DNA of 64,000 nt from a virus. The first letter of the stretch is position 1, and the number at the start of each line of letters is the position of its first letter. The translations under genes were made by a program, and so were the position numbers. Under the pieces are notes generated by a model, which was given only the letters and a program-made list of their open reading frames with translations, was not told the DNA's origin and did not search any database. This document shows, in pieces, positions 1 to 64,000 of the stretch. The stretch is taken from positions 1-64,000 of IMG/VR virus record IMGVR_UViG_3300045988_135716; one strand, given 5' to 3'.

Positions 1-404
1 CTTTTTTTTTCTATATGTGAGATGAAATCATCCCATTGATTAATATTTAAGAAATATGTATTATCACTTGATCGAAAGTCTAATACTAATCCGCTTATAA
101 CACGATTATATTGTGCAAAATCTTTTAAACTCTTAATCTGATAATAATGCACAATTCCTTTTTCATTTTTATCACGTTCAAAGCTACATGAACCTTGAAA
201 TGTTTTTAATTCAAGTGTAAGAAAAAGATTTCGTGATCCATCGAATACCATCAAATCGCATGGGCTGTGACGACTGAATCTTAGCTTATTTGTTGATCCC
301 ACATCAAAAGCTTGAGCTGAATCAGGTGGACGGTGGGAGAGTACATAGTCTGGTACGCTTTTCTTAAAATTATCTTCAAATTGTTTACCTACACTTCTTG
401 CCAT
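1..404 (-). CDS. RecU-like Holliday-junction resolvase, PD-(D/E)xK fold (partial; C-terminus beyond window edge)
   Basis: Open frame from ATG at 404 to the window edge, absent from the ORF track because truncated. My translation MARSVGKQFEDNF...CDLMVFDGSRNLFLTLELKTF...HYYQIK fits the RecU-type D...E-x-K and hQ motifs from memory. Confidence 0.5.
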   Translation of the reverse strand, partial: MARSVGKQFEDNFKKSVPDYVLSHRPPDSAQAFDVGSTNKLRFSRHSPCDLMVFDGSRNLFLTLELKTFQGSCSFERDKNEKGIVHYYQIKSLKDFAQYNRVISGLVLDFRSSDNTYFLNINQWDDFISHIEKK

Positions 405-417
405 TAATCATATCCCT

Positions 418-672
418 TTAAGATTGTGATTTATTATGTTCTTTCTCCAATCTACGTTTTTGCCATGCTTCATACGGTTTCTTAGTTTCTGCTTTAATAA
501 AATAAAGAGCTAGTTTGTTATCATTAACCTCTGAAGGAGTTGTCCATACAGGTTGAATGTTAAAATTACTTAAATAAAAAATAATCTGTGGCATAAAAGT
601 GATAGGAATAACTCCATCTTCTCCAAACGCTTCAAACACTTCTTCTAAACTATCAAATACTTGTTTTTTCAT
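418..672 (-). CDS. hypothetical protein
   Basis: Minus-strand ORF packed in a co-directional operon; no motif recognised. Confidence 0.5.
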   Translation of the reverse strand: MKKQVFDSLEEVFEAFGEDGVIPITFMPQIIFYLSNFNIQPVWTTPSEVNDNKLALYFIKAETKKPYEAWQKRRLEKEHNKSQS

Positions 673-768
673 ATCACGTTTTCTCCTGAAAATCGTAAAA
701 AATAGGGATACAAGCCATTAATTCATAGCTAGTATCCCTACTAATTACTTATACTAACTACGATTAAT

Positions 769-1044
769 TTATTCAGATTTATCCTTTTGTTCATCTGTTG
801 CAACATCATCAGCTAACTCAACCTCCGTTACTTTCTTTTGCTTCTTTGCTCTTGAAACAGGTTTAACCTTTGCAGGTTTCTTTTCTTCTTCTAATTTACA
901 AGCGATAGAATATCTATCATTTTCATACTTTACGAATACAGTATCTTTATCTGTATGATCAGATGGCATTTGGATTTCTTTTCCATCAAAATCAACAACC
1001 ATAACATACTGATTGCGTAGTAATACTTTACATTCTTTTACCAT
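769..1044 (-). CDS. hypothetical protein, lysine-rich C-terminus
   Basis: Minus-strand ORF in a co-directional operon; no motif recognised. Confidence 0.5.
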   Translation of the reverse strand: MVKECKVLLRNQYVMVVDFDGKEIQMPSDHTDKDTVFVKYENDRYSIACKLEEEKKPAKVKPVSRAKKQKKVTEVELADDVATDEQKDKSE

Positions 1045-1114
1045 TGTGGTTATATTCTCCTTATAGAAATAGTAGGATGATATTGTATCATCCTACTATA
1101 GAATAAATTAAATA

Positions 1115-1849
1115 TTATTTTGTTTCGTCTGTAATTTCAATCATATCCATAACGTTACCGTCTGCATCCTGTAATACGGACATTTCAATTGTAACCTCCG
1201 CAGGATCACCATCAGATGAAAATGATAAATCAAGATTTCTATTTGGAGATGCCTTATAAGCAGTAATTCTTACTGGTACAAGTTGACCATTTTCATTTTT
1301 ATCCAGAGTTTCCATCTGAATGAAGAAATCTTTTGGAGTTTTATTGTTATTGAATGAAACCTTTTTAACTCCATCTACTTTTTCTTCAAGATAAGATACT
1401 TCATATGTTGTACCTTCTTTAATTGCAGAAGCAGTTGTAGCAGTAAATTCTTTTTCGGAAACTGTACCTTCAATAATATCTCCAGTATCAGGATCTACAG
1501 CATAAACTGTACCTGCTTTTGGAGTATTTGTCAGAGTAAGTTTTCCTTCCGCTGCACCTACCACATTTTCTCTACGAGCAATAAGAGCAGATGTTTCAAT
1601 TTCGCCATCAGAATATAGTGCATAAATCTGGAATGGTGCAACTTGGAATACCATTGTCATAGTACCCTCAAGTGGGTTATCAAATTTAATATCCTTTGCG
1701 CCTTTTTTATTTGCATATACTGCATCAGCACTAAAACCAGCGGTAGTAGTATTACAGAAGTCTACTAACATCCAAGGTTTCTTTGTAGCATAATCAAGGA
1801 TATGTACGTCACAACACTGACGGTTTGCCATATTAAGGTCTTTAGCCAT
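1115..1849 (-). CDS. virion structural protein, possibly major tail/tube-like
   Basis: Position downstream of the head genes, 244 aa, beta-rich T/V/G composition. Assignment rests on position and composition only. Confidence 0.35.
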   Translation of the reverse strand: MAKDLNMANRQCCDVHILDYATKKPWMLVDFCNTTTAGFSADAVYANKKGAKDIKFDNPLEGTMTMVFQVAPFQIYALYSDGEIETSALIARRENVVGAAEGKLTLTNTPKAGTVYAVDPDTGDIIEGTVSEKEFTATTASAIKEGTTYEVSYLEEKVDGVKKVSFNNNKTPKDFFIQMETLDKNENGQLVPVRITAYKASPNRNLDLSFSSDGDPAEVTIEMSVLQDADGNVMDMIEITDETK

Positions 1850-1922
1850 AATTTAATTCCTCCATTTTCTTAAAAATAAAATAAGCCACTGAAATATCAG
1901 CGACTTTGTTTGAAAGTTTTCA

Positions 1923-2714
1923 TTATTTAATTTTGTTCATATACTCCATAGGTTTATAGTCCTTAGAGTTTTTGAATGAGAATGAATTAGCAGCCATCAT
2001 ATCATTTATATCTGCTTGTCTTCCCATCCTATATTCTAAAAACATCTTCATGAATTGATAATATGTCATATCCCAAACATTCAATATATTGATTCCAACT
2101 TTGTTGTGAGTACAATATTTCACAATCATATTTGGCAATGTATAATCATCATCCGCAGATGTTTGTTTTTCTTTTTGTTCACTCTTATGTTTTGCCAATT
2201 TCTCAGCAATTCGTTGAGCTAACTTATTTTTATATTTCGGTTTTTCAACTTCTTTCTCAGATTTAATTCCTAAGATAACTTGCAGAAACACACGAAATTC
2301 ATCAAAATTGCTATTATCAATTTTTCCCGTTTCGTTAAAAATTTCCTTTCCATCATCGTCCTTCTCATAAGTGCCAATGAGAAAAGCATTCTGTTCTGGG
2401 TTATACTGAAAATCATCTACAACAAAGAAACTAATCATGTAGGCAAGAAAATCTGCACGATTCATTCCAAATGTTAGTAGATTGTACACAGTATTTTTTT
2501 CTTTTTCTTCATCACTGAGAGAATTGAATTTTTCAGTAAGACCAAATGTTTCAAGAAATTGTTTCTGAGTAATAGAAATGTAAGAGAGAAAAATATTAAA
2601 TTGTCCATAGGTTATACGTCTTATGTCCCTAAGAGTAGGGCATCTAACATGACCTATACCTTCATAAAAATAAGGTTCATCACAGAGATAATCATAATCT
2701 GAAAATCCTTTCAA
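1923..2714 (-). CDS. hypothetical protein of the structural module
   Basis: Tightly packed minus-strand ORF; no motif recognised. Confidence 0.5.
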   Translation of the reverse strand: MKGFSDYDYLCDEPYFYEGIGHVRCPTLRDIRRITYGQFNIFLSYISITQKQFLETFGLTEKFNSLSDEEKEKNTVYNLLTFGMNRADFLAYMISFFVVDDFQYNPEQNAFLIGTYEKDDDGKEIFNETGKIDNSNFDEFRVFLQVILGIKSEKEVEKPKYKNKLAQRIAEKLAKHKSEQKEKQTSADDDYTLPNMIVKYCTHNKVGINILNVWDMTYYQFMKMFLEYRMGRQADINDMMAANSFSFKNSKDYKPMEYMNKIK

Positions 2715-2717
2715 ATA

Positions 2718-3206
2718 TTACACCTCCTTGATTTTAAAATCAGGAATGCTATATTTGAGTTGTCGTCCATAATAACTGGATTGTGGAACAGTATAGCCAA
2801 TGTTATCAAGACTTGGTTTTCCAATTCCTAAATCATCAGAATCACGTAGAAGTCTTTCTATAATATCTGCAATAACATCTGCACGATTACCCATGTAACT
2901 TTTTACATTAGATTCCATTTGCATACAATCACGATGCACGAAAATCCAAATATACAAGTCCATAGATTTTACGGTACGATTTGTACCACTACAAACTGTT
3001 TCTACGCAAACAAAAGGCATAATTTCTTCCTGCGTTCCATCAACATAAGAATAATCGAATACTTGTTTATACTCCATATCGTTTTTCTCGTCATCAGTAA
3101 AATCCTCCTTACGCAACATTACTTTTGCAAACTCGTCAGATTCTAACAAGCGAGAAATTACTTTTGACTTGACAAAAGCCAAGTCTCTAGCAACTGATTT
3201 TGCCAT
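2718..3206 (-). CDS. hypothetical protein of the structural module
   Basis: Tightly packed minus-strand ORF; no motif recognised. Confidence 0.5.
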   Translation of the reverse strand: MAKSVARDLAFVKSKVISRLLESDEFAKVMLRKEDFTDDEKNDMEYKQVFDYSYVDGTQEEIMPFVCVETVCSGTNRTVKSMDLYIWIFVHRDCMQMESNVKSYMGNRADVIADIIERLLRDSDDLGIGKPSLDNIGYTVPQSSYYGRQLKYSIPDFKIKEV

Positions 3207-3220
3207 AATATACCTCCGAT

Positions 3221-4234
3221 TTATCCTACAATAGTAATAGTTGTTTCAGATAAAATGTTACTTTCATTGTCGAGAACTTGTAGCGTAAACGTACAGTCGA
3301 TTGCCTTATCATCTGTACATTTCAACTGTATTTTATTACTTGTGATATTTTGAGTGATTTTGAAGTCTGATTTGACATTCCATGTGAAGTTTGGTTGATT
3401 TTCAGAATCAGAGAAAGTGACTGTCCATGTTTTTGCTCTACCATATCGGAGAGTATCGCCACCTGTGATTGTGACAGATGTAGTTGGATTGTCTGGTTCT
3501 GATGGTGGGAGAGTAGGAGTAATAGGGGATTTGTAGTTGCAGATCCACGCCTTTGTTCCATTTTCTAACTCAATCAACTTATCTGTAACTTCATTAAATT
3601 GCTCATAAGATAATGTGACGGTCATGACACCACCTTTATCAACATATCTAACATCAGATAAGAAACCTTTTTTACCAGTCATTCTATATGTGTCTGGTGG
3701 GTACACTTCCTCATAGTCTATGACAAATCTATTTGTACGATTAAGTTGTTTTGTTTCTTCATCGACAGGTATAGTCAAACCATATTGATAATCACCAACA
3801 GTAATAGTAGAGTTACCTTTTTCACCCATACTATATTTAGTATAGTCTTCTGAATATCCCCAACGCTCAACAATCTTACCATCTGCATTTTGCCATCTAA
3901 TCATCAACTGACATAAATACATACATCCACGATTCCATACTTTATCATCAGTATCAAGTAATGTAATTATCCAAATTTGGTTATTCCATTTAACATAGTC
4001 ACCAAGTCTGATAATATCATTATGTCTTGATTTTATTTTCTTCTTATATGTATTGTTGTCGGTATCTCTGATAATCATTAACTGCATAGGTTCATTATTT
4101 ACTAGAACATCTTGAGTATCAAATGTGTCTTCAAAATGTCTATCAGCATGTTTGTTTATTTTTGCTAAATTTTTCTCACGTTTATTTTTTGTACCATAAG
4201 CATTTTGTAATTTCATATAATACTCAATATCCAT
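3221..4234 (-). CDS. structural protein with Ig-like C-terminal domain
   Basis: The C-terminal roughly 90 aa (TSVTITGGDTLRYGRAKTWTVTF...LQVLD) looks like a bacterial Ig-like (Big_2-type) beta-sandwich. Sits in the head/neck module. Confidence 0.45.
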   Translation of the reverse strand: MDIEYYMKLQNAYGTKNKREKNLAKINKHADRHFEDTFDTQDVLVNNEPMQLMIIRDTDNNTYKKKIKSRHNDIIRLGDYVKWNNQIWIITLLDTDDKVWNRGCMYLCQLMIRWQNADGKIVERWGYSEDYTKYSMGEKGNSTITVGDYQYGLTIPVDEETKQLNRTNRFVIDYEEVYPPDTYRMTGKKGFLSDVRYVDKGGVMTVTLSYEQFNEVTDKLIELENGTKAWICNYKSPITPTLPPSEPDNPTTSVTITGGDTLRYGRAKTWTVTFSDSENQPNFTWNVKSDFKITQNITSNKIQLKCTDDKAIDCTFTLQVLDNESNILSETTITIVG

Positions 4235-4237
4235 AGG

Positions 4238-4741
4238 TTATTCCTCCTCATACTGAGCATAATTAATAAACTGTTTTAATGCGTTAGTTTTTCTATCTCG
4301 ATTTTTGTAATCGTCAATTTTGATAGATACATCATGTTCCAATTTAGCAATAAAATTACGGTAACTTGTTCTTTCATTTCCTGGTGAAAATACACTCAAA
4401 TCAGATGGCGTAAAATTAATTTCCATTGCATGAAGGAGAGATTCATCCCTTTTCATATAAATAAGAAACATAATTTCAACAACCAGTTTGATTTCTTTAG
4501 GCAATAATTTAAAACCAATTTGTTGTACATCTTCATCATAATCTGAAAAATCTACATCCAAATTCGAGAGGCATGATAATTCATCAAGTGCCTCACATAG
4601 ATAATTAGTAGCACGAGTCTGAGCAATTTGTATCGCTTCACTAACATCTATATTATAATAACTAAAAAAGTCCTCATCCTTTTCTATACGATCATAGAAT
4701 TTGTTGAGAATTTTTTCAAATTTTGTAATTTCTTGAGGCAA
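4238..4741 (-). CDS. hypothetical protein of the structural module
   Basis: Tightly packed minus-strand ORF; no motif recognised. Confidence 0.5.
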   Translation of the reverse strand: MPQEITKFEKILNKFYDRIEKDEDFFSYYNIDVSEAIQIAQTRATNYLCEALDELSCLSNLDVDFSDYDEDVQQIGFKLLPKEIKLVVEIMFLIYMKRDESLLHAMEINFTPSDLSVFSPGNERTSYRNFIAKLEHDVSIKIDDYKNRDRKTNALKQFINYAQYEEE

Positions 4742-4759
4742 TTGAGTTCACCTCCCATA

Positions 4760-5437
4760 TTAATTTTTTCTAGGTCTACCTGGGGATTTTCTAGTAGATT
4801 TCGCTACTGTCTTTACTTCCTCAGTTTTAGTAGAAGCAGTATCAACTACTTCCTTTTTATCTTCCTGCTTAGATGCATTCATCTGTAGTAGAAGTGCTTT
4901 CATTTCAGCTAATTGCTGTTCAAGTTCTTCAACTTTTTTATTGCTTGGTACTACATCCGCATCATCTACAGAAATATTTGATTTGATTTGATTATTAAAC
5001 AATTCTCTTGTGCGTGTATCAATGACATTTGCCATATCCAATGTAAGTCTATATCCTTCTGATTTTAACTTTTGAAACTGTCCACGCACTCTATCAAAGT
5101 CAGAAAGAGTAGAAATAGAAATAATTTTAATAAGTCCTTCTTTTGTTGGATTCAAAAGAATATCTCTAATTTCACTAATCTTTAATACTTTTGACTTGTC
5201 AATACGAAGCTCATCATATAGATCATCTTCAATATCCTCTGGAAATTCTAAATTTCCTGTCCTAAATGCAGTTCCGTTATTTGCATAACGAATTTCATCT
5301 AGTGTAAGTGGAATAGTTGTAGGTTGACCATCTATAGCAGCTTCAAGAACAGTGCTTTTACCTGGGGCAATATTAATACAAACGCAATTATCGTTATAAT
5401 TTAAAACAGAAATATGTTTAGTTTCTTGAATATTAAT
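4760..5437 (-). CDS. hypothetical structural-module protein, apparently ATT-initiated
   Basis: The ORF track begins at TTG 5155, but the frame stays open and protein-like up to 5479 with no ATG/GTG/TTG. AGGAGGA lies 7 nt upstream of ATT at 5437-5435. Confidence 0.5.
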   Translation of the reverse strand: MNIQETKHISVLNYNDNCVCINIAPGKSTVLEAAIDGQPTTIPLTLDEIRYANNGTAFRTGNLEFPEDIEDDLYDELRIDKSKVLKISEIRDILLNPTKEGLIKIISISTLSDFDRVRGQFQKLKSEGYRLTLDMANVIDTRTRELFNNQIKSNISVDDADVVPSNKKVEELEQQLAEMKALLLQMNASKQEDKKEVVDTASTKTEEVKTVAKSTRKSPGRPRKN

Positions 5438-5456
5438 AACAATTCCTCCTAATATT

Positions 5457-5480
5457 AGGAGGGCGTTTGCACACCCTCCT
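5457..5480 (-). terminator. GC-rich hairpin after the capsid gene; its 3' arm can alternatively pair with the downstream SD
   Basis: aggagggcgtttgcacaccctcct forms a 7-bp stem. cctcct-aatatt-aggagg (5445-5462) is itself a palindrome. Confidence 0.45.
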
Positions 5481-5503
5481 TAAATTTTTTGTAATAAAAA
5501 AGA

Positions 5504-6499
5504 CTACTTACTTAAAGTAACCTTTGCGAAGTTTTCAATATTTGTAAGCATGATTCCATATGTGAAATCTTTTAGCATAATATGAACTTTCTCACCCTGA
5601 TTGTTCATATCCTGATATGTATGAATTTCACCCTTCATATCAAGATTTCCAATCTTTCCAGCTACACCGTAAATACGCTTATCTGGAAGTAGGAGAGAAC
5701 CTGTACCAGTTTTCTTTGCGCCAGAAATACCAGCAATACCAATTCCATCATATGTTTTAACAAGACCATATCTATTAAAATCGTCTTTCATAGTATTACT
5801 CATATATTGTGCAAAGTTTGGCATACGTCTAATAGCTTGAGCATACTTATTAAGTGTGATAATTACACTATCGCTTGCTCTATCGTTGAGGTAAAGAGAA
5901 AGCTTATCCATAGCCTCAAGTGTTGGTGTTGCGCCATCAACAGGAATTAATTGATCTCCGCCTTTAACTGCATCATCTGCTTGAGCAAGTGCATCAAAGA
6001 ATAGTGCGTTCTGGCAAGCTTCTTTCATAAATGTAGTAAGAGTAGCAATTGATTTAAAGCCATTCTTACGCAGGTCTACATAAGATAGGTCAGTTTCAAC
6101 CTGACGGTTTTTCCATGTAGGTTTCAGTACGGAAATATCAATGTAGGAACGATCTACATTACCGCCACGTGCTGCCTCATATGCAACAAGTGTATTCTTT
6201 GGATCTTTGTGACCTTCATAATCATCAAACTCACCAACAGAACCTCTTTCAAAGATTTGATCCAGAAGTTCATCTGGCGCATTATAAATTTCTTCATTTA
6301 CAGTTCTATTAATGAACTCAGCGATTGTACATTCTGGATCTTTTCCAGTTTTTCCAATCTCTCTAGCCCAAGCATCAGAAATCTCAGCAATTTCTTTTTC
6401 CTCGGCATTAAGTTCTCTTTTGTATTCAATTTTTTCAGCGACATCAAAGAGTACGCCCTCTTTGCTCATAATGTCTTTAATTTCTGTATTAATAGCCAT
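5504..6499 (-). CDS. major capsid protein (HK97-fold inferred)
   Basis: 331 aa, lies after the protease/scaffold and decoration-like genes, strong SD, hairpin downstream. The call rests on synteny and size. Confidence 0.6.
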   Translation of the reverse strand: MAINTEIKDIMSKEGVLFDVAEKIEYKRELNAEEKEIAEISDAWAREIGKTGKDPECTIAEFINRTVNEEIYNAPDELLDQIFERGSVGEFDDYEGHKDPKNTLVAYEAARGGNVDRSYIDISVLKPTWKNRQVETDLSYVDLRKNGFKSIATLTTFMKEACQNALFFDALAQADDAVKGGDQLIPVDGATPTLEAMDKLSLYLNDRASDSVIITLNKYAQAIRRMPNFAQYMSNTMKDDFNRYGLVKTYDGIGIAGISGAKKTGTGSLLLPDKRIYGVAGKIGNLDMKGEIHTYQDMNNQGEKVHIMLKDFTYGIMLTNIENFAKVTLSK

Positions 6500-6523
6500 T
6501 GTGTTAATTCCTCCTTATCTTAA

Positions 6524-7000
6524 TTACGCCTGTGCAACTGCATCAGCTTCTACACGAATCATAATGAGATCATGACCATTATCTTTAAATGGTTTCTCAT
6601 ATACATATTTGGAAGATCCAGTTGTAAGTTTCTGCCATTTTCCATCTGCGCCTACAGATACAGGTGTACCATCAGTAACTTCACCAGAAAAATCCTCTGC
6701 TTTATATTGGTCTGTTGCGAACTTTTCACCATCTGTATATCTTTCAAGTCCGAGGAACTCACCTTTGGCAATCTTTACAAAATCTTCATCATAGTCTGAC
6801 ATATCCACTCTTGCTGCGTTAATGCCAGTTGGAATACGCTCTTTTGTTGCTACATAAATATTTGCTACAGTTTCAGCTTTTGGAAGCTCAACAGTAGTAG
6901 CATCTTTGATTACAACGCCCATACCTGTAACAAGTGCTACACCAGCTTTGTGCATTGTATCTTTTGGCTGTGCGCCATTACGTCTAATATCACGAATCAT
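6524..7000 (-). CDS. putative head decoration/accessory protein
   Basis: 158-aa ORF between the scaffold and capsid genes. Positional inference only. Confidence 0.3.
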   Translation of the reverse strand: MIRDIRRNGAQPKDTMHKAGVALVTGMGVVIKDATTVELPKAETVANIYVATKERIPTGINAARVDMSDYDEDFVKIAKGEFLGLERYTDGEKFATDQYKAEDFSGEVTDGTPVSVGADGKWQKLTTGSSKYVYEKPFKDNGHDLIMIRVEADAVAQA

Positions 7001-7015
7001 TACATTTTCCTCCTA

Positions 7016-8641
7016 TTATCGTCTTGATAAAAATTTAGTCATGAAAGAACTTGCGCTTTCATTTACATCATCAGTTTCTAAGCTTGCTGTTGCTGTCACA
7101 GGATTTGACTCTTCTGTTTCAACATCCTCTGCTACATCAGTCTCTTCTTTATCAAAAGAAGCAATATATTTTTCTGCGATTAAACTATTGATGGCAGTTT
7201 TATCTCTTGCTTCAATTAATTCTGCGATTTCAGCTTTTGCAATTTCTTCCTCAGTGAATAATCCACCTTTAAGAAGATTTTTCTTTAAGGATTCTTTTTC
7301 TTCTGCAATTTCAGCTTCGATCTTTTCTTGTTCTGCTTTTTCAACCTGTTCTTTGTATGGTTGTAATTCAGAAATCTGCACATTAAGTTTTCCAATTTTC
7401 TCACCTGCGGAGATAACAGCTTTATCTTTGATTTCAAGCTCTGCGGTTAATGTTTCGATTTTCTCATCTTTTTCAGCAAGAACAGTATTAACATCTGATA
7501 CAGAAATAGTAAGTTTTACATCTTGTGGTTCAGAAACAGTTACTTCATCATTCTCAACTGTATATGTAAATAACTTATAATCTAACTGTGTTGGAGCATC
7601 ATCAGATTTAAACCAAACAGTATGTTCCTCTGGAAACCAATAAGAGATATAACCCCAATATTTAATTGCATCTTCACAAGCTTTGTTAATTTTTCTAAAC
7701 AAATCGCGATCAGTTAAAGAAGCTGTTTCTGGTTCTTCTGGATTACCTTCTGGCTCAACAGCAGATTCAGCAGTTTCTTTTGTTTCAGATGTATCTTCTG
7801 CGCAAGAAGTTTTCTTTTTCTTTTCAGCAGTTTCTTCATCTTTTTTCTTTTTGTCTTTTTCTGTTTCGTCTACAGAATCAGGTGTTTCCTTTTCTTTTTC
7901 TGTATCTTCAACAGAGACATCTTTCTTTGTCTTTTCAGCCAAATTCATGTCCTCCTTTTCTTCAATATCTTCATAGTTTGCTATATCAGTATTTGAAATA
8001 TCAGCAAGAAGAGCAGAAGATAATTGTTCTTCTAAATCATCCATTTCGGCATACTCAATTACACCTGCTCCTGGAACGGCAGGATTCCTATTGCTACCTA
8101 AAATGCAATTGCCAATAAATTCAAAAACTTTATAAATTTTGTTAGCACCCTCAGTAACTACATCCGTTGCAGTTAATTCCCATGAGCTGCTAATTTCTCC
8201 ATCGTCCCATAATTTATCGAATACTTTAAAGTATTCTGGGAATCGTGAAGTCCATAGTTTAGTTTTGATTAAAATACATTTTGGCGTACCATCATAACCA
8301 TCTACTTCACGTTCCTCAATCCATGCGTCTGTCACACTACCAATCGGAACAGTGTCAAAATGACTTTTCTTTTTTCCATCTTTAGTTTTTTGAATGATCA
8401 ATTCATGACCACCAAAATCTACAGGTTGTCCGAAAATATTCTTTTTAAGTTTGGCTACAATTGGATATCCAATGATTGTGTCAAAATATTTTTCACCTGC
8501 TTCTTCTGGAATAATTCTTCCATATGAATCAGGTTCATCTAACACACTGATCAAAAAGACAGCTTCCTTATAATTGGTATAAGACGCTATAGATATGGGG
8601 CGACTGTTTAGAATAATATGTTCATTATCCATTTCAATCAC
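7016..8641 (-). CDS. prohead protease-like N-terminus fused to acidic coiled-coil scaffold
   Basis: The N-terminal pattern FGGHE...PIGSV...DGEISSSWEL resembles the HK97-family prohead protease His/Ser motifs. The C-terminal 300 aa is E/K-rich and helical. Lies between portal and capsid. Confidence 0.5.
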   Translation of the reverse strand: MIEMDNEHIILNSRPISIASYTNYKEAVFLISVLDEPDSYGRIIPEEAGEKYFDTIIGYPIVAKLKKNIFGQPVDFGGHELIIQKTKDGKKKSHFDTVPIGSVTDAWIEEREVDGYDGTPKCILIKTKLWTSRFPEYFKVFDKLWDDGEISSSWELTATDVVTEGANKIYKVFEFIGNCILGSNRNPAVPGAGVIEYAEMDDLEEQLSSALLADISNTDIANYEDIEEKEDMNLAEKTKKDVSVEDTEKEKETPDSVDETEKDKKKKDEETAEKKKKTSCAEDTSETKETAESAVEPEGNPEEPETASLTDRDLFRKINKACEDAIKYWGYISYWFPEEHTVWFKSDDAPTQLDYKLFTYTVENDEVTVSEPQDVKLTISVSDVNTVLAEKDEKIETLTAELEIKDKAVISAGEKIGKLNVQISELQPYKEQVEKAEQEKIEAEIAEEKESLKKNLLKGGLFTEEEIAKAEIAELIEARDKTAINSLIAEKYIASFDKEETDVAEDVETEESNPVTATASLETDDVNESASSFMTKFLSRR

Positions 8642-8646
8642 CTCGT

Positions 8647-10359
8647 TTAAGTTGTTTTAGACTTTTGATAGTTACTATCATATTCTTGTTTCGATTCGTT
8701 TACAGAATTTCCTTTTGATGTACTTCCTTTAGGTCTTCCACCTTTAGAATCTTTTTCTTCCTGTTGTACATCTTCTTGTTCATCTTGATTTCCAGAAGAG
8801 TTATAAGATGTTGGATGTGGAATAAATATTTCATCAACACCATTATCTTGTTCTGCTTTTCTGCGTTCCATTTCATCATTAAAATTCATATCCAATGTTT
8901 CATATGCTGTGCGGAATGAACAATTTAATTTAGAATACAAGAACTCTGCAAGATCCTTTTTCATTTCAAACTCTAATAATTCTGCATCGAGAATATGTGG
9001 AGTAGGGCAGTACTCAATAGGTATCTTTTCTTCTGTTAAAACAATTTCATACCATCGTTGTAAGATTACTTCTTGACGTTCAGCAATTTTATTGATAGTA
9101 CGCATAAGCTGTTTAATAGAAATATTTGCCGTACTCACCGTTTGTTGACCATCAGTATTTAAAAATGAAATTCCTAATGCGGAAGTAACACGAGAACGAT
9201 ATTGTTTTACAGTGCTTTCGTTTGTAAATTCTACAGACGGTTCTACATACATGACTTTTTCTACACATGGCGGTGGAGTATAAACTACTGTAGGATTAGC
9301 CCATGCTGCCATTAAACAGGTATGAGCATAAGCCATATCCTCAAGACCTTTTTTATCGTAAGTGTCACCCATAGTTTCTTTACGCATAATCTGAGTGATA
9401 ATCTTTTTTGCTTTAGCTTTTGCATTAACTGCATCTGCTTTATCACAAGTATCAAGCATAAGTTTTGGTTTCAATGCCTTAAATATTGGTGAGAGTCCAT
9501 ACGCTCTACCAAGATTTCCAAAACGATTAACACCTGTGCGTCTAATATCAAGTCGTGCATATTTTTCTCTTGCACTATAAGCATCAATAACTTCTTTTGG
9601 ATAGTTATTTTTAATTTCTTCGGATGTATTTTTAAAGAATAATGGTTTGTTCTTTTTATTTTTTAACGTAGACTTTTGAAGTCTGTTTGATAATTCTGTT
9701 GTATCAATTAATACATATGGGATTCCATTTAAAGAATAATCAGAGATAATTGCTACACCTAATGGATATTTGTCAATTACATGATGATAAATTCCTTTGG
9801 CTTTCTTTGAGCGAAGATACTGAATACAATTACCTTCATCGTAAGTAGAAGTGATAGAAGTGGTCATAACATCATTTATATTTACTTCTTTATGAAATCG
9901 TTTGATAATACCATCGGCTTTATCTTTTATATCCTGATCATATTCTTTAGGGAGATTGTCAAATGAATATCTGACATTTGCATTAAGATTAGATTCTATA
10001 GATTCATGTACCTTGCCAATAATGTCATCCTCATTTTCGGCTTGTCGCACTAATTGATTGATTTTCTGAATTTTAGATATATCACTTTGAGCGTTTAACG
10101 CTAATTCTTTAATATCATCTAATGTAGTTTCAGATGTGGAAGATGAGGATGCTTCATTGAATCTGACGGAGTATTGTTGACCGCCTTTATCAAAACTTTG
10201 CATTGCTTCATACATCCAATTTTCAGATTGTTTTTTAATCGCTTCTGCTGTAACAAGGACGGTTTCATCTCCATCATTATCTTGTATACTTGAAGCAATT
10301 GTTAATTTATAATCCTTATCAGGATTGTCAATATATTCTGGTTCTTCTGATTTTGACAT
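8647..10359 (-). CDS. portal protein
   Basis: 570 aa, immediately downstream of the large terminase. Synteny and size only. Confidence 0.6.
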   Translation of the reverse strand: MSKSEEPEYIDNPDKDYKLTIASSIQDNDGDETVLVTAEAIKKQSENWMYEAMQSFDKGGQQYSVRFNEASSSSTSETTLDDIKELALNAQSDISKIQKINQLVRQAENEDDIIGKVHESIESNLNANVRYSFDNLPKEYDQDIKDKADGIIKRFHKEVNINDVMTTSITSTYDEGNCIQYLRSKKAKGIYHHVIDKYPLGVAIISDYSLNGIPYVLIDTTELSNRLQKSTLKNKKNKPLFFKNTSEEIKNNYPKEVIDAYSAREKYARLDIRRTGVNRFGNLGRAYGLSPIFKALKPKLMLDTCDKADAVNAKAKAKKIITQIMRKETMGDTYDKKGLEDMAYAHTCLMAAWANPTVVYTPPPCVEKVMYVEPSVEFTNESTVKQYRSRVTSALGISFLNTDGQQTVSTANISIKQLMRTINKIAERQEVILQRWYEIVLTEEKIPIEYCPTPHILDAELLEFEMKKDLAEFLYSKLNCSFRTAYETLDMNFNDEMERRKAEQDNGVDEIFIPHPTSYNSSGNQDEQEDVQQEEKDSKGGRPKGSTSKGNSVNESKQEYDSNYQKSKTT

Positions 10360-10374
10360 GAAATCCTCCTTTCT

Positions 10375-12147
10375 TTAGAATGATATTGATGATGCACAGA
10401 TGGGGGCATCTTTATAGTTTTCATTTGCTCTATACATTTTCTTTTTATTGTTTGTTTCAAGTTCACAAACAAAACTTAGTCCATACATTAAACTTGTGGC
10501 TCTATCTCTTTTCTTACCAGAAACAATACGAGTATATGTCATATTATTTTTATCAGTAAAATCTTGTTTGATATTACTAAGTTCACTCTGCAAAATATCA
10601 TGTTCCATGTGTTGAAAGAATTCTTCGTGAGAAATTCCACCACTTTTATATAAACTATCTAATTCCGCAGATGGAATTAATAATTCTAAACTCATATCTT
10701 CAAAACATGATTTCATGTATGGATAATACAAATTTATAAATCCATTTAAACCATGCACATTCCTTATTAGTGGAAGAGCATTTTCCAATAATGTTATATC
10801 TTTTTCATCATCAGATACAATTGGTGGGTATTCAGTAATCTCACCTGTTTTTGGATCAACATATTCCCAAGGTTCATAGAACATACTTGGCAAACCTGCT
10901 CCTGCACCATTGGCATCTATCAATAGCTTTACAGTATTAGGGAATCTAATATGAATTAGTTCCCTTAGAAAATCTCTTTGAGCATTTAGTTTCATGCCAT
11001 TAACAGTTTTTGTATAAACTAATTCCTTTACATATGTACCATTTGGTCGTGGCTTTAATTTGATAACATGAGTACAAGAGTTATCAGAACCTTTTTCATC
11101 AGATACCGCAACGTCATGTGTAACAACATAAATGCAATTTGATTTCTTTGGTTGCTGCAATTCGCATCTTTCTAATACACGACATGGATTAGTTAATTCA
11201 TATGGATAATAACTTTCTCCACTAGAACCTACAAAAACACCCTCAAATTCATAAGCAAATTTATCTTTTGTCATCTGAGGTTTTTCAAGCTCTTTTTCAA
11301 TATCCTCTTTATCGAATAAACCTGCTTGTACACCTACTTGATAAGGAAAACAAATTGCCATATAATCTTTATTGCCTTTTATCATAGATTCATAATGATA
11401 CATAAATCTTTTATATAAAGGGCTTGTTTTAAGATAAGCAGAAGAGATAAATATTACTTTACCTTTTTCGCTCATTCCCCAACGAATTGCCATTTCACGT
11501 TTGGTTTTTGTCATAGGAATTAAAATTTCTTCAATAATATTATCCTTGACAAGTCTTGCTTCATCCACAAGAATCATATTAAAACGCCATGATCTTGCGC
11601 CATCTCCTCCACGATTTTGATCGAGAGTAATTGCACGAATTTCACTTCCTGATTTCAGTTCACAAACGCAATCATCTTGTCCTGTTTTAATAGGAAAGTT
11701 TATTTCTCTAGCAACAGCTTCTTTTTTCGATAATTCACCTTTGATTTTCTGAATAATTACGTTACGAGCCTGTTTTGAATTACCACTTGCAATACCAAGT
11801 TTAATATTTGTGTATAGAATAGAAACACATATATAATAAACCGCAACAATCCATGACTTACCTAAGCCTCTACATGCGATCAACATTTCACTCTGGTAAC
11901 GTGACATAGCGCGAAGTATTACACGCTGAAATGGGAACAGGTTTATACCCAATATATCCATTGCAAATTCATCAATATAATATCTATAATAAGAAATAAA
12001 TTTTGTCCATGCTTCATAATCAATGCTTTCTTCTCGAATAACAGTATTAGAATATGGATTATCTAAATTCTCTCTACCTGCATATTGTTCACGAGCCTTT
12101 TTCAATCGTTCCGATGGTGATTCAGTCATATATTTCATAATAATCAC
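10375..12147 (-). CDS. terminase large subunit
   Basis: Walker A CRGLGKSW, Walker B ILVDEA, 590 aa, followed by the portal gene. Confidence 0.85.
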   Translation of the reverse strand: MIIMKYMTESPSERLKKAREQYAGRENLDNPYSNTVIREESIDYEAWTKFISYYRYYIDEFAMDILGINLFPFQRVILRAMSRYQSEMLIACRGLGKSWIVAVYYICVSILYTNIKLGIASGNSKQARNVIIQKIKGELSKKEAVAREINFPIKTGQDDCVCELKSGSEIRAITLDQNRGGDGARSWRFNMILVDEARLVKDNIIEEILIPMTKTKREMAIRWGMSEKGKVIFISSAYLKTSPLYKRFMYHYESMIKGNKDYMAICFPYQVGVQAGLFDKEDIEKELEKPQMTKDKFAYEFEGVFVGSSGESYYPYELTNPCRVLERCELQQPKKSNCIYVVTHDVAVSDEKGSDNSCTHVIKLKPRPNGTYVKELVYTKTVNGMKLNAQRDFLRELIHIRFPNTVKLLIDANGAGAGLPSMFYEPWEYVDPKTGEITEYPPIVSDDEKDITLLENALPLIRNVHGLNGFINLYYPYMKSCFEDMSLELLIPSAELDSLYKSGGISHEEFFQHMEHDILQSELSNIKQDFTDKNNMTYTRIVSGKKRDRATSLMYGLSFVCELETNNKKKMYRANENYKDAPICASSISF

Positions 12148-13155
12148 CTATAACGATTTCTTTATTGTAGATAAATAATCGAGAAGTTTATCTATTTCAT
12201 CTTTTTCAATGGGTTTATGCTCTGGAATCCAGTTATGATTTTCAACCATTTCGGTAATCTTAGAAAAGCTACTGATACCAACATCGTTTACACTTCTGGT
12301 ACTTTCACTAAATTTTGCTGATTTAGAAAGAGTATCAAATGCTTTTGTGGCATTATCATATTTTTTATCTGCACCTTCAACGCCATTCATCATGTCGTCA
12401 AAAGTTCTATCCATTTGTAAACTTGCTTTTGCAATTTTACGAGCATAATCTCTATGATTCTCAGTGATGATTTTATAATCACGTTCCAATCCTGCATAAT
12501 ACGAATTAAGATAATCAATATCTGATTCTGTATAATTACCTTTCCATTCATCACTCCAAATTAAAGGCTCTTTTGGTTTTTTAGCTTTAGGAGAACTAAG
12601 AACATCACAGTGCGCATTATCCTCATTTATTCCAGAATCGGTTGAATCGTCAAAGTATAAATTATTTTCCATAGAAAATAGTGAGGAATATTTATTTACA
12701 ATTGCACTTTTCTCACCAATTGTACGATTATTACTTTGGTGCATATGACCTTCTGATTCTGCATCTGACCAATTTCGTTGACGATCTTGGCGCATTGCTA
12801 TAAGAGTAAAATATTTTTGTAATATTTCTTTTCCATGATATTTTAATTCATTTTCGTCTATATAACTGTTTTCTTTAAGCAAAGATTCTTCGCTGCTAGC
12901 AATCAAATCATAGTATAGGGGTTTGTCAATCTGCATTAAAAGACTTTTTAATTTTATATAATTGATTGTGCCATCACTATTTAAAGCTGAATTTTTACAA
13001 CATTCTTTGCAAATAGGAACTCTATTATCCAAAGAATACATAGGACTATATGACAAATAAAAGTCTGTCATGTTCTTTGGATGATGGCAACAAGTGCAGA
13101 CCTTCTTTCCTTTTTGTTGATTTGCTGGCGTTGTACCAGTTTTCTTAGTAGGCAT
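12148..13155 (-). CDS. Zn-ribbon protein in the small-terminase position
   Basis: N-terminal CTCC...CKECC cysteine pairs; directly upstream of and abutting the large terminase. Confidence 0.3.
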   Translation of the reverse strand: MPTKKTGTTPANQQKGKKVCTCCHHPKNMTDFYLSYSPMYSLDNRVPICKECCKNSALNSDGTINYIKLKSLLMQIDKPLYYDLIASSEESLLKENSYIDENELKYHGKEILQKYFTLIAMRQDRQRNWSDAESEGHMHQSNNRTIGEKSAIVNKYSSLFSMENNLYFDDSTDSGINEDNAHCDVLSSPKAKKPKEPLIWSDEWKGNYTESDIDYLNSYYAGLERDYKIITENHRDYARKIAKASLQMDRTFDDMMNGVEGADKKYDNATKAFDTLSKSAKFSESTRSVNDVGISSFSKITEMVENHNWIPEHKPIEKDEIDKLLDYLSTIKKSL

Positions 13156-13168
13156 AACGCCACCTCCT

Positions 13169-14221
13169 TTATTTTTGATTATTTACTTTTAAATATTCAA
13201 TATATTCATAATTAATAGACTTTGACAAATTGTTATTTTCAAAGAAATCATCATAATATCCGTCAATAATTCTTTCGGAAAATTTTATAAAATCATCTAA
13301 AGTAGAATCATAATATGTAAATTCTTTATGAAATAAAGTATGCAATTCTTCACACATACACGCACCATAAAATGTTTGCATATGTACTTCAATAACCTTA
13401 TTTTTTAAATCATTGTATTCATCAGAAGAGTATTGAGAAATGTTTTCTCGTCTATTTAATTTCAATTCATGTAAAGATTGTTCAACTAATGAATTGAATG
13501 ATATAATATGATGAATATTTTTGAATCTTCCACCAGTAAAAATACATTTATAATCACAAAATTCGGCAGAAGATTTCTTCCAATTAATAATATCTCTTCT
13601 TAATTGTTCAATAAGTTCACTAGATCCACCTTTCCAACGTCCATTCTTTTCCCCATATAACGGATTTTTAGAAAGAGGTGCTAAATCTCCTTTTCCTAAT
13701 CCTCGTTTGATAGCATTTTTACTTGCAATTTTTCTTTGTTCTAAACTTTCATATCGTTTCTTTTGAGCGTCGCTTATATGCCTTTTATGTTCTTCTGAGA
13801 ATATCTTACCTTTTTGTTTTTCACTATTTTTAATTGCTCCATTTTTAGAAGCTCTATCAATTGTTTCCTGTGTCTTATGATTAAACTTATATTTATGAGC
13901 AATTGCTTCTAATGATCTCAAAGTCCTGTCTGGAAAGAAATTCTTAATAATTTCTTCATTTGTATAATCTTTATAAACAGATTTCAATTTTTCTAAATCT
14001 TCATTAGACCATTTTGTATTTGTCCTATGATTCAATTCTAAAAATCTACCATATTTAGGATTACATTCTCTACAAACACTTCTTAATCCATCTTTACAAG
14101 ATTTATCCGTTGGAAAGTGTAAACTATTATTTGGTAAATCTCTTTTACATTTTTTACAGGTTCTAAACCCATCGTAAAATATATCCATTCCAATTTCTCG
14201 CTTTCCACTCGCAAGCATCAT
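13169..14221 (-). CDS. HNH-type homing endonuclease-like protein
   Basis: N-terminal CxxC...CxxC ribbon, NIHHIISFN and LHTLFHKEF His motifs. Free-standing between packaging genes and small ORFs. Confidence 0.5.
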   Translation of the reverse strand: MMLASGKREIGMDIFYDGFRTCKKCKRDLPNNSLHFPTDKSCKDGLRSVCRECNPKYGRFLELNHRTNTKWSNEDLEKLKSVYKDYTNEEIIKNFFPDRTLRSLEAIAHKYKFNHKTQETIDRASKNGAIKNSEKQKGKIFSEEHKRHISDAQKKRYESLEQRKIASKNAIKRGLGKGDLAPLSKNPLYGEKNGRWKGGSSELIEQLRRDIINWKKSSAEFCDYKCIFTGGRFKNIHHIISFNSLVEQSLHELKLNRRENISQYSSDEYNDLKNKVIEVHMQTFYGACMCEELHTLFHKEFTYYDSTLDDFIKFSERIIDGYYDDFFENNNLSKSINYEYIEYLKVNNQK

Positions 14222-14393
14222 TAAAAATAGAGTGAGAGAGTAGTGCGAGTATCTACTATACCAAGGTTCATGACTTCCTTAGTTTCTCACTCTATTAAGA
14301 TTCAACTACGCCCCACCGACAGGGCAACAAACGCCAACCGCTTATAGTCAATATATATTTCTCCATTTTCCATTATCATATCCATATGATATC

Positions 14394-14456
14394 TAGTGAG
14401 TGTAATAACCTCACTTTACAGGTATGGAATTACCTGAATATAAATTAAATTTATAT
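14394..14456 (-). repeat. triple-hairpin element, copy 1
   Basis: Three hairpins: agtgag-N9-ctcact, caggta-tggaat-tacctg and the atataaatt/aatttatat palindrome. Near-identical copy at 15114-15177. Confidence 0.8.
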
Positions 14457-14503
14457 TTTTTTACATAATAAAAGAGCCACCCACATCATCGTGAATGACT
14501 CTT

Positions 14504-14755
14504 TTACAACATTGAATAAATCCATGCTTTCTTATTTAATTCAGCAACATCACCAATAATTTTTGCGATTAAATAACTATTTGAAACTGAGAATATATCT
14601 CCATCAGTCATCAAACTTGCGGTAGGAAAATCTACATATAATGTTACATCTTCATCTGTAATAATATTTCCGTTTTCATCTAGTTTAATATTTGCCCCGT
14701 TTCCATCAGGACATGAGAGAAGTCTACTTGCAATAATGTAAGATAATACGTCCAT
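14504..14755 (-). CDS. hypothetical protein (gene B)
   Basis: ATG at 14755 overlaps the stop of the upstream ORF (TAATG). No motif recognised. Confidence 0.55.
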   Translation of the reverse strand: MDVLSYIIASRLLSCPDGNGANIKLDENGNIITDEDVTLYVDFPTASLMTDGDIFSVSNSYLIAKIIGDVAELNKKAWIYSML

Positions 14756-15003
14756 TATTCTGTGCCTGTATCTTTCCAACCAAATGAAAACAGCATATAG
14801 ATTTTCACTGTGCCTGATTCATTTCCTACAATAGCTTGACTTCCCATTGGGGCAGGAGATTCAAGACCAGGAATATTTGTAAAATCGCCTGTTGCGCCAT
14901 GTTCCATAGTAGGAAGTTTTGCAATTTCTTCAATAGTATCTACGCAAAATGTTTTAATTGCTGAGTTTGGATCGTTACCAACTTTTAATAAATTAGTTGC
15001 CAT
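14755..15003 (-). CDS. hypothetical protein (gene A)
   Basis: ATG at 15003 is preceded by GGAGG, giving MATNLLKVGND... Confidence 0.55.
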   Translation of the reverse strand: MATNLLKVGNDPNSAIKTFCVDTIEEIAKLPTMEHGATGDFTNIPGLESPAPMGSQAIVGNESGTVKIYMLFSFGWKDTGTE

Positions 15004-15113
15004 GTAATACCTCCATTTTTTTCGTATACAAAAAGAAGCCACCAATAAGGCGACTTCTCATAAATTTCAATATTAAGTTTCTATTTCCATTATCGTATTT
15101 CATTCTACAATAT

Positions 15114-15177
15114 TTAGTGAGTGTAATTACCTCACTATACAGGTATGGAATTACCTGAATATAAATTAAATTTATAT
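15114..15177 (-). repeat. triple-hairpin element, copy 2
   Basis: Same three hairpins as 14394-14456, with 2-3 substitutions. Confidence 0.8.
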
Positions 15178-15181
15178 TATT

Positions 15182-15234
15182 TCAGCATAACATCGAATAA
15201 ATCCATGCTTTCTTATTTGATTCAGCAATATTAT
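15182..15234 (-). pseudogene. remnant of the 3' end of a gene-B paralogue
   Basis: Reads AESNKKAWIYSMLC-stop, against AELNKKAWIYSML-stop at the real gene-B end (14504-14545). Abuts the DUF262 stop codon. Confidence 0.7.
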
Positions 15235-15237
15235 ATG

Positions 15238-16230
15238 CTATAATCCTTTGCAAAGATTCTTCCAATAGTCAAATCTTCCTTGGACAGACTGAGCAGAAGA
15301 TGTACCGCTAGTACAATACTGAACATAGTCCATATTATCACCATAGCTACTTACAAATGCCTGTACAATATTTACAAATTCGTCAAAGTCCTTTTCATTC
15401 TTCACACATGTATATGCGGCATATAACATCATCGGAAGAGAAGTAGACTTGAGATTCAGTTTTTCTTCAAATTTTTCATCCAAGAATGCCAGAGCAGATT
15501 TCAATAAAATAATATCTTTCTCACCAACATGTTCATTATACCATTCTACAAATGCATCAATATCTTTTGCTCTAAATGATGTAAAATCATTATCATCTGT
15601 AGTATTAATCAGCATAAGTGTCTGTCGCACAATATCATTCGCAACATCTTTTTTCAACTGTGTTGGTGATAATACTTTTGCAAAGAATGGATGATTTGCA
15701 ACATCAAAGATAATTGCACTAACCTCATCACTCTCTAATGATTTTCTTTTCTGAGTATTGGATAATGGTTTACCAGCGTTTTGTCTGCGGAACATCTCAC
15801 GAATATCTTCATCTGTACAATCAGAAAAGATATACTGTATCATTTCATAATCGTTGATTTTATCCTGGACAACTTCATCCAACTGTGAGAATTTCTTACC
15901 TGCAATGTTATATACAGTGCCTTCAATTGATACTGGTTTCAGCTTTTGACTTAATTTGAATCCATCAGTTAAAAAATCTCTGATAGTTGTACTACGCTGA
16001 ACACCGTCAAATACATATCTGATTTTATCTTCTTTCTCTTCTGAACGAATCGGATCAACAGGATAGTTGCGAAGCATTGAGTCGATTAATAAGCTCTGCT
16101 CATAATTTTTCCATTGCCCTTCTTTTCGCTGTAATTTATGAAACATATTGTATTTTCCATTTTTCATATCTCGTGCAAATGATTTGACAGTTTGTGTCTT
16201 TCTGTTGAACTCCATATACAACACCTCCAA
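15238..16230 (-). CDS. DUF262 (ParB/Srx-fold, GmrSD N-terminal-like) protein, stand-alone
   Basis: LQRKEGQW...LIDSMLRNYPVDPI...FDGVQRSTT motif series typical of DUF262. I saw no DUF1524/His-Me nuclease motif. Confidence 0.75.
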   Translation of the reverse strand: MEVLYMEFNRKTQTVKSFARDMKNGKYNMFHKLQRKEGQWKNYEQSLLIDSMLRNYPVDPIRSEEKEDKIRYVFDGVQRSTTIRDFLTDGFKLSQKLKPVSIEGTVYNIAGKKFSQLDEVVQDKINDYEMIQYIFSDCTDEDIREMFRRQNAGKPLSNTQKRKSLESDEVSAIIFDVANHPFFAKVLSPTQLKKDVANDIVRQTLMLINTTDDNDFTSFRAKDIDAFVEWYNEHVGEKDIILLKSALAFLDEKFEEKLNLKSTSLPMMLYAAYTCVKNEKDFDEFVNIVQAFVSSYGDNMDYVQYCTSGTSSAQSVQGRFDYWKNLCKGL

Positions 16231-16491
16231 TTTTTGATATTTTTACATTATCACAATTGGAAAATATTGTAAAGGCTTACTTTAAGATAGGGCAGTAGTG
16301 AACTGCCCTTTCAGGAGAAGAGATCATATGAAAAAGTTATGTCTCTTTGAAGAGTAAATATGAAGCAAGAAAAATATATAGAAAGATAGGTATTTGCCCG
16401 AAGCGGTTTGACAGTCCGATGTCGTGCGCTTGTTTCCATATAAGGTGTGTTTGATCTACACTACGGGCTTTGATGTGGGGGTTATTTTACA

Positions 16492-17532
16492 TCAATCAGT
16501 AAATGCTTCATCAGATTCATCATTTTCATCGTTGCGAATAATATAATGGTCTAAGGTCGTAGTAACTTGATTATGTCCTAGTAATTTCTGAGCTACCTCT
16601 GGTGCTTTATGTTGAAACACGACAAGGTTTGTAGCTCTTGACTCTCTGAACAGGTGGGGATGCACCCTACGTCCAACAATTTGTGTAAACAATCCTTGAC
16701 ACCAATTATTAAAAGTACTTTCGCTCACTTGTCTAACTTCTTTTCCATCTTTAGATTTAATTACAAACATATAAGGACAGTCATCTTCGCCACGTACTTC
16801 AATCCATTTTTTCAACCATTGCATTGCATCATCACCGAATTTAAGTTTACGTGGTTTACCTACAAGAGATGCACCTTTGCAACGAATAGTGTGAGTCAAA
16901 TACTGTTTTGAAATAGTTTCATATTCATGTCCATCTTCATCCAGAACTTTGATTTTCTTTTCATTTGCAGAATAATCAATGACTTCCTTGAGTAATTGTC
17001 TAGCTTCTGCGCGTCTACATCCTGTACTATAAGAAAATGTAAGATATGCTAACATTTGCCATTCTTCTCGTTTCTCAAGTTCTTGGCATAAATTAATGTA
17101 CTCATCTGGTGTAAGAGGAACTTTTTCGTGAACATATCCAGTTTGTACTACTTTAAGCCCAATTGTAAAGTTACGAAATGTAGGATATTCTTCTTCATAC
17201 ATCATCATTACATAATTACAAAATGTACTTACAGCAGATTTTTTGAATTTAATGCCAGAATCAGAAAAGCCTCGTTTGGTTAGCCAATTAAGATATTTTT
17301 GAAATTCCTTCTTTTTAATATCTGTAAAATTCTTATCCTTGAGATTATCCCTAACCCAAGTAAAGAAAATCCTTAATCCCGATTTATATGCTGGCAAAGT
17401 TTTTACAGAAAGGTCAGCTTGATTATCAAGGTAATCCTCAACCATTTCTCTATTAAATTCATTTACTGTTTGCCATTCTTCATCTGTTATTTCAACAGAT
17501 CTATCTGCAATTTTACCATCCAATAATCTCAC
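16492..17532 (-). CDS. tyrosine recombinase/integrase
   Basis: GCRRAE (Arg), HPHLFRESRAT (H-x-x-R) and LLGHNQVTTTLDHY (His...Tyr) catalytic pattern. Confidence 0.85.
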   Translation of the reverse strand: MRLLDGKIADRSVEITDEEWQTVNEFNREMVEDYLDNQADLSVKTLPAYKSGLRIFFTWVRDNLKDKNFTDIKKKEFQKYLNWLTKRGFSDSGIKFKKSAVSTFCNYVMMMYEEEYPTFRNFTIGLKVVQTGYVHEKVPLTPDEYINLCQELEKREEWQMLAYLTFSYSTGCRRAEARQLLKEVIDYSANEKKIKVLDEDGHEYETISKQYLTHTIRCKGASLVGKPRKLKFGDDAMQWLKKWIEVRGEDDCPYMFVIKSKDGKEVRQVSESTFNNWCQGLFTQIVGRRVHPHLFRESRATNLVVFQHKAPEVAQKLLGHNQVTTTLDHYIIRNDENDESDEAFTD

Positions 17533-17575
17533 TTCCTTTCATAATTTTTTGTATAATAAAAGAAGTCACTATTTA

Positions 17576-19228
17576 TTAAGCAACTTCTTTCTTTTTAGGT
17601 CTTGTATCTCTGAGAAATGGCTTCGAATAATCTAATTCACCAACTTCTCTGATTTTAACCCAATCTATATTGTTTTGATTAAAATTCTCAATTTCTTTTT
17701 TTAACTCAAGAGAACTATCATTTAATATTTGTTTAAAATTACTTTTTGTTAAATCACATGGAAAGAGTATAAAATAAATTAGATTATGCGATTTTAACAT
17801 TTCTTCTTTTGTTTGTAATTTTAAACGATAATTTTCTTTTGATTTTTTATTTATTGATTTATTGTCATAAAACCATGTTTTATATTCTGCTAATATTCCT
17901 GCAATTTCAATATAAATGGTTTTATTATTGATTTCTATAACATAGTCACAATTCATATTGCCAGTATATTCTGAAATAAATGTTGAATATTTAACATCTC
18001 TTTTGTAATCTTTATTATATACAAGACCGTTGTCTCGTAAATATTTAGAAAACATATACTCAAACTGACTTGTTATATGTTCCCCATCATCAAAGTCAAA
18101 TGTAATACCAACACCTTGTTTTCCAAGAGTAATATCATATCTTAATAATAGATCTTGTAACTTTACTCCATAGAATTTTTTGCATGATTTATGCAATGAA
18201 GTAATATTTACCCATTCGGGACGTTCATTTATTTCTCTAGTGGTAATAAAATTTCGATTTTCAGATTTCACAAAATTACATATATCTAAAATCATATTGT
18301 CTAATTCTTCTTTTGAAGATATTTGACGATCAATCATAGATTCAATGTTAATTTCTAATCCTAGACCTTTCTTCATTTTATTTAAACTACCCCAATATTT
18401 ATTAATTTGCCCTACAGTTACTTTTCCATATCCACTACCTCTAAAGTCATCATACATAAGTGGTCTGTCATAACATTTTGACATATTTAAAATAATATCC
18501 TTACATTCTTCTTTTGTCATAATTCGAGTATATAATCCCATCCATCTTTTCAAGTCATCATTACTTTTGACAGTTTTATCAGGGCAGTGATTAATGAACC
18601 AACGAATATTTGGTAAGCCTGTATTTTTATATTCTTGTGTTCTTGATAATGAATATAAATCTATACTATCGTGATTAATTATATATTTTTTGAATTTTTC
18701 AATATATTGCTCATAATATTTTTCATTTGCGATAGATTTCGTACAATCAATTTTAGATAATTCATCTTGCAAAGTCGTATTATTTTGCTTACAAAGACTT
18801 ATTATTTTACTATAAGAACAATTAAAACCATTTTCAGTTGTGTATTCGTTATATTTAGGGAATCTATCATTATTAGAATAAAAAGATTTAATAGAATTAA
18901 TTACTGATTCAAAAGATATACCATTTTTAAAATCTTTATGTTTTGTATCATGGTCACATATATACAATCCATGATTACGTTGTATATTTTGATTATATTT
19001 ATGATATTGAAGTTTTCTCTTTTTATGGCAACAATCACATTCTACATCTATATATTGATTTGATGAAGGAAGCAAATCAGAAATTTTAATCTTAATTGTT
19101 GTTCCTCTAGGAACTCGTAATCTTCCATCTTTATCTTTGCTTCGTGGTATTTTGTAACCTAAAGATTCATAATAAGAAGTTGTAGAATTATCTAATCTAA
19201 CTTCTGTGTATTCATTTACAATTGCCAT
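17576..19228 (-). CDS. large protein with Zn-ribbon and C-terminal Vsr/DUF559-like PD-(D/E)xK signature
   Basis: CDCC...CDH cysteines, and NCDYVIEINNKTIYIEIAG resembling the D...IE-x-x-G nuclease core. Nuclease call is tentative. Confidence 0.35.
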   Translation of the reverse strand: MAIVNEYTEVRLDNSTTSYYESLGYKIPRSKDKDGRLRVPRGTTIKIKISDLLPSSNQYIDVECDCCHKKRKLQYHKYNQNIQRNHGLYICDHDTKHKDFKNGISFESVINSIKSFYSNNDRFPKYNEYTTENGFNCSYSKIISLCKQNNTTLQDELSKIDCTKSIANEKYYEQYIEKFKKYIINHDSIDLYSLSRTQEYKNTGLPNIRWFINHCPDKTVKSNDDLKRWMGLYTRIMTKEECKDIILNMSKCYDRPLMYDDFRGSGYGKVTVGQINKYWGSLNKMKKGLGLEINIESMIDRQISSKEELDNMILDICNFVKSENRNFITTREINERPEWVNITSLHKSCKKFYGVKLQDLLLRYDITLGKQGVGITFDFDDGEHITSQFEYMFSKYLRDNGLVYNKDYKRDVKYSTFISEYTGNMNCDYVIEINNKTIYIEIAGILAEYKTWFYDNKSINKKSKENYRLKLQTKEEMLKSHNLIYFILFPCDLTKSNFKQILNDSSLELKKEIENFNQNNIDWVKIREVGELDYSKPFLRDTRPKKKEVA

Positions 19229-19479
19229 TTTTAATTTCCTCCTTCTAAAGTATTTTTTGATACAATAAAAGGACTTAATGCTGTCTCACGACATGAGCCT
19301 TTATAGAAAAACAGTAGAAGAGAAGTGCATAGGTGAAATACCTCTCAAACACCAGGTAGCTACTCCCGATGTTTCCACTGTTTTCAAAATCCCAACATCA
19401 GCTATGACACTAACATTGAGCAATTTGGGTTTGTCACCCAATCATTAATTCTCCATTGAACAAAACAATCCAATGAATA

Positions 19480-19516
19480 TAAAAAGAGTGCGTAAGCTAT
19501 GACACCCACGCACTCT
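19480..19516 (-). terminator. intrinsic terminator
   Basis: 9-bp stem agagtgcgt/acgcactct followed by T5 on the minus strand. Confidence 0.7.
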
Positions 19517-19548
19517 AAAAGGAGATCTATGTCCATTATAAAGATAGA

Positions 19549-20175
19549 TTACACTTTGAAAATACGACAAAGCATATGTAAAGTTTCAATATCTTCTTTA
19601 GGAAGAGTCACCTTTACATATTCTTCATCATCCATATCACAATCTACGCAATCATGATGACAACAACAATCGTAACAATTGCCTAATTCTAAGTCATCTG
19701 CGAAATCGTCATATTCATCGTCAATATCTTCTTTCAACTCGACAAAGTAAGTTTTAGCAGTTTCTACTTGTGGTAAAAGTTGCTTACTACATTCATCCAG
19801 AATATAAGTTGCATCTGCTTCATTAAGAAGATAACCGTCTTTTCGTTTAGCAGGCTCAACCCAGATTTCTGGTGTATCATGATTACTGATTCTTGCGCAT
19901 AACGTAATTATAAATTCATCTTCATATCCATCAATCTCAGGGTCATGAAAATTTATATTAGCAAGCTCATAATCATAGTCAGTAAGAAGATTAATGATTT
20001 TTCTTGCATTATCATATTTTGCAAAGATTGAAATATCTACAGATTCATCTGACTTAGATGCATAATATCGTCTATTAAATTCAGAATCCATAGCTTCACA
20101 AAATTCATAAATATCTTCAAAACAAATAGTTGGAATTTTATTCATATAATCAGCCCTCTTATTATGCATTAACAA
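19549..20175 (-). CDS. acidic Cys-rich hypothetical protein
   Basis: Co-directional ORF; CYDCCCHHDCVDC cluster. Confidence 0.5.
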   Translation of the reverse strand: MLMHNKRADYMNKIPTICFEDIYEFCEAMDSEFNRRYYASKSDESVDISIFAKYDNARKIINLLTDYDYELANINFHDPEIDGYEDEFIITLCARISNHDTPEIWVEPAKRKDGYLLNEADATYILDECSKQLLPQVETAKTYFVELKEDIDDEYDDFADDLELGNCYDCCCHHDCVDCDMDDEEYVKVTLPKEDIETLHMLCRIFKV

Positions 20176-20464
20176 GGTCTTTAAGTGCCTTTGCTGGTTT
20201 AAACTTTGGCATTTTACATGCTTTTATCATAATAGATTGACCAGTTTGGGGATTGCGACCTTCTCTTTCAGCTCTTTCGACAACTTCAAATGTACCAAGT
20301 CCAACAATTGAAAGTTTTTCTCCTGCTTTAAGAATTTCAGCTAATGACTTAGTAAAAACTTCTAAATAAAAATCAGAATCTTTTTTGAATACTTTTTTCT
20401 CTTCATCTTCGTTCATTTCAACTGCATTTTCGTACATATGATTAATAAAATCTACTTTTGTCAT
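20162..20464 (-). CDS. HU/IHF-family DNA-binding protein
   Basis: GLGTFEVVERAEREGRNPQTGQSIMIKACKMPKFKPAKALKD matches the HU arm consensus. Confidence 0.85.
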   Translation of the reverse strand: MTKVDFINHMYENAVEMNEDEEKKVFKKDSDFYLEVFTKSLAEILKAGEKLSIVGLGTFEVVERAEREGRNPQTGQSIMIKACKMPKFKPAKALKDLVNA

Positions 20465-20536
20465 TTAAAAATTTCCTCATCTTTCATATATTTTTATATC
20501 AAAATAGGAGAGTAGCAAATGTACTCTCCATATCAA

Positions 20537-21706
20537 TTAATCCAATTGAATATCATATAAACAAACTAAACCATCCTGTCCCACAACAGATATGGTCTGT
20601 TCAGGACGATTAGTTTTTCTAATAGACATTGCATATTGGTCTGTTCCTGAGCAACATCCTGACTCAATAACCTTTGCATTATATACGGTAGTTAATCCAT
20701 TCAAATGTCTATGCCCTAATAGCACAATGTCTGGTTTAATTCCAAACATCATTGTAAAATTTTGAACAACACTTGCGGGTGCATCTTTATGACCGTGTGA
20801 TGCAAAAATATTATTTCCTCGAATATTAAACATTGCAATCTCAGAATCAATATTATTTTCACAAATATCAATGTTTTTAATATTTTGTAATCTTGCTTTC
20901 AAATAAAATGGTAATAATACATCCATATTTTCACCATCTAAAGCATCCTCTTTTTTAGGTGAAATTCTTGAATGATTACCAGGTGTAACATATACATAAA
21001 TATTATTGAAATGATTTGCAATTCTAATTAGCATTGCAGAAATTAATTCTGAAACATATTTGAATTGTTCCATTAAATCCATGTTATTTTGTAATCGAAG
21101 ATTGTTATGGATAATGCCTGACAGAATTTCACCGATGACTAGATAACAATTTTCAGATTTATGTAAATCTCTAATTTTAAGAATTTCGGATGTGAATTTT
21201 TCGATTCGTTCTTTTAGAATATCTTGATTAAATGTATTATTCCAAGTATTAATCTCAATTCCTGTGTGAATGTCAGTGAGATGTACCAATAAATCAGTGT
21301 TACTATTAAAAGTATGATATTGTACTTTTAAATCAGTTGGCTCTACATTCTCACAAATAATTCTTTTAACCATTTCAGAATAAGATTCCTTACGAGCTTC
21401 TTGCCTAATTTGACGATTATATTCAACTCTTGCGTCAGATAATTTCTGACGTTCTTTCTTTAATCTAATAATTTCATCAGATTCAGAAATACTCATTGAT
21501 GTTGGTTCATGTACCCATCCTGCATCTAAGTATTCATATAAAAGTTTACTTCCTTTACGGATAGTATCTCTATGTTCAGATTCCCCATTGTAATCTGATC
21601 TGAAATCAGCGATATCTTGCCATTCAATGTTTGAATCTTTCTGTTTACGTTTTAATAAATCTAGCTGTTGCTCTAAAAACTCAACTTTATTTATATCATC
21701 CACCAC
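20537..21706 (-). CDS. calcineurin-like metallophosphoesterase (SbcD/Mre11-like possible)
   Basis: LTDIHTG, GNHS, SHGH and GHRH motif series. Confidence 0.7.
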   Translation of the reverse strand: MVDDINKVEFLEQQLDLLKRKQKDSNIEWQDIADFRSDYNGESEHRDTIRKGSKLLYEYLDAGWVHEPTSMSISESDEIIRLKKERQKLSDARVEYNRQIRQEARKESYSEMVKRIICENVEPTDLKVQYHTFNSNTDLLVHLTDIHTGIEINTWNNTFNQDILKERIEKFTSEILKIRDLHKSENCYLVIGEILSGIIHNNLRLQNNMDLMEQFKYVSELISAMLIRIANHFNNIYVYVTPGNHSRISPKKEDALDGENMDVLLPFYLKARLQNIKNIDICENNIDSEIAMFNIRGNNIFASHGHKDAPASVVQNFTMMFGIKPDIVLLGHRHLNGLTTVYNAKVIESGCCSGTDQYAMSIRKTNRPEQTISVVGQDGLVCLYDIQLD

Positions 21707-21711
21707 CCAAC

Positions 21712-21912
21712 TTATTCTTCTTCTGGAAGTTCTACACTAATATTGAAGTTAATTGTTTCTGTTCCTTCTGGTAAGGTATCAATGACTTCTTGAGTAATGT
21801 TTTCACCTGTATCTGTATCAATAAGATTTAGGTCATGTAATGAAATATTTTTAAGCTGAATATTCTTCTTACGTGGGGTGGTTTTACTTTTAATTTCACT
21901 AATTTTGATCAT
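21712..21912 (-). CDS. hypothetical protein
   Basis: Co-directional small ORF. Confidence 0.45.
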   Translation of the reverse strand: MIKISEIKSKTTPRKKNIQLKNISLHDLNLIDTDTGENITQEVIDTLPEGTETINFNISVELPEEE

Positions 21913-21972
21913 GTTTTCTTCTCCTTGAATTTATATATTTGCATAAAAATAGAAGAGTAGTAATAACTCTTC

Positions 21973-22635
21973 TTAGATAATTTCGTCTAAACTTTTAATA
22001 ATTCTATCTGCTACCTTGTACTCGATAGCTTCTTTTGCAGATAAATACCAGTCATTCTCAAAGTTTTCATAGAATATATCTTCTGGTATATTTGTTCTTG
22101 ATAATACAAATTTACCAAGTTCATCAATTTGTCTTTGATAATTTAAAATAGCAGCAACTACATCATTATAAGAACCACTAAATTGTCCTGCTCCTTTATG
22201 AATGAGGAATTCAGCAGAAGGTAGAGTTAGTCGTTCATGACAAGCAAGATAAATAAAACATCCACTTGAAGCCGCCATACCGACATTTACTCCAACGACA
22301 GGAGTTTGACTAAGTGAGATTGTATCAACAAGACAATTATTTACTTCTAAATCTCCACCAGGACTAAAGAATACAACTTTAATTTTAGTACGTTCATTAA
22401 TAGGAATGTTCTTTTGTTTATCTTCAAAATTCCATTGCATAATCATTTTGGCATATTCCAATGTCATAGTGGTAATCTCATCGTCAATCCAGATTATTCT
22501 ATTTTCGTAATTTTTATAAAATTGAAGTAGAGATGGATCTGGTAATTGAAGGTTTTCTGCATTTTGTGGAATAGCAATATCAAGATATGCTGTATCTGCT
22601 TTTTTTTTATTTGTCATATAACACCTCTCAAACAT
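21973..22635 (-). CDS. ClpP-like serine protease
   Basis: FFSPGGDL...GMAASSGCFIYLAC...LIHKG pattern of the ClpP/S14 family. Confidence 0.75.
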   Translation of the reverse strand: MFERCYMTNKKKADTAYLDIAIPQNAENLQLPDPSLLQFYKNYENRIIWIDDEITTMTLEYAKMIMQWNFEDKQKNIPINERTKIKVVFFSPGGDLEVNNCLVDTISLSQTPVVGVNVGMAASSGCFIYLACHERLTLPSAEFLIHKGAGQFSGSYNDVVAAILNYQRQIDELGKFVLSRTNIPEDIFYENFENDWYLSAKEAIEYKVADRIIKSLDEII

Positions 22636-23560
22636 ATGTATATACTTTATTATTTTTGATGTGAGAAATTGTTTGTACGCTTACATCATATGTATTAGCA
22701 ATGGCAGTCAAAGACATACAGTCAGATAATATTTGATTTTTTATTTCCTTAACTTGATTTAACGTAAGTTTTGAGTTGTTATTTTTCTCTCCTCTTAGTC
22801 TTCCGTTTGATTTTTGAAAAACTAAATCTTTGGTATATTTCGTCCATGTTTTGTGATTCCTTATATCTGAAATAGTTTTTCTATTTACTCCAAATTTGTT
22901 ACCTATTTCTGTATCACTAAAACCATTGTTAATACATTCAATTACATCAACTATATTTTCATCAGTTAATTTATTTAAACCATTACGTCTACCTTTTGTA
23001 CTCGGAAAACAAATATCTTTTGTTAAATATTTCCATGAATGTCCGCTTTTAATACTTGAAACAACACTTTTATTAACATCGTATTTTTTAGATATTTCAG
23101 TATTAGATAATTTGCCATCTATTAAGTCATTAATTATATTTTTTACTTGTTGTTCTGTCAATTTAGAATAGAAACAATTTTCTCCTACATATTTACCTTT
23201 TAATGTATTGGAAATTTTTGATTTTGTTTCATCTGATAACATAGACATATCAGTAGTTGGCATGATATTATATCCTAAATTATCATCAGTACAATTAAAT
23301 TTATTAATATAAAATTGTTCTTTTTCTCTTAAAATATTTTCATCGCACAATTCTACAATTTTGAACTCAAAATTGTCTTTCCCGTGTTTATTCCATGCAT
23401 TTTGAAGATGCTCATTCGTATGAGAATTTTTATTTAATTTATTTAGATGCTGTTTCCATCTAGTATGAATATCTATTGAACTTCCAATGTATATTTTACT
23501 ATTAACGATATTTTTAATTTGATATACGCCTATTAATTTTTCTTTTGCCATAATCATCAC
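22628..23560 (-). CDS. GIY-YIG homing endonuclease with repeated HTH DNA-binding modules
   Basis: GVYQIKN...KIYIGSS...R...H...N...E motifs. The C-terminal half has three similar HTH-like repeats (SHIKNNK, SDIRNHK, SSIKSGH). Confidence 0.85.
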   Translation of the reverse strand: MMIMAKEKLIGVYQIKNIVNSKIYIGSSIDIHTRWKQHLNKLNKNSHTNEHLQNAWNKHGKDNFEFKIVELCDENILREKEQFYINKFNCTDDNLGYNIMPTTDMSMLSDETKSKISNTLKGKYVGENCFYSKLTEQQVKNIINDLIDGKLSNTEISKKYDVNKSVVSSIKSGHSWKYLTKDICFPSTKGRRNGLNKLTDENIVDVIECINNGFSDTEIGNKFGVNRKTISDIRNHKTWTKYTKDLVFQKSNGRLRGEKNNNSKLTLNQVKEIKNQILSDCMSLTAIANTYDVSVQTISHIKNNKVYTYV

Positions 23561-23605
23561 CTTGTCCTTTCGTTGTATTATTAGTGAATATAAAAAGACT
23601 GCCGA

Positions 23606-23782
23606 TTACTCAGCAGTCAATTGTTTTAAATCTTGTACAAATTTTTCTGTTTCTTCAAAGAAGAAAATTGTTGCATTTTTTAATTTGTGGTTTTTCTGCA
23701 AATCAACTATTGGATTTCCACAATGTAATAATTGTTTTGCAAGAAAACTATTGAAAATAGGTTTTGTTTTAATGATATACAC
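23606..23782 (-). CDS. small hypothetical protein (GTG or ATT start)
   Basis: 59-codon open frame, just under the track cutoff. GAGGTG lies 6 nt before ATT 23773; an in-frame GTG at 23782 sits inside that SD. Terminator hairpin overlaps the stop. Confidence 0.4.
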   Translation of the reverse strand: MYIIKTKPIFNSFLAKQLLHCGNPIVDLQKNHKLKNATIFFFEETEKFVQDLKQLTAE

Positions 23783-23792
23783 CTCATTTTAT

Positions 23793-25025
23793 TTAATCTA
23801 ACAAATCTGCCATTGCAGCTGTTTCACTACGTTCAGTTTTTAATAGTTGTACATATCCAAATTTCTCATTGCCTGCAAGTTTTTGAACAGCCGATAATAA
23901 ACCATTATTCATCCTAAAAAGAGCAGAATCAGTTTGTTTAAAATCTCCATTCATCCATAGAGCAGATCCTTCACCAACACGACCAATTAATAATTGAACA
24001 TGTTCTTTTGTAAGATTTTCTGCTTCACTTACATAAATTATAGTATTTTTGATATCTCTTCCTCGAATATATCCAAGATGTTCAACATCAACAGTTCCTT
24101 CCAGCATTTTCAATTCAAGACCAGATTCTCCACCAAGATGATCTGCTAATGGCATTGCAAATGGGAGAAGTTTAGAAAATTTGTCCCCAGGAAGGTACCC
24201 AATTTCTTCGGCATCTTTTACACCAATTGTATTTCTGACATACAATAACTTATCAAATTTACCATCCTCGATAAGTTTTAAAGCATTTGCAATCATTAGG
24301 AAGTCTTTACCTGAACCGAATTTCCCTGAAATAATTTTAATTGTTTCATTTGAATTTTGTAACATATCAAATGCCAATACTTGTTGCGGATTTCTTGGTT
24401 TAACTCTTCCGTTGAAATTGCTTTTTATTTGTTTATAAGATAATGCAGAATATTCTTCGCCATTCCATTTACGATAATCAACAACTTCACCATCACTCTT
24501 ACGAATAATCAAATATTCATTTAGAAGAGAATCATACATATTCTCATTTGTATGTAAATAAAAATAACTCATTTCTTCATCAGAAAGAGTTACATCCTTA
24601 TATCCTGTATATTCATCAAGATTCTTAACAAGATTAAGTTCTTGCGTTCCTTTTGTGGGAAGTTTAAAAATATTTTTTGAGATGAATTTACAATTAAGAT
24701 CATCTGTGCAAACGATAATGGAAGAGGATTGATTATACCAATAAGCAGAAGCTAGAATGATATTATCTGGTGTTTCATCCAATGTAAAATCATTAATAAT
24801 TTTTCTGATTTCTGGTGTATATGCAATTACTTCATAATTTTCACTTTGATCAAGTAATCTTGCAATTGACCTCGCTTTATATTTTACATCCCCATCTTTA
24901 TGACCTGATGTTTTAATCGACTCAATTTCTTCAAGAGTCTTCTGAGAAATAACAAATTCCTCTTTGAATGCTGCACTTTGTAAATTTAATAGTGCATTGG
25001 TATCCAGAAATAATTTATATTCCAA
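23793..25025 (-). CDS. PhoH-like ATPase with N-terminal PIN domain (YlaK-like)
   Basis: LFLDTNALLNL (PIN), SGKFGSGKDF (P-loop), GYLPGDKFSKL and GYIRGRDI...SEAENLT motifs. Confidence 0.8.
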   Translation of the reverse strand: MEYKLFLDTNALLNLQSAAFKEEFVISQKTLEEIESIKTSGHKDGDVKYKARSIARLLDQSENYEVIAYTPEIRKIINDFTLDETPDNIILASAYWYNQSSSIIVCTDDLNCKFISKNIFKLPTKGTQELNLVKNLDEYTGYKDVTLSDEEMSYFYLHTNENMYDSLLNEYLIIRKSDGEVVDYRKWNGEEYSALSYKQIKSNFNGRVKPRNPQQVLAFDMLQNSNETIKIISGKFGSGKDFLMIANALKLIEDGKFDKLLYVRNTIGVKDAEEIGYLPGDKFSKLLPFAMPLADHLGGESGLELKMLEGTVDVEHLGYIRGRDIKNTIIYVSEAENLTKEHVQLLIGRVGEGSALWMNGDFKQTDSALFRMNNGLLSAVQKLAGNEKFGYVQLLKTERSETAAMADLLD

Positions 25026-25068
25026 TAAAAGATACCACCTTTCCTATATATTTTATCTTTCTTTTCTG

Positions 25069-25221
25069 TCATTGATATTCCACAACATTTAACCCATTAT
25101 GGTAAGCATCTAATGCCTTATTAATAGCATTACATTCTCTATAGTAGTATTTATTCTTACCACTATATGTCTTAAAAATGTCTTCATGAAACTTAAACCC
25201 TTTCTTCATAAGGTATTCCAT
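25069..25221 (-). CDS. small hypothetical protein
   Basis: ATG at 25221 (MEYLMKKGF...). The frame stays open to an ATT at 25251 preceded by AAGGA. Below the track cutoff. Confidence 0.4.
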   Translation of the reverse strand: MEYLMKKGFKFHEDIFKTYSGKNKYYYRECNAINKALDAYHNGLNVVEYQ

Positions 25222-25290
25222 TTCTTTTTTACTAATTGCTTTTATAACAATTCACGTCCTTTGCATTTATTTCTCCAAGTAGGAGAGTAA

Positions 25291-25379
25291 CGTACAGGGT
25301 AGGATTTGAACCCACGGATGGTTTTATCCATCAAATGCTTTCAAGGCATTCGCATTAAACCTGACTCTGCCACCTGTAC
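25291..25379 (-). tRNA. tRNA-Ser (anticodon UGA), class II with long variable arm
   Basis: Folded by hand: acceptor GTACAGG/CCTGTAC, D arm GCA/TGC, anticodon stem AATGC/GCATT with loop CTTGAAA, variable stem GATGG/CCATC, T arm GTGGG-TTCAAAT-CCTAC. Confidence 0.85.
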
Positions 25380-25511
25380 TGATTTTATCCAACCGCCATG
25401 AGTAGTAGCGGTGATGTTTTTTATGATATATCAAACATACTATTAAAACATATTTTATTAGTCGAATAACGTAATAATCGACACTCATTATTGGATTTTT
25501 ATAATCAAATA

Positions 25512-25540
25512 TTGAATAATCGCATCATAAGTTGTATAAT
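25512..25540 (+). promoter_or_regulatory. sigma-70-type promoter
   Basis: TTGAAT, 17-nt spacer, TATAAT. Confidence 0.55.
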
Positions 25541-25569
25541 TGTAAGAAAAATCCATTGGATGTATACAA

Positions 25570-25767
25570 ATGAGAGATACAACTTTAGATCTTAATCAAA
25601 TTAAAGAATTAGCTGATTATGTAGCTAAAAGAAGTGCTTCTGTTGGTTCTCAACCACTTCAAGTAAAAACATTCGTTAAAAAGTATATGGAAGCATATAC
25701 AGAAGCATTCAACGAAATTTCTGAACTTAATGATCAAAGAAGAAAAGAACAATCTGAAAATTTATAA
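25570..25767 (+). CDS. hypothetical protein (lone plus-strand ORF inside the minus arm)
   Basis: 65-aa helical ORF downstream of the promoter at 25512. Confidence 0.45.
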   Translation: MRDTTLDLNQIKELADYVAKRSASVGSQPLQVKTFVKKYMEAYTEAFNEISELNDQRRKEQSENL

Positions 25768-25929
25768 ATTAATTTTATTATTCTCATTAATTTCTTGAAT
25801 AATTCTATCAAAAAGATGTTTTGTTGTAGCTAAAGTGAATTCTTCATGTGAGAGAATTGTCAAAATTTTATCTTTGATTTTATTTTCATTATCATGCATA
25901 TAAGGTATTCCATCTTTTTCTACATACAT
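25762..25929 (-). CDS. small hypothetical protein
   Basis: 55-aa ORF MYVEKDGIPYMHDN..., convergent with and overlapping the 3' end of 25570..25767. Confidence 0.35.
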   Translation of the reverse strand: MYVEKDGIPYMHDNENKIKDKILTILSHEEFTLATTKHLFDRIIQEINENNKINL

Positions 25930-26020
25930 AATTTACCAACTTTCTAACTCATTTAGGGGACATCTCACAACGTCCCCTATCGCCAGTATATTTAAGAGAG
26001 TTTGATTATTCCTGGCTTAA

Positions 26021-26098
26021 TTGATATATTAGGCTTTGAACCTAAATCTACCAAATCCATACGGAAACAATCGCTCTAACCAATTGAGCTATATATCA
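26021..26098 (-). tRNA. tRNA-like element with non-foldable anticodon arm
   Basis: Canonical acceptor TGATATA/TATATCA, D arm GCTC-AATTGGTTA-GAGC and T arm TTAGG-TTCAAAG-CCTAA. The 26 nt between the D and T arms (normal is about 23) give no 5-bp stem with a 7-nt loop. Confidence 0.5.
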
Positions 26099-27016
26099 TT
26101 ATTATTATTATAAATGCTGAGATTACACATTTATACAGAAGTTCTTTTAGAACATTATGAGTTCTTTCCGTATCCACTATATACCTTACGCATATATAGT
26201 AAACTTCCACAACCGCCTTTTTGAAAGAGTGGCATTTCTCTTTTACTACATGACTACTCTGATTTTATTATTCCATTAACACCGCCGTGCTATAAATCTC
26301 CGCTAAGAGAACTGTGCAAACTCGATCAAACATCTCAAAGTCTTGCGAGACTTATTAATGTCCATATTATACTCTTATAAGTACTATGGAATTAGGTTGT
26401 TTTCACCATGTAGAGGTGTAGACTTTCGCTTTGTATGTAATATTTAAGTATATAAATATTCTTTTACCTTTTAAACGTAAACGGCATTCCACCATTCCCG
26501 ATAATATTATTCTACTTTTTTACAACAAGTTTAAGTCCAAGTTACAGAAGATGTGCTACACCAGACGCTTTCATTCCTTTTGAGAACAAAAATACATCAC
26601 ACCTTCATGTCTTTCAGTTATAATCCCTACTAAACGTTCATATAAGTAATATACTCATATAAATGGATAATGCACTCGATTAATAATTTCTCGCACTATT
26701 TATCCTCCTGATTCACCATTATATGCATATAAGTTTGCATGAGCTATCTGATTTGCGGTCAAAAAGTAATTCTCAGCGGTCGCCCCTAAATCACTTTATC
26801 GCTCCTTATAATACATACTATTTCCGCATAGACTCAATTGCGAAACGCAACCTTTTGAGTTACTGGTATGTCAGTTTTGCTTGAATTGACTATATTTCTA
26901 TAGCGATAGGGTGTAAATCTATCTTTATATACCTCACGATATACTATCTGTGTCAAGCCACATAATCGTAACAATAACATTGTAAAATTTATGATGCGTC
27001 ATAAAACGCATCAAAT
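26099..27016. ncRNA. ORF-free, hairpin-rich segment between tRNA genes; candidate large structured RNA
   Basis: No ORF of 60 aa or more in any frame over about 0.9 kb. Several short stems (aagtct-tgcg-agactt, ttgcg-aaa-cgcaa, gcactg/cagtgc nearby). Flanked by tRNA genes. Strand undetermined. Confidence 0.45.
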
Positions 27017-27087
27017 AGCGGATATTGGATTTGCACCAATGTTCTCTTGGTTATGAGCCAAGCGAGTTAACTACTTCTCTAATCCGC
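27017..27087 (-). tRNA. tRNA-Met-type (anticodon CAU), slightly aberrant
   Basis: Anticodon stem CTTGG/CCAAG with loop CTCATAA; acceptor GCGGAT/ATCCGC; T arm ATTGG-TGCAAAT-CCAAT. The T loop reads TGC rather than TTC, and there is a 7:66 mismatch. Confidence 0.6.
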
Positions 27088-27244
27088 ATTGTTATATTTT
27101 TAATCAACGGAAGCACTGTAGCGAAAGGGGAAGAATCAGTGCAACCGCCGATTATATACCAATTAGTCGCCAAACTAATCATAACTGTATTTCTATCGAG
27201 ATACTCTCAGATATTCATAAGAAACTAAGATTTCTCCTTTTTAA

Positions 27245-27544
27245 CTAATTTTCAAAATAACCATTGAGTTTTCTGTTATAATGTCGTGTGATTTTTGGCT
27301 TTACCCAAATTTTTTCATCACATTGAATATCTTCATATCTATGAATTTCTTGTGATGGAACATATTTACATTCCAAACTCAATCCGTCCAATAATTTAAC
27401 CACTGTTTTATCAGTGGGAGTAGTAGAAGATAAATAGTCGAAAATAATACCCTCTGCCGATTTGAAAACTTTTCGGACTGTCGCTATATCTATATCTTCT
27501 TTTTTTGAAATCTCTTTGATAATATTTTCTTGATTAATCGTCAA
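27245..27544 (-). CDS. divergent HU/IHF-like DNA-binding protein
   Basis: N-terminus INQENIIKEISKKEDIDIATVRKVFKSAEGIIFDYL follows the HU helix-turn-helix pattern. The arm region is divergent. Confidence 0.4.
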   Translation of the reverse strand: MTINQENIIKEISKKEDIDIATVRKVFKSAEGIIFDYLSSTTPTDKTVVKLLDGLSLECKYVPSQEIHRYEDIQCDEKIWVKPKITRHYNRKLNGYFEN

Positions 27545-27651
27545 ATAATATTATTCCTCCCATCTGTTTACGATCGTTTTATTGAGCATATTCATTTGTA
27601 ATTTCAGCGTAGTTGCTGTTGTGGTATGCTCTCCATATAGCCACAAATGAA

Positions 27652-27728
27652 AAAATATTTTCGCCCATGCGCAATGGGTGTTTTTATTTTTGGTAAAATA
27701 TTTTCGCCCATGCGCAATGGGTGTTTTT
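27652..27728 (+). terminator. tandem duplicated intrinsic terminator (two identical 34-nt units, 43-bp period)
   Basis: aaaatattttCGCCCATgcgcaATGGGTGttttt occurs at 27652-27685 and 27695-27728. The U-tract follows the stem only on the plus strand. Confidence 0.6.
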
Positions 27729-27729
27729 G

Positions 27730-30537
27730 CTAAATCGACATTCTTTTTTTTCTACGATATTCTCTATCAATTCTACGCTTTTCTTTTAATTGACATTCTT
27801 CGCATCGACAGGATTTAGTATCTTTTATATCAACCTCAAACCATTCTCCACAATCAACGCACTGAATAAATTTAGTTTTCTTTATAGGAATATTAGACTC
27901 AAGATTTTTTACAACGTATTGACCATAACAAAACCAAAATAATTGTTTTGATCTTTTGTTATTTCCATATAAATATTTAACAAGCATGTCTGTTAATTCT
28001 TCATTTGAATAGCCAAACTTTGAAAATTCATCTCGAATTTGACAAGCAACATATCTCAGATTATCAATATATTCATCTTTCATATTGATTTTGTACCTGT
28101 ACTTTTTATTTAATTCATCATATAAATCAGATACTTCTTTTTTACAAGTTGTATTAACATTGCTCATCATTTTATGATAATCAAGTTTTCCAAGTTGTAA
28201 TCCCCTTGTGTTAATTGCCTTATTTGGAATTACGCTATAAAGTTTATTTACAAAACTTCCATTTCTTTTTTCTACTTGAGTCTTATTTTCATCCTCACTA
28301 ACTTTTTTATCCTTTGCATATTCAAAAAATGCAGGTAATTTTTTATTAGTAAATTCCTTAATCTGTGCAGATATTTCTTTTGGAAACTCTGGTTTATATA
28401 GTGTCTTGGCGAAGTCAATAACAAAATTATTCTGACAACATAATCGCTTTACACAATTAGTAGCATGTTGTTTCTCTTCATCTGTACCGTCAATGAAAAT
28501 GTCACTGTTCCAAATCTTTGAAATATTATTACTATAAATGCCGATATTTCCACCAGTAAATGCAGCATTTAATCCTGCATAAATATTTTTATTATTCAAC
28601 TCGACTGGTTTTGCTTTTTGCATATTATAATATAATGGAACAATACCATTCATATTTCTTTCAGCAATACGAATAAAATCTTGATCAGCTACAACAAGAG
28701 ATTTATCACCGTCAACATCAAATTGAAGAATCTTACTAATTAAATCATATGTACTGGTATAAACGGCATTAGTTGTAAACCATTTTCTGATTTTTTCAAC
28801 TCTTTCTCCGTATACTTTATTGGCAACATTAAATCGTATAGCATGTTCTTTATATAAATGTGGACTTCTAAGACAATCTAATTTATCATAATATTTGAAT
28901 AACCAACAAAATACTTCTTTATCTGCTAATAATCCTGTTGGGGTTTCAATGTGTCCAAACCAATATTCACATGCGGCATAAAAATCAGGAAGTAAAAATG
29001 TATATTTCCCATTAATGTCTAATCGACCACTACGATATTGTTTGAGAAGACTATTTTTTACTTCTCTAATAACATCTTTTGCATATGTATCATTTAATAA
29101 CGCAGGATATATTTTAACCGCTTTTTGAAACGGTGTCATATTATCGTTATATGGGGTAATTCCTAATACTTCCATCATTGTTTTTTCTGATGTACATATA
29201 TTAGTAATCTTTTCGATTGACTTAGATGCTAAAAGTAATATTTCTTCATCCGATATATTGGTAAGAGTTTGCAACATCTGATAGTTGATTTTTGCATTTT
29301 TAACTCTATCTTCTTCTGTATTACATCTACCAGCTTGACAATTATATTTTTTAAAGTATGTTTTGTATTCATCCCATGAATCATAGAACTTGTACATTTT
29401 AAACTGACTCTTTGTAAATATAATTTGAATATTTTCTTCGATGACATCGTGTTCTTTACCATATATATCTTTGATGATAGGAGAGTGGCTGTTTACTTTT
29501 ATAAATTTTACAAAATCAAATACACCTAACAATCCTTTTATCCATGGCGCACGAAACATTGTATTTTTATCCATAAGACACGGTAAGATCATTCCAGCTC
29601 CATCAGTGTGTGGAATTGGCACTAAACCAGTTTTTCTTTCAATTGAATAATTTGTCTCGTCTATAAAATCAAATGTACCAGGAACATTAGTTTCAAAATC
29701 GTCAATTACAATACATCTATCAATATCAAAATCAACCCATTGATCTGTTGCTGAATTTGCTAATGCCATGTAAGCCAAATGTTTATTAACATTATTACCA
29801 CCTTTAGAATTGATTTTATCAATCGTTAATCCACACATTACGGTTTTTTCTACTTGATTCCATACAGATTCTTTTATAAAAACTGCTTTCTTTTTACGAA
29901 TTTGTCCTGCTGATGATGTAAAATATCTATATTTTTCACCTTTATACATAAAACCATAAAAAGATAAATCTTTAAAAACATCGAAATAGTAAACCTGTAC
30001 TACGATAAGAGCATCTGTAAGTTCATCTTTTTTAATTCCAATAGTTCTGGTAAGAGAAGATTCAAAAACTGAAATAACATTTGTATCTTTCAATTCTTCT
30101 TGTCTTAAATATCGCAATGGTATATCTTTTTTTATTTCATTTTCTTCATTATATTTTGCAGTGTTCTCTTTTTCATAAACCTTAGTTGCAAGGATTTTTA
30201 ACAATTTCTCTTTTGACTCATTAGCTTTCTTTCTTTTATGCGCAATTAAACGATTCCAATAATTTAGTTGATTTCTGAGCTGATTAAATTGATCCATATC
30301 AGTTATGGATGTTTTTTCTATATCACTCAAAATATATTCAATATCTTTTTTAATCAACTCATATGTATCATCAGAACATCCAATAGTATTAAAATCTTTT
30401 TTAATTCCATCAAGTTTATTACTAATATAGTTTCGTTCTCTTCGATATTTACAATTCATTTCGTGAAGATACTTTTCTGAATTACTATAAAAATGACCAG
30501 TATCTACACTATACATATTAATTTGCGTGTCTAACAT
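27730..30537 (-). CDS. single-subunit two-barrel RNA polymerase, YonO / RNAi-RdRP-like
   Basis: FDVDGD (DxDGD metal-binding loop, nt 28705-28719) about 45 aa after CLRSPHLYKEH. Upstream is MFRAPWIKGLLGV (F-R-x-P-x-x-KG, nt 29533-29556). C-terminal CxxC...CxxC ribbon. Confidence 0.65.
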   Translation of the reverse strand: MLDTQINMYSVDTGHFYSNSEKYLHEMNCKYRRERNYISNKLDGIKKDFNTIGCSDDTYELIKKDIEYILSDIEKTSITDMDQFNQLRNQLNYWNRLIAHKRKKANESKEKLLKILATKVYEKENTAKYNEENEIKKDIPLRYLRQEELKDTNVISVFESSLTRTIGIKKDELTDALIVVQVYYFDVFKDLSFYGFMYKGEKYRYFTSSAGQIRKKKAVFIKESVWNQVEKTVMCGLTIDKINSKGGNNVNKHLAYMALANSATDQWVDFDIDRCIVIDDFETNVPGTFDFIDETNYSIERKTGLVPIPHTDGAGMILPCLMDKNTMFRAPWIKGLLGVFDFVKFIKVNSHSPIIKDIYGKEHDVIEENIQIIFTKSQFKMYKFYDSWDEYKTYFKKYNCQAGRCNTEEDRVKNAKINYQMLQTLTNISDEEILLLASKSIEKITNICTSEKTMMEVLGITPYNDNMTPFQKAVKIYPALLNDTYAKDVIREVKNSLLKQYRSGRLDINGKYTFLLPDFYAACEYWFGHIETPTGLLADKEVFCWLFKYYDKLDCLRSPHLYKEHAIRFNVANKVYGERVEKIRKWFTTNAVYTSTYDLISKILQFDVDGDKSLVVADQDFIRIAERNMNGIVPLYYNMQKAKPVELNNKNIYAGLNAAFTGGNIGIYSNNISKIWNSDIFIDGTDEEKQHATNCVKRLCCQNNFVIDFAKTLYKPEFPKEISAQIKEFTNKKLPAFFEYAKDKKVSEDENKTQVEKRNGSFVNKLYSVIPNKAINTRGLQLGKLDYHKMMSNVNTTCKKEVSDLYDELNKKYRYKINMKDEYIDNLRYVACQIRDEFSKFGYSNEELTDMLVKYLYGNNKRSKQLFWFCYGQYVVKNLESNIPIKKTKFIQCVDCGEWFEVDIKDTKSCRCEECQLKEKRRIDREYRRKKRMSI

Positions 30538-30548
30538 TTATACCCCCA

Positions 30549-30776
30549 TTAAATACCATTGCATTCCCAAAATTCATCCATTGAATCATATCCACATCCA
30601 ACAATAGAATCGCAAAACATTTCGTAACCTACATATGCAAAATTAGCATCATCCATACAATTTTCAAAATGTTCACAGTTGGTACATGAATACAATTTTG
30701 AGTCATCTACATCATTGTATTTGCATACGCCCCATTTTTCTAAAAAATGAATATCACCAATATTTACATTGTTCAT
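30549..30776 (-). CDS. small Cys-rich protein
   Basis: Co-directional ORF; CTNCEHFENC motif. Confidence 0.5.
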   Translation of the reverse strand: MNNVNIGDIHFLEKWGVCKYNDVDDSKLYSCTNCEHFENCMDDANFAYVGYEMFCDSIVGCGYDSMDEFWECNGI

Positions 30777-30778
30777 TT

Positions 30779-31012
30779 TTAATCTTCCTCCATAATTCCA
30801 ATCTCATAATTTAACCATTCAGCTAAGTCTTTCTTTCCAGTAATACATTCCCAATGAGCATAATCACCATCGTTCCTTATATATTCTTCACCGTTATAAA
30901 TTCCATTACCGCAAATAGAGCAGTAGTGGGTTGCATTCTCAGGAATATAATCAGGACACGTTGATGGACAATAACTCATGTGGCAACCTGCGCACACCAT
31001 TAAGCAACACAT
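30779..31012 (-). CDS. small Cys-rich Zn-binding-like protein
   Basis: CAGCHMSYCPSTC...CSICG pattern. Confidence 0.5.
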   Translation of the reverse strand: MCCLMVCAGCHMSYCPSTCPDYIPENATHYCSICGNGIYNGEEYIRNDGDYAHWECITGKKDLAEWLNYEIGIMEED

Positions 31013-31443
31013 CCTTTCTCTAATTTTTCATATGAATAACCATCATTTGTTGTATAATATATTTCTCTAATTCCAAGATCTTTTATCGCTTGCATACAGC
31101 TTGCACAAGGTCTAGCCATTCCACACACAATATCTTTTCTAGTGCGGTATATGTACAACTTCACCTTTGAAAAATTAATGTTCAAATGTTTCAGTTGATT
31201 TATGCAATTAATTTCTGCGTGGAGTTTTGGTAGAAGTGATTCAGAATTATCAAAATCGTTGTCATCTATTCTATATCGGTTATAATACTTCTGGGTTGGG
31301 TGGGTTTTATTTGTATTACAACCAATTCCGATAATGCGATTCTGATAAACAGCGATACATCCAATATGTACCTTTGGAAAATCAGACACCTGTGCAATCT
31401 GCTTGGCTTTTGAGAAATATTTGTAATCCATTTTTCTCATCAT
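31000..31443 (-). CDS. dCMP deaminase (cytidine/deoxycytidylate deaminase family)
   Basis: HAEINCI and PCASC zinc-ligand motifs, 147 aa. Confidence 0.85.
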   Translation of the reverse strand: MMRKMDYKYFSKAKQIAQVSDFPKVHIGCIAVYQNRIIGIGCNTNKTHPTQKYYNRYRIDDNDFDNSESLLPKLHAEINCINQLKHLNINFSKVKLYIYRTRKDIVCGMARPCASCMQAIKDLGIREIYYTTNDGYSYEKLEKGCVA

Positions 31444-31610
31444 ATTTTCCTTATTTAATTATTCTCAATATATATTGATAAATTTTGGGTGAATTTCGAT
31501 TTTAAGTTGTAGGTGGAACAACTTAACAATAGATACCGTAGAATTGAAATTTGACTATCATTTCTTTATAATTTTACGATAAACTGAACATAAGAGAGTA
31601 GTGGTATATA

Positions 31611-31976
31611 CTATTTCTTTTTAGACTCACGATATTTTTGCAAATTCTGTATCAATTTTTCCTTTTGTTCTTCTGTTAATACTCTTTTAGGTTTGTTTGG
31701 ATCAGGTATAGAACCAGGGTTTATCTTTACCCATTTAAGCGGAAATTTCACACAAATGCTACCATCTTTATTTTCTCTAAAGTATTTAATCTCATCTTTT
31801 CTTTCAGCATAAATTTTCTTCAAACGAGTGATATGTTTCCTGTTTGTAAAAGTTGCAACGGCATATCGTTCACCAGATAAAAACTCAATACAATTTTCAT
31901 TATTTTTATCAAAATTTCTTTCAATCATTGTTTTTCTCTCTTTCTTTACTAAGAATATTTTTATGGCATTGTTCAT
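31611..31976 (-). CDS. hypothetical protein
   Basis: Co-directional ORF. An internal start at 31928 (MIERNF...) would remove most of the overlap with the upstream ORF. Confidence 0.5.
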   Translation of the reverse strand: MNNAIKIFLVKKERKTMIERNFDKNNENCIEFLSGERYAVATFTNRKHITRLKKIYAERKDEIKYFRENKDGSICVKFPLKWVKINPGSIPDPNKPKRVLTEEQKEKLIQNLQKYRESKKK

Positions 31977-32163
31977 CTACTCGCCAATCGGATGCAATTT
32001 TTTCTGCAATTCTGGATTGTTTTTGATTATTTCCTCTTGACATAATGAAATCCGCATTGTTTAACCAACCACTATATCCTCTATGTAATTCTTCTCTGCT
32101 TGGCATAGCATAATATTTGTTATAGCTGCATTCATGGTTTCTTCTGTTTTCTGTTTCTGTCAT
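31921..32163 (-). CDS. hypothetical protein
   Basis: Co-directional ORF. Confidence 0.45.
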   Translation of the reverse strand: MTETENRRNHECSYNKYYAMPSREELHRGYSGWLNNADFIMSRGNNQKQSRIAEKIASDWRVDEQCHKNILSKEREKNND

Positions 32164-32301
32164 ATTTAATGTTCTCCTTTGATTTAAAATTCATAATTGC
32201 ATCACTCCTTTTTGTGATACTGGTTAATAGTTATATATGTATATTCTCTTTTTTATTTATTCAATCATGTGTATCATCAACGTCCTTTCTATCCGTCAAA
32301 T

Positions 32302-33462
32302 TTATTTCACATCCTTACCTGTTAATTCTCCAAATGAATCTACATTATATACTTCTAGCATCTTTAAAATAGCCCATTCAATTTCTTGTTCATATCCTTC
32401 TTTATTAAGTACATAGATATTTGGAACATTTTGTGGTGGCTTTTTAGGATCTGGTTGTATACTACCTACTTCTCTTTTTATCAAAAGAGGTTTTTGGTTT
32501 TCACTAGAAGAAGTTAAACATTGAATACATTGATTTAATGTATCTTTTGAAATTGCCAATTCTTTTGCCATACTTTCCATGCTGCGAAAAAATGCTTCTG
32601 GTTTAGATTTAGGATTACTTATTGTTTCTTCATTATTTTTATTTTTTGGACGAATAAAAATATAAGAATTGATGTAAAGGAATGCCATTAATATATTCTC
32701 TTTGTTAATACTTGATTCACTCATCATTATGAAGTCAAGTTGCGAAGATGTAATTTTTGAAAATTTATCTGTTGCGTCAAAATTCTCTGGTATAATATCC
32801 ATTTGAATACATTCATTATATCCAACACTATGAATATCAAAATCAGAAGTAATATTAATCATGTTACTTTCATGTAAAAACAATAAACATTTGATTATTT
32901 CAAAAAATATTTTAGGTTTGTGTTTTGTTTGCTTATATTTACATAAATTGAATATCTCTGAAATCACAATATATGATTGATCTTCATAACTTCTATGTTT
33001 ATCAATTAAGATATATATAAGATAAAAAATTCTATGTAAATGATATTTCTTTTTAATGTCTACCTGAATAAAGCTATTTGGAACTCTGGCAAAATATTCT
33101 TTGTGTTTATTCTCAACATATGGATTGTTTATTGGAACAATATCATCAAAATCAAATTGAAACGCTATACCCAAATTAAAATTAGAATTATTATATCCTT
33201 TCAATACTGAATCATATTTTGATATATAAAACTTCTCTAAAGTTCTTGCTTCTTTGTAACTGATATTTTCTTTTATAATTTCATGTGAAAATCCATCATT
33301 CCATCCATATTTCTGAATATCTTTATAAAATTTTTTGTTTTCTCTATATCCATTACCATTACTCCATCTTTCTTTTTCTGCTTGTTGAGTAATCCCAATA
33401 TATTTTTTTCCATTAACTAAATTTGTATGTATATATACTTTGTAATTGTTTATAATATTCAC
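32302..33462 (-). CDS. GIY-YIG domain protein with large uncharacterised C-terminal region
   Basis: YKVYIHTNLVNGKKYIGIT...R...GYRENKKFYKDI...E motifs at the N-terminus. Confidence 0.65.
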   Translation of the reverse strand: MNIINNYKVYIHTNLVNGKKYIGITQQAEKERWSNGNGYRENKKFYKDIQKYGWNDGFSHEIIKENISYKEARTLEKFYISKYDSVLKGYNNSNFNLGIAFQFDFDDIVPINNPYVENKHKEYFARVPNSFIQVDIKKKYHLHRIFYLIYILIDKHRSYEDQSYIVISEIFNLCKYKQTKHKPKIFFEIIKCLLFLHESNMINITSDFDIHSVGYNECIQMDIIPENFDATDKFSKITSSQLDFIMMSESSINKENILMAFLYINSYIFIRPKNKNNEETISNPKSKPEAFFRSMESMAKELAISKDTLNQCIQCLTSSSENQKPLLIKREVGSIQPDPKKPPQNVPNIYVLNKEGYEQEIEWAILKMLEVYNVDSFGELTGKDVK

Positions 33463-33674
33463 CTTCCTTTTGACTTGGGCATATTATGCGAGCGTTCAGT
33501 TTACAACACCTGGGTGCTGTATGATTTTCAATTTTAGAAATTAGACATCAACTGGATGTTCTAAACTGAACAGAAAGAAGATATACTACTTTTTAATAAG
33601 ACAGACAAAATATATTTTATTTATTCATTACATTCATAAATAAAATATATTTTAAAAACCACATCTTGTTTGTA

Positions 33675-33881
33675 TCATTGAGTTATTGAAATATCATCCT
33701 CATACATTCCATTTTGTATATTCTCTCTTTGCTGGATATAAGTCTTAATACATTTCTCAATCTCTGGTTTATCAACTTCTCTTAACAGAGAGCCGATAAT
33801 TGATAGTATTAGTAGATTCTCTGAATGAATTAAATCAGCATAATTGTAAATCTTGTTTAATTTCTTTTCTAAATCTGTCAT
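33675..33881 (-). CDS. hypothetical protein
   Basis: Co-directional small ORF. Confidence 0.45.
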   Translation of the reverse strand: MTDLEKKLNKIYNYADLIHSENLLILSIIGSLLREVDKPEIEKCIKTYIQQRENIQNGMYEDDISITQ

Positions 33882-33886
33882 ATGTA

Positions 33887-34093
33887 TTATTTTTCTCTTC
33901 TTTCTTTTAAAATATCTTCACACACTTGAATAGCCATTATGAAATAGTCAGTGTTACATTTTGGATTTACTTTGCATTTCTTGAAATACGTTTTCCATTC
34001 CAGGATAGTATCAGTTGATTGGTTTGCTAAGTTTTTCAGTAATCTATTATATTTTGGGCTGTGATTTTCAATTGTAATGGTCTTAGTGGACAT
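33887..34093 (-). CDS. hypothetical protein
   Basis: Co-directional small ORF. Confidence 0.45.
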   Translation of the reverse strand: MSTKTITIENHSPKYNRLLKNLANQSTDTILEWKTYFKKCKVNPKCNTDYFIMAIQVCEDILKERREK

Positions 34094-34146
34094 TTATGTG
34101 TTTCTCCCTTCAAATTGATTTTTGGTATATTTTTTATAAAGGATAA

Positions 34147-34352
34147 TTATTTTGTGTCAAAAATTGTTGACATTACAAGTTTCTCTTTATGAAGTACTAA
34201 ATCATATTTCTCCAAAAGATTATCTACTAACTGCTCAAACAATACTCTTACAGTTTTATCATGCTCTATTGCATCTAATGTGTAACAAGTTTCTAGTTTA
34301 TTCTCGTAGCAATAATCATCTACAATCTGGTTTAGCTCAATATCAGGATATA
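34147..34352 (-). CDS. protein-like open frame with no canonical start; probable frameshifted C-terminal extension of the antirepressor
   Basis: About 68 sense codons (SDIYPDIELNQIVDDYCYENKLETCYTLDAIEHDK...) in the -1 frame relative to 34332..35009. No ATG/GTG/TTG and no SD. Confidence 0.4.
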
Positions 34353-35009
34353 TATCTGAAATTCTCTATATAGATTCTTATAGAGATCTTTCAGTTGGAT
34401 TTCAAAATATTCTGCTAATGCTTGATATTTAGGGAACATTTTTGATTGCCAATATGTAAATCTCTGTTTCTTTGATAATGCTTTTGGTATATTATTGTTT
34501 TCCAATGTAGATACTCTTGATTCTAATGAATCAAATTTACTATCAATCTTTTGTACAAGACTGGTTACACTCTGCGCTAAAGCTTGAATATCATCATTTC
34601 TTGCTTGTAATTTAGCAGTAGCAATTTTTAATCCTTGCTCACAAGCGATAAAATAATCTCTTGCTTGCTCATGTTTCTCAGTATTACCTGTCATTGAAAG
34701 TTTCTTTGCAAATTCTGATGTGAGTTTATAATCTGTCTTTGGTTTTGGATTTTTTGGTTTATCTCGTTCTTCTTGCATGATGAACGGGAAATAATCTTCA
34801 TTTTCAGTTACAAATTTATTATTTACGATATTTTTCTTACACCATCTAGCAAAATTACTTGGATTCAATTCTAAAAAAGCATATAATTTACTTGCTGTTG
34901 TCATTCCATCTTTATCAATCTGCAATGCAATCTCAATAGGTGTCTTATCAGATGTTGATGGTGTGATAGTAGTTGTTGTATTATTTTTGTCGTCTTTTAA
35001 TTTTCTCAT
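34332..35009 (-). CDS. AntA/AntB-type phage antirepressor-like protein
   Basis: ASKLYAFLELNPSNFARWCKKNI...EDYF...DYKLTSEFAKKLSM...ARDYFI pattern. The last 8 residues (QIYILILS) look like out-of-frame junk. Confidence 0.55.
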   Translation of the reverse strand: MRKLKDDKNNTTTTITPSTSDKTPIEIALQIDKDGMTTASKLYAFLELNPSNFARWCKKNIVNNKFVTENEDYFPFIMQEERDKPKNPKPKTDYKLTSEFAKKLSMTGNTEKHEQARDYFIACEQGLKIATAKLQARNDDIQALAQSVTSLVQKIDSKFDSLESRVSTLENNNIPKALSKKQRFTYWQSKMFPKYQALAEYFEIQLKDLYKNLYREFQIYILILS

Positions 35010-35028
35010 AGTAATTGATCTCCTTTAT

Positions 35029-35544
35029 TTATTTGTGAAATTTCTTATTTGTGTTGTTTCTATCGGCAATAAGTTTTAAGCAGCTCATTTCTTTCTGATT
35101 ATTACTTCTCTGTTTAGTAATAATATTTTGTGTTGTATATGAATTAAATATCTTCTTACAAATCTTTGCTTTATATAAATTCTCTATATCAGATTTATAA
35201 TTTTGTACTGTGTATTCTGGTGAATATGGATCATATGAAAATTGACTCTTTTCTGAATTTAATATTAGCTTTAGGAAATAACATAACTCTCTGATTGATT
35301 TACCGTTTCCTCTTGAGAGATGGTAGTATGATTGTGGTGTTATTTCTGATATGTATATTCTCTTATCGGCAAGATATTTATTTGTTATGGATTTGATTTT
35401 GTTTAATGTTGCCGATGAAAAATTCCATTTGTATATTGTAAGTGGTTGAAATATATTTGAAGTAATTAATAAGATTGATAGGATATAATCTTGTGCCATT
35501 AAAATATTTAGTCAAATATTCATTACTGTTAATTTTATTATTCA
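35029..35544 (-). CDS. hypothetical protein, probably split by a frameshift
   Basis: A strong SD plus ATG at 35544 opens a 55-codon frame ending at 35377. The 156-aa track ORF (35029..35499) overlaps in another frame and has a poor N-terminus. Confidence 0.35.
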
Positions 35545-35649
35545 TTTGTGTAATCTCCTTTTTATTTTAATGATTTTTGATAATTATTATTTCTCTCTTT
35601 GCGGATTGAAATATTTAGTTTGCATGTTACTGGTTGTAGATTCTCTATT

Positions 35650-36600
35650 TGAAACAAAGATGATCTATTTTTGCTGGTGAAAATTTGAGGTTAGGTGGGA
35701 TATGAGAGTAGTGATTTTTGTGAATGTAAAAGTACCCCCACTTATCTTTCTATCTAATATTCTCTATTTGAGATTCTGCTTGAGATATTTGTTGTAGATT
35801 ATATGATGTAGATTTAATTTGAAAATTGTAACGTGCAAATGCTAAGTTGCTCAAGTGATGGTATTTGTGATGTTTATTCTAAGTTGTACATTAGAATAGT
35901 GAGCATAGAATTGATTTTAGAGTTGTAGATGATATGTGATTGATATGAAATTGAAATGATTGTATCTTGAAGTGTAACTTTAGCATTTCAAGATTTTTTA
36001 TAATGTATTTTTGAGTAAATTTTTGTGATTAGAATTGTGTGAAAGTTTGACACAATTTAGAGAGGTATTTCCTGATGATGTGAGATTATGGACTTCGAGA
36101 TAGGTGTTTTGGGTGATAATTTTGATTGAGATGGGAGAGTGATGTGTACTTTTAATAGGAAATGATTGCTGCGTTTTAGGTAGATGTGGCAAGGGAATAT
36201 GGGATATTGCAGGATGATAAAATTAAATTAAGTTTATGATCTTGAGATATATAATTAGGTATCACTTCGAGAAGACTTCGTAAATTGTTAGATTTTGCAA
36301 GGGATATTGTGATTTGGAGTAGGTAATTTTGGGTGAAAATTGGTGATTTAGAATTGTCAGAAAATTTATTTTGCGTTGATATGCAAGGGTGCGGTCGAAC
36401 TCAGTCTCGAACTCATTTTGATTATTTTGGTGAATTGTGTGTAGGTTTAGTGCAATTTGTGAGGTGGTATGAGGGTGAGAAATTTTTTGTTGCTGGTGGT
36501 GAGTGTAGAGTGATGGATTACCAGTTTTGATTTTTGGACGAGTAGTGTGAGTTGAACTCATCAGTGGATATGACAATATCATATTAAAATTACAAATGTA
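35650..36600. other. C-depleted (G+T-rich on plus strand) non-coding arm
   Basis: Hand count: 17 C in 360 nt (35881-36240). Only composition-artefact ORFs. Confidence 0.8.
35964..35999 (+). terminator. terminator-like hairpin inside the C-depleted arm
   Basis: atcttgaa-N15-ttcaagat followed by T5-6 on the plus strand. Confidence 0.4.
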
Positions 36601-37019
36601 AACTATCCCCGTCCTACTGGTATACATTATAAAACAGGATCATAAAATCGGATTAAAATAGTGTAATATGCAATTCCCGAAAAGCCTTGCTATTGTTGAA
36701 TAAAACTAACTTTTGCACTTTTGTGGGAAGTGTAAAAAAGTCAAGTTTTGTTATTATTTGACATTTTTACTCCGGTCAAAAACATGGGGGTGGTACAGGA
36801 TATAAAAGTTAGTATGATAAAACTAAAATTTTATCGGGTATTCTGGATATGAGATCACGGGACGGTAGACTTTAATTGTATAGACAATTATAAATATTAT
36901 TATAGTATACTCGAAAAAAGGAAAAGTGAGAAAATGAAAGAAAACAAGAGAAAATGAGCGAAAAAACGTGAATAAATGACTATCGGTCAATTCTGTTCGT
37001 TATGTTGGATTTCCAACAA

Positions 37020-38160
37020 AAAATTTGATTACAAGATTGTAACACAAAATCATAACACAAACTTATATCACCACTTGCACCACAAAAACGTAACAAAATA
37101 GACTAATACACTCCACTTTATACCCAAAAACAGCGGTAAAAATGGGATAGCGCACCACTACAAAATAATACATAAATGTAACACAAAAATTGTATCACAC
37201 TCATATAACACAAAAATCTGGACGAAATAAAACCATCTGGACGCACAACAGTAGACTCTACCAGATAGCAAGATCACACCCCAAACCATCCCCCAAAATA
37301 CAATATAAAATCATATTAACATAACACAATATACTCATACAATAACATCAAATAACCATACATAAACTCACAATAATATACAATATAATATACATTATAT
37401 ATCACATAATACATCACATATAACTTACAATATACATCTATCTATATTCAACTATATACCTACAATATACCACATAATATTACTATTATAATACCTCTGA
37501 TATATCATACAATATACTACAATACATACTCATACAATCAACCATAATGCCACATAATATAACGCATAATATACTCACACTAACCACACCACATTATACA
37601 ATCTGCATCCTATAAAACCATTGCAAATACTACATTCTAACACCATCCAGGGATTAAAATATAACATCAGATCACGATAAAATTATCTTAAAACAGGACG
37701 CAAAACACCACATAAAAACAGATAAAATTATACTCCAAACAAGATAAAAACCACACGCCAAACAGATAAAAATACCTCACATTTCAATCATAAATCAGAC
37801 AAAATACTCACACTTTACCGCAATATTTTACCCATTCGCACACAAAAAACAACGCTATTCTATACAAAATTTTGCATAAAAATACATCAATCAAACTGTA
37901 TAAATATACAATATTCTTGCATAAAATAGCGCACATTTTGACGTAAAAATACACCTAAAAACATATTAAAATGATACAAAAATATCATCATGCTGCACGT
38001 TTCAAACAGTCCAGATATACGATTGTAAATATATCATACTTACAAAATGACCTTGTAAAACGCTCTATAAACGACTTTAAGCGCATAACCCTATATAATT
38101 ATCATATCTAATATAAAAGCCCTTAAAACGTCAAATACACGCTTATAAGGCTATCTGTAC
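37020..38160. other. G-depleted (A+C-rich on plus strand) non-coding arm with several short direct-repeat families
   Basis: Hand count: about 75 G in 1140 nt and zero G in 37321-37440. No ORFs. Confidence 0.8.
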
Positions 38161-38212
38161 ATTTTGAACATGATAACAATAGGTTGTTTGTGTTACTTCC
38201 TATTATATGTGG

Positions 38213-38692
38213 CTAATACAACTGTTTTATCTTTGACAACATAGTATCTATATAACTATCTAATTCATTGTAATTTCTTCCATACCATAATAAATGTGCA
38301 ACAAAATCTATTTCTATATCTGCACATCTTCCGTTATTTAAGGCGTTGTATATATCTTCTTTATTGACTCTATATCTTCCATTTGATAACTTTTGATTAT
38401 ACTGTATATTATTATATCTAAGCATATCTAAACATCTTGACACGTTACCAGATACAATAAAAAATTTATATATTATATCTGTTATGCTGTCAGTGTCAGT
38501 TATAAATAAACATTTCCTTATTATATGGCGTATATACTCTATAAATAAATCATCATATAAATAATGTATATTTCCATTATCAAACAACTTTAAAGCATCA
38601 TAATAGTTTATGTCTCTTAAATGTTCTATGTGCTCTTTTGTTATTTTATCGTCTATCATATATTTATTTATAACCTTTTCTGTCAAGATCAT
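38213..38692 (-). CDS. hypothetical protein downstream of the RHH repressor
   Basis: Overlaps the RHH gene's 3' end, same strand. Confidence 0.5.
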   Translation of the reverse strand: MILTEKVINKYMIDDKITKEHIEHLRDINYYDALKLFDNGNIHYLYDDLFIEYIRHIIRKCLFITDTDSITDIIYKFFIVSGNVSRCLDMLRYNNIQYNQKLSNGRYRVNKEDIYNALNNGRCADIEIDFVAHLLWYGRNYNELDSYIDTMLSKIKQLY

Positions 38693-38852
38693 CCTGTATT
38701 AGCTTCTTGATATATACGCTCATTGGTATGTTATTATCTTTTGCATACCGTTTCATTCTTGCACATTCTTCCGTTTCTTCTGGTGTATATTTAAGTTTTA
38801 CAACTGTACATCTATCATTATAATCTTTTTGTGATTTTGGGCTATATGCCAT
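38664..38852 (-). CDS. ribbon-helix-helix (CopG/Arc-like) repressor candidate
   Basis: 62 aa with CTVVKLKYTPEE (beta strand) and IPMSVYIKKLIQDDL (helix B). Divergent from the operator-bearing early promoter. Confidence 0.55.
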   Translation of the reverse strand: MAYSPKSQKDYNDRCTVVKLKYTPEETEECARMKRYAKDNNIPMSVYIKKLIQDDLDRKGYK

Positions 38853-38985
38853 AATTCTTACACCTTTCTTTATTTATTATATGTAATAATTCTCTTTTTC
38901 TTTTTGGTGTAAGAGTAGTATTACATATTAACATTATAGCTTTATCCTGTCAACTTTTCTATTGACATTTGTGTATATTGTACTA

Positions 38986-39075
38986 ATAGGGTACCCTATG
39001 CAAATATGTAAATTATACACAATTCACAAACATAAAAAATCATAGGGTAACCTATTGACTAATAGGGTACCCTAT
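38986..39075. promoter_or_regulatory. three 14-bp palindromic operators: O1 38986-38999, O2 39042-39055, O3 39062-39075
   Basis: ATAGGGTACCCTAT occurs perfectly twice and once as ATAGGGTAACCTAT. Confidence 0.75.
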
Positions 39076-39083
39076 GGTATAGT
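39055..39083 (+). promoter_or_regulatory. early rightward promoter with operator O3 in the spacer
   Basis: TTGACT, 17-nt spacer, TATAGT. Confidence 0.6.
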
Positions 39084-39158
39084 AATACCATCAACAGAGG
39101 GGCAGAGATAAAATCAAAGTTCTAAAGTTGATAAAACTAAATAAAGGAGGTGACTCCA

Positions 39159-39266
39159 ATGACATATCCAATCGGATATCGTGGTCACTGTTTTCTTGCA
39201 ATAGTCAATGGCAAGTTGATGCAATTTGCAAGTGATACAGAATACTACGAATACATAACGGATTAA
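39159..39266 (+). CDS. 35-aa micro-ORF
   Basis: AAAGGAGGTGA SD 7 nt before the ATG; MTYPIGYRGHCFLAIVNGKLMQFASDTEYYEYITD. Confidence 0.45.
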   Translation: MTYPIGYRGHCFLAIVNGKLMQFASDTEYYEYITD

Positions 39267-40046
39267 TCATTGATGAGGGCATAGCCACAAGGCTTATAAG
39301 TCCCTCAAAATCACTTCCTTAAATGGTATTATACCATATTTAGTTTTTAACTACAAGTTAATCTAATAAGTCCCAAACAAGATTGAAACGGGCACACACT
39401 GAACCTTGCAGTTGAATAAAGGGTTGACTACTCGACAGCGAAAACTGTTATATGAGAGTCCTGGGTATCTGCCTCGAAAGAGATATTAGCGCATTCTGAA
39501 TTGCTGAAAGTATAGTAACAAAATCAGACGTTTGTAGAAAAGGTTTTTAACGTGAAAAAACTTGACCGTCAATGTGATCAACAGGGAATCACACAAAAAT
39601 AATAAGTTAGGGACGGGATAATAAATCAGAATTTAGTTTTACATAAAAGCAACTTATTAACAATAACATACTTGTAATAAGTGGCAAGTTACTTTTTTAC
39701 GGAATATCTAAAGCAACAAAAAATGGAGTCAAAACCATTTCAAAAAAAGAATGTGATGACCAAACTAAATAGTGGACGGTTTGTCTGGTATGAGTACCAC
39801 TTTAAAAGATAGGAAATCAGTCAAAAGCATGAGACAGCTTAATCATTCAAAAAATACGGTTGTCCGTATCCGATCAAAAAACGGGGAAAGATGCAAAACA
39901 AAGACCTAAGATTTGTTTAGACTGAAATAGTTTACTTGTTATCTATCAATGATACATAAAAATAAGTCGTTATCATAAAACGTTAAAAGCGTTCTGATTT
40001 ACGAAAAATCATTGCAAGCGGTTAATCATTAATCACTTGCTTTTTT
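39267..40046 (+). ncRNA. about 780-nt untranslated RNA segment ending at a strong intrinsic terminator
   Basis: No ORF of 60 aa or more in either strand. Several hairpins (tgaggg...ccctca, atacgg-ttgt-ccgtat, acttatta...taataagt). Terminator at 40014-40046. Confidence 0.5.
40014..40046 (+). terminator. intrinsic terminator
   Basis: 12-bp stem with one mismatch (gcaagcggttaa/ttaatcacttgc) followed by T6. Confidence 0.75.
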
Positions 40047-40224
40047 GTTTTACTTAGGTTGCAAGGCATTATCAACAAGCAAAGTTATTTGAAAGACGGG
40101 CAAAAGCGTAAGACCCGTGGCGGTGAGTAGTAGTCAAGTATAAATAATTTCTAATGTTGAATTATAATGGCTTGCAAAAATGAGAACAAAAAGAGAATAC
40201 ATAAACATACAGGAGGGAAATACG

Positions 40225-40551
40225 ATGACAACATATGTAGACGTAATTGCAAGAAAAGATACTATCACAATTGATGGTTATACATCAAACAAAACAGAAC
40301 GTGGCATTATTAAAGATGTTGCAAGAGTAGTTTCAAAATACGATCAGAGTGAAGCCAACACTCTTCTTGATTACTTAAAAATGGGGTTGAACAAGTACAA
40401 TACTCCATTTGCTAAAGCATCTGAAAGTGAAGGCGGTTATTTCTTTGAATATGAAGAAGTGCCATGTGCTACAAGATACAATGAAGAAACTGACGAGATG
40501 AAATATAAAGAAGGTTATTACAACTACTTTTGTATTAGAATTGTTAAATAA
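40225..40551 (+). CDS. hypothetical early protein
   Basis: AGGAGGG SD before the ATG at 40225. Confidence 0.55.
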   Translation: MTTYVDVIARKDTITIDGYTSNKTERGIIKDVARVVSKYDQSEANTLLDYLKMGLNKYNTPFAKASESEGGYFFEYEEVPCATRYNEETDEMKYKEGYYNYFCIRIVK

Positions 40552-40568
40552 ACAGGAGGTCAAAAGCT

Positions 40569-40772
40569 ATGCCAAAAGTTAAAATTACAGCTCATACATA
40601 TGTATGTGAGTTGCCCGAAACAATTCAGTCACAGATTTTCCAGGAGTGTGAAGCTACATTTAAAAGCCTTGCATTTCCTGTAGATATCAATGAGCAACTT
40701 GAAAACGTAAAAGGTTGCAAGATGTGTGATCTTGAAGATACGATAAACGTACAGAAATATTACACAAAATGA
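40569..40772 (+). CDS. hypothetical early protein
   Basis: SD AGGAGG upstream. Confidence 0.55.
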   Translation: MPKVKITAHTYVCELPETIQSQIFQECEATFKSLAFPVDINEQLENVKGCKMCDLEDTINVQKYYTK

Positions 40773-40798
40773 AATCCATGTTTTAAGGAGGTTTTACA

Positions 40799-41008
40799 AT
40801 GAAAGAATGGCATATTATCCATGAATGTGATACAGAGAACGGAATACCAACGCAATGGGCAAAAGAGATTGACCATCCTAAATATGGTCGGTATGTATGG
40901 ATTGAACTTACATATAATAACACTTATGACGTAGTTGCAAATGATACAGTTTTAAAGAATTGTAAATCACTTGCAAGTGCGAAACGTTGGGTATCAACAA
41001 ATTTATAG
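40799..41008 (+). CDS. hypothetical early protein
   Basis: SD AAGGAGG upstream. Confidence 0.55.
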   Translation: MKEWHIIHECDTENGIPTQWAKEIDHPKYGRYVWIELTYNNTYDVVANDTVLKNCKSLASAKRWVSTNL

Positions 41009-41092
41009 GCAGTAACATAGCACACAAGTAAATGACGCTTGTGTGTTTTTTAGTACCTATAAACAGAGAACTATAGAAGGGAAGGTGCAACA

Positions 41093-41242
41093 ATGTTCAA
41101 AAAGTTATTCCGTCGTAATTCATATACGACAGCTATCAAGAAAGACATTACCGACATTAAAGCAATGTCAAAACAGTATGAGGAAACACGTAAACAGGTT
41201 TTAAAGAACGTTGAAACAATCAACGCTTTAATGGGGAGGTGA
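41093..41242 (+). CDS. 49-aa hypothetical protein
   Basis: SD GGGAAGGTG upstream; below the track cutoff. Confidence 0.4.
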   Translation: MFKKLFRRNSYTTAIKKDITDIKAMSKQYEETRKQVLKNVETINALMGR

Positions 41243-41246
41243 AAAC

Positions 41247-41687
41247 ATGGAGTTTACAACACTTGCAAAAATGAAAAAGTCTTTTCCGTGGTGTAAAACA
41301 TCAGACGGAAAACAGACTGTACTTTTCGATCTGTCGGATTTAGACAGAACATGGTTCAAAGAATCTGTTATCAATCAGATCATGCCATCCTTAGAAAAGT
41401 ATATAGGAATAAACAGCATAGAGGAATTTGTTTTTGCGATTCCTGTTAGTACAGATAATGCAGAACTGTCGATAGACATTGAATTTAACAGAACGCACGT
41501 ATATAGCGAAAAAACAGGAAAGAAACTTTATACATTGAAAAGTGTATCGGGTTTCCGTATTGCGGAATACAAGCGTAACATTTACGGAGTTGTGCCTTAT
41601 AACTCTATTCCAGTTAGCGTTATTACATATGGAACGTTGGATAATCCTAAATGGATTAAAGCATATAACAGGGACGTGGAAATTTAA
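41247..41687 (+). CDS. hypothetical early protein
   Basis: SD GGGGAGGTG upstream. Confidence 0.55.
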   Translation: MEFTTLAKMKKSFPWCKTSDGKQTVLFDLSDLDRTWFKESVINQIMPSLEKYIGINSIEEFVFAIPVSTDNAELSIDIEFNRTHVYSEKTGKKLYTLKSVSGFRIAEYKRNIYGVVPYNSIPVSVITYGTLDNPKWIKAYNRDVEI

Positions 41688-41739
41688 TCAAGAGTCTTAC
41701 AAACAACACTAATACATAGAAAGAATGAGGGAAAGAATT

Positions 41740-42126
41740 ATGATGAATTATAATTATTTAGAAGCAATTACAGAGGATGTAAAAGAATATATTAAGAATG
41801 AGATTAATTTCTCTGAATATGAGGATATGGACGAATTAAAAGAATTTTTAAATGACGATTTATGGACGGAAGATAGCGTAACAGGAAACGGAAGTGGAAG
41901 TTATACATTTAATCGTGCAACTGCTAAAGAATATGTTGACGAAAATAAAGATCTTGTTAATGAAATGATGGAAGAATTTGATTGCAAAGAAAAGGTGGCT
42001 AATTGGTGGATAGAAGATAACTATGAAGCTATTGACGTTTCAATCAGATGCTATCTTTTAGGACAGGCAATAGATAAAGCATTAGATGATTTTACAGAAG
42101 AATTTGAGAAAGCACATGAAGCGTAA
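41740..42126 (+). CDS. acidic hypothetical protein
   Basis: GAGGG SD before ATG 41740; TGNGSGSYTFN motif not assigned to a family. Confidence 0.5.
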   Translation: MMNYNYLEAITEDVKEYIKNEINFSEYEDMDELKEFLNDDLWTEDSVTGNGSGSYTFNRATAKEYVDENKDLVNEMMEEFDCKEKVANWWIEDNYEAIDVSIRCYLLGQAIDKALDDFTEEFEKAHEA

Positions 42127-42232
42127 ACACACTTTATAATCACTAAATAGGGCATGAATGGAAATTATATCATTCGTGCCTTTTATAGTGCTTATAATGG
42201 CAAATAACACAACAAGAAAGAGGGAAACTACT

Positions 42233-42388
42233 ATGGAAAAGATTTATGGAACAAGAGCCTACTGGAAAGCAGTATTTAAACAGGAAAGAAAGCAGAAAAT
42301 CAAGAAAGTACTTACATATATTTGCGCATTCTTCTTATTTACAATGCCTGTTTGGATGTTTTTAGACTACATTGCAAAAGGATATTAA
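42233..42388 (+). CDS. small membrane protein
   Basis: SD GAGGGA; C-terminal hydrophobic helix ICAFFLFTMPVWMFL. Confidence 0.45.
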   Translation: MEKIYGTRAYWKAVFKQERKQKIKKVLTYICAFFLFTMPVWMFLDYIAKGY

Positions 42389-42419
42389 TTATATATATAT
42401 AAGAAAGGTGAAAACAATT

Positions 42420-42815
42420 ATGAAGAACAGAGTTAAAAAGATATTACTTGCTACACTTGCAACCTTAACAGTTATTGGAAACACAACAAGCGCACCTGTA
42501 CAGGCTACAGAATATACGGAAGTGGTAAAAGCTGTACCTATCACAAAAGTTATTGATTGTAATGACTTAACAGAGGAAATGCTTACAACAAGAGCAGAGC
42601 GCAACGTTATGTATATAGAACGCATTATCGGAAAAGTAACTGATAATGCTAAGAATGGAAAAGTACTCAATCCGCCTGTCGATGGTGGCTACTACATCTC
42701 ATACGCAAGCGTAGAGGATGCAAGAAAAGGAGATACAATCATTACTTATTGCGTTTATAATCCCTATTCAAATTGGGATGATGATGTTATAGAACGTTGG
42801 GACTTTATACAGTGA
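42420..42815 (+). CDS. secreted protein (signal peptide)
   Basis: MKNRVKKILLATLATLTVIGNTTSAPVQA has the n-h-c signal layout with an AxA site. Confidence 0.55.
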   Translation: MKNRVKKILLATLATLTVIGNTTSAPVQATEYTEVVKAVPITKVIDCNDLTEEMLTTRAERNVMYIERIIGKVTDNAKNGKVLNPPVDGGYYISYASVEDARKGDTIITYCVYNPYSNWDDDVIERWDFIQ

Positions 42816-42828
42816 GGAAGGTGGAAAC

Positions 42829-43014
42829 ATGAAAGAAGTAAAATACAACTACCATCACACGGCAAGCGACAGGGGATATATTCCAGTAGGGAAAGAAATT
42901 AAAGAACCTTACAAGGGCAGATATGGAAGAGGGTACATCATAAAGCGTAACAACCCACGCTCAAATAGGTTTTATCTCAAAGATTATTATATCAGACAGG
43001 AGGTGGAAAGATGA
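42829..43014 (+). CDS. basic hypothetical protein
   Basis: SD GGAAGGTGG upstream. Confidence 0.5.
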   Translation: MKEVKYNYHHTASDRGYIPVGKEIKEPYKGRYGRGYIIKRNNPRSNRFYLKDYYIRQEVER

Positions 43015-43157
43015 AGAAATATTATGTAATGTTCTATAACGGAAATGAAAAAGTATGTGGAACGTGGAAACAAGCTTGCTTATTTGCGGAAATTACATTG
43101 ATATGTAAATATCCGAATGTAAGATATACAAGTTGTAATGTGGTAAATGTGGCATAA
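43011..43157 (+). CDS. 48-aa hypothetical protein
   Basis: ATGA overlap with the upstream stop; SD GGAGGTGG. Confidence 0.4.
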   Translation: MKKYYVMFYNGNEKVCGTWKQACLFAEITLICKYPNVRYTSCNVVNVA

Positions 43158-43195
43158 AGAATAGATAAAAGTACAATTTCATGGAGGGAAACAGA

Positions 43196-43437
43196 ATGGA
43201 TATATTATTTAGAAAAGACAGAAAAACAAATGAAGTGGTAGCATTTATTCCAGAATCAACAGTATGCATATCGGACAGCATAGCGAAGCAAGTTTACAGT
43301 ATTATTGGGAAACGGTAAAAGCTACAGAGGAAGAATATAAACCACTGTTAAAGGAATTAAAAAGCATTTATGCTGATGAAGCACTTGTTATTAAGAAGCG
43401 TTTAAACATGGATAAATTAAGAAGTATATGGAGATAA
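43196..43437 (+). pseudogene. gene split into 40-aa and 57-aa overlapping frames
   Basis: The first frame has SD GGAGGG. The second frame starts at ATG 43264 without an SD. Restoring 1 nt near 43264 gives one 80-aa product. Confidence 0.4.
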
Positions 43438-43450
43438 AGGGGAAAATATT

Positions 43451-43693
43451 ATGTTTATAATTAAAGATAAGAAAAACAAAACTATTACATATGATGAAGG
43501 GGATGCATACGCATATAAAAAAGTTGTGTATGGATGTTATTCATCAGAAGCAGATGCAACCTTTATCATGGCGGATATAATTGAAAAGGAAACAGGTTCT
43601 TGTATAAGTACAGAAGTAACAGGCTTTTATTTTGGTGAGCCTGACTTTGAATATACCGAAAAATATCAGAACACACGAAAAACGGAATTTTAG
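43451..43693 (+). CDS. hypothetical early protein
   Basis: SD AAGGGG upstream. Confidence 0.5.
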   Translation: MFIIKDKKNKTITYDEGDAYAYKKVVYGCYSSEADATFIMADIIEKETGSCISTEVTGFYFGEPDFEYTEKYQNTRKTEF

Positions 43694-43705
43694 GAAATAA
43701 AAACC

Positions 43706-43948
43706 ATGACAAATACAGAGAAAGTAAAAGCGGAAAAGATTCTTGATGAAGCTATCAGAAAACACAAGAACGCAATTGACGATTGGAAAGCATATGAGCG
43801 TTGCAAGAAAGAAAATGATCTGGTATCAGCAGAAACATATTTGCGGAAATTTCAGGACGGAATAAGTTATGCGGAAGGCATTTATAACGCATTGGTTACT
43901 ATTGGTTTTACACATCCCAAAATGAAAGAATTTTCGGATATGTTATAA
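43706..43948 (+). CDS. hypothetical early protein
   Basis: Co-directional ORF. Confidence 0.5.
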   Translation: MTNTEKVKAEKILDEAIRKHKNAIDDWKAYERCKKENDLVSAETYLRKFQDGISYAEGIYNALVTIGFTHPKMKEFSDML

Positions 43949-43983
43949 ATGAAATTCACATTTCAGACAGGAGGTAAACTGGT

Positions 43984-44340
43984 ATGGATAAGTTTGTAGA
44001 ATTAAAAATTTGTAACTATATTGATGATACTTTGGATGTAGAAAGAGAAGTAAGATTTAAAATTACAAAAGAATGTTTACAAGATTATTTAATAGAAACA
44101 GAAGACGGCAGAACAATTAATAAATTTTTGGAAACATACAATAGTGATGAATCAAGTATTATTTATGAATATGCGAGTGATGATGGGAGAATTGTATCAG
44201 AAGAAATTACATATTGTGATGATTTTAATGAACAGTACAAAGATTTTATTAGAAGAACACAAATGTTTAATCCTGATATGACTCCAGAAGAAATAGCAAC
44301 AAAAGAAGATTATTATTGGCAATGTTGGAAAGTTCATTAA
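43984..44340 (+). CDS. hypothetical early protein
   Basis: SD AGGAGG upstream. Confidence 0.55.
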   Translation: MDKFVELKICNYIDDTLDVEREVRFKITKECLQDYLIETEDGRTINKFLETYNSDESSIIYEYASDDGRIVSEEITYCDDFNEQYKDFIRRTQMFNPDMTPEEIATKEDYYWQCWKVH

Positions 44341-44361
44341 ACCACAAGGGAGGAAATAAAC

Positions 44362-44544
44362 ATGAATAGTTCAGAATTAGCAAGAAAGATTATCGACTGT
44401 CTTTCCGATGGCTATGACGATGAAGAAAACAGAGAAGAAGCGGAAACAGAACTATACAATGAGTTATCACAACTTAACGGAAATAGTGTGGTGAAAGCTG
44501 CTCTTTTAAGATTGTGCGAAACAATAGAAGAATTAATAGAATGA
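44362..44544 (+). CDS. acidic hypothetical protein
   Basis: SD GGGAGG upstream. Confidence 0.5.
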   Translation: MNSSELARKIIDCLSDGYDDEENREEAETELYNELSQLNGNSVVKAALLRLCETIEELIE

Positions 44545-44560
44545 ACAGGAGAAAAGAAAA

Positions 44561-44770
44561 ATGGAATGGATCAACAAATTTAATGAAATGTTAGAAGAAA
44601 ATCCGTATACAAACGGAAACAGAGTAACAGTGACATATTCAGAAGAATCGGAAAGCGTGTTTGTTACCGTAAACGGAAAGACTTCTATTGTTATGTGGGA
44701 AGGTTTAACAGAATATGGTTTGATGATGAAGATCATGAGAACAATTGACCGCTTATACAACAATGTTTGA
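44561..44770 (+). CDS. hypothetical early protein
   Basis: SD AGGAG upstream. Confidence 0.5.
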   Translation: MEWINKFNEMLEENPYTNGNRVTVTYSEESESVFVTVNGKTSIVMWEGLTEYGLMMKIMRTIDRLYNNV

Positions 44771-44821
44771 CCGTTGATAGGCATACGGAAAATAGTTCTG
44801 TATGCCGATTGAACGGTCAAA
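44764..44821 (+). promoter_or_regulatory. long imperfect hairpin (about 18 bp in two stem segments)
   Basis: Outer arms gtttgaccgtt/aacggtcaaac and inner arms ggcatac/gtatgcc around a 13-nt loop. No U-tract. Confidence 0.6.
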
Positions 44822-44855
44822 CAGAACACTATATAATAAGGAAGGAATTGATAAC

Positions 44856-45092
44856 ATGAAATTAATTGCAATGGCGGTAAAAGGAAAAGAATACTTGCAT
44901 TCCAGACAGAATGCTTTCTTTGTGTCTGATAGAAGTGCAAAGAAAATTTGTGAAGTAATGAATAATGTAAAATTTAGAATCAAAAATGATTCGGAAACAT
45001 GGTACATTTATGACTATGATTTTACGCAAGAAAGTTATGTCACTGGAAAATTAACTATTTACAAGGGCATTGTAAAGTTAAAAGCATTATAG
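44856..45092 (+). CDS. hypothetical early protein
   Basis: SD AAGGAAGG before ATG 44856. Confidence 0.5.
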   Translation: MKLIAMAVKGKEYLHSRQNAFFVSDRSAKKICEVMNNVKFRIKNDSETWYIYDYDFTQESYVTGKLTIYKGIVKLKAL

Positions 45093-45119
45093 AGAAGAAT
45101 ATACGGAGGTATACAGAAC

Positions 45120-45374
45120 ATGGAAAATTTAATAATAAGAGTTAAGGCAAATAAAGATGGACATTATAAAACAATTGATTTAATGGAGTGTATAAAGAAA
45201 AATTTTAATGATGTTATATTCCCTAACAAACCATTATACGAAACTTGTTTAGCTGATTTGTCATTAGACAATGGGAAAATGTGTACATATTCATTTTCTA
45301 GTGGTGTAATAGGAACATGGGATAATGATTTAGGAGAATACATGGAAAGAGATTTTGTTTTGTGCTTTTCATAA
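45120..45374 (+). CDS. hypothetical early protein
   Basis: SD GGAGG upstream. Confidence 0.55.
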   Translation: MENLIIRVKANKDGHYKTIDLMECIKKNFNDVIFPNKPLYETCLADLSLDNGKMCTYSFSSGVIGTWDNDLGEYMERDFVLCFS

Positions 45375-45402
45375 AATGTAACAGAATAACAGAGAATACC
45401 AA

Positions 45403-45434
45403 AAGGAAACTAATTCAATTTAGTTTCCTTTTTT
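45403..45434 (+). terminator. intrinsic terminator
   Basis: 11-bp stem aaggaaactaa/ttagtttcctt followed by T4-5. Confidence 0.75.
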
Positions 45435-45462
45435 AATTGGAAAATTTTGGAGGTATAAGAAC

Positions 45463-45972
45463 ATGATTAACAGAGAATGGTTAGAACTGATTGAACAGAA
45501 TAAAGAAAGAATTATCAGCAAAGGAATCGAAGCATATAAAGAATCTTTAGAAAATAAAAACTTGCGTTACATTGTGGAAATGGACGAAAACGGAATTATA
45601 ACAATGTGGTATGACGTAGCCGGTGGAAACAGTTTCCATATGTCTACATATAACGGAAAGTCGATAGAACTAATTCACTTCTGTATGCGGAATTGGATTG
45701 ACGATCCTATCCCTGATAGCGATATAGAACAGAAATTACAGGAACGTGGTTTATACAAGTGTTACCTTAAAGAAAGAGAATCGCAAGAAGTAGAGGACTG
45801 GGAAACAGCGGAAATTGTTATTATTAACAGTACAGATGAACAATTACATAATATTCTTGAAGAATGCCGACAGGAAAGAAAACAGTTCTACGTGGACGAA
45901 TACGCAAGAACAGAAGCAGAGAATCAGTTGGAAAATTTAAAGAACGTATTAGACAGCTTCACTTGTTTATAA
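45463..45972 (+). CDS. hypothetical protein
   Basis: SD GGAGG upstream. Confidence 0.55.
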   Translation: MINREWLELIEQNKERIISKGIEAYKESLENKNLRYIVEMDENGIITMWYDVAGGNSFHMSTYNGKSIELIHFCMRNWIDDPIPDSDIEQKLQERGLYKCYLKERESQEVEDWETAEIVIINSTDEQLHNILEECRQERKQFYVDEYARTEAENQLENLKNVLDSFTCL

Positions 45973-46023
45973 ATAAAGAAAATCAATACATATAATAAAA
46001 CATACATAAAGGAGATTAAAACA

Positions 46024-47202
46024 ATGATGGAATTTAAAATTACTATGAAGGAAATGAAAGATGTTGTTAAAAAGATTGAAAAGTCAGTAATGAAGAAAGC
46101 TGCACTTTCAATCCTGGAAACGGTACTTGTTAAACAGGAAAATGGTCAACTTGCATTTATCGCAAGTAACACGGAAGAAGAATTACATATTTATAAAAAT
46201 GTTCTTGTTACTGGAAATGATTCTTTCTGTATTGCGCTAGATAACTTAAAAAAGATCGTAAAACTTAAAGCTGATGTTATCACTATTACATACGATTCAG
46301 AAGATAAGAAAATATTAGTTAGCACTGGAAAGAAGATCGTATCATTTGTTTCAGAATGGGATATAACATCTTTTCCGTTGATGTATATTAAAGAACCAGA
46401 AGAAACATGGTTTATTTCAAGGTATACAAGTTTTTATGAAATGATGGAAAAATTATCAGTATATCTTGAAGATGCAGACGAGAATTACAAAGCAATGACT
46501 TGTTATAATTTCAATATTGCAAAGAATAGAATTGTTGCACTTGATGGTCATAGAATGGGAGTGTGTAACCCGTCCGAAAATATCGGAAAATTTAATAACG
46601 ATTCAGAATTGAAAGAAATCAATTTAAAGCGTACTTTCTGGATTAAATTAAAAAATTGTATTGCGAAAGAAGTTAATGGTGAACAGAACACTATATCTAT
46701 GGCAAGTGCGGAAAATAAAACATATATCACTGGAAATGATTTTATGATGATTGTTAGAAATGTTGATGTAATGTATTTTAACGTTGATGGAATGATTTTG
46801 AATGAGTTAGATTTAATGATGGTTAATGTAAGTACAAAAGAACTCAAAGAATCAGCAGAATATAATGTTACTTTATATGATAAGGATCATAGAAAGCCAA
46901 TGTATATGGAGTTTATCGGAAATTATGTAATGTCTTATATGAAGTCACAGACAGAAGAATCATTTGATAGAATTACATTAATGGAAAATGGTGTAAATGA
47001 TGGCTTTATGATCGGATTTAATCCACGATTTATAAAAGATTTATGCAATGGAATTGATACAGAATTTGCGAGAATGGGTTTTCGTAATGCTAAATCTCCT
47101 GTTATGGCATACGATGGAGATTTTACCTATCTTGTATTACCTGTTAATATCAACGAATGTGATGTATCAGAAAGAATTGATAAATTGATGAAAGCTGCAT
47201 AA
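46024..47202 (+). CDS. DNA polymerase sliding clamp (beta-clamp-like)
   Basis: 392 aa. The N-terminal pattern F-KITMKEMKDVVKKIEK...LSILETVLVK..NGQLAFIASNTEEEL follows the DnaN consensus layout. Confidence 0.6.
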   Translation: MMEFKITMKEMKDVVKKIEKSVMKKAALSILETVLVKQENGQLAFIASNTEEELHIYKNVLVTGNDSFCIALDNLKKIVKLKADVITITYDSEDKKILVSTGKKIVSFVSEWDITSFPLMYIKEPEETWFISRYTSFYEMMEKLSVYLEDADENYKAMTCYNFNIAKNRIVALDGHRMGVCNPSENIGKFNNDSELKEINLKRTFWIKLKNCIAKEVNGEQNTISMASAENKTYITGNDFMMIVRNVDVMYFNVDGMILNELDLMMVNVSTKELKESAEYNVTLYDKDHRKPMYMEFIGNYVMSYMKSQTEESFDRITLMENGVNDGFMIGFNPRFIKDLCNGIDTEFARMGFRNAKSPVMAYDGDFTYLVLPVNINECDVSERIDKLMKAA

Positions 47203-47224
47203 TGGAAGAATGGAGGAAATAGTT

Positions 47225-47575
47225 ATGATTAAATTAAGTAATACAATAGCGGAAATTTTAGAAGATAATGGATTTAGCTATGATGAGGTTAAAGAACAGG
47301 ATGGAAAATATTACATAGAACTGAATAATGACACACCAGAGGGAGAAGATTGGTGGTTGACTGTATGGTTTGATGGAACGGATAAAAGTTTTGTTGATGC
47401 CGTAGAAGAAATTATAACTGATTTTGATGTAGATGAAGAAGTGGAAATATTGATACCATCAAGAGGGCAAAATGGTGTACCGTCCAGTATTTCAGCATTG
47501 GTACACGATGCAGAATGGAAATTAGAACAATTAGAATCATTGTTATCTGATTTACAAAGAGGGAAAGTCGCATAA
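47225..47575 (+). CDS. acidic hypothetical protein
   Basis: SD GGAGGA before ATG 47225. Confidence 0.5.
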   Translation: MIKLSNTIAEILEDNGFSYDEVKEQDGKYYIELNNDTPEGEDWWLTVWFDGTDKSFVDAVEEIITDFDVDEEVEILIPSRGQNGVPSSISALVHDAEWKLEQLESLLSDLQRGKVA

Positions 47576-47598
47576 TTAACGATGAAATGTATCTTTTA

Positions 47599-47636
47599 TA
47601 GCCTTGTAGAGAATAAATCTATAAGGCTAATTTTAT
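47599..47636 (+). terminator. terminator-like hairpin
   Basis: tagcctt/aaggcta stem followed by ATTTTAT. Confidence 0.45.
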
Positions 47637-47667
47637 ACTTAGAACAGGATTAAAGGAGAAGATTAAA

Positions 47668-47736
47668 ATGTACGAGTTAGGTTATTGTTTGGGAATTGGA
47701 CTTACAATACTTATTATAGTAGCAATACTGAGTTGA
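47668..47736 (+). CDS. 22-aa hydrophobic micropeptide
   Basis: SD AAAGGAG; MYELGYCLGIGLTILIIVAILS. Confidence 0.35.
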   Translation: MYELGYCLGIGLTILIIVAILS

Positions 47737-47750
47737 TGGAGGATATACAT

Positions 47751-48011
47751 ATGCAGAATTTAGCAAGCTTCATAGAGTATACAGATGGAAATAAACAGAA
47801 TACACACGTTTTTATGAGAATGCAGATGGATAACGGAAAAATAGAAGAGATTGATCTGTTTGCGAATGATAAAGTAAGAAAATACAAAACACGCCTGGAT
47901 GATAGTATAAGAGAAGGCGGAAAAGGTTCAGTTGCTAAAAAGAAAATGAGGATAGAATTGATAAACGCATTTGAAGCATTATTGAAAGCATCAGGATTAC
48001 ATATAGCATGA
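47751..48011 (+). CDS. hypothetical protein
   Basis: SD GGAGGA before ATG 47751. Confidence 0.5.
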   Translation: MQNLASFIEYTDGNKQNTHVFMRMQMDNGKIEEIDLFANDKVRKYKTRLDDSIREGGKGSVAKKKMRIELINAFEALLKASGLHIA

Positions 48012-48095
48012 TTCGTTTGTAGTTAGTAGTTGCTAGAATGGAAATTTTAGTAACTACGATAGTGCTTATGAACATAAAAATAATGAAAATAGATG

Positions 48096-48124
48096 TTGAC
48101 AAGTACCTGTTAAAATGATAATAT
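48096..48124 (+). promoter_or_regulatory. sigma-70-type promoter
   Basis: TTGACA, 17-nt spacer, TAATAT. Confidence 0.6.
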
Positions 48125-48147
48125 AATAGACGTAAGGAGGAAATCCA

Positions 48148-48303
48148 ATGGCGAAACCTAAGCAGAATGGAATAAGAAAGTCTGTTTATATTTCAAAAGA
48201 ATTGGAGGAATCATTGGAAAGAGAAGCACAAGAAAAGGGGACAAATTTTTCTAATCTCATAAGAATGATTCTTGTAGAACGGGAGAAAGATAAGCAGAAA
48301 TAG
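48148..48303 (+). CDS. 51-aa ribbon-helix-helix regulator
   Basis: SD AAGGAGG; KSVYISKELEESLEREAQEKGTNFSNLIRMIL has the beta-alpha-alpha layout. Confidence 0.55.
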   Translation: MAKPKQNGIRKSVYISKELEESLEREAQEKGTNFSNLIRMILVEREKDKQK

Positions 48304-48488
48304 AAATGGTGGTTCACAGCCTGAGAAACTAGAAACCACCATTAACCGCCATCAGCATGGAAAACCATTAACTGATTGACTTATCTATTATATATCATTT
48401 CAACACGATTAGTCAATCAGAAAATTTCCAATATTTTACAAATGCACATTGAGAACTAAATAATATGCAAGTACAGGAGGAATCAATT

Positions 48489-49226
48489 ATGGTAGAAACA
48501 AAGAAAATTCCATTTGAAGGTAGTGAACTGTTAGGAATCAAAGATGATTCTGGAAAATTATGGTTGGCAATCAGAAATGTTTGTTATGACTTAGGGTTTT
48601 CGGATGGTCAGACTAGGAGACAGGTTGAAAATGCAAGAAAAGATATCGTGCTTTCAAAAGGAATCGCAATTTTGCGTTACCCTTCCAAAGGTGGAGAACA
48701 GGAAACATTATGTGTCGTTGAAGATTATGTTACACTATGGCTTGCTAAAATTTCTCTTACTCCTACTATGAGAAGGAATAATCCAGAAGGTGTACAAAAA
48801 CTTGTTTTATATCAGTTAAAAGCTGCTAAAACACTTCACGAGGCATTTTTCGGAACAGAAGAACAGAAACAAGAATTTTTTAATGATTTAGGACTTACAG
48901 GACGTATTGAAGGAATGCAAGTTCAAATTAACGCAATGGAAGATCTTCTCGGAGAACAGACAGAAATGCTCAACAAGATGGTGGAAAATATGACGTTATC
49001 CACTAGACAGCAACAGAAGTTATATAAAGCAGCGAAAGACAGAATCAATAAACTTCTGGATGGAGCGCATGGGACTAAATACAAATGCTATTCCAAAAGC
49101 TATTTTATCAATATGTGGAATGAATTAAAGGAAAGGTTTGGATGTAGTTCTTATAAGGATTTAAACCCTATGTATTACAATGAAGCGTTTGACTTTATCG
49201 CAGAATGGGAATATACAGAACGATAA
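48489..49226 (+). CDS. Bro-N / antirepressor-like protein
   Basis: FEGSELLGIKDDSGKLWLAIRNVCYDLGFS resembles the BRO-N consensus. SD AGGAGG before ATG 48489. Confidence 0.5.
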   Translation: MVETKKIPFEGSELLGIKDDSGKLWLAIRNVCYDLGFSDGQTRRQVENARKDIVLSKGIAILRYPSKGGEQETLCVVEDYVTLWLAKISLTPTMRRNNPEGVQKLVLYQLKAAKTLHEAFFGTEEQKQEFFNDLGLTGRIEGMQVQINAMEDLLGEQTEMLNKMVENMTLSTRQQQKLYKAAKDRINKLLDGAHGTKYKCYSKSYFINMWNELKERFGCSSYKDLNPMYYNEAFDFIAEWEYTER

Positions 49227-49238
49227 TATTACATACTT

Positions 49239-49274
49239 ACAGGTGGTACTTGATATAGAGTGCCACCTGTTTTA
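49239..49274 (+). terminator. intrinsic terminator
   Basis: acaggtgg/ccacctgt stem followed by TTTTA. Confidence 0.65.
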
Positions 49275-49323
49275 ATTAACAGAGAATTAACAGATGAAAG
49301 AGATATTTCAGAGAGGTGAAACT

Positions 49324-49629
49324 ATGATTATTAATAAGATGGAAAATGGAGTATGGACGAGTATTGATACAGAAAGAAATGAAGTGTTATGTACCATAGA
49401 ATCACTTGGAAATCATATCTATAAAGCTACAAATAGTTTTTTAAAAATAACCGCAGAAGTATTTCCTATTGATGAATATACAACTTCTGTTAAATGTATC
49501 GAAAATAAAAACAGAACTAAGAATGGGATATATAGAAAATCAAGGAAATTATTGGATTCTAATATGAAATGGTTGGTTTATATGTTAGAAGAATGTGGAT
49601 TTATTAGAAAACCAAAAACTATATCATAA
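49324..49629 (+). CDS. hypothetical protein
   Basis: SD GAGAGGTG before ATG 49324. Confidence 0.5.
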   Translation: MIINKMENGVWTSIDTERNEVLCTIESLGNHIYKATNSFLKITAEVFPIDEYTTSVKCIENKNRTKNGIYRKSRKLLDSNMKWLVYMLEECGFIRKPKTIS

Positions 49630-49664
49630 AAGAAGAGTTTTAGGTTAAAAATGGAGGAAGTAAT

Positions 49665-49892
49665 ATGAAAGAATTTAAGGAATTTGTATTAGATAAATGT
49701 AAAGAGTTGAATATTTCAGATACGGAAAACATTTATTTTTCTCAGACAAGAGATATGTATTATGCTAATTATAAATCGAATTATCCAGAAAAAACAAATG
49801 GGGACTTTACAATTTCACAGGAAGTTATATCTGGTAAAAGAAAAATGTATGGAAATTTTAATGCTTTGATTCCAACAATAATAGAATTGTAG
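49665..49892 (+). CDS. hypothetical protein
   Basis: SD GGAGGA upstream. Confidence 0.5.
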   Translation: MKEFKEFVLDKCKELNISDTENIYFSQTRDMYYANYKSNYPEKTNGDFTISQEVISGKRKMYGNFNALIPTIIEL

Positions 49893-49929
49893 CAATGAAA
49901 CAAGAGTTTCTTTAGATAAGGAGAAGATT

Positions 49930-50214
49930 ATGAAAATAAATTTTGATATTACTAAAATTGTGTTTACACCATACTGCAATAATTATGACTTTACATTAGG
50001 TATTACGAGAGATAATGAAGGTGATGAATGCTATTTAGGAATAGATATTCCATGCAAAGACGATGCAGAATGGAGATTTTGGTTGTTATTTGAAGATGAC
50101 AATGTTGCTTGGAATATTTCTAATGAAGATAAAGAGTACGTTAAGCAAGAAGCAATAAAGCATTGTTTATCTAATGGATATTCATACAATGGAAAATATT
50201 TTGAACAGAGATGA
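49930..50214 (+). CDS. hypothetical protein
   Basis: SD AAGGAG upstream. Confidence 0.5.
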   Translation: MKINFDITKIVFTPYCNNYDFTLGITRDNEGDECYLGIDIPCKDDAEWRFWLLFEDDNVAWNISNEDKEYVKQEAIKHCLSNGYSYNGKYFEQR

Positions 50215-50254
50215 TGAAACGATGATTTACTGACAGAAAGTGAGGAAAAATATT

Positions 50255-50464
50255 ATGAAGACGAATACATTAATGCCTGTTATTAAAGCAATATTAAATG
50301 ATGAAGAATTTTTATGTGGTGGAATTTTTACTAAAGAAAAACAATATGCGAAAAAATATGATTTGACAATGGAAGAAATAGGAAATATTCAGACCTGTTT
50401 ATATTATGCATTACATATCAAAGATGAATGTTATAACGAGAGAATTAATCATTTGTGTGATTGA
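50255..50464 (+). CDS. hypothetical protein
   Basis: SD GTGAGGA before ATG 50255. Confidence 0.5.
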   Translation: MKTNTLMPVIKAILNDEEFLCGGIFTKEKQYAKKYDLTMEEIGNIQTCLYYALHIKDECYNERINHLCD

Positions 50465-50477
50465 GAGGTGGGAAAAA

Positions 50478-50696
50478 ATGAAAGTATATATGTTGGATGA
50501 TTTTTGGATCGGAAGTTATTGTGTAACCTGTGTTGCAGAAACGAAAGAGAAATGTATTGAAGTTGCATGGAAGAAAATCGGAGAGATGTTTCCAGGATAT
50601 GTTGAACAGTACAAGAATTGTTCTGAATGGGTGGAAGATAATTGGATTGAAAATAAGGTTGAAAAAATTACATTAGGAGAATGTATTGTTAGATAA
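50478..50696 (+). CDS. hypothetical protein
   Basis: SD GAGAGGTGGG before ATG 50478. Confidence 0.5.
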   Translation: MKVYMLDDFWIGSYCVTCVAETKEKCIEVAWKKIGEMFPGYVEQYKNCSEWVEDNWIENKVEKITLGECIVR

Positions 50697-50710
50697 GGAA
50701 AGGATATGAT

Positions 50711-50863
50711 ATGAGAAGTATTTCAAGCGCAATAATTAGTTTGACTTGTTGGTATATACTTACAAATTACAATGACGAAAGAGATGGCGAGAGAGTATTT
50801 TTAGCTTTGATGTCATTTGTAATGTTAGTAGTAGCAATTATATTGATGATTTTAGGATTTTAA
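50711..50863 (+). CDS. 50-aa two-helix membrane protein
   Basis: MRSISSAIISLTCWYIL...FLALMSFVMLVVAIILMILGF. Confidence 0.4.
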   Translation: MRSISSAIISLTCWYILTNYNDERDGERVFLALMSFVMLVVAIILMILGF

Positions 50864-50897
50864 TGAAATAAAATTTTATAAAGGAAGTGTAAATAAG

Positions 50898-51044
50898 TTG
50901 TATGGATTTTTAGAAGAGAAATGGATTAAAGATGGCTGTCATATTGATGAAATGCCAGATTATGAAATGGAAGATAAAGAAAGATTAAAAGATGCGTTAC
51001 GTGCATTAGATAGAACACTTGACAATTTCAAAAATGGAAAGTGA
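50898..51044 (+). CDS. 48-aa hypothetical protein (TTG start)
   Basis: AAGGAAG about 10 nt before the TTG; helical acidic sequence. Confidence 0.3.
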   Translation: MYGFLEEKWIKDGCHIDEMPDYEMEDKERLKDALRALDRTLDNFKNGK

Positions 51045-51054
51045 GGAAAGAGAC

Positions 51055-51247
51055 ATGAAAGTAGCAGTAACATGGGAGATGTGCGGGGTACATTGATATT
51101 GAAGCTAACAACATGGAAGAAGCTATGAAAAAATTCCACAGTGAATCGGATCATATTAAGCTTCCTGAAGATGGTGTCTATGTCGATGGCAGCTTTCAGT
51201 TAACATCTGATGATGTAGAGGAAATGGAAGCTATGTCTGAATGGTAG
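51055..51247 (+). pseudogene. small gene interrupted at a G4 run
   Basis: MKVAVTWEMCG stops after 13 codons. Removing one G at gcGGGGta joins it to YIDIEANNMEEAMKKFHSESDHIKLPEDGVYVDGSFQL... (64 codons). Confidence 0.45.
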
Positions 51248-51257
51248 GAGGAGACTT

Positions 51258-52100
51258 ATGAAAGTATATTTAGTATGTACATTGGATGATGAACATTATA
51301 GAGAACCATATTTTTACTTTTTCAAAACTGCTTTTGCGGCTCATAAATGGGTTATAAACAACTTAGTCAGTATTACAGAGGAAAGCCGAGAAGAAGTAAT
51401 AAGTGAGCTTGAATATAAAAATGTAGACGGATCCGACGACCAGATCATGCGAATTGATTATTCATACGGAGATGGAGAATTCTATGTTAACACTATTCAT
51501 GAAATTGAAATAAAAGATGGAGATTATCTTTGTATTTATCATCATGCTTACGAAGGTGTTGGATTCTATGTAGAGAAGATTGGCACTTTGGAAGAATGTA
51601 AAAATCATATGTTAGATTCTACAGCTAAAATGGCTAATGATCATGACATTGACATAACCAATGATGATATATTCGAAGTTAATTCATTTGATTCGTGTAT
51701 TGATGATGACTATCAGTGGCATATGAACAATATTATTCTGTTCAAGGCAGATGAAATTATTCAAGACGAAAAAAAAGAGTCTAAAGAAACTGAACCAGAA
51801 GAAATTGGAGCAACAATATTAACATCAGAGGAATCAAATAATAACGGTCATAAATACAGTGATGAAATTTATGAAGAGCTAAAAGATTATATGTATGGAC
51901 CTATTCCTGGATATGGTGTTACTTCTGATTATGTTGAAACTTCGTTAGAAGAAATAATTGAAGATATTGATGCCAGACCAAAATATGAAGTATTTAAAGA
52001 ATTGTGTAACTATCATGGAATTGCACCTAGTACGGTAGAGTATCTGTACGAATCTATTTGGGGAAAGCCAAAGGATAAAACAGTTGGATATTTCTTATAA
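51258..52100 (+). CDS. acidic hypothetical protein (280 aa)
   Basis: SD AGGAGGAG upstream. Confidence 0.55.
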   Translation: MKVYLVCTLDDEHYREPYFYFFKTAFAAHKWVINNLVSITEESREEVISELEYKNVDGSDDQIMRIDYSYGDGEFYVNTIHEIEIKDGDYLCIYHHAYEGVGFYVEKIGTLEECKNHMLDSTAKMANDHDIDITNDDIFEVNSFDSCIDDDYQWHMNNIILFKADEIIQDEKKESKETEPEEIGATILTSEESNNNGHKYSDEIYEELKDYMYGPIPGYGVTSDYVETSLEEIIEDIDARPKYEVFKELCNYHGIAPSTVEYLYESIWGKPKDKTVGYFL

Positions 52101-52198
52101 TACAAATAAAAATAAGGGGATAAAATTGCAGTATTTTTTAATAGGAGTTATAGCAAGAGTTATTATTGAATGGATATTTAAATGAAAGAAGGTGAAAC

Positions 52199-52387
52199 AT
52201 GAAAACTTATAACAGAAGAGAAGTTGAGAGAATTATTCTAAAGAATGGCTGGGAACTAGACCATTGTACTGGAGGACATTCGATTTATAAGAAAGAAGGT
52301 GTAAAGAAAACATTGTCTATTGCTTATAAGAAATGTAACCGGATGGTTGTGCAGAGACTTATTAAAGAGTTTGGGTTGGTTACGTAG
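52199..52387 (+). CDS. hicA: HicA-like toxin (mRNA interferase fold)
   Basis: 62 aa; REVERIILKNGWELDHCTGGHSIYKK...VVQRLIKEFGL follows the HicA consensus including the catalytic-region GxH. Confidence 0.65.
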   Translation: MKTYNRREVERIILKNGWELDHCTGGHSIYKKEGVKKTLSIAYKKCNRMVVQRLIKEFGLVT

Positions 52388-52396
52388 GTGCAAAAT

Positions 52397-52609
52397 ATGA
52401 GTATCATTAAAGCAAACAAGTTACATAAGGATATTAAAATAAAATCTTGCCCGTTTTGTGGAGAATCAGATGATATTGTTTTAGAAGAATATGAACATAC
52501 ATCTGGTAAAAGATGGAAAATCTATTGTTGCAACTGTATGTCTGGAATTGATAGAGGGTACGATCAGTCACCGTATGGATTAATTGATGCATGGAATAAG
52601 AGAGTATAA
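52397..52609 (+). CDS. lar: Lar-family restriction-alleviation protein
   Basis: CPFCGE...YCCNC...AWNKR pattern typical of the Lar family. Confidence 0.6.
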   Translation: MSIIKANKLHKDIKIKSCPFCGESDDIVLEEYEHTSGKRWKIYCCNCMSGIDRGYDQSPYGLIDAWNKRV

Positions 52610-52640
52610 GGAGAATGCATTATCAAATAAGGAGCGAAAT

Positions 52641-52874
52641 ATGAAGGTAAAAGATTTATTGGAAAATTATCAGGGAGATAATCATATAGAGATTTACGAT
52701 TGTTTTTCATGGGACACAAAAAGATTTAATAATAAAGCAATCGCAATCAAAAATTTTGGTTATTTCCCAGTGTTATCGTGGACAGTATTAACCACTCAAA
52801 ACAAAATTAAAAATTACAATAAAAAGTCAAATGTAACTGATGAAATGATGATTTCAGGATTGGAGAAAATATGA
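52641..52874 (+). CDS. hypothetical protein
   Basis: SD AAGGAG before ATG 52641. Confidence 0.5.
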   Translation: MKVKDLLENYQGDNHIEIYDCFSWDTKRFNNKAIAIKNFGYFPVLSWTVLTTQNKIKNYNKKSNVTDEMMISGLEKI

Positions 52875-53077
52875 ACAATAACGGGAAAATCAAATTGGAA
52901 CTTACACCAAAGGAAATAAGTATTTTATCAAATGGTTTAATTTGTTTAATTGACAATGCTTACAGAGCAGAAAAATTAACATGTGAAACATCTGTAATTA
53001 AAGCGTTAGATGAATCAGCGGAGATATATCAGAAACTTAATCAGAAAATTTGTAATTCAGTATCAAGAATGGAGTGA
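52871..53077 (+). CDS. hypothetical protein
   Basis: ATGA overlap with the upstream stop. Confidence 0.5.
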   Translation: MNNNGKIKLELTPKEISILSNGLICLIDNAYRAEKLTCETSVIKALDESAEIYQKLNQKICNSVSRME

Positions 53078-53081
53078 TAAT

Positions 53082-53225
53082 ATGATTTATTGTTATGTAT
53101 GCGGACAGAAAAGCAGAAAACAGTATTTTGATTTTGTTAATGGGAAATTTGTGTTAGTGGATAGATGTTTTAATCCTTTTTGTAAATCATACAACAAATT
53201 CATAAATTATGGGAGAACTATATGA
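53082..53225 (+). CDS. 47-aa Zn-ribbon-like protein
   Basis: CYVCG...CFNPFC; SD GGAGTG. Confidence 0.4.
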   Translation: MIYCYVCGQKSRKQYFDFVNGKFVLVDRCFNPFCKSYNKFINYGRTI

Positions 53226-53440
53226 AAGAAAAAGAATTAACGCTACAAGATGTAATTGATAAAAATATAGAAATTTTATGGAAAGAATTTCAGAACGTTC
53301 CTGTAGATTGTAATGGAAATCTTAAAGCTGCATGGTATGCATTTCCAAAAGGAACTAATAAGAATGCTGTATATGATTGGTTCAATCGTCACTATAGTAA
53401 GGGATTATCATATCTTATGGAAGAGGTGAAGAAAGAATGA
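53222..53440 (+). CDS. hypothetical protein
   Basis: ATGA overlap with the upstream stop. Confidence 0.5.
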   Translation: MKEKELTLQDVIDKNIEILWKEFQNVPVDCNGNLKAAWYAFPKGTNKNAVYDWFNRHYSKGLSYLMEEVKKE

Positions 53441-53592
53441 AAGGAACAAATAAATATGTAGAACATTGGGATAAAGACAAGCGTGATTCTGGAAACTGTT
53501 TCCGTAATTATAATGGAAATTATACAGAAAGAGAAGAAAATATGGAAAATTTTAACTTTGATGTGTGGTTGAGAGAAATGTTGCATAGATGA
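53437..53592 (+). CDS. 51-aa hypothetical protein
   Basis: ATGA overlap with the upstream stop; below the track cutoff. Confidence 0.4.
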   Translation: MKGTNKYVEHWDKDKRDSGNCFRNYNGNYTEREENMENFNFDVWLREMLHR

Positions 53593-53616
53593 ATCAGAGA
53601 ATTTAAGAGGTAGTGT

Positions 53617-54177
53617 ATGGGAAGAAGAGAATGGACAAAAGATGAAGAAACTTATATGTATAGAAGGTATTTGAATCAATCAGTTGAAACTACGGCAAAT
53701 TTTCTGGATAGAAGTGTATCATCTGTAAAGCATAAAGCAAGTAAAATGGGATTGAATCATTATTACGGGGAAAGAATTAGTGCGAAAACACTTGCAAAAT
53801 GCTTTCATTCAGATATAAGCGTAATAGTGAGATGGATTGATAAATATGATCTTCCTTGTAAAAAGGTCAAATTGAAAAATCAGACACGATATTTAATTGA
53901 CGCAGCAGAGTTTTGGAAATGGGCTGAAAATCATAAAGAGATAATTAACTGGAAGAAATACGAAAGAGAAACATTATTTCCAGAGCCATCATGGATTAAC
54001 TATGAATGGAAGAAAGATAACGGTAAACCAGAGCGACATGGAAATAAAATAACAGACTTTGAGAAGCTATCAATTAAAAACATGTTGAGAAAAGGCATGA
54101 GCAATAAGGAGATTGCAAAAGAAATACATAGAACTTATGAAGCTACGAAACATATCACAAAGACAGTATTTTGCTGA
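53617..54177 (+). CDS. DNA-binding protein with Myb/SANT-like N-terminus and C-terminal HTH
   Basis: REWTKDEETYMYRRY... and GMSNKEIAKEIHRTYEATKHI (sigma-r4/LuxR-like HTH). Confidence 0.4.
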   Translation: MGRREWTKDEETYMYRRYLNQSVETTANFLDRSVSSVKHKASKMGLNHYYGERISAKTLAKCFHSDISVIVRWIDKYDLPCKKVKLKNQTRYLIDAAEFWKWAENHKEIINWKKYERETLFPEPSWINYEWKKDNGKPERHGNKITDFEKLSIKNMLRKGMSNKEIAKEIHRTYEATKHITKTVFC

Positions 54178-54193
54178 GAAAGAGGAAAAATAA

Positions 54194-54289
54194 ATGATAA
54201 CAGGTATTATAATTGGAATAATTATTGGTGGGCTTACAGGAATGATGTGCACTTGCTTATGTGTAGCAAGTGGAAAGGAGAAGAGATAA
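54194..54289 (+). CDS. 31-aa hydrophobic micropeptide
   Basis: MITGIIIGIIIGGLTGMMCTCLCVASGKEKR. Confidence 0.35.
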   Translation: MITGIIIGIIIGGLTGMMCTCLCVASGKEKR

Positions 54290-54360
54290 TGTATACATTA
54301 GGATGTATTGCTTGTTTTGGATTTGTAGTGGTAATTATAGCAGCGTTACTTGATTTATAG
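54289..54360 (+). CDS. 23-aa hydrophobic micropeptide
   Basis: TAATG overlap; MYTLGCIACFGFVVVIIAALLDL. Confidence 0.35.
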   Translation: MYTLGCIACFGFVVVIIAALLDL

Positions 54361-54372
54361 GAGAAATTTATT

Positions 54373-54771
54373 ATGGACGAATTAAAAGAATTTCAATTAT
54401 ATGTATCGCAATTGGAAGAAGAAAATTTTAGACTGAAAAATTCTATTAAAGCATTAAGAAACAATAATAAATCCATGTTACAAGGATTAACAAAACTTCA
54501 AAGTTATGTACATAAGTTAAAACGAGATTTACATTACAATAATTATTGGGTGTCACTATTAATTCAGGACGATGAAAAGAGCAAACCATATCTTATTTCA
54601 ATGACAGATAGCGCACCACATTTAAAAGATGCAATGAAAATTATTGAAAGAGGAAGAAATAATTATAGAGTATTATCTGCGTGGGTTGATGTGTTTGACA
54701 AGAATAATGCAAAGATAACGATATTTCATGAATGCTATGTAAATGTAGTTGGAAAAGTGGAAAGGAAATAA
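54373..54771 (+). CDS. hypothetical protein with N-terminal coiled coil
   Basis: SD AGGAG upstream. Confidence 0.5.
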   Translation: MDELKEFQLYVSQLEEENFRLKNSIKALRNNNKSMLQGLTKLQSYVHKLKRDLHYNNYWVSLLIQDDEKSKPYLISMTDSAPHLKDAMKIIERGRNNYRVLSAWVDVFDKNNAKITIFHECYVNVVGKVERK

Positions 54772-54773
54772 AC

Positions 54774-54950
54774 ATGATAAAAGAAATAGCAATATGTGAT
54801 AAATGCGGAAAAGAAATGAATCCGTATACTGAAAGTAATGATATTACAATCAAATGGGATGATAAATATTTTACAAATACAACAGCCATTCATTTGTGCG
54901 ATGAATGTTATAAAGAATTTATGAGGATATATTTGCACGAGAATGTCTGA
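54774..54950 (+). CDS. 58-aa Zn-ribbon protein
   Basis: CDKCG...CDEC. Confidence 0.45.
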   Translation: MIKEIAICDKCGKEMNPYTESNDITIKWDDKYFTNTTAIHLCDECYKEFMRIYLHENV

Positions 54951-54977
54951 AACGAGAATTTCATGGAGGAAAGAAAT

Positions 54978-55349
54978 ATGGAAAATAAAAAGAGCTATGA
55001 ACGTATGAAAGCATTTCAAAAATCTTTAATGGAATTATCCAACGAAGTGGAAGATCAGTATTTAAAGATGCATAAAGAATGTATAGAAGAAATTGTCTTA
55101 AAAGAGGAAGAAAAAATAGTTCAGAAAAACGATATGCATGATTTATATGAGAGATTGACAGAATGTCATTCCTTGCGAATAACATACATAAAAAATCATC
55201 TTCCTTGGTATCTGAAACTATTTAAAGTTAATAGCACAGAAATGAAACTTTATGGAAATAGCCTTTTTATTGGTGTAAACTTATGGAAATCTAATAAAAC
55301 AAATTTCTTTATAGAAGTAAGACCTGTAGATATAGGATGGAAGAACTAA
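54978..55349 (+). CDS. hypothetical protein
   Basis: SD GGAGGA before ATG 54978. Confidence 0.5.
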   Translation: MENKKSYERMKAFQKSLMELSNEVEDQYLKMHKECIEEIVLKEEEKIVQKNDMHDLYERLTECHSLRITYIKNHLPWYLKLFKVNSTEMKLYGNSLFIGVNLWKSNKTNFFIEVRPVDIGWKN

Positions 55350-55350
55350 T

Positions 55351-55539
55351 ATGATTAAAGGGCAAATGACAGGATGGGGATTACAAACTCAAAAAGAATT
55401 AGAACATGCGAGAAATTGGTTGGTTGAAAGGGGACTTCTTGCTCATATAGATTATGAGAAAATGGTAGTTGTTGTTAGTGGAACAGTAAATGGTAAATGG
55501 GTAACTGATTCTAATGGAGATTTAATACGAATTGATTAG
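55351..55539 (+). CDS. hypothetical protein
   Basis: Abuts the upstream stop. Confidence 0.5.
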   Translation: MIKGQMTGWGLQTQKELEHARNWLVERGLLAHIDYEKMVVVVSGTVNGKWVTDSNGDLIRID

Positions 55540-55570
55540 ATGAAAACCAGTTTTTAAGGAAGGAAGTAAA

Positions 55571-55738
55571 ATGAAAGAAAGCATTAAAATTGAGCCACTG
55601 ATTAGGAAATTCGAAGATATGGCAAAAAGAGAATCATTGTTGGCTAGAGGAAATATAACACAGAATGATTTGTTAATTCAAATTATTGGAACAATTGTTC
55701 ATGTTGCAATGGAAGAACAGGATGCAATAAGTAAATGA
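55571..55738 (+). CDS. 55-aa hypothetical protein
   Basis: SD AAGGAAGGAAG; below the track cutoff. Confidence 0.4.
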   Translation: MKESIKIEPLIRKFEDMAKRESLLARGNITQNDLLIQIIGTIVHVAMEEQDAISK

Positions 55739-55884
55739 AAACCAATTTTTAGAATAAAGATCTTACAAACAACACAATACATATAAAGAACAGGAGATAA
55801 TTGATGGTGAGTGACAGATTGATTGATGTGTGGTAAAATAATAGATAATAAGCAGATGAAAGAATAGATTCATGGGGTGAAAAT

Positions 55885-56100
55885 ATGAATGAATGGATTG
55901 TTGCAAGAATAAATTCTTTGAAAGAAGATTTATCTAAGAAACAGGAATATTTCAAAATAAATATACAAAACATGGATTCTCCCACCTATGAGGATAATAC
56001 AATTAACGATTTGTTGGTAATGAAAAAGTTGAAAACGGAAATTGAGCAGCTTGAATTAATGTTACAGATGAATGAAATTTTTCACAGAGAAAATACATGA
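55885..56100 (+). CDS. hypothetical coiled-coil protein
   Basis: SD GGGGTG upstream. Confidence 0.5.
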   Translation: MNEWIVARINSLKEDLSKKQEYFKINIQNMDSPTYEDNTINDLLVMKKLKTEIEQLELMLQMNEIFHRENT

Positions 56101-56134
56101 AAGATATAGAAAATAATGTTAAGAGGTAAATATT

Positions 56135-56425
56135 ATGGGAATGGACATAGAAGTAATTGGGATGACATGGTATACAGTTCATCTTTCGGACGAAGATGTA
56201 GAGAAAGTGAAACAATGGCTTGAAAATCATAAAGATGATTTACCGTCATTTGATCCAAAAGAGAATATTTCAAAAGCGGTATGGAATTTATATAGTAAGG
56301 GAGAAATCTCTTTATTTGATGATGATAAATGTACAGAAAGTGATTTTAATACAGAAGAAATCAGATGGTCAGAGTTTGAGGAACGAGAACCAGAAGAAAT
56401 ATTTGGAGAAAAAGTATTTAGATGA
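56135..56425 (+). CDS. acidic hypothetical protein
   Basis: SD AAGAGG upstream. Confidence 0.5.
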   Translation: MGMDIEVIGMTWYTVHLSDEDVEKVKQWLENHKDDLPSFDPKENISKAVWNLYSKGEISLFDDDKCTESDFNTEEIRWSEFEEREPEEIFGEKVFR

Positions 56426-56453
56426 TGAAACCTAAGTTTCAGGAGGTGTTTTT

Positions 56454-57098
56454 ATGTTTGAGTGGAAAATAGAAGAATTAAAATTATACCACCAAAAAGG
56501 TGTAATTTATGATTGTGAACATACAGTATCGAGAGAAGATAAAATTGCATTCGTTGATGGTTTACAAGATGGGAAATTGAGTTATATATTAAATCTTTTT
56601 GAGAAATTTAAAGAAGATGAAGAAAATTTACCAAAAGACAAATGGGGAGATGTAAAAACTGTTTCGCTAAAATCCTGGATAAAAAGAAACGATACAAGAA
56701 AATTAATTGATGATACTTATACTTATGGAAAAATAAGATTTATTGGTGGACGATCAATTAAATCGGTCAATATAAAAAGTGCATATGATACATACGATGA
56801 TTATGTTGATGAAGTTTTTCATAGACAACTAAAAGAATGTGAAAATAAAGAAAGGGAATATTTCTTAGAACATGATGAATATTCAATCTTGAAAAGAGAG
56901 TTTTTGAATAAAAAATATAACACTACTTTTGGAGTAAACATCACATCATGGAGTAGTGGGAAAGTATGTATTTGTGATGATGTAACTAAAGAAGAAAGAG
57001 AAATAACTATCGAAGAATTAAAATATTTATTGAGTAGATATAAAGAATTGGATGAACTTGTTGAGAAAATAACAAAAGAAACACATATTACTTATTGA
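56454..57098 (+). CDS. hypothetical protein (214 aa)
   Basis: SD AGGAGG upstream. Confidence 0.55.
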   Translation: MFEWKIEELKLYHQKGVIYDCEHTVSREDKIAFVDGLQDGKLSYILNLFEKFKEDEENLPKDKWGDVKTVSLKSWIKRNDTRKLIDDTYTYGKIRFIGGRSIKSVNIKSAYDTYDDYVDEVFHRQLKECENKEREYFLEHDEYSILKREFLNKKYNTTFGVNITSWSSGKVCICDDVTKEEREITIEELKYLLSRYKELDELVEKITKETHITY

Positions 57099-57157
57099 TG
57101 AAATTTAACTTTCAAGTCACTTTTATATGTGATATAATATAGTAGAGTTTAGTAGTC

Positions 57158-57220
57158 CCATATTGGAATGTAAAAAGTATTATAAAATTTTACATTATTT
57201 AAAGTAGAACCATATTGGAA
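57158..57220 (+). promoter_or_regulatory. direct repeat CCATATTGGAA x2 (52-bp spacing) upstream of the next gene
   Basis: gtag-N-cccatattggaa at 57158-57168 and 57210-57220. Confidence 0.5.
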
Positions 57221-57244
57221 CATAAAAATAAGGAGGATTACATT

Positions 57245-57529
57245 ATGTTAGAAAGTACATTAAAGTATGCAGAAAGTATGGGCTATAAACTTACAACTGT
57301 TAATAACTGTATTTATGGTATTGACACTTATCTTGTAAAAGATCATCATAGAATATTCTGTAGTAAAGTTGCTGCATTTGAAAAATATTCTATTCCTGAT
57401 GAGGAAATTCTGAATCAATTAACAGAAGAAGAATATCAATGGCAGAAAACTACCGAAGAATTATTGAATAATTATAGTGACGATTTATATAATAAAGCGA
57501 TGGGAGCGTTACAAGATGGATGTGAATAA
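57245..57529 (+). CDS. hypothetical protein
   Basis: SD AAGGAGGA before ATG 57245. Confidence 0.5.
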   Translation: MLESTLKYAESMGYKLTTVNNCIYGIDTYLVKDHHRIFCSKVAAFEKYSIPDEEILNQLTEEEYQWQKTTEELLNNYSDDLYNKAMGALQDGCE

Positions 57530-57791
57530 GTGGTTTTGTTTTAAACAGGGTGAAGAATTTGGCAAGTTAGCAAAAAAGAAAACGATTTTAAAATATAAAA
57601 TGCAAGAAATATTAAACTTGTCAGAAGCTAAAAAACAAAGTGATACATTACAAAGTATATTAGATTTAGCTTTACAATATGAGTCAAATGCCAGTTCTAT
57701 TGGAGAAGTTTTGGTTGACGGGAATGAGGAAGATTGTAGAACAGCTAGATTATATTTTGTACAAGGGTTTATACGTGGAAGAACAAGTTAA
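57516..57791 (+). CDS. hypothetical protein
   Basis: ATG 57516 overlaps the upstream 3' end. Confidence 0.5.
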   Translation: MDVNKWFCFKQGEEFGKLAKKKTILKYKMQEILNLSEAKKQSDTLQSILDLALQYESNASSIGEVLVDGNEEDCRTARLYFVQGFIRGRTS

Positions 57792-57816
57792 GGGTGATAG
57801 AAATATCACCCATTTT
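57791..57816 (+). terminator. intrinsic terminator with GAAA tetraloop
   Basis: gggtgata-gaaa-tatcaccc followed by ATTTTC. Confidence 0.7.
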
Positions 57817-57864
57817 CTATAAAATGACTGTTTCGAGTTTTACAATGTTGTGAGGAGAAATTTT

Positions 57865-58017
57865 ATGTATGATCGTAATGAAATCAAGCAAATAATTGAC
57901 GAAATTGTGTTTCTGAAAAAATATGCATTATTTGATAAGCAGGGATATGATGAAAAAGCAAAAGTTATAGAAGAATTAAAGTCGGATTTATACAATGCGT
58001 TTGGAATAGATGAATAA
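57865..58017 (+). CDS. 50-aa hypothetical protein
   Basis: SD GAGGAG; below the track cutoff. Confidence 0.4.
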   Translation: MYDRNEIKQIIDEIVFLKKYALFDKQGYDEKAKVIEELKSDLYNAFGIDE

Positions 58018-58052
58018 ACAACATAAAATGACGGTTTTAAAGAGGTGATATT

Positions 58053-58313
58053 ATGCATAGACATGCTGTGAGAAATGGAATAAGAAGACAGGTATATAAT
58101 AGACAAAATGGAAAATGTTCTATGTGTGGTGATAAGATTAGTTATTTGAATTTTACTGTAGATCATATTATTCCAATATCAAAGGGTGGTTCTAATACTT
58201 TAGAAAATATGGAAGCAATGTGTGAAGTATGTAATCAAATGAAAAGAGATCATATGAAAAATGATTTTCTTAGGCACATAGAGAAAATTTATAAATTAAA
58301 TTTTTGTGGTTAA
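58053..58313 (+). CDS. HNH endonuclease
   Basis: CSMCG...VDHIIPISKGGSNTLENMEAMCEVCNQMK. Confidence 0.85.
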   Translation: MHRHAVRNGIRRQVYNRQNGKCSMCGDKISYLNFTVDHIIPISKGGSNTLENMEAMCEVCNQMKRDHMKNDFLRHIEKIYKLNFCG

Positions 58314-58331
58314 AACTGATAAAATAATTAC

Positions 58332-58360
58332 TTGCTACGTGAGCAGATTTCCTTTATAAT
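58332..58360 (+). promoter_or_regulatory. sigma-70-type promoter
   Basis: TTGCTA, 17-nt spacer, TATAAT. Confidence 0.6.
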
Positions 58361-58370
58361 AAGAAGAGAT

Positions 58371-58575
58371 ATGATGGGAGGCGGTTAAGATAACAGTATC
58401 AAAAGCAAAAAAAGAAGCCAATGAGCGTTATTTTAAAAAGGCATATGCACAAGTTAAACTGTCTATGCCAAAAGAAGAAGCTGCTACTCTTGCGACTTAT
58501 TGTGAAGAAAAGGGATATACAAAAGCAGGTTTTATAAGGCAAGCTATTAAAGAAAAAATGGAAAGAGACAATTAG
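58371..58575 (+). CDS. ribbon-helix-helix regulator with unresolved start
   Basis: The frame ...ITVSKAKKEANERYFKKAYAQVKLSMPKEEAATLATYCEEKGYTKAGFIRQAIKEKM has no ATG/GTG/TTG before the beta strand. Either ATA 58390 after GGGAGG is the start, or ATGATG 58371 is, if GGG is really GG. Confidence 0.5.
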
Positions 58576-58576
58576 A

Positions 58577-58607
58577 AATAAGACATCTTAATAGGTGTCT
58601 TATTTTT
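58577..58607 (+). terminator. intrinsic terminator
   Basis: aataagaca/tgtcttatt stem followed by a T run. Confidence 0.7.
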
Positions 58608-58613
58608 GTACAA

Positions 58614-58708
58614 GAAATACAATGGTACTATTGTATAAATATCACAAATAATAACTATGAATATTGGTACTAATGCCTATTGAAATACAATGGTACTAAT
58701 GCTATAAT
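58614..58708 (+). promoter_or_regulatory. promoter with repeated operator-like boxes
   Basis: GAAATACAATGGTACTA occurs twice (58614, 58682), plus a TGGTACTAATGC half copy at 58665. TTGAAA, 17-nt spacer, TATAAT at 58680-58708. Confidence 0.6.
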
Positions 58709-58740
58709 ATAATCAAGTTAAGAGAGAGGAGAAAAATCAA

Positions 58741-59136
58741 ATGACAAGTAAACATTATATGCACTTTAATCCGAATGATAAAGACAAAAAAGATGAACAA
58801 AGTGATTGTGTTATTCGTGCATTATGCAAGGTAATGAGCAAAACATGGTTAGAAGTATTTGATGAATTGATTCCGATTGCAAGAGATATACAGTGTAATC
58901 CTAACAGTAAGCCTTGTTACAAGCGATATTTAGAGGAACATGGATTTGAATATGTGGGGATTAGTAACAAAAAAGGATCTAAACGTCCTACAGTAGAAAG
59001 CTTTACAAAAGATCATAAAGAAGGTACATACTTTTTAAGTGTAGCAAATCACGCAGTTGCATCCGTTGATGGATATTTCTACGACAAATGGGATTCTGGC
59101 GATTGCTGCTTATATGGATATTGGAAAATAAAATAA
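58741..59136 (+). CDS. putative papain-fold cysteine peptidase-like protein
   Basis: SDCVIRAL (Cys) ... ANHAVASVDG (His, Asp) spacing resembles C39/C70-like folds. Tentative. Confidence 0.3.
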   Translation: MTSKHYMHFNPNDKDKKDEQSDCVIRALCKVMSKTWLEVFDELIPIARDIQCNPNSKPCYKRYLEEHGFEYVGISNKKGSKRPTVESFTKDHKEGTYFLSVANHAVASVDGYFYDKWDSGDCCLYGYWKIK

Positions 59137-59384
59137 AATAGTGTAGGTTCTCAACCGACCAAAGCGATAACCTACACTACTAAAGATAGGGATAATGCAT
59201 AAATGACACATATCCAGAACATATTATAGCTTATTTTCTGGACTATTTCAAGTCGTAATTCCCATATATAAACTGAACATTGATAATTAAATATGAAATT
59301 ATCACTGAAATTAATAAGACTTACTCAGAAATGAGATAGGTCTATTAAGTATACAAAAAAATTACATAAAGGAGAGAAAGCATT

Positions 59385-60290
59385 ATGAGCGCAGTTATTA
59401 AAATGAATGAAGAAGAAAGAAGAATTGAGCAGTTTAATGATGTAATGGCAAATGCGAAGCCGATGATTACAGAAGGTAAAGGACGATCATTGAGGACTAT
59501 TACAGCAAGTGCATGTGTACCTCTCAGTATTTGTTTTGTAGATCCACGTTATCAGGGTATGAGAAGTCATAAAAGACTTAATCGACTGGATCTGCATTTT
59601 GACAAACGTAAACTTGCTCCAATTACTCTTGTACCCCATTACGAAGAATATAGATTTGCTGTAGTAGATGGACAGGGAAGAACAATAGTTGCACCAAGAA
59701 AAGGAATGGATAGATTGTTTGCTACAATTCTCATGGATGCACCAGAAGATCCTGTAGAAAGACTGAAATTTGAAGCTGAATATTTTATTGGACAGGATTC
59801 AGAGATTGAGCCAGTAAGCTCTCTGGAAAAGCATCCAGCAAGAGTTATTATTGGTGATCCAACAGCAACAACGCTTGATAAGTTGCTTAAAAGATATGAT
59901 ATAAAATTTACTCAGAGTCCAGGTAACAGAAAAGAATCTGTATTAGGAAGTTATCCAACTACATATGAAATTGCTAAACGTGGAGAAAAATGTTTGGATT
60001 TTATTTTTTCTATTATTAAAAATGCAGGATGGAATCATGAGAAAAATGGATATGGAACATTTGTAATGATTCCATTAGAAAGAATGTGGGTTGAACATTC
60101 AGAGGATAGAGATAGAATTGACAACTTCTTATCTGATTATTTACGTCAGATTAATCCATCCATTTTTAATACAGAAGCAAAGGTTACATATCCAAAGAGA
60201 GATAATCGAGCAGCTTGTACATTACACTTAGAAGATATTCTTTGTGAATCATTAGGTATTGAGCGAAAGGTTTATCCCGTAAGTAAATAG
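59385..60290 (+). CDS. ParB/Srx-fold protein (DndB/DGQHR-like variant)
   Basis: VDPRYQGMR ... FAVVDGQGRT motifs. Confidence 0.55.
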   Translation: MSAVIKMNEEERRIEQFNDVMANAKPMITEGKGRSLRTITASACVPLSICFVDPRYQGMRSHKRLNRLDLHFDKRKLAPITLVPHYEEYRFAVVDGQGRTIVAPRKGMDRLFATILMDAPEDPVERLKFEAEYFIGQDSEIEPVSSLEKHPARVIIGDPTATTLDKLLKRYDIKFTQSPGNRKESVLGSYPTTYEIAKRGEKCLDFIFSIIKNAGWNHEKNGYGTFVMIPLERMWVEHSEDRDRIDNFLSDYLRQINPSIFNTEAKVTYPKRDNRAACTLHLEDILCESLGIERKVYPVSK

Positions 60291-60313
60291 GGATTATATA
60301 AGGAGGAATTGAA

Positions 60314-61363
60314 ATGTTACAGATTTTAGGCAAAACAGATAAGTTAAGAGATGAATGGACGGTTAGAAAGATTGTAAATAATTATAAAAGTGGTGTTAGC
60401 GTATTTGATAATGCGGTTCAGAGAGGACTTGTCTGGAAGAATGATAAGAAATCAAGACTTATTCGTTCTACTATTCTTAATAGACCAATTCCTCCTATTT
60501 ACGCTTCAAAACATGATGAGATTTATAATAATCTGGATGGAAAACAGAGAAGTTATACATATGTGGAGTTCCTTAATGATGAATTTTCGTTAGAAGGACT
60601 TGATCCCGTCACTGTTAAGAATACAGAAACAGGTGAAATTGAGGATGTGGAATTGAATGGTAAGTGTTTTTCAGAGTTGCCGGAGGAATTACAGAACGCT
60701 ATCACGGATGCAACTTTAACTGTCATTATAATTAACAATGTGACAGAAGATGAAGAATGTGAGATTTTTTATGACATTAATAATGGACAGCCATTAAATG
60801 CTATTACCATTGCAAGAGCAACAGCAAAATCACGTAAAGATATTACTCAGTTGGGACTGCATAAATTATTCCAGAATGCTTTAACTAAGAAAGCATTAGA
60901 GAAATATACAAATGAGGATATTGTTGTTAAGAGTTGGGCTATTTTGCATCAGGAAAATCCATCTCTGGAATCAAAGAATATTAAAAAATTAATGTCAGAA
61001 GTAGAATTAACAGGGGATGATATGATTCAACTTGAAAAATGCTTCGATAGAGTTCTGGCTACATATAACGCCATTGATGATAGAAAGATAGCAAAAAGGA
61101 TTTTAACCAGAACACATATGATTAGTATTATGCGAGTTGTATGGAAATCTATTGAATGTGGGAAATCAGAGGAAGAATTTGCAAATTGGTTTACAAAGTT
61201 TTATTGTGGTAAACAATCTCCTACAAAAGACGAAGTGTATAACAGTTTATGTAGAGCAGGAACTAATAGAACATCTGCGGTATGTAAGAGACTTGAAATT
61301 CTTGAGAATAACTATAATAAATTTTTCAACATATCATCAACAAGTGAAAAGGAGAACGATTAA
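60314..61363 (+). CDS. DUF262 (ParB/Srx-fold) protein, paralogous in architecture to 15238..16230
   Basis: AVQRGLVW...LIRSTILNRPIPPIY...LDGKQRSYT...NNGQPL motif series. Confidence 0.75.
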   Translation: MLQILGKTDKLRDEWTVRKIVNNYKSGVSVFDNAVQRGLVWKNDKKSRLIRSTILNRPIPPIYASKHDEIYNNLDGKQRSYTYVEFLNDEFSLEGLDPVTVKNTETGEIEDVELNGKCFSELPEELQNAITDATLTVIIINNVTEDEECEIFYDINNGQPLNAITIARATAKSRKDITQLGLHKLFQNALTKKALEKYTNEDIVVKSWAILHQENPSLESKNIKKLMSEVELTGDDMIQLEKCFDRVLATYNAIDDRKIAKRILTRTHMISIMRVVWKSIECGKSEEEFANWFTKFYCGKQSPTKDEVYNSLCRAGTNRTSAVCKRLEILENNYNKFFNISSTSEKEND

Positions 61364-61365
61364 AT

Positions 61366-61551
61366 ATGGCGAAAGACAGAGAAACACCTTGCCTGTACTA
61401 TATCTGTATGGGTGAATGTAAGAAAGGTAGAGATGCAAACCATTGGCATTATTGCCAGAAATGTGATAAGTACAGACCAAAGTTAAGAGTGCGACATCTT
61501 AACAAGAAGAAAGAGAAATTAGAGAAGATAAGGAAGAATGAAAAATATTAG
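61366..61551 (+). CDS. small basic Zn-ribbon protein
   Basis: CLYYICMGEC...CQKC followed by a K/R-rich tail. Confidence 0.5.
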   Translation: MAKDRETPCLYYICMGECKKGRDANHWHYCQKCDKYRPKLRVRHLNKKKEKLEKIRKNEKY

Positions 61552-61563
61552 GAGGTGGGGGTT

Positions 61564-62388
61564 ATGCCAACTTTAGCAATCCAACAGCCGTGTTATATCA
61601 ATCAAAAACAGAAAGCAACGATATACAACTTCCCAAAACAGAAAACATTACGGCGTGGGAAGTCAACAGAGATGGAATGCTTGTATACTAAGGATGAAAT
61701 TTTATCTGTATACAATATGTTTAAAACAGATGTTGATAATGCAACTACTGTTAATAAAGAAAAGAACGCTATGCGAAATCTTACAATGTTCATATGTGCG
61801 ATCAATATTGGATTACGTGGTGGGGATTTTTGCAAACTCACATGGAAAGATGTATATGAAGATGGATGGAGAATTAAAAAGTCACAGAAGTTTGTTCCAG
61901 AAAAAACAGAGCGTAGAGATAGATGTGGAAATGTAATTAAAAGAAAATATGTCAAGTTAAGATATGACAGTGATTTTAAAATGGCTATTCAGAATTGGCA
62001 TAAGTGGTTAGAAGATCATAATGAAACACCTGAGTTGACTGATTATATCTTTTCTTCTAATAAAGGTGAACATATTGGAGAAATGACATGGTATAGAACT
62101 GTTGAGAGGAATAGAATAAAAGCAGGTATTAAACAGTCTATTGGTACTCATGGACTTCGTAAGACTTTTGGACATAGCTATTATTTAGCAGCACCAGATA
62201 AACAACAAGCTCTTATACAGCTTATGACTATTTTTGGACATGCTGATATGCGTATTACTCTAAGATATATTTGTATTACCGATGAAGAAATATTTAAAAA
62301 CCAGGAAAGAATGTGCATTTTCTCGAATGAAGAAGAAACACCAGAAGATTATTTATGTCCACAAGATGATCCAGATATGATAGAATAG
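61564..62388 (+). CDS. tyrosine recombinase
   Basis: GLRGGDF (Arg), HGLRKTFGH (H-x-x-R) and FGHADMRITLRY (His...Tyr). SD GGAGGTG before ATG 61564. Confidence 0.8.
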   Translation: MPTLAIQQPCYINQKQKATIYNFPKQKTLRRGKSTEMECLYTKDEILSVYNMFKTDVDNATTVNKEKNAMRNLTMFICAINIGLRGGDFCKLTWKDVYEDGWRIKKSQKFVPEKTERRDRCGNVIKRKYVKLRYDSDFKMAIQNWHKWLEDHNETPELTDYIFSSNKGEHIGEMTWYRTVERNRIKAGIKQSIGTHGLRKTFGHSYYLAAPDKQQALIQLMTIFGHADMRITLRYICITDEEIFKNQERMCIFSNEEETPEDYLCPQDDPDMIE

Positions 62389-62446
62389 GAGTAATAAGTG
62401 AGATTAACAGAGAAGTATATTATAGAAAGATTTTGGAGGTATATAG

Positions 62447-62603
62447 ATGATGGATAGCTTTATGAATAAAACCAGTTGAGAAAGAATTTACATATGATGA
62501 TATTGTGAATACTTATAATAGAAGTGGAGACAAGAAAGACGTTGCCAAAAGATTTTGTATAAGTGTTGGCGAAGTGACTAAGATTTTGAAGAAGAATAAA
62601 TAG
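62447..62603 (+). pseudogene. small HTH protein interrupted at an A4 run
   Basis: MMDSFMNKTS-stop. Dropping one A in aatAAAAcc joins it to [43 protein letters not shown] (an HTH). Confidence 0.45.
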
Positions 62604-62616
62604 AGAGGTATTAATT

Positions 62617-63153
62617 ATGAATTTAACAAATTTGAGCAAATATATGAGTCTTATTTTAAGACACAAACCCGAAGCAATTGGGATTTCTTTAGATGAACAC
62701 GGATGGGCGAGTGTAAACGATTTGATTTGTGGTATTGAAAAGAATAATCCAGGATTCAATATGGATATTTTAGAACAAATTGTGAGAACTGATAGTAAGC
62801 ATCGTTATTCTTTCAATGAAGATAAATCGCTTATTCGTGCAAATCAAGGACATTCCGTTAACGTAGATGTAGAATTAAAAGAAAAAGAACCTCCAGAATA
62901 TTTATATCATGGAACAGGAGAAAAGTATGTAAAATCTATTAATCAGGATGGTTTAATTCCTAAGAGTAGATTATATGTACATTTGTCTAAAGATATAAAA
63001 ACTGCTGAAAATGTTGGGAAAAGGCATGGAAAAGAAGTTGTATATCGTATTAATAGTGGACAAATGTATCGAGATGGATATAAATTTTATCTATCTGAGA
63101 ATGGAATTTGGTTAACGAAAGAAGTTCCTGTAAAGTATTTAGAAATAATGTAA
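62617..63153 (+). CDS. kptA: RNA 2'-phosphotransferase (Tpt1/KptA family)
   Basis: [32 protein letters not shown] ... RYSF...IRANQGHS ... LYHGT motifs. Confidence 0.8.
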
Positions 63154-63188
63154 TAATGCAAAATAAAATAATAAATGGAGTTTAGTTT

Positions 63189-63374
63189 ATGAAGCATAAA
63201 AAGAAAAGTGAAATCAAATTAGGAAGAAGTGAAGCGTTCACGGAAGATTTATATAGCAATCCAGAAGCAGGAAAATGCCCTGAATGTGGTGGTATTTTAG
63301 TTACAAATTATGGCGAAGGAATAAGTTGTACTTTTTGTGTAGATTGTGATTATAATGAATATGATTATGATTAG
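63189..63374 (+). CDS. Zn-ribbon protein
   Basis: CPECGG...CTFCVDC. Confidence 0.5.
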   Translation: MKHKKKSEIKLGRSEAFTEDLYSNPEAGKCPECGGILVTNYGEGISCTFCVDCDYNEYDYD

Positions 63375-63411
63375 ATGAAAGACTGAATTTATTAAAATGG
63401 AGGTATGATAT

Positions 63412-63633
63412 ATGGGACACGTTAATATTTTTAAAACAAAATCAAAAGAAGAATTAATAAAATTGTATGGTGAATTTCTTAAAGTAGAAGAAACTGGATT
63501 TTTTGATCCTGAGACAGATTTGGGTGGAATCAGAGAAATTTACAGCTGTGATTTTGGAGCAAATACGACATGGATGTTGCAAATAGAATTAACTCATGCA
63601 ATTTCTGATTTGTGGTACGAAGAAAATAAATGA
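63412..63633 (+). CDS. hypothetical protein
   Basis: SD GGAGG upstream. Confidence 0.5.
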   Translation: MGHVNIFKTKSKEELIKLYGEFLKVEETGFFDPETDLGGIREIYSCDFGANTTWMLQIELTHAISDLWYEENK

Positions 63634-63857
63634 ATTTCGACTTTCATTTTGTGAGAAAGATGGTGTTACAAATGGCAAAAGTAAAAGACACGGGGTATAG
63701 AATGATTATAGAAAATCATGGTGGAAGATGGATGTTTGTTAATGATGATATTTACAGTTTTATGGAATGTTCAGGTTGTAAAGAGCAGATTTTAATTAAA
63801 GATGTTGAAAAGTATTGTCCTAATTGCGGAGCAAAATTAGAAGGTGTGGGAGATTAA
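63630..63857 (+). CDS. Zn-ribbon protein
   Basis: CSGC...CPNCG; ATGA overlap with the upstream stop. Confidence 0.5.
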   Translation: MNFDFHFVRKMVLQMAKVKDTGYRMIIENHGGRWMFVNDDIYSFMECSGCKEQILIKDVEKYCPNCGAKLEGVGD

Positions 63858-63858
63858 T

Positions 63859-64000
63859 ATGGAAAAAATTAAAGCAAGGCGTGTAGATATAGAATCTGGA
63901 CGTATGGATCAGGATGAGTTTTTAGAGCAAGTTACATCTGCATACGTAGATGCAGAGAAACGTGGCTTCAATAGTATTGTTGTGGCAATTGATACAGATT
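63859..64000 (+). CDS. hypothetical protein (partial, runs off window)
   Basis: ATG at 63859; open to the window end. Confidence 0.4.
   Translation, partial: MEKIKARRVDIESGRMDQDEFLEQVTSAYVDAEKRGFNSIVVAIDTD

Follow-up and report, generated by a model that had tools for sequence, protein, structure and literature searches.

The window, the whole 64,000-nucleotide stretch of DNA analysed here, comes from a temperate, SPbeta-like phage of ~175 kb from the human gut. Its placement follows from a minus-strand gene (27730–30537) for a single-chain two-barrel RNA polymerase homologous to YonO, whose product matches Pfam RdRP (46.8 bits against a cut-off of 23.8) and aligns by tblastn with the YonO-type polymerases of SPbeta, phi3T, Psychrobacillus phage Perkons and Clostridium phage D-1873 (44–51% identity over 82–96% of the length). 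Some 85 related loci (given L numbers below, as are their leader types) from this ~175-kb SPbeta-like gut phage lineage share one layout of promoter, leader and terminator. Across 79 of them the leader measures 429–1110 nt, holds no long ORF and always lies between an operator-controlled promoter and the first early gene. Searching GenBank phages with 39050–40180 by blastn gave no match; an unannotated GenBank record (MT835469.1, 176 kb) was reached as a relative via protein similarity. One isolate assembly carries the phage (GCA_015560815.1), and a scan of a genome collection for the host returned chance 18-mer matches only. The lineage is common in human gut metagenomes, and the index of the assembly collection lists one of its early proteins in 484 blocks. 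The leader sits where the two gene arms diverge and cumulative GC skew reaches its minimum, and the right arm holds plus-strand terminator-like sites at 41019, 47599, 49239 and 57792 (16 such sites found versus 4.1 expected).

The early promoter (39055–39083, plus strand) is of the sigma-70 type, with TTGACT and TATAGT hexamers at 17-nt spacing, an extended −10 (TGGTATAGT, TG at the extended −10 position) and overlapping, repeated palindromic operators. The palindrome TAGGGTACCCTA occurs three times (38987–98, 39043–54 with one mismatch, and 39063–74), on either side of the −35 box, with one copy taking up the spacer, and is absent from the rest of the window; three matches were reached in 4 of 100 shuffles. 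Divergent from the promoter, a minus-strand ORF (38664–38852) encodes a 62-aa ribbon-helix-helix (RHH)-like protein, the putative operator-binding repressor, with a weak Pfam hit to DUF6290 (E = 0.026, below cut-off). The three-site layout recurs in relatives with at least nine different palindromes (operator types), and relatives with other palindromes carry other variants of the RHH-like gene (65, 74 and 76 aa; 62–76 aa overall). TTGNNN at −35 and TGnTATAGT are kept across all immunity types, and the spacer, which is the operator, varies. Operator sequence and divergent gene thus change together on a background of fixed hexamers and fixed transcript start, in agreement with the original prediction that the promoter is controlled by operator and repressor. 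Judged from these comparisons, at least nine immunity types share the arrangement of promoter, three operators and divergent RHH-like gene. A recurrent protein site at the palindrome CTTGCAAG was ruled out, this sequence not being enriched.

Transcription would start at ~39090 from the operator-covered promoter, and the RNA would open with a conserved 5'-terminal hairpin. This segment (39083–39134, plus strand) comprises the near-invariant transcript start TAATACCATCAACAGAGG and the hairpin, in which CCATCAAC (39088–95) pairs with GTTGAT (39127–32). An 18-mer at the transcript start is exact in 79 related loci, and L112 and several leader types retain the AUCAAC/GUUGAU pairing around differing loops. 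The architecture of the promoter suggests that the leader RNA is the very first product of infection.

A micro-protein cassette follows at 39144–39320 (plus strand), formed by an SD (AAGGAGGTGA, 39144–39153), a 35-codon ORF (39159–39266), the GC-rich hairpin tgaggg..ccctca (39274–39307), which had been predicted and is real and conserved in relatives, and an anti-SD (TCACTTCCTT, 39311–20) that pairs with the SD in the minimum-free-energy fold. The strong SD and 35-codon ORF had been pointed out before; both are present, but they are not incidental. Between the window and L024 the micro-ORF differs at 1, 5 and 9 sites at codon positions 1, 2 and 3, the replacements are conservative and the flanking sequence is unalignable; L112 and L114 show synonymous changes. 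Database relatives of the micro-protein form 45 clusters of the same length (29–35 aa) with conservative variation, so that length and frame are kept among diverged copies under purifying selection. The SD and anti-SD covary (GGAGGUGA/UCACUUCC, GGAGGUAUC/GAUACCUCC and GGAGGUAUU/AAUACCUCC) across all three peptide types. These comparisons identify the 35-aa ORF as a real, conserved micro-protein gene of an unnamed family with its own predicted SD/anti-SD lock. Sequestration of the SD is also a feature of type I toxin–antitoxin loci, without being specific to them. A type I toxin (compare bsrG/SR4 and yonT/SR6 of SPbeta) was rejected because the peptides, acidic or close to neutral, are not hydrophobic (GRAVY −0.11 to −0.36; best 15-residue hydropathy window at most 1.19).

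Such selection, in a family of many variants, would suit a reading in which the micro-protein is the real product and the remainder a long 3' untranslated region for stability or translational control of a potent early peptide, which could be an antirepressor or a host-directed factor; the strong SD and the lock that covaries in all three peptide types point the same way. We nevertheless consider this improbable: about half of the leader types (those of L001, L004, L016 and L022) do without the micro-ORF yet still hold a structured leader of 450–800 nt, and most covarying modules lie hundreds of bases 3' of the ORF.

The ORF-free stretch that follows the micro-ORF, ~750 bases (about 780 in the original description), is non-coding in every relative too. 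Within 39267–40180 no ORF of at least 50 codons exists on either strand under the standard code, none exceeds 88 codons with TGA or TAG read as sense, and no hidden gene was revealed by an alternative code (TGA, TAG or TAA as sense). Folding the whole interval with RNAfold gave z = −4.6 against shuffles on the plus strand and −3.4 on the minus strand. The hairpins that had been named beforehand fared differently. Besides that of the cassette, agtgg..ccact (39771–39801) is present and invariant among relatives, and the A-tracts are real and serve as linkers between hairpins. The hairpin acttatta..taataagt exists in the window but not in all relatives, its T6 run being lost in L022 and L059, and atacgg-ttgt-ccgtat was drawn in the wrong register, as covariation favours CGG/CCG exchanging with CAG/CUG to close a loop UUGUCCGUAU.

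Between cassette and terminator the leader (plus strand throughout) is built from discrete blocks. Module block S3 (39323–39634) contains several hairpins, including CTAATAAGTCCC (39363–74) and TGTGAT..ATCACA (39573–93); compensatory changes exchange UGUGAU/AUCACA with UGUAAG/CUUACA around a constant CAACARGGA loop, and UCUGA/UCAGA with GCUG/CAGC, and one part (CUAAUAAGUCC...GCACAC) recurs in the more distant L112 and L115. Module S4 (39645–39698), found in 18 loci, resembles a terminator in having T6 after a long AU-rich hairpin; its support is weak, hairpin and T-run both missing from L022 and L059. The 71% complementarity of S4 to the terminator was considered as a large repeat and merely reflects two similar hairpins. 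Module S5 (39722–39801) joins two hairpins, AAUGG-AGUCAAAA-CCAUU (39722–39) and the invariant AGUGG..CCACU, by an A-rich linker and a conserved box (GAAUGUGAUGACCAAAC, 39749–65). The loop AGUCAAAA is closed by three unrelated stems (AAAUGG/CCAUUU, CUGAC/GUCAG and AGGAU/AUCCU); such stem swaps with loops retained are seen in S3, S5 and the CAGAG-loop hairpins, and UUGUCCGUAU, AGUCAAAA and CAGAGUCAAUAAG are conserved loops among the leader hairpins.

Last before the terminator comes a 3' core (39856–40003), which 45 of 79 loci possess, in 17 different sequence versions. Hairpin A (39856–73) bears the loop UUGUCCGUAU and a possible pseudoknot (CCGU:ACGG at 39881–84); hairpins B (39896–918), B2 (39919–33), C (39934–67), D (39968–82) and E (39990–40003) follow. 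In the alignment of this core (A1), 89.6% of cells are paired compared with at most 49% with slid partners, and pairs change on both sides in 10 cases compared with 1–4 in controls, a level reached by none of 500 shuffles. The stem of hairpin C is swapped outright (ACUUGU/AUAAGU, GAAAG/CUUUC and GAAGG/CCUUC). Cells with G·U outnumber those with A·C (22 versus 11), and this excess of wobble pairs indicates that selection acts on the plus-strand RNA. On comparative sequence evidence, the leader is thus a structured RNA under selection on the plus strand.

These compensatory changes and conserved loops make a decayed gene or a functionless neutral spacer barely credible. A spacer would accommodate the lack of a long ORF, the AT-richness and the strong variation among relatives, but no relative holds the intact gene from which decay could have proceeded, and alternative codes open no frame. 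That the interval acts as DNA, as a replication origin, packaging site or partition site, is in our view very improbable. The point of arm divergence and skew minimum, the A-tracts and the better-than-shuffled folding of both strands would all be compatible with such a site; against it, changes that preserve pairing only through G·U are common on the plus strand, there are no iterons and just one DnaA-like 9-mer, with a mismatch, and near-identical phages replace the interval wholesale, unlike an origin matched to its initiator. A giant inverted repeat was likewise absent.

This wholesale replacement affects the sequence between the conserved leader ends of otherwise near-identical phages, and the presence of modules is mosaic and independent of immunity type. 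The leader is a mosaic of short exchangeable modules, with at least ten small hairpins and A-rich linkers and no single long fold. Second copies or complements of its conserved motifs do not occur beyond chance elsewhere in the window or the loci.

The intrinsic terminator (40014–40051, plus strand) consists of the hairpin GCAAGCGGTTAATCATTAATCACTTGC (40014–40040) and T6GT4 (U6GU4 in the RNA). A 12-bp stem plus T6 had been proposed at 40014–40046; hairpin and U6 are real, but the 27-nt hairpin has 11 pairs and one internal mismatch, and RNAfold forms it although a consensus scan missed it. With a stable hairpin followed directly by a U-run it has the make-up expected of an intrinsic terminator, and relatives place at least four non-homologous hairpins against the same conserved U-run. 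The terminator is weak or absent only in the leader types of L011 and L024, the latter having no clear terminator and running directly into genes; the distant L115 has a strong one only about 45 nt before its first gene. In neither variant is there an independent promoter.

The earlier boundary at 40046 does not mark the end of the unit. A covarying, rod-like element of about 155 nt, S8 (40041–40195, plus strand), reaches from the U-run of the terminator into the conserved 5' untranslated region of the first early gene (fold z = −2.9; a single copy per locus). Its basal stalk pairs U-run/UUGCAAG/CAU with AUG/CUUGCAA/GAACAAAAAG; below the GC-rich apical core (CGGGCAAAAGCGUAAGACCCGUGGCGGUGAGUAGUAG, 40097–40133) lie two covarying middle tiers. 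Every change in the 20 stalk pairs is a one-sided wobble, all 11 column changes in stalk and P3 preserve wobble pairing, and cognate middle-tier arms pair at −5.6 and −6.2 kcal/mol, compared with −2.7 and −3.4 for non-cognate arms. A candidate CRISPR repeat at TAAATAATTTCTAATGTTG (40140–40158), a sequence that resembles a Cas12a repeat, was discarded for want of a repeat hairpin or CRISPR-DR match. Beyond S8 lie a conserved 5' untranslated region (ATGGCTTGCAAAAATGA...), kept ahead of differing first genes, an SD (about 40211–17) and the first early gene (ATG at 40225; segment 40196–40551, plus strand), whose 108-aa product belongs to no known family; first early proteins had no match in Pfam or PHROG.

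Because S8 spans the terminator U-run and the first-gene 5' untranslated region, read-through should be at least partial, and the 0.95-kb RNA need not be the final product. An independent sigma-70 promoter before the first gene was rejected, as the −10-like hexamer varies, lacks a consistent −35 and lies inside the covarying S8 stem; a non-sigma-70 promoter, for instance for the phage YonO-like enzyme, may lie between terminator and first gene. With the sole operator-controlled promoter upstream and a rod that can form only in transcripts passing the terminator, the early genes are most probably reached by read-through. The 1.1-kb, mostly non-coding leader thus probably gates entry into the early genes.

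Three roles had been proposed for the RNA (a regulatory or anti-defence decoy, a source of processed small RNAs and a riboregulated leader), and the last fits best. By analogy with the leader of the pLS20 conjugation operon, our favoured reading, held tentatively and at a little under even confidence, is a cis-acting structured leader with a checkpoint terminator. The micro-ORF ribosome-binding site could be locked by the downstream anti-SD, and the terminator would serve as checkpoint or insulator, halting most or leaky transcription. Hairpin modules and rod would serve in recognition or processing, antitermination and RNase III-type cleavage being examples, and would set polymerase flow into an operon with more terminators inside it. 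The 0.95-kb RNA that ends at the terminator would be a plentiful by-product and might have a separate function. A complement of the terminator 5' arm was sought upstream and did not stand out (z = −0.29 in the window; mean −0.3 over 16 variants, of which only 3 stand out), and a candidate antiterminator pairing of this arm with 39485–39537, from RNAfold of the nascent RNA, proved no better than shuffled arms. With no such complement the terminator looks constitutive, so bypass would need a factor. No boxA-like match occurs in 39084–40224 with up to 1–2 mismatches, and Pfam and PHROG searches gave no homologue of a known antiterminator protein. Counting against the cis reading, at least ten loop-conserving, cassette-swapped hairpins far exceed what a simple attenuator needs.

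Constant loops on swapped stems suggest sequence-specific recognition, and this would also suit a terminated or processed leader that is itself the product: one or more trans-acting early RNAs whose modules are decoys or sponges for RNA-binding factors of host or phage, in defence evasion or host take-over, for example. We rate this as possible, though unlikely. It would account for a terminator preserved by non-homologous hairpins and for a 5'-terminal hairpin typical of stable RNAs; the mosaic modules vary independently of immunity type, like accessory cassettes, and the same phage has another large RNA, GOLLD. Among the early genes next to the leader, relatives have ArdA, a Lar-like restriction alleviation protein and DUF4121, which makes this an anti-restriction neighbourhood. 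However, no target, partner or known decoy family was found, Rfam gave no match (CRISPR repeats and tRNA-like models included), no second motif copy or complement occurs in the window beyond chance, and the constant place before early genes and the terminator-spanning rod argue for action in cis, at least in part. In a bolder version, which we regard as somewhat less likely still, the space from the invariant transcript start to the conserved U-run would be a hypervariable 'RNA accessory island', the first-transcribed array of horizontally exchanged hairpins that fold independently, plus optional micro-proteins; each would act as decoy or sponge against its own factor from the host or a rival phage, the earliest counter-defence being made by RNA and not protein. 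Action in trans would make the leader an early phage RNA of a new kind.

Comparison with known families starts from an RNA structure that no database describes. An Rfam scan had been suggested as a check: with Rfam 15, scanning the whole window at gathering thresholds yielded only GOLLD and three tRNAs, all outside the leader region, and 16 variant loci scanned likewise gave no match. No tRNA-like elements were found in the leader region, and at E ≤ 10 the best hit in 38900–40300 was the DUF805 RNA motif (RF03081; 21.8 bits, E = 0.37 at 39718–39804), rejected against its gathering score of 51.1. The resemblance falls in S5 and comes down to an AG-rich hairpin loop together with A-runs and UAUGAGUA. 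The switch of this lineage thus feeds an RNA structure of ~1.1 kb, adding at least six new covariation-supported RNA motifs, a new micro-protein family of about 30 residues and the fusion of a terminator with a rod-like element.

GOLLD and ROOL are large non-coding structured RNAs of Firmicutes phages that adopt single ornate folds with long-range tertiary structure (PMC12286853). The leader is likewise non-coding, structured and from such a phage, with GOLLD in the same window; unlike them it is a string of small local hairpins of mosaic content and lacks an Rfam match.

In the arbitrium system of SPbeta and phi3T, aimX is a short non-coding or small-peptide transcript of a regulated promoter that biases the lysis–lysogeny outcome. 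The phage group is related and the immediate product of the regulated promoter is again a non-coding or small-peptide transcript, but no AimR or AimP gene was identified near the phage promoter, control would lie with an RHH-like repressor and palindromic operators, and the leader RNA is about ten times longer and modular. RNase III processing hairpins, as in the lambda N leader and at the junctions of T7 early genes, are long irregular stems. S8 resembles them in a stem drawn from the flanks of an intergenic stretch, just upstream of a ribosome-binding site; what sets S8 apart is a conserved apical core, for which such sites have no need. In lambda N/nut with tR1/tL1, as in the HK022 put RNA, conserved-loop hairpins lie just downstream of repressor-gated early promoters. 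Terminators to be passed before delayed-early genes and a small first gene are shared; the phage leader differs from lambda in its lack of boxA, its far more numerous hairpins and its Gram-positive host, and the micro-ORF, being optional, cannot be a universal N-like factor.

The closest parallel is pLS20. Transcripts from its repressor-controlled promoter begin with a 456-nt leader that carries an attenuating terminator (the 'zipper-type' attenuator cATT, in which an upstream segment complementary to the terminator extends a long stem into an antiterminator); a processive antitermination module of RNA and protein (conAn, with conAn2 RNA and ConAn1 protein) and a long, internally terminated operon follow. 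The conAn2 RNA spans 260–600 bp and is poorly conserved in sequence (PMC13401043, PMC8191782). The phage leader has no sequence similarity to that of pLS20, the upstream complement of the terminator that defines the latter was not found, and no ConAn1-like protein was recognised among the first early proteins with Pfam and PHROG, searches that contained no ConAn1 profile. The phage leader also has a micro-protein gene and many more hairpin modules, shuffled between relatives. S8 is shorter than conAn2 (about 155 nt), adjoins the terminator and shares no sequence with it. Both systems are Firmicutes mobile elements with a strong promoter held by a repressor, several operators and a divergent regulator gene, and in both an intrinsic terminator closes a non-coding leader of several hundred nucleotides ahead of the first genes. 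A further non-coding element then precedes a long operon that has terminators inside it. In pLS20 this is conAn2, bounded by inverted repeats of about 20 nt and with a GC-rich core; S8, with its 20-pair basal stalk and GC-rich apical core, may be comparable. If the leader is a checkpoint and antitermination device, large temperate phages would share the control logic recently worked out for conjugative plasmids of Gram-positive bacteria.

The RNA between the early promoter and the first early gene (ATG at 40225, 108 aa) is a real, conserved, modular and structured leader with an embedded micro-protein gene; its function we infer. The original prediction, a 0.95-kb operator-controlled first early transcript coding for only a 35-aa peptide, is borne out as an observation and in part as an interpretation, and the feature extends about 180 nt past the end proposed for it at 40046.

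The window comes from a large phage, SPbeta-like and probably temperate, whose host is a gut Firmicute, an assignment that draws on its YonO-type polymerase, related contigs and a 176-kb GenBank relative. The polymerase (single-chain, two-barrel, 935 aa; 27730–30537, minus strand; Pfam RdRP 46.8 bits, cut-off 23.8) shows 44–51% tblastn identity to SPbeta, phi3T and Clostridium phage D-1873, also matches Enterocloster bolteae phages, and groups the phage with SPbeta, phi3T and Clostridium botulinum toxin-converting phages. Related contigs are 170–180 kb or lie embedded in contigs of 210–250 kb, one isolate assembly among them. The GenBank relative (MT835469.1, locus L120; 176,210 bp, 'UNVERIFIED: Bacteriophage sp.', human faeces, without any annotation) shares the window's organisation, with the same switch, module S5, terminator and post-terminator element S8, and another leader variant. 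A GOLLD RNA (26114–26607, within 25291–27088, minus strand; 172 bits, gathering score 150) lies just downstream of the polymerase gene, flanked by tRNA-Ser(tga), tRNA-Arg(ccg) and tRNA-Met(cat); because the YonO-driven late operon of SPbeta is reported to begin ahead of a non-coding RNA that lacks annotation (PMC5467207), GOLLD may by analogy head this phage's late operon. Minus-strand genes occupy 1–38852 and plus-strand genes run from 39150 onward. A second, larger ORF-free stretch (35560–38210, 2.65 kb) is extremely asymmetric between its strands: on the minus strand, 38000–37000 is rich in G+T and has just 6% C, and 36650–35600 is rich in C+A and has just 8% G. Ten relatives (72–94% identity) have no called gene at this place, a 121-aa ORF at 36262–36627 looks spurious, and a giant inverted repeat was rejected. 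Past the leader, some relatives (L002, L009, L003–L006) carry ArdA, DUF4121, Lar-type restriction alleviation and Bro-N/ORF6C genes, by which content the operon head is a predicted anti-restriction neighbourhood of variable composition.

Sequence scanning places the early promoter where it had been proposed (TTGACT-17-TATAGT, 39055–39083, plus strand), with an extended −10 TG. Its operator palindrome, TAGGGTACCCTA, occurs three times in the window, always at the promoter. The downstream 108-aa protein, looked up by exact match, led to ten 20-kb loci whose predicted transcripts all open with the same 18 nt, TAATACCATCAACAGAGG; with this 18-mer as anchor, viral and metagenome collections yielded 79 true loci in total, each recognised by the TATAG of its −10 box directly before the 18-mer. 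More distant relatives were added by a 3′ core motif search: L112 and L114, whose leader start differs slightly, and L115, in which an HTH-type regulator replaces the RHH-like gene. Every relative has a leftward small gene facing the rightward promoter, and three palindrome copies, which enclose the −35 box and take up the spacer. The palindrome varies (for example TAGGGTACCCTA, ATGGTTTAAACCAT, TAAGTGATACTTA, TAGGGATTCCTA, TAGGTAAAACCTA, TAAGGTAAACCTTA, ATCTAAAAAATAGAT, ATAGGAGCACCTAT) together with the leftward protein (62, 65, 74 or 76 aa), while the −35, TGnTATAGT and transcript start stay fixed. This looks like a set of immunity types, at least nine in the lineage (38664–39083; loci L001–L034, L112–L120), and repressor gating is therefore well supported, since operator and regulator swap jointly while hexamers and start are fixed. 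One weak Pfam match hints at an RHH identity for the leftward regulator.

Downstream of the promoter come a Shine–Dalgarno (SD) sequence, AAGGAGGTGA, and the 35-codon ORF (39159–39266), as predicted. The ORF-free stretch that follows is equally real: neither strand holds an ORF of 50 codons or more within 39267–40180, reassigning TGA or TAG opens no hidden gene, and no relative's leader contains a long ORF that would mark an intact homologue. The interval folds better than its shuffles on both strands (z = −4.6 plus, −3.4 minus). Relatives have 429–1110 nt between the transcript start and the conserved ATGGCTTGCAAAAATGA that precedes the first gene, and leaders can be unalignable in phages whose flanking genes are 99–100% identical. 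Blocks of 40–170 nt recur in varying combinations, independent of operator type; of those present in the window, the micro-ORF block is in 22 loci, S3 (39323–39634) in 19, S4 (39645–39698) in 18, S5 (39722–39801) in 21 plus 20 partial copies, the 3′ core (39856–40003) in 44–45, the terminator region in 52 and S8 in 39 plus 24 partial copies. The Rfam scan that had been suggested matched no family in the leader region of the window or in 16 variant loci; the best sub-threshold match, the DUF805 motif (21.8 bits, threshold 51.1), overlaps S5. No tRNA-like element was found in the leader region. The motif AAUAAGUCC (or AAUAAGACC) appears in unrelated contexts (window 39296 and 39366; locus L004, 9385–9440), namely the 3′ side of the post-ORF hairpin, module S3a and the loops of CAGAG hairpins in other leader types, and may be a shared recognition site.

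On comparative sequence grounds the 35-aa ORF is a gene. Locus L024 carries a diverged copy (85% nucleotide identity, unalignable flanks) with 1, 5 and 9 differences at codon positions 1, 2 and 3 and conservative replacements (Y>F twice, I>M, E>D, S>N). Two other peptide types, of 29 and 50 aa, occupy the same place after the same AAGGAGGT, and the micro-ORF is absent from about half of leader types. A profile of all types retrieves 45 database clusters, in which the 29-mer is represented by over 20 variants and the 34/35-mer by 6, with length and frame unchanged; none of the 45 has a Pfam domain or name. A loose pattern common to the types is G-[YW]-x-x-G ... [FY]-[AP]-[ST]-x-x-E-[AY]-x-E. 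As the peptides are acidic and non-hydrophobic, a type I toxin reading is ruled out. Each micro-ORF is trailed by a GC-rich hairpin (39274–39307 in the window) and then by a complement to that ORF's SD. SD and complement covary, as GGAGGUGA/UCACUUCC in the window, where they pair in the MFE fold, GGAGGUAUC/GAUACCUCC in L011, GGAGGUAUU/AAUACCUCC in L112 and GGAGGUA/UGCCUCC in L017.

Comparison with homologous phages reveals compensatory stem changes around kept loops in the 3′ core, S3 and S5. For the 3′ core, a hand-derived structure was counted on an alignment of nine diverse sequences: 89.6% of cells are paired (34–49% with slid partners) and ten pairs have changed on both sides (1–4 in slid controls), values reached by 0 of 500 shuffles; the structure derives from the same nine sequences, which biases the count in its favour, but the slid controls are nonetheless far lower. 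Hairpin A closes the invariant loop UUGUCCGUAU with CGG/CCG, CGG/CUG or CAG/CUG, and could form a pseudoknot by invariant CCGU:ACGG pairing; hairpin C closes UCUAUCAAUGAUACAUAAAA with ACUUGU/AUAAGU, ACUUGU/ACAAGU, GAAAG/CUUUC or GAAGG/CCUUC; hairpin E has the stems CGU/ACG, CGAU/AUCG and CGG/CCG. The core holds 22 G.U against 11 A.C cells, an excess that favours plus-strand RNA. The S5 loop AGUCAAAA is closed by AAAUGG/CCAUUU, CUGAC/GUCAG or AGGAU/AUCCU, stems unrelated to one another, and a box, GAWUGUGAUGNCCAAA, follows the hairpin. S3 keeps the loop CAACARGGA under UGUGAU/AUCACA or UGUAAG/CUUACA, with a second stem of UCUGA/UCAGA or GCUG/CAGC, and the loop CAGAGUCAAUAAG of other leader types sits on four different stems, all perfect. 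Two hairpins originally picked out need revision: that at 39856 exists in a different register, and that at 39654–39686 is present in the window, with both hairpin and T-run unconserved.

The terminator (40014–40040) is a hairpin followed by T6, as predicted, with 11 pairs and one mismatch in place of a 12-bp stem; in L061 a single change makes the stem perfect. A hairpin abuts the conserved U-run in nearly all variants; it is weak in the L011 type, the L024 type has none adjacent, and there are no other exceptions. Four or more mutually unrelated hairpins fill this role, and termination is therefore a selected feature. RNAfold of the nascent RNA pairs the terminator 5′ arm with 39485–39537, a best attenuator-style upstream duplex no better than shuffled arms (window z = −0.29; mean −0.3 over 16 variants), so that no built-in antiterminator is evident. 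No boxA was found.

Beyond the terminator, S8 (40041–40195, plus strand), conserved in almost all relatives, folds as one rod (z = −2.9; 1 of 200 shuffles as good). At its base, the terminator U-run, UUGCAAG and CAU pair with AUG, CUUGCAA and GAACAAAAAG of the first gene's 5′UTR; these 20 pairs are nearly invariant, and each change affects one side only and leaves a wobble pair. Two middle tiers differ wholly between variant groups with complementarity kept: pairing energies are −5.6 and −6.2 kcal/mol between cognate arms and −2.7 and −3.4 between non-cognate ones, and the cognate mean is attained by only about 11% of non-cognate pairs. At the apex, a CGGG/CCYG stem belongs to the core CGGGCAAAAGCGUAAGACCCG...GGUGAGUAGUAG; the L024 type retains only the basal hairpin of the rod. 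A −10-like hexamer before GGCTTGC lies within a covarying arm and lacks a consistent −35, and was rejected as a sigma-70 promoter. Since its 5′ strand is the terminator U-run, S8 can exist only in RNA that extends past the terminator; by implication, read-through RNA is produced and is important.

We propose that the early promoter would transcribe the early genes through a checkpoint terminator, with the leader RNA elements and S8 serving antitermination, processing or stabilisation. This model is suggested by S8, by the upstream promoter being the sole operator-controlled one, by a strong terminator only about 45 nt upstream of the first gene in L115, and by plus-strand intrinsic-terminator-like sites between genes of the rightward early arm (41019–41047, 47599–47629, 49239–49270, 57792–57811), the first of them only 0.8 kb past the first early gene. 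A leader RNA acting in trans is kept alive as an alternative, because the number of modules, the conserved loops and their cassette-like exchange exceed the needs of a device of the pLS20 type. Checkpoint read-through finds its closest experimentally studied counterpart in that system, the pLS20 conjugation operon, in which a repressor-controlled promoter precedes a 456-nt leader with an attenuating terminator, and the conAn RNA/protein antitermination module serves an operon of 32 kb that contains internal terminators (PMC13401043, PMC8191782). The likeness is architectural only; the zipper complementarity that defines the pLS20 attenuator was not found in the phage leader. The leader fits among the long regulatory leaders of mobile-element operons, and its modularity is unusual.
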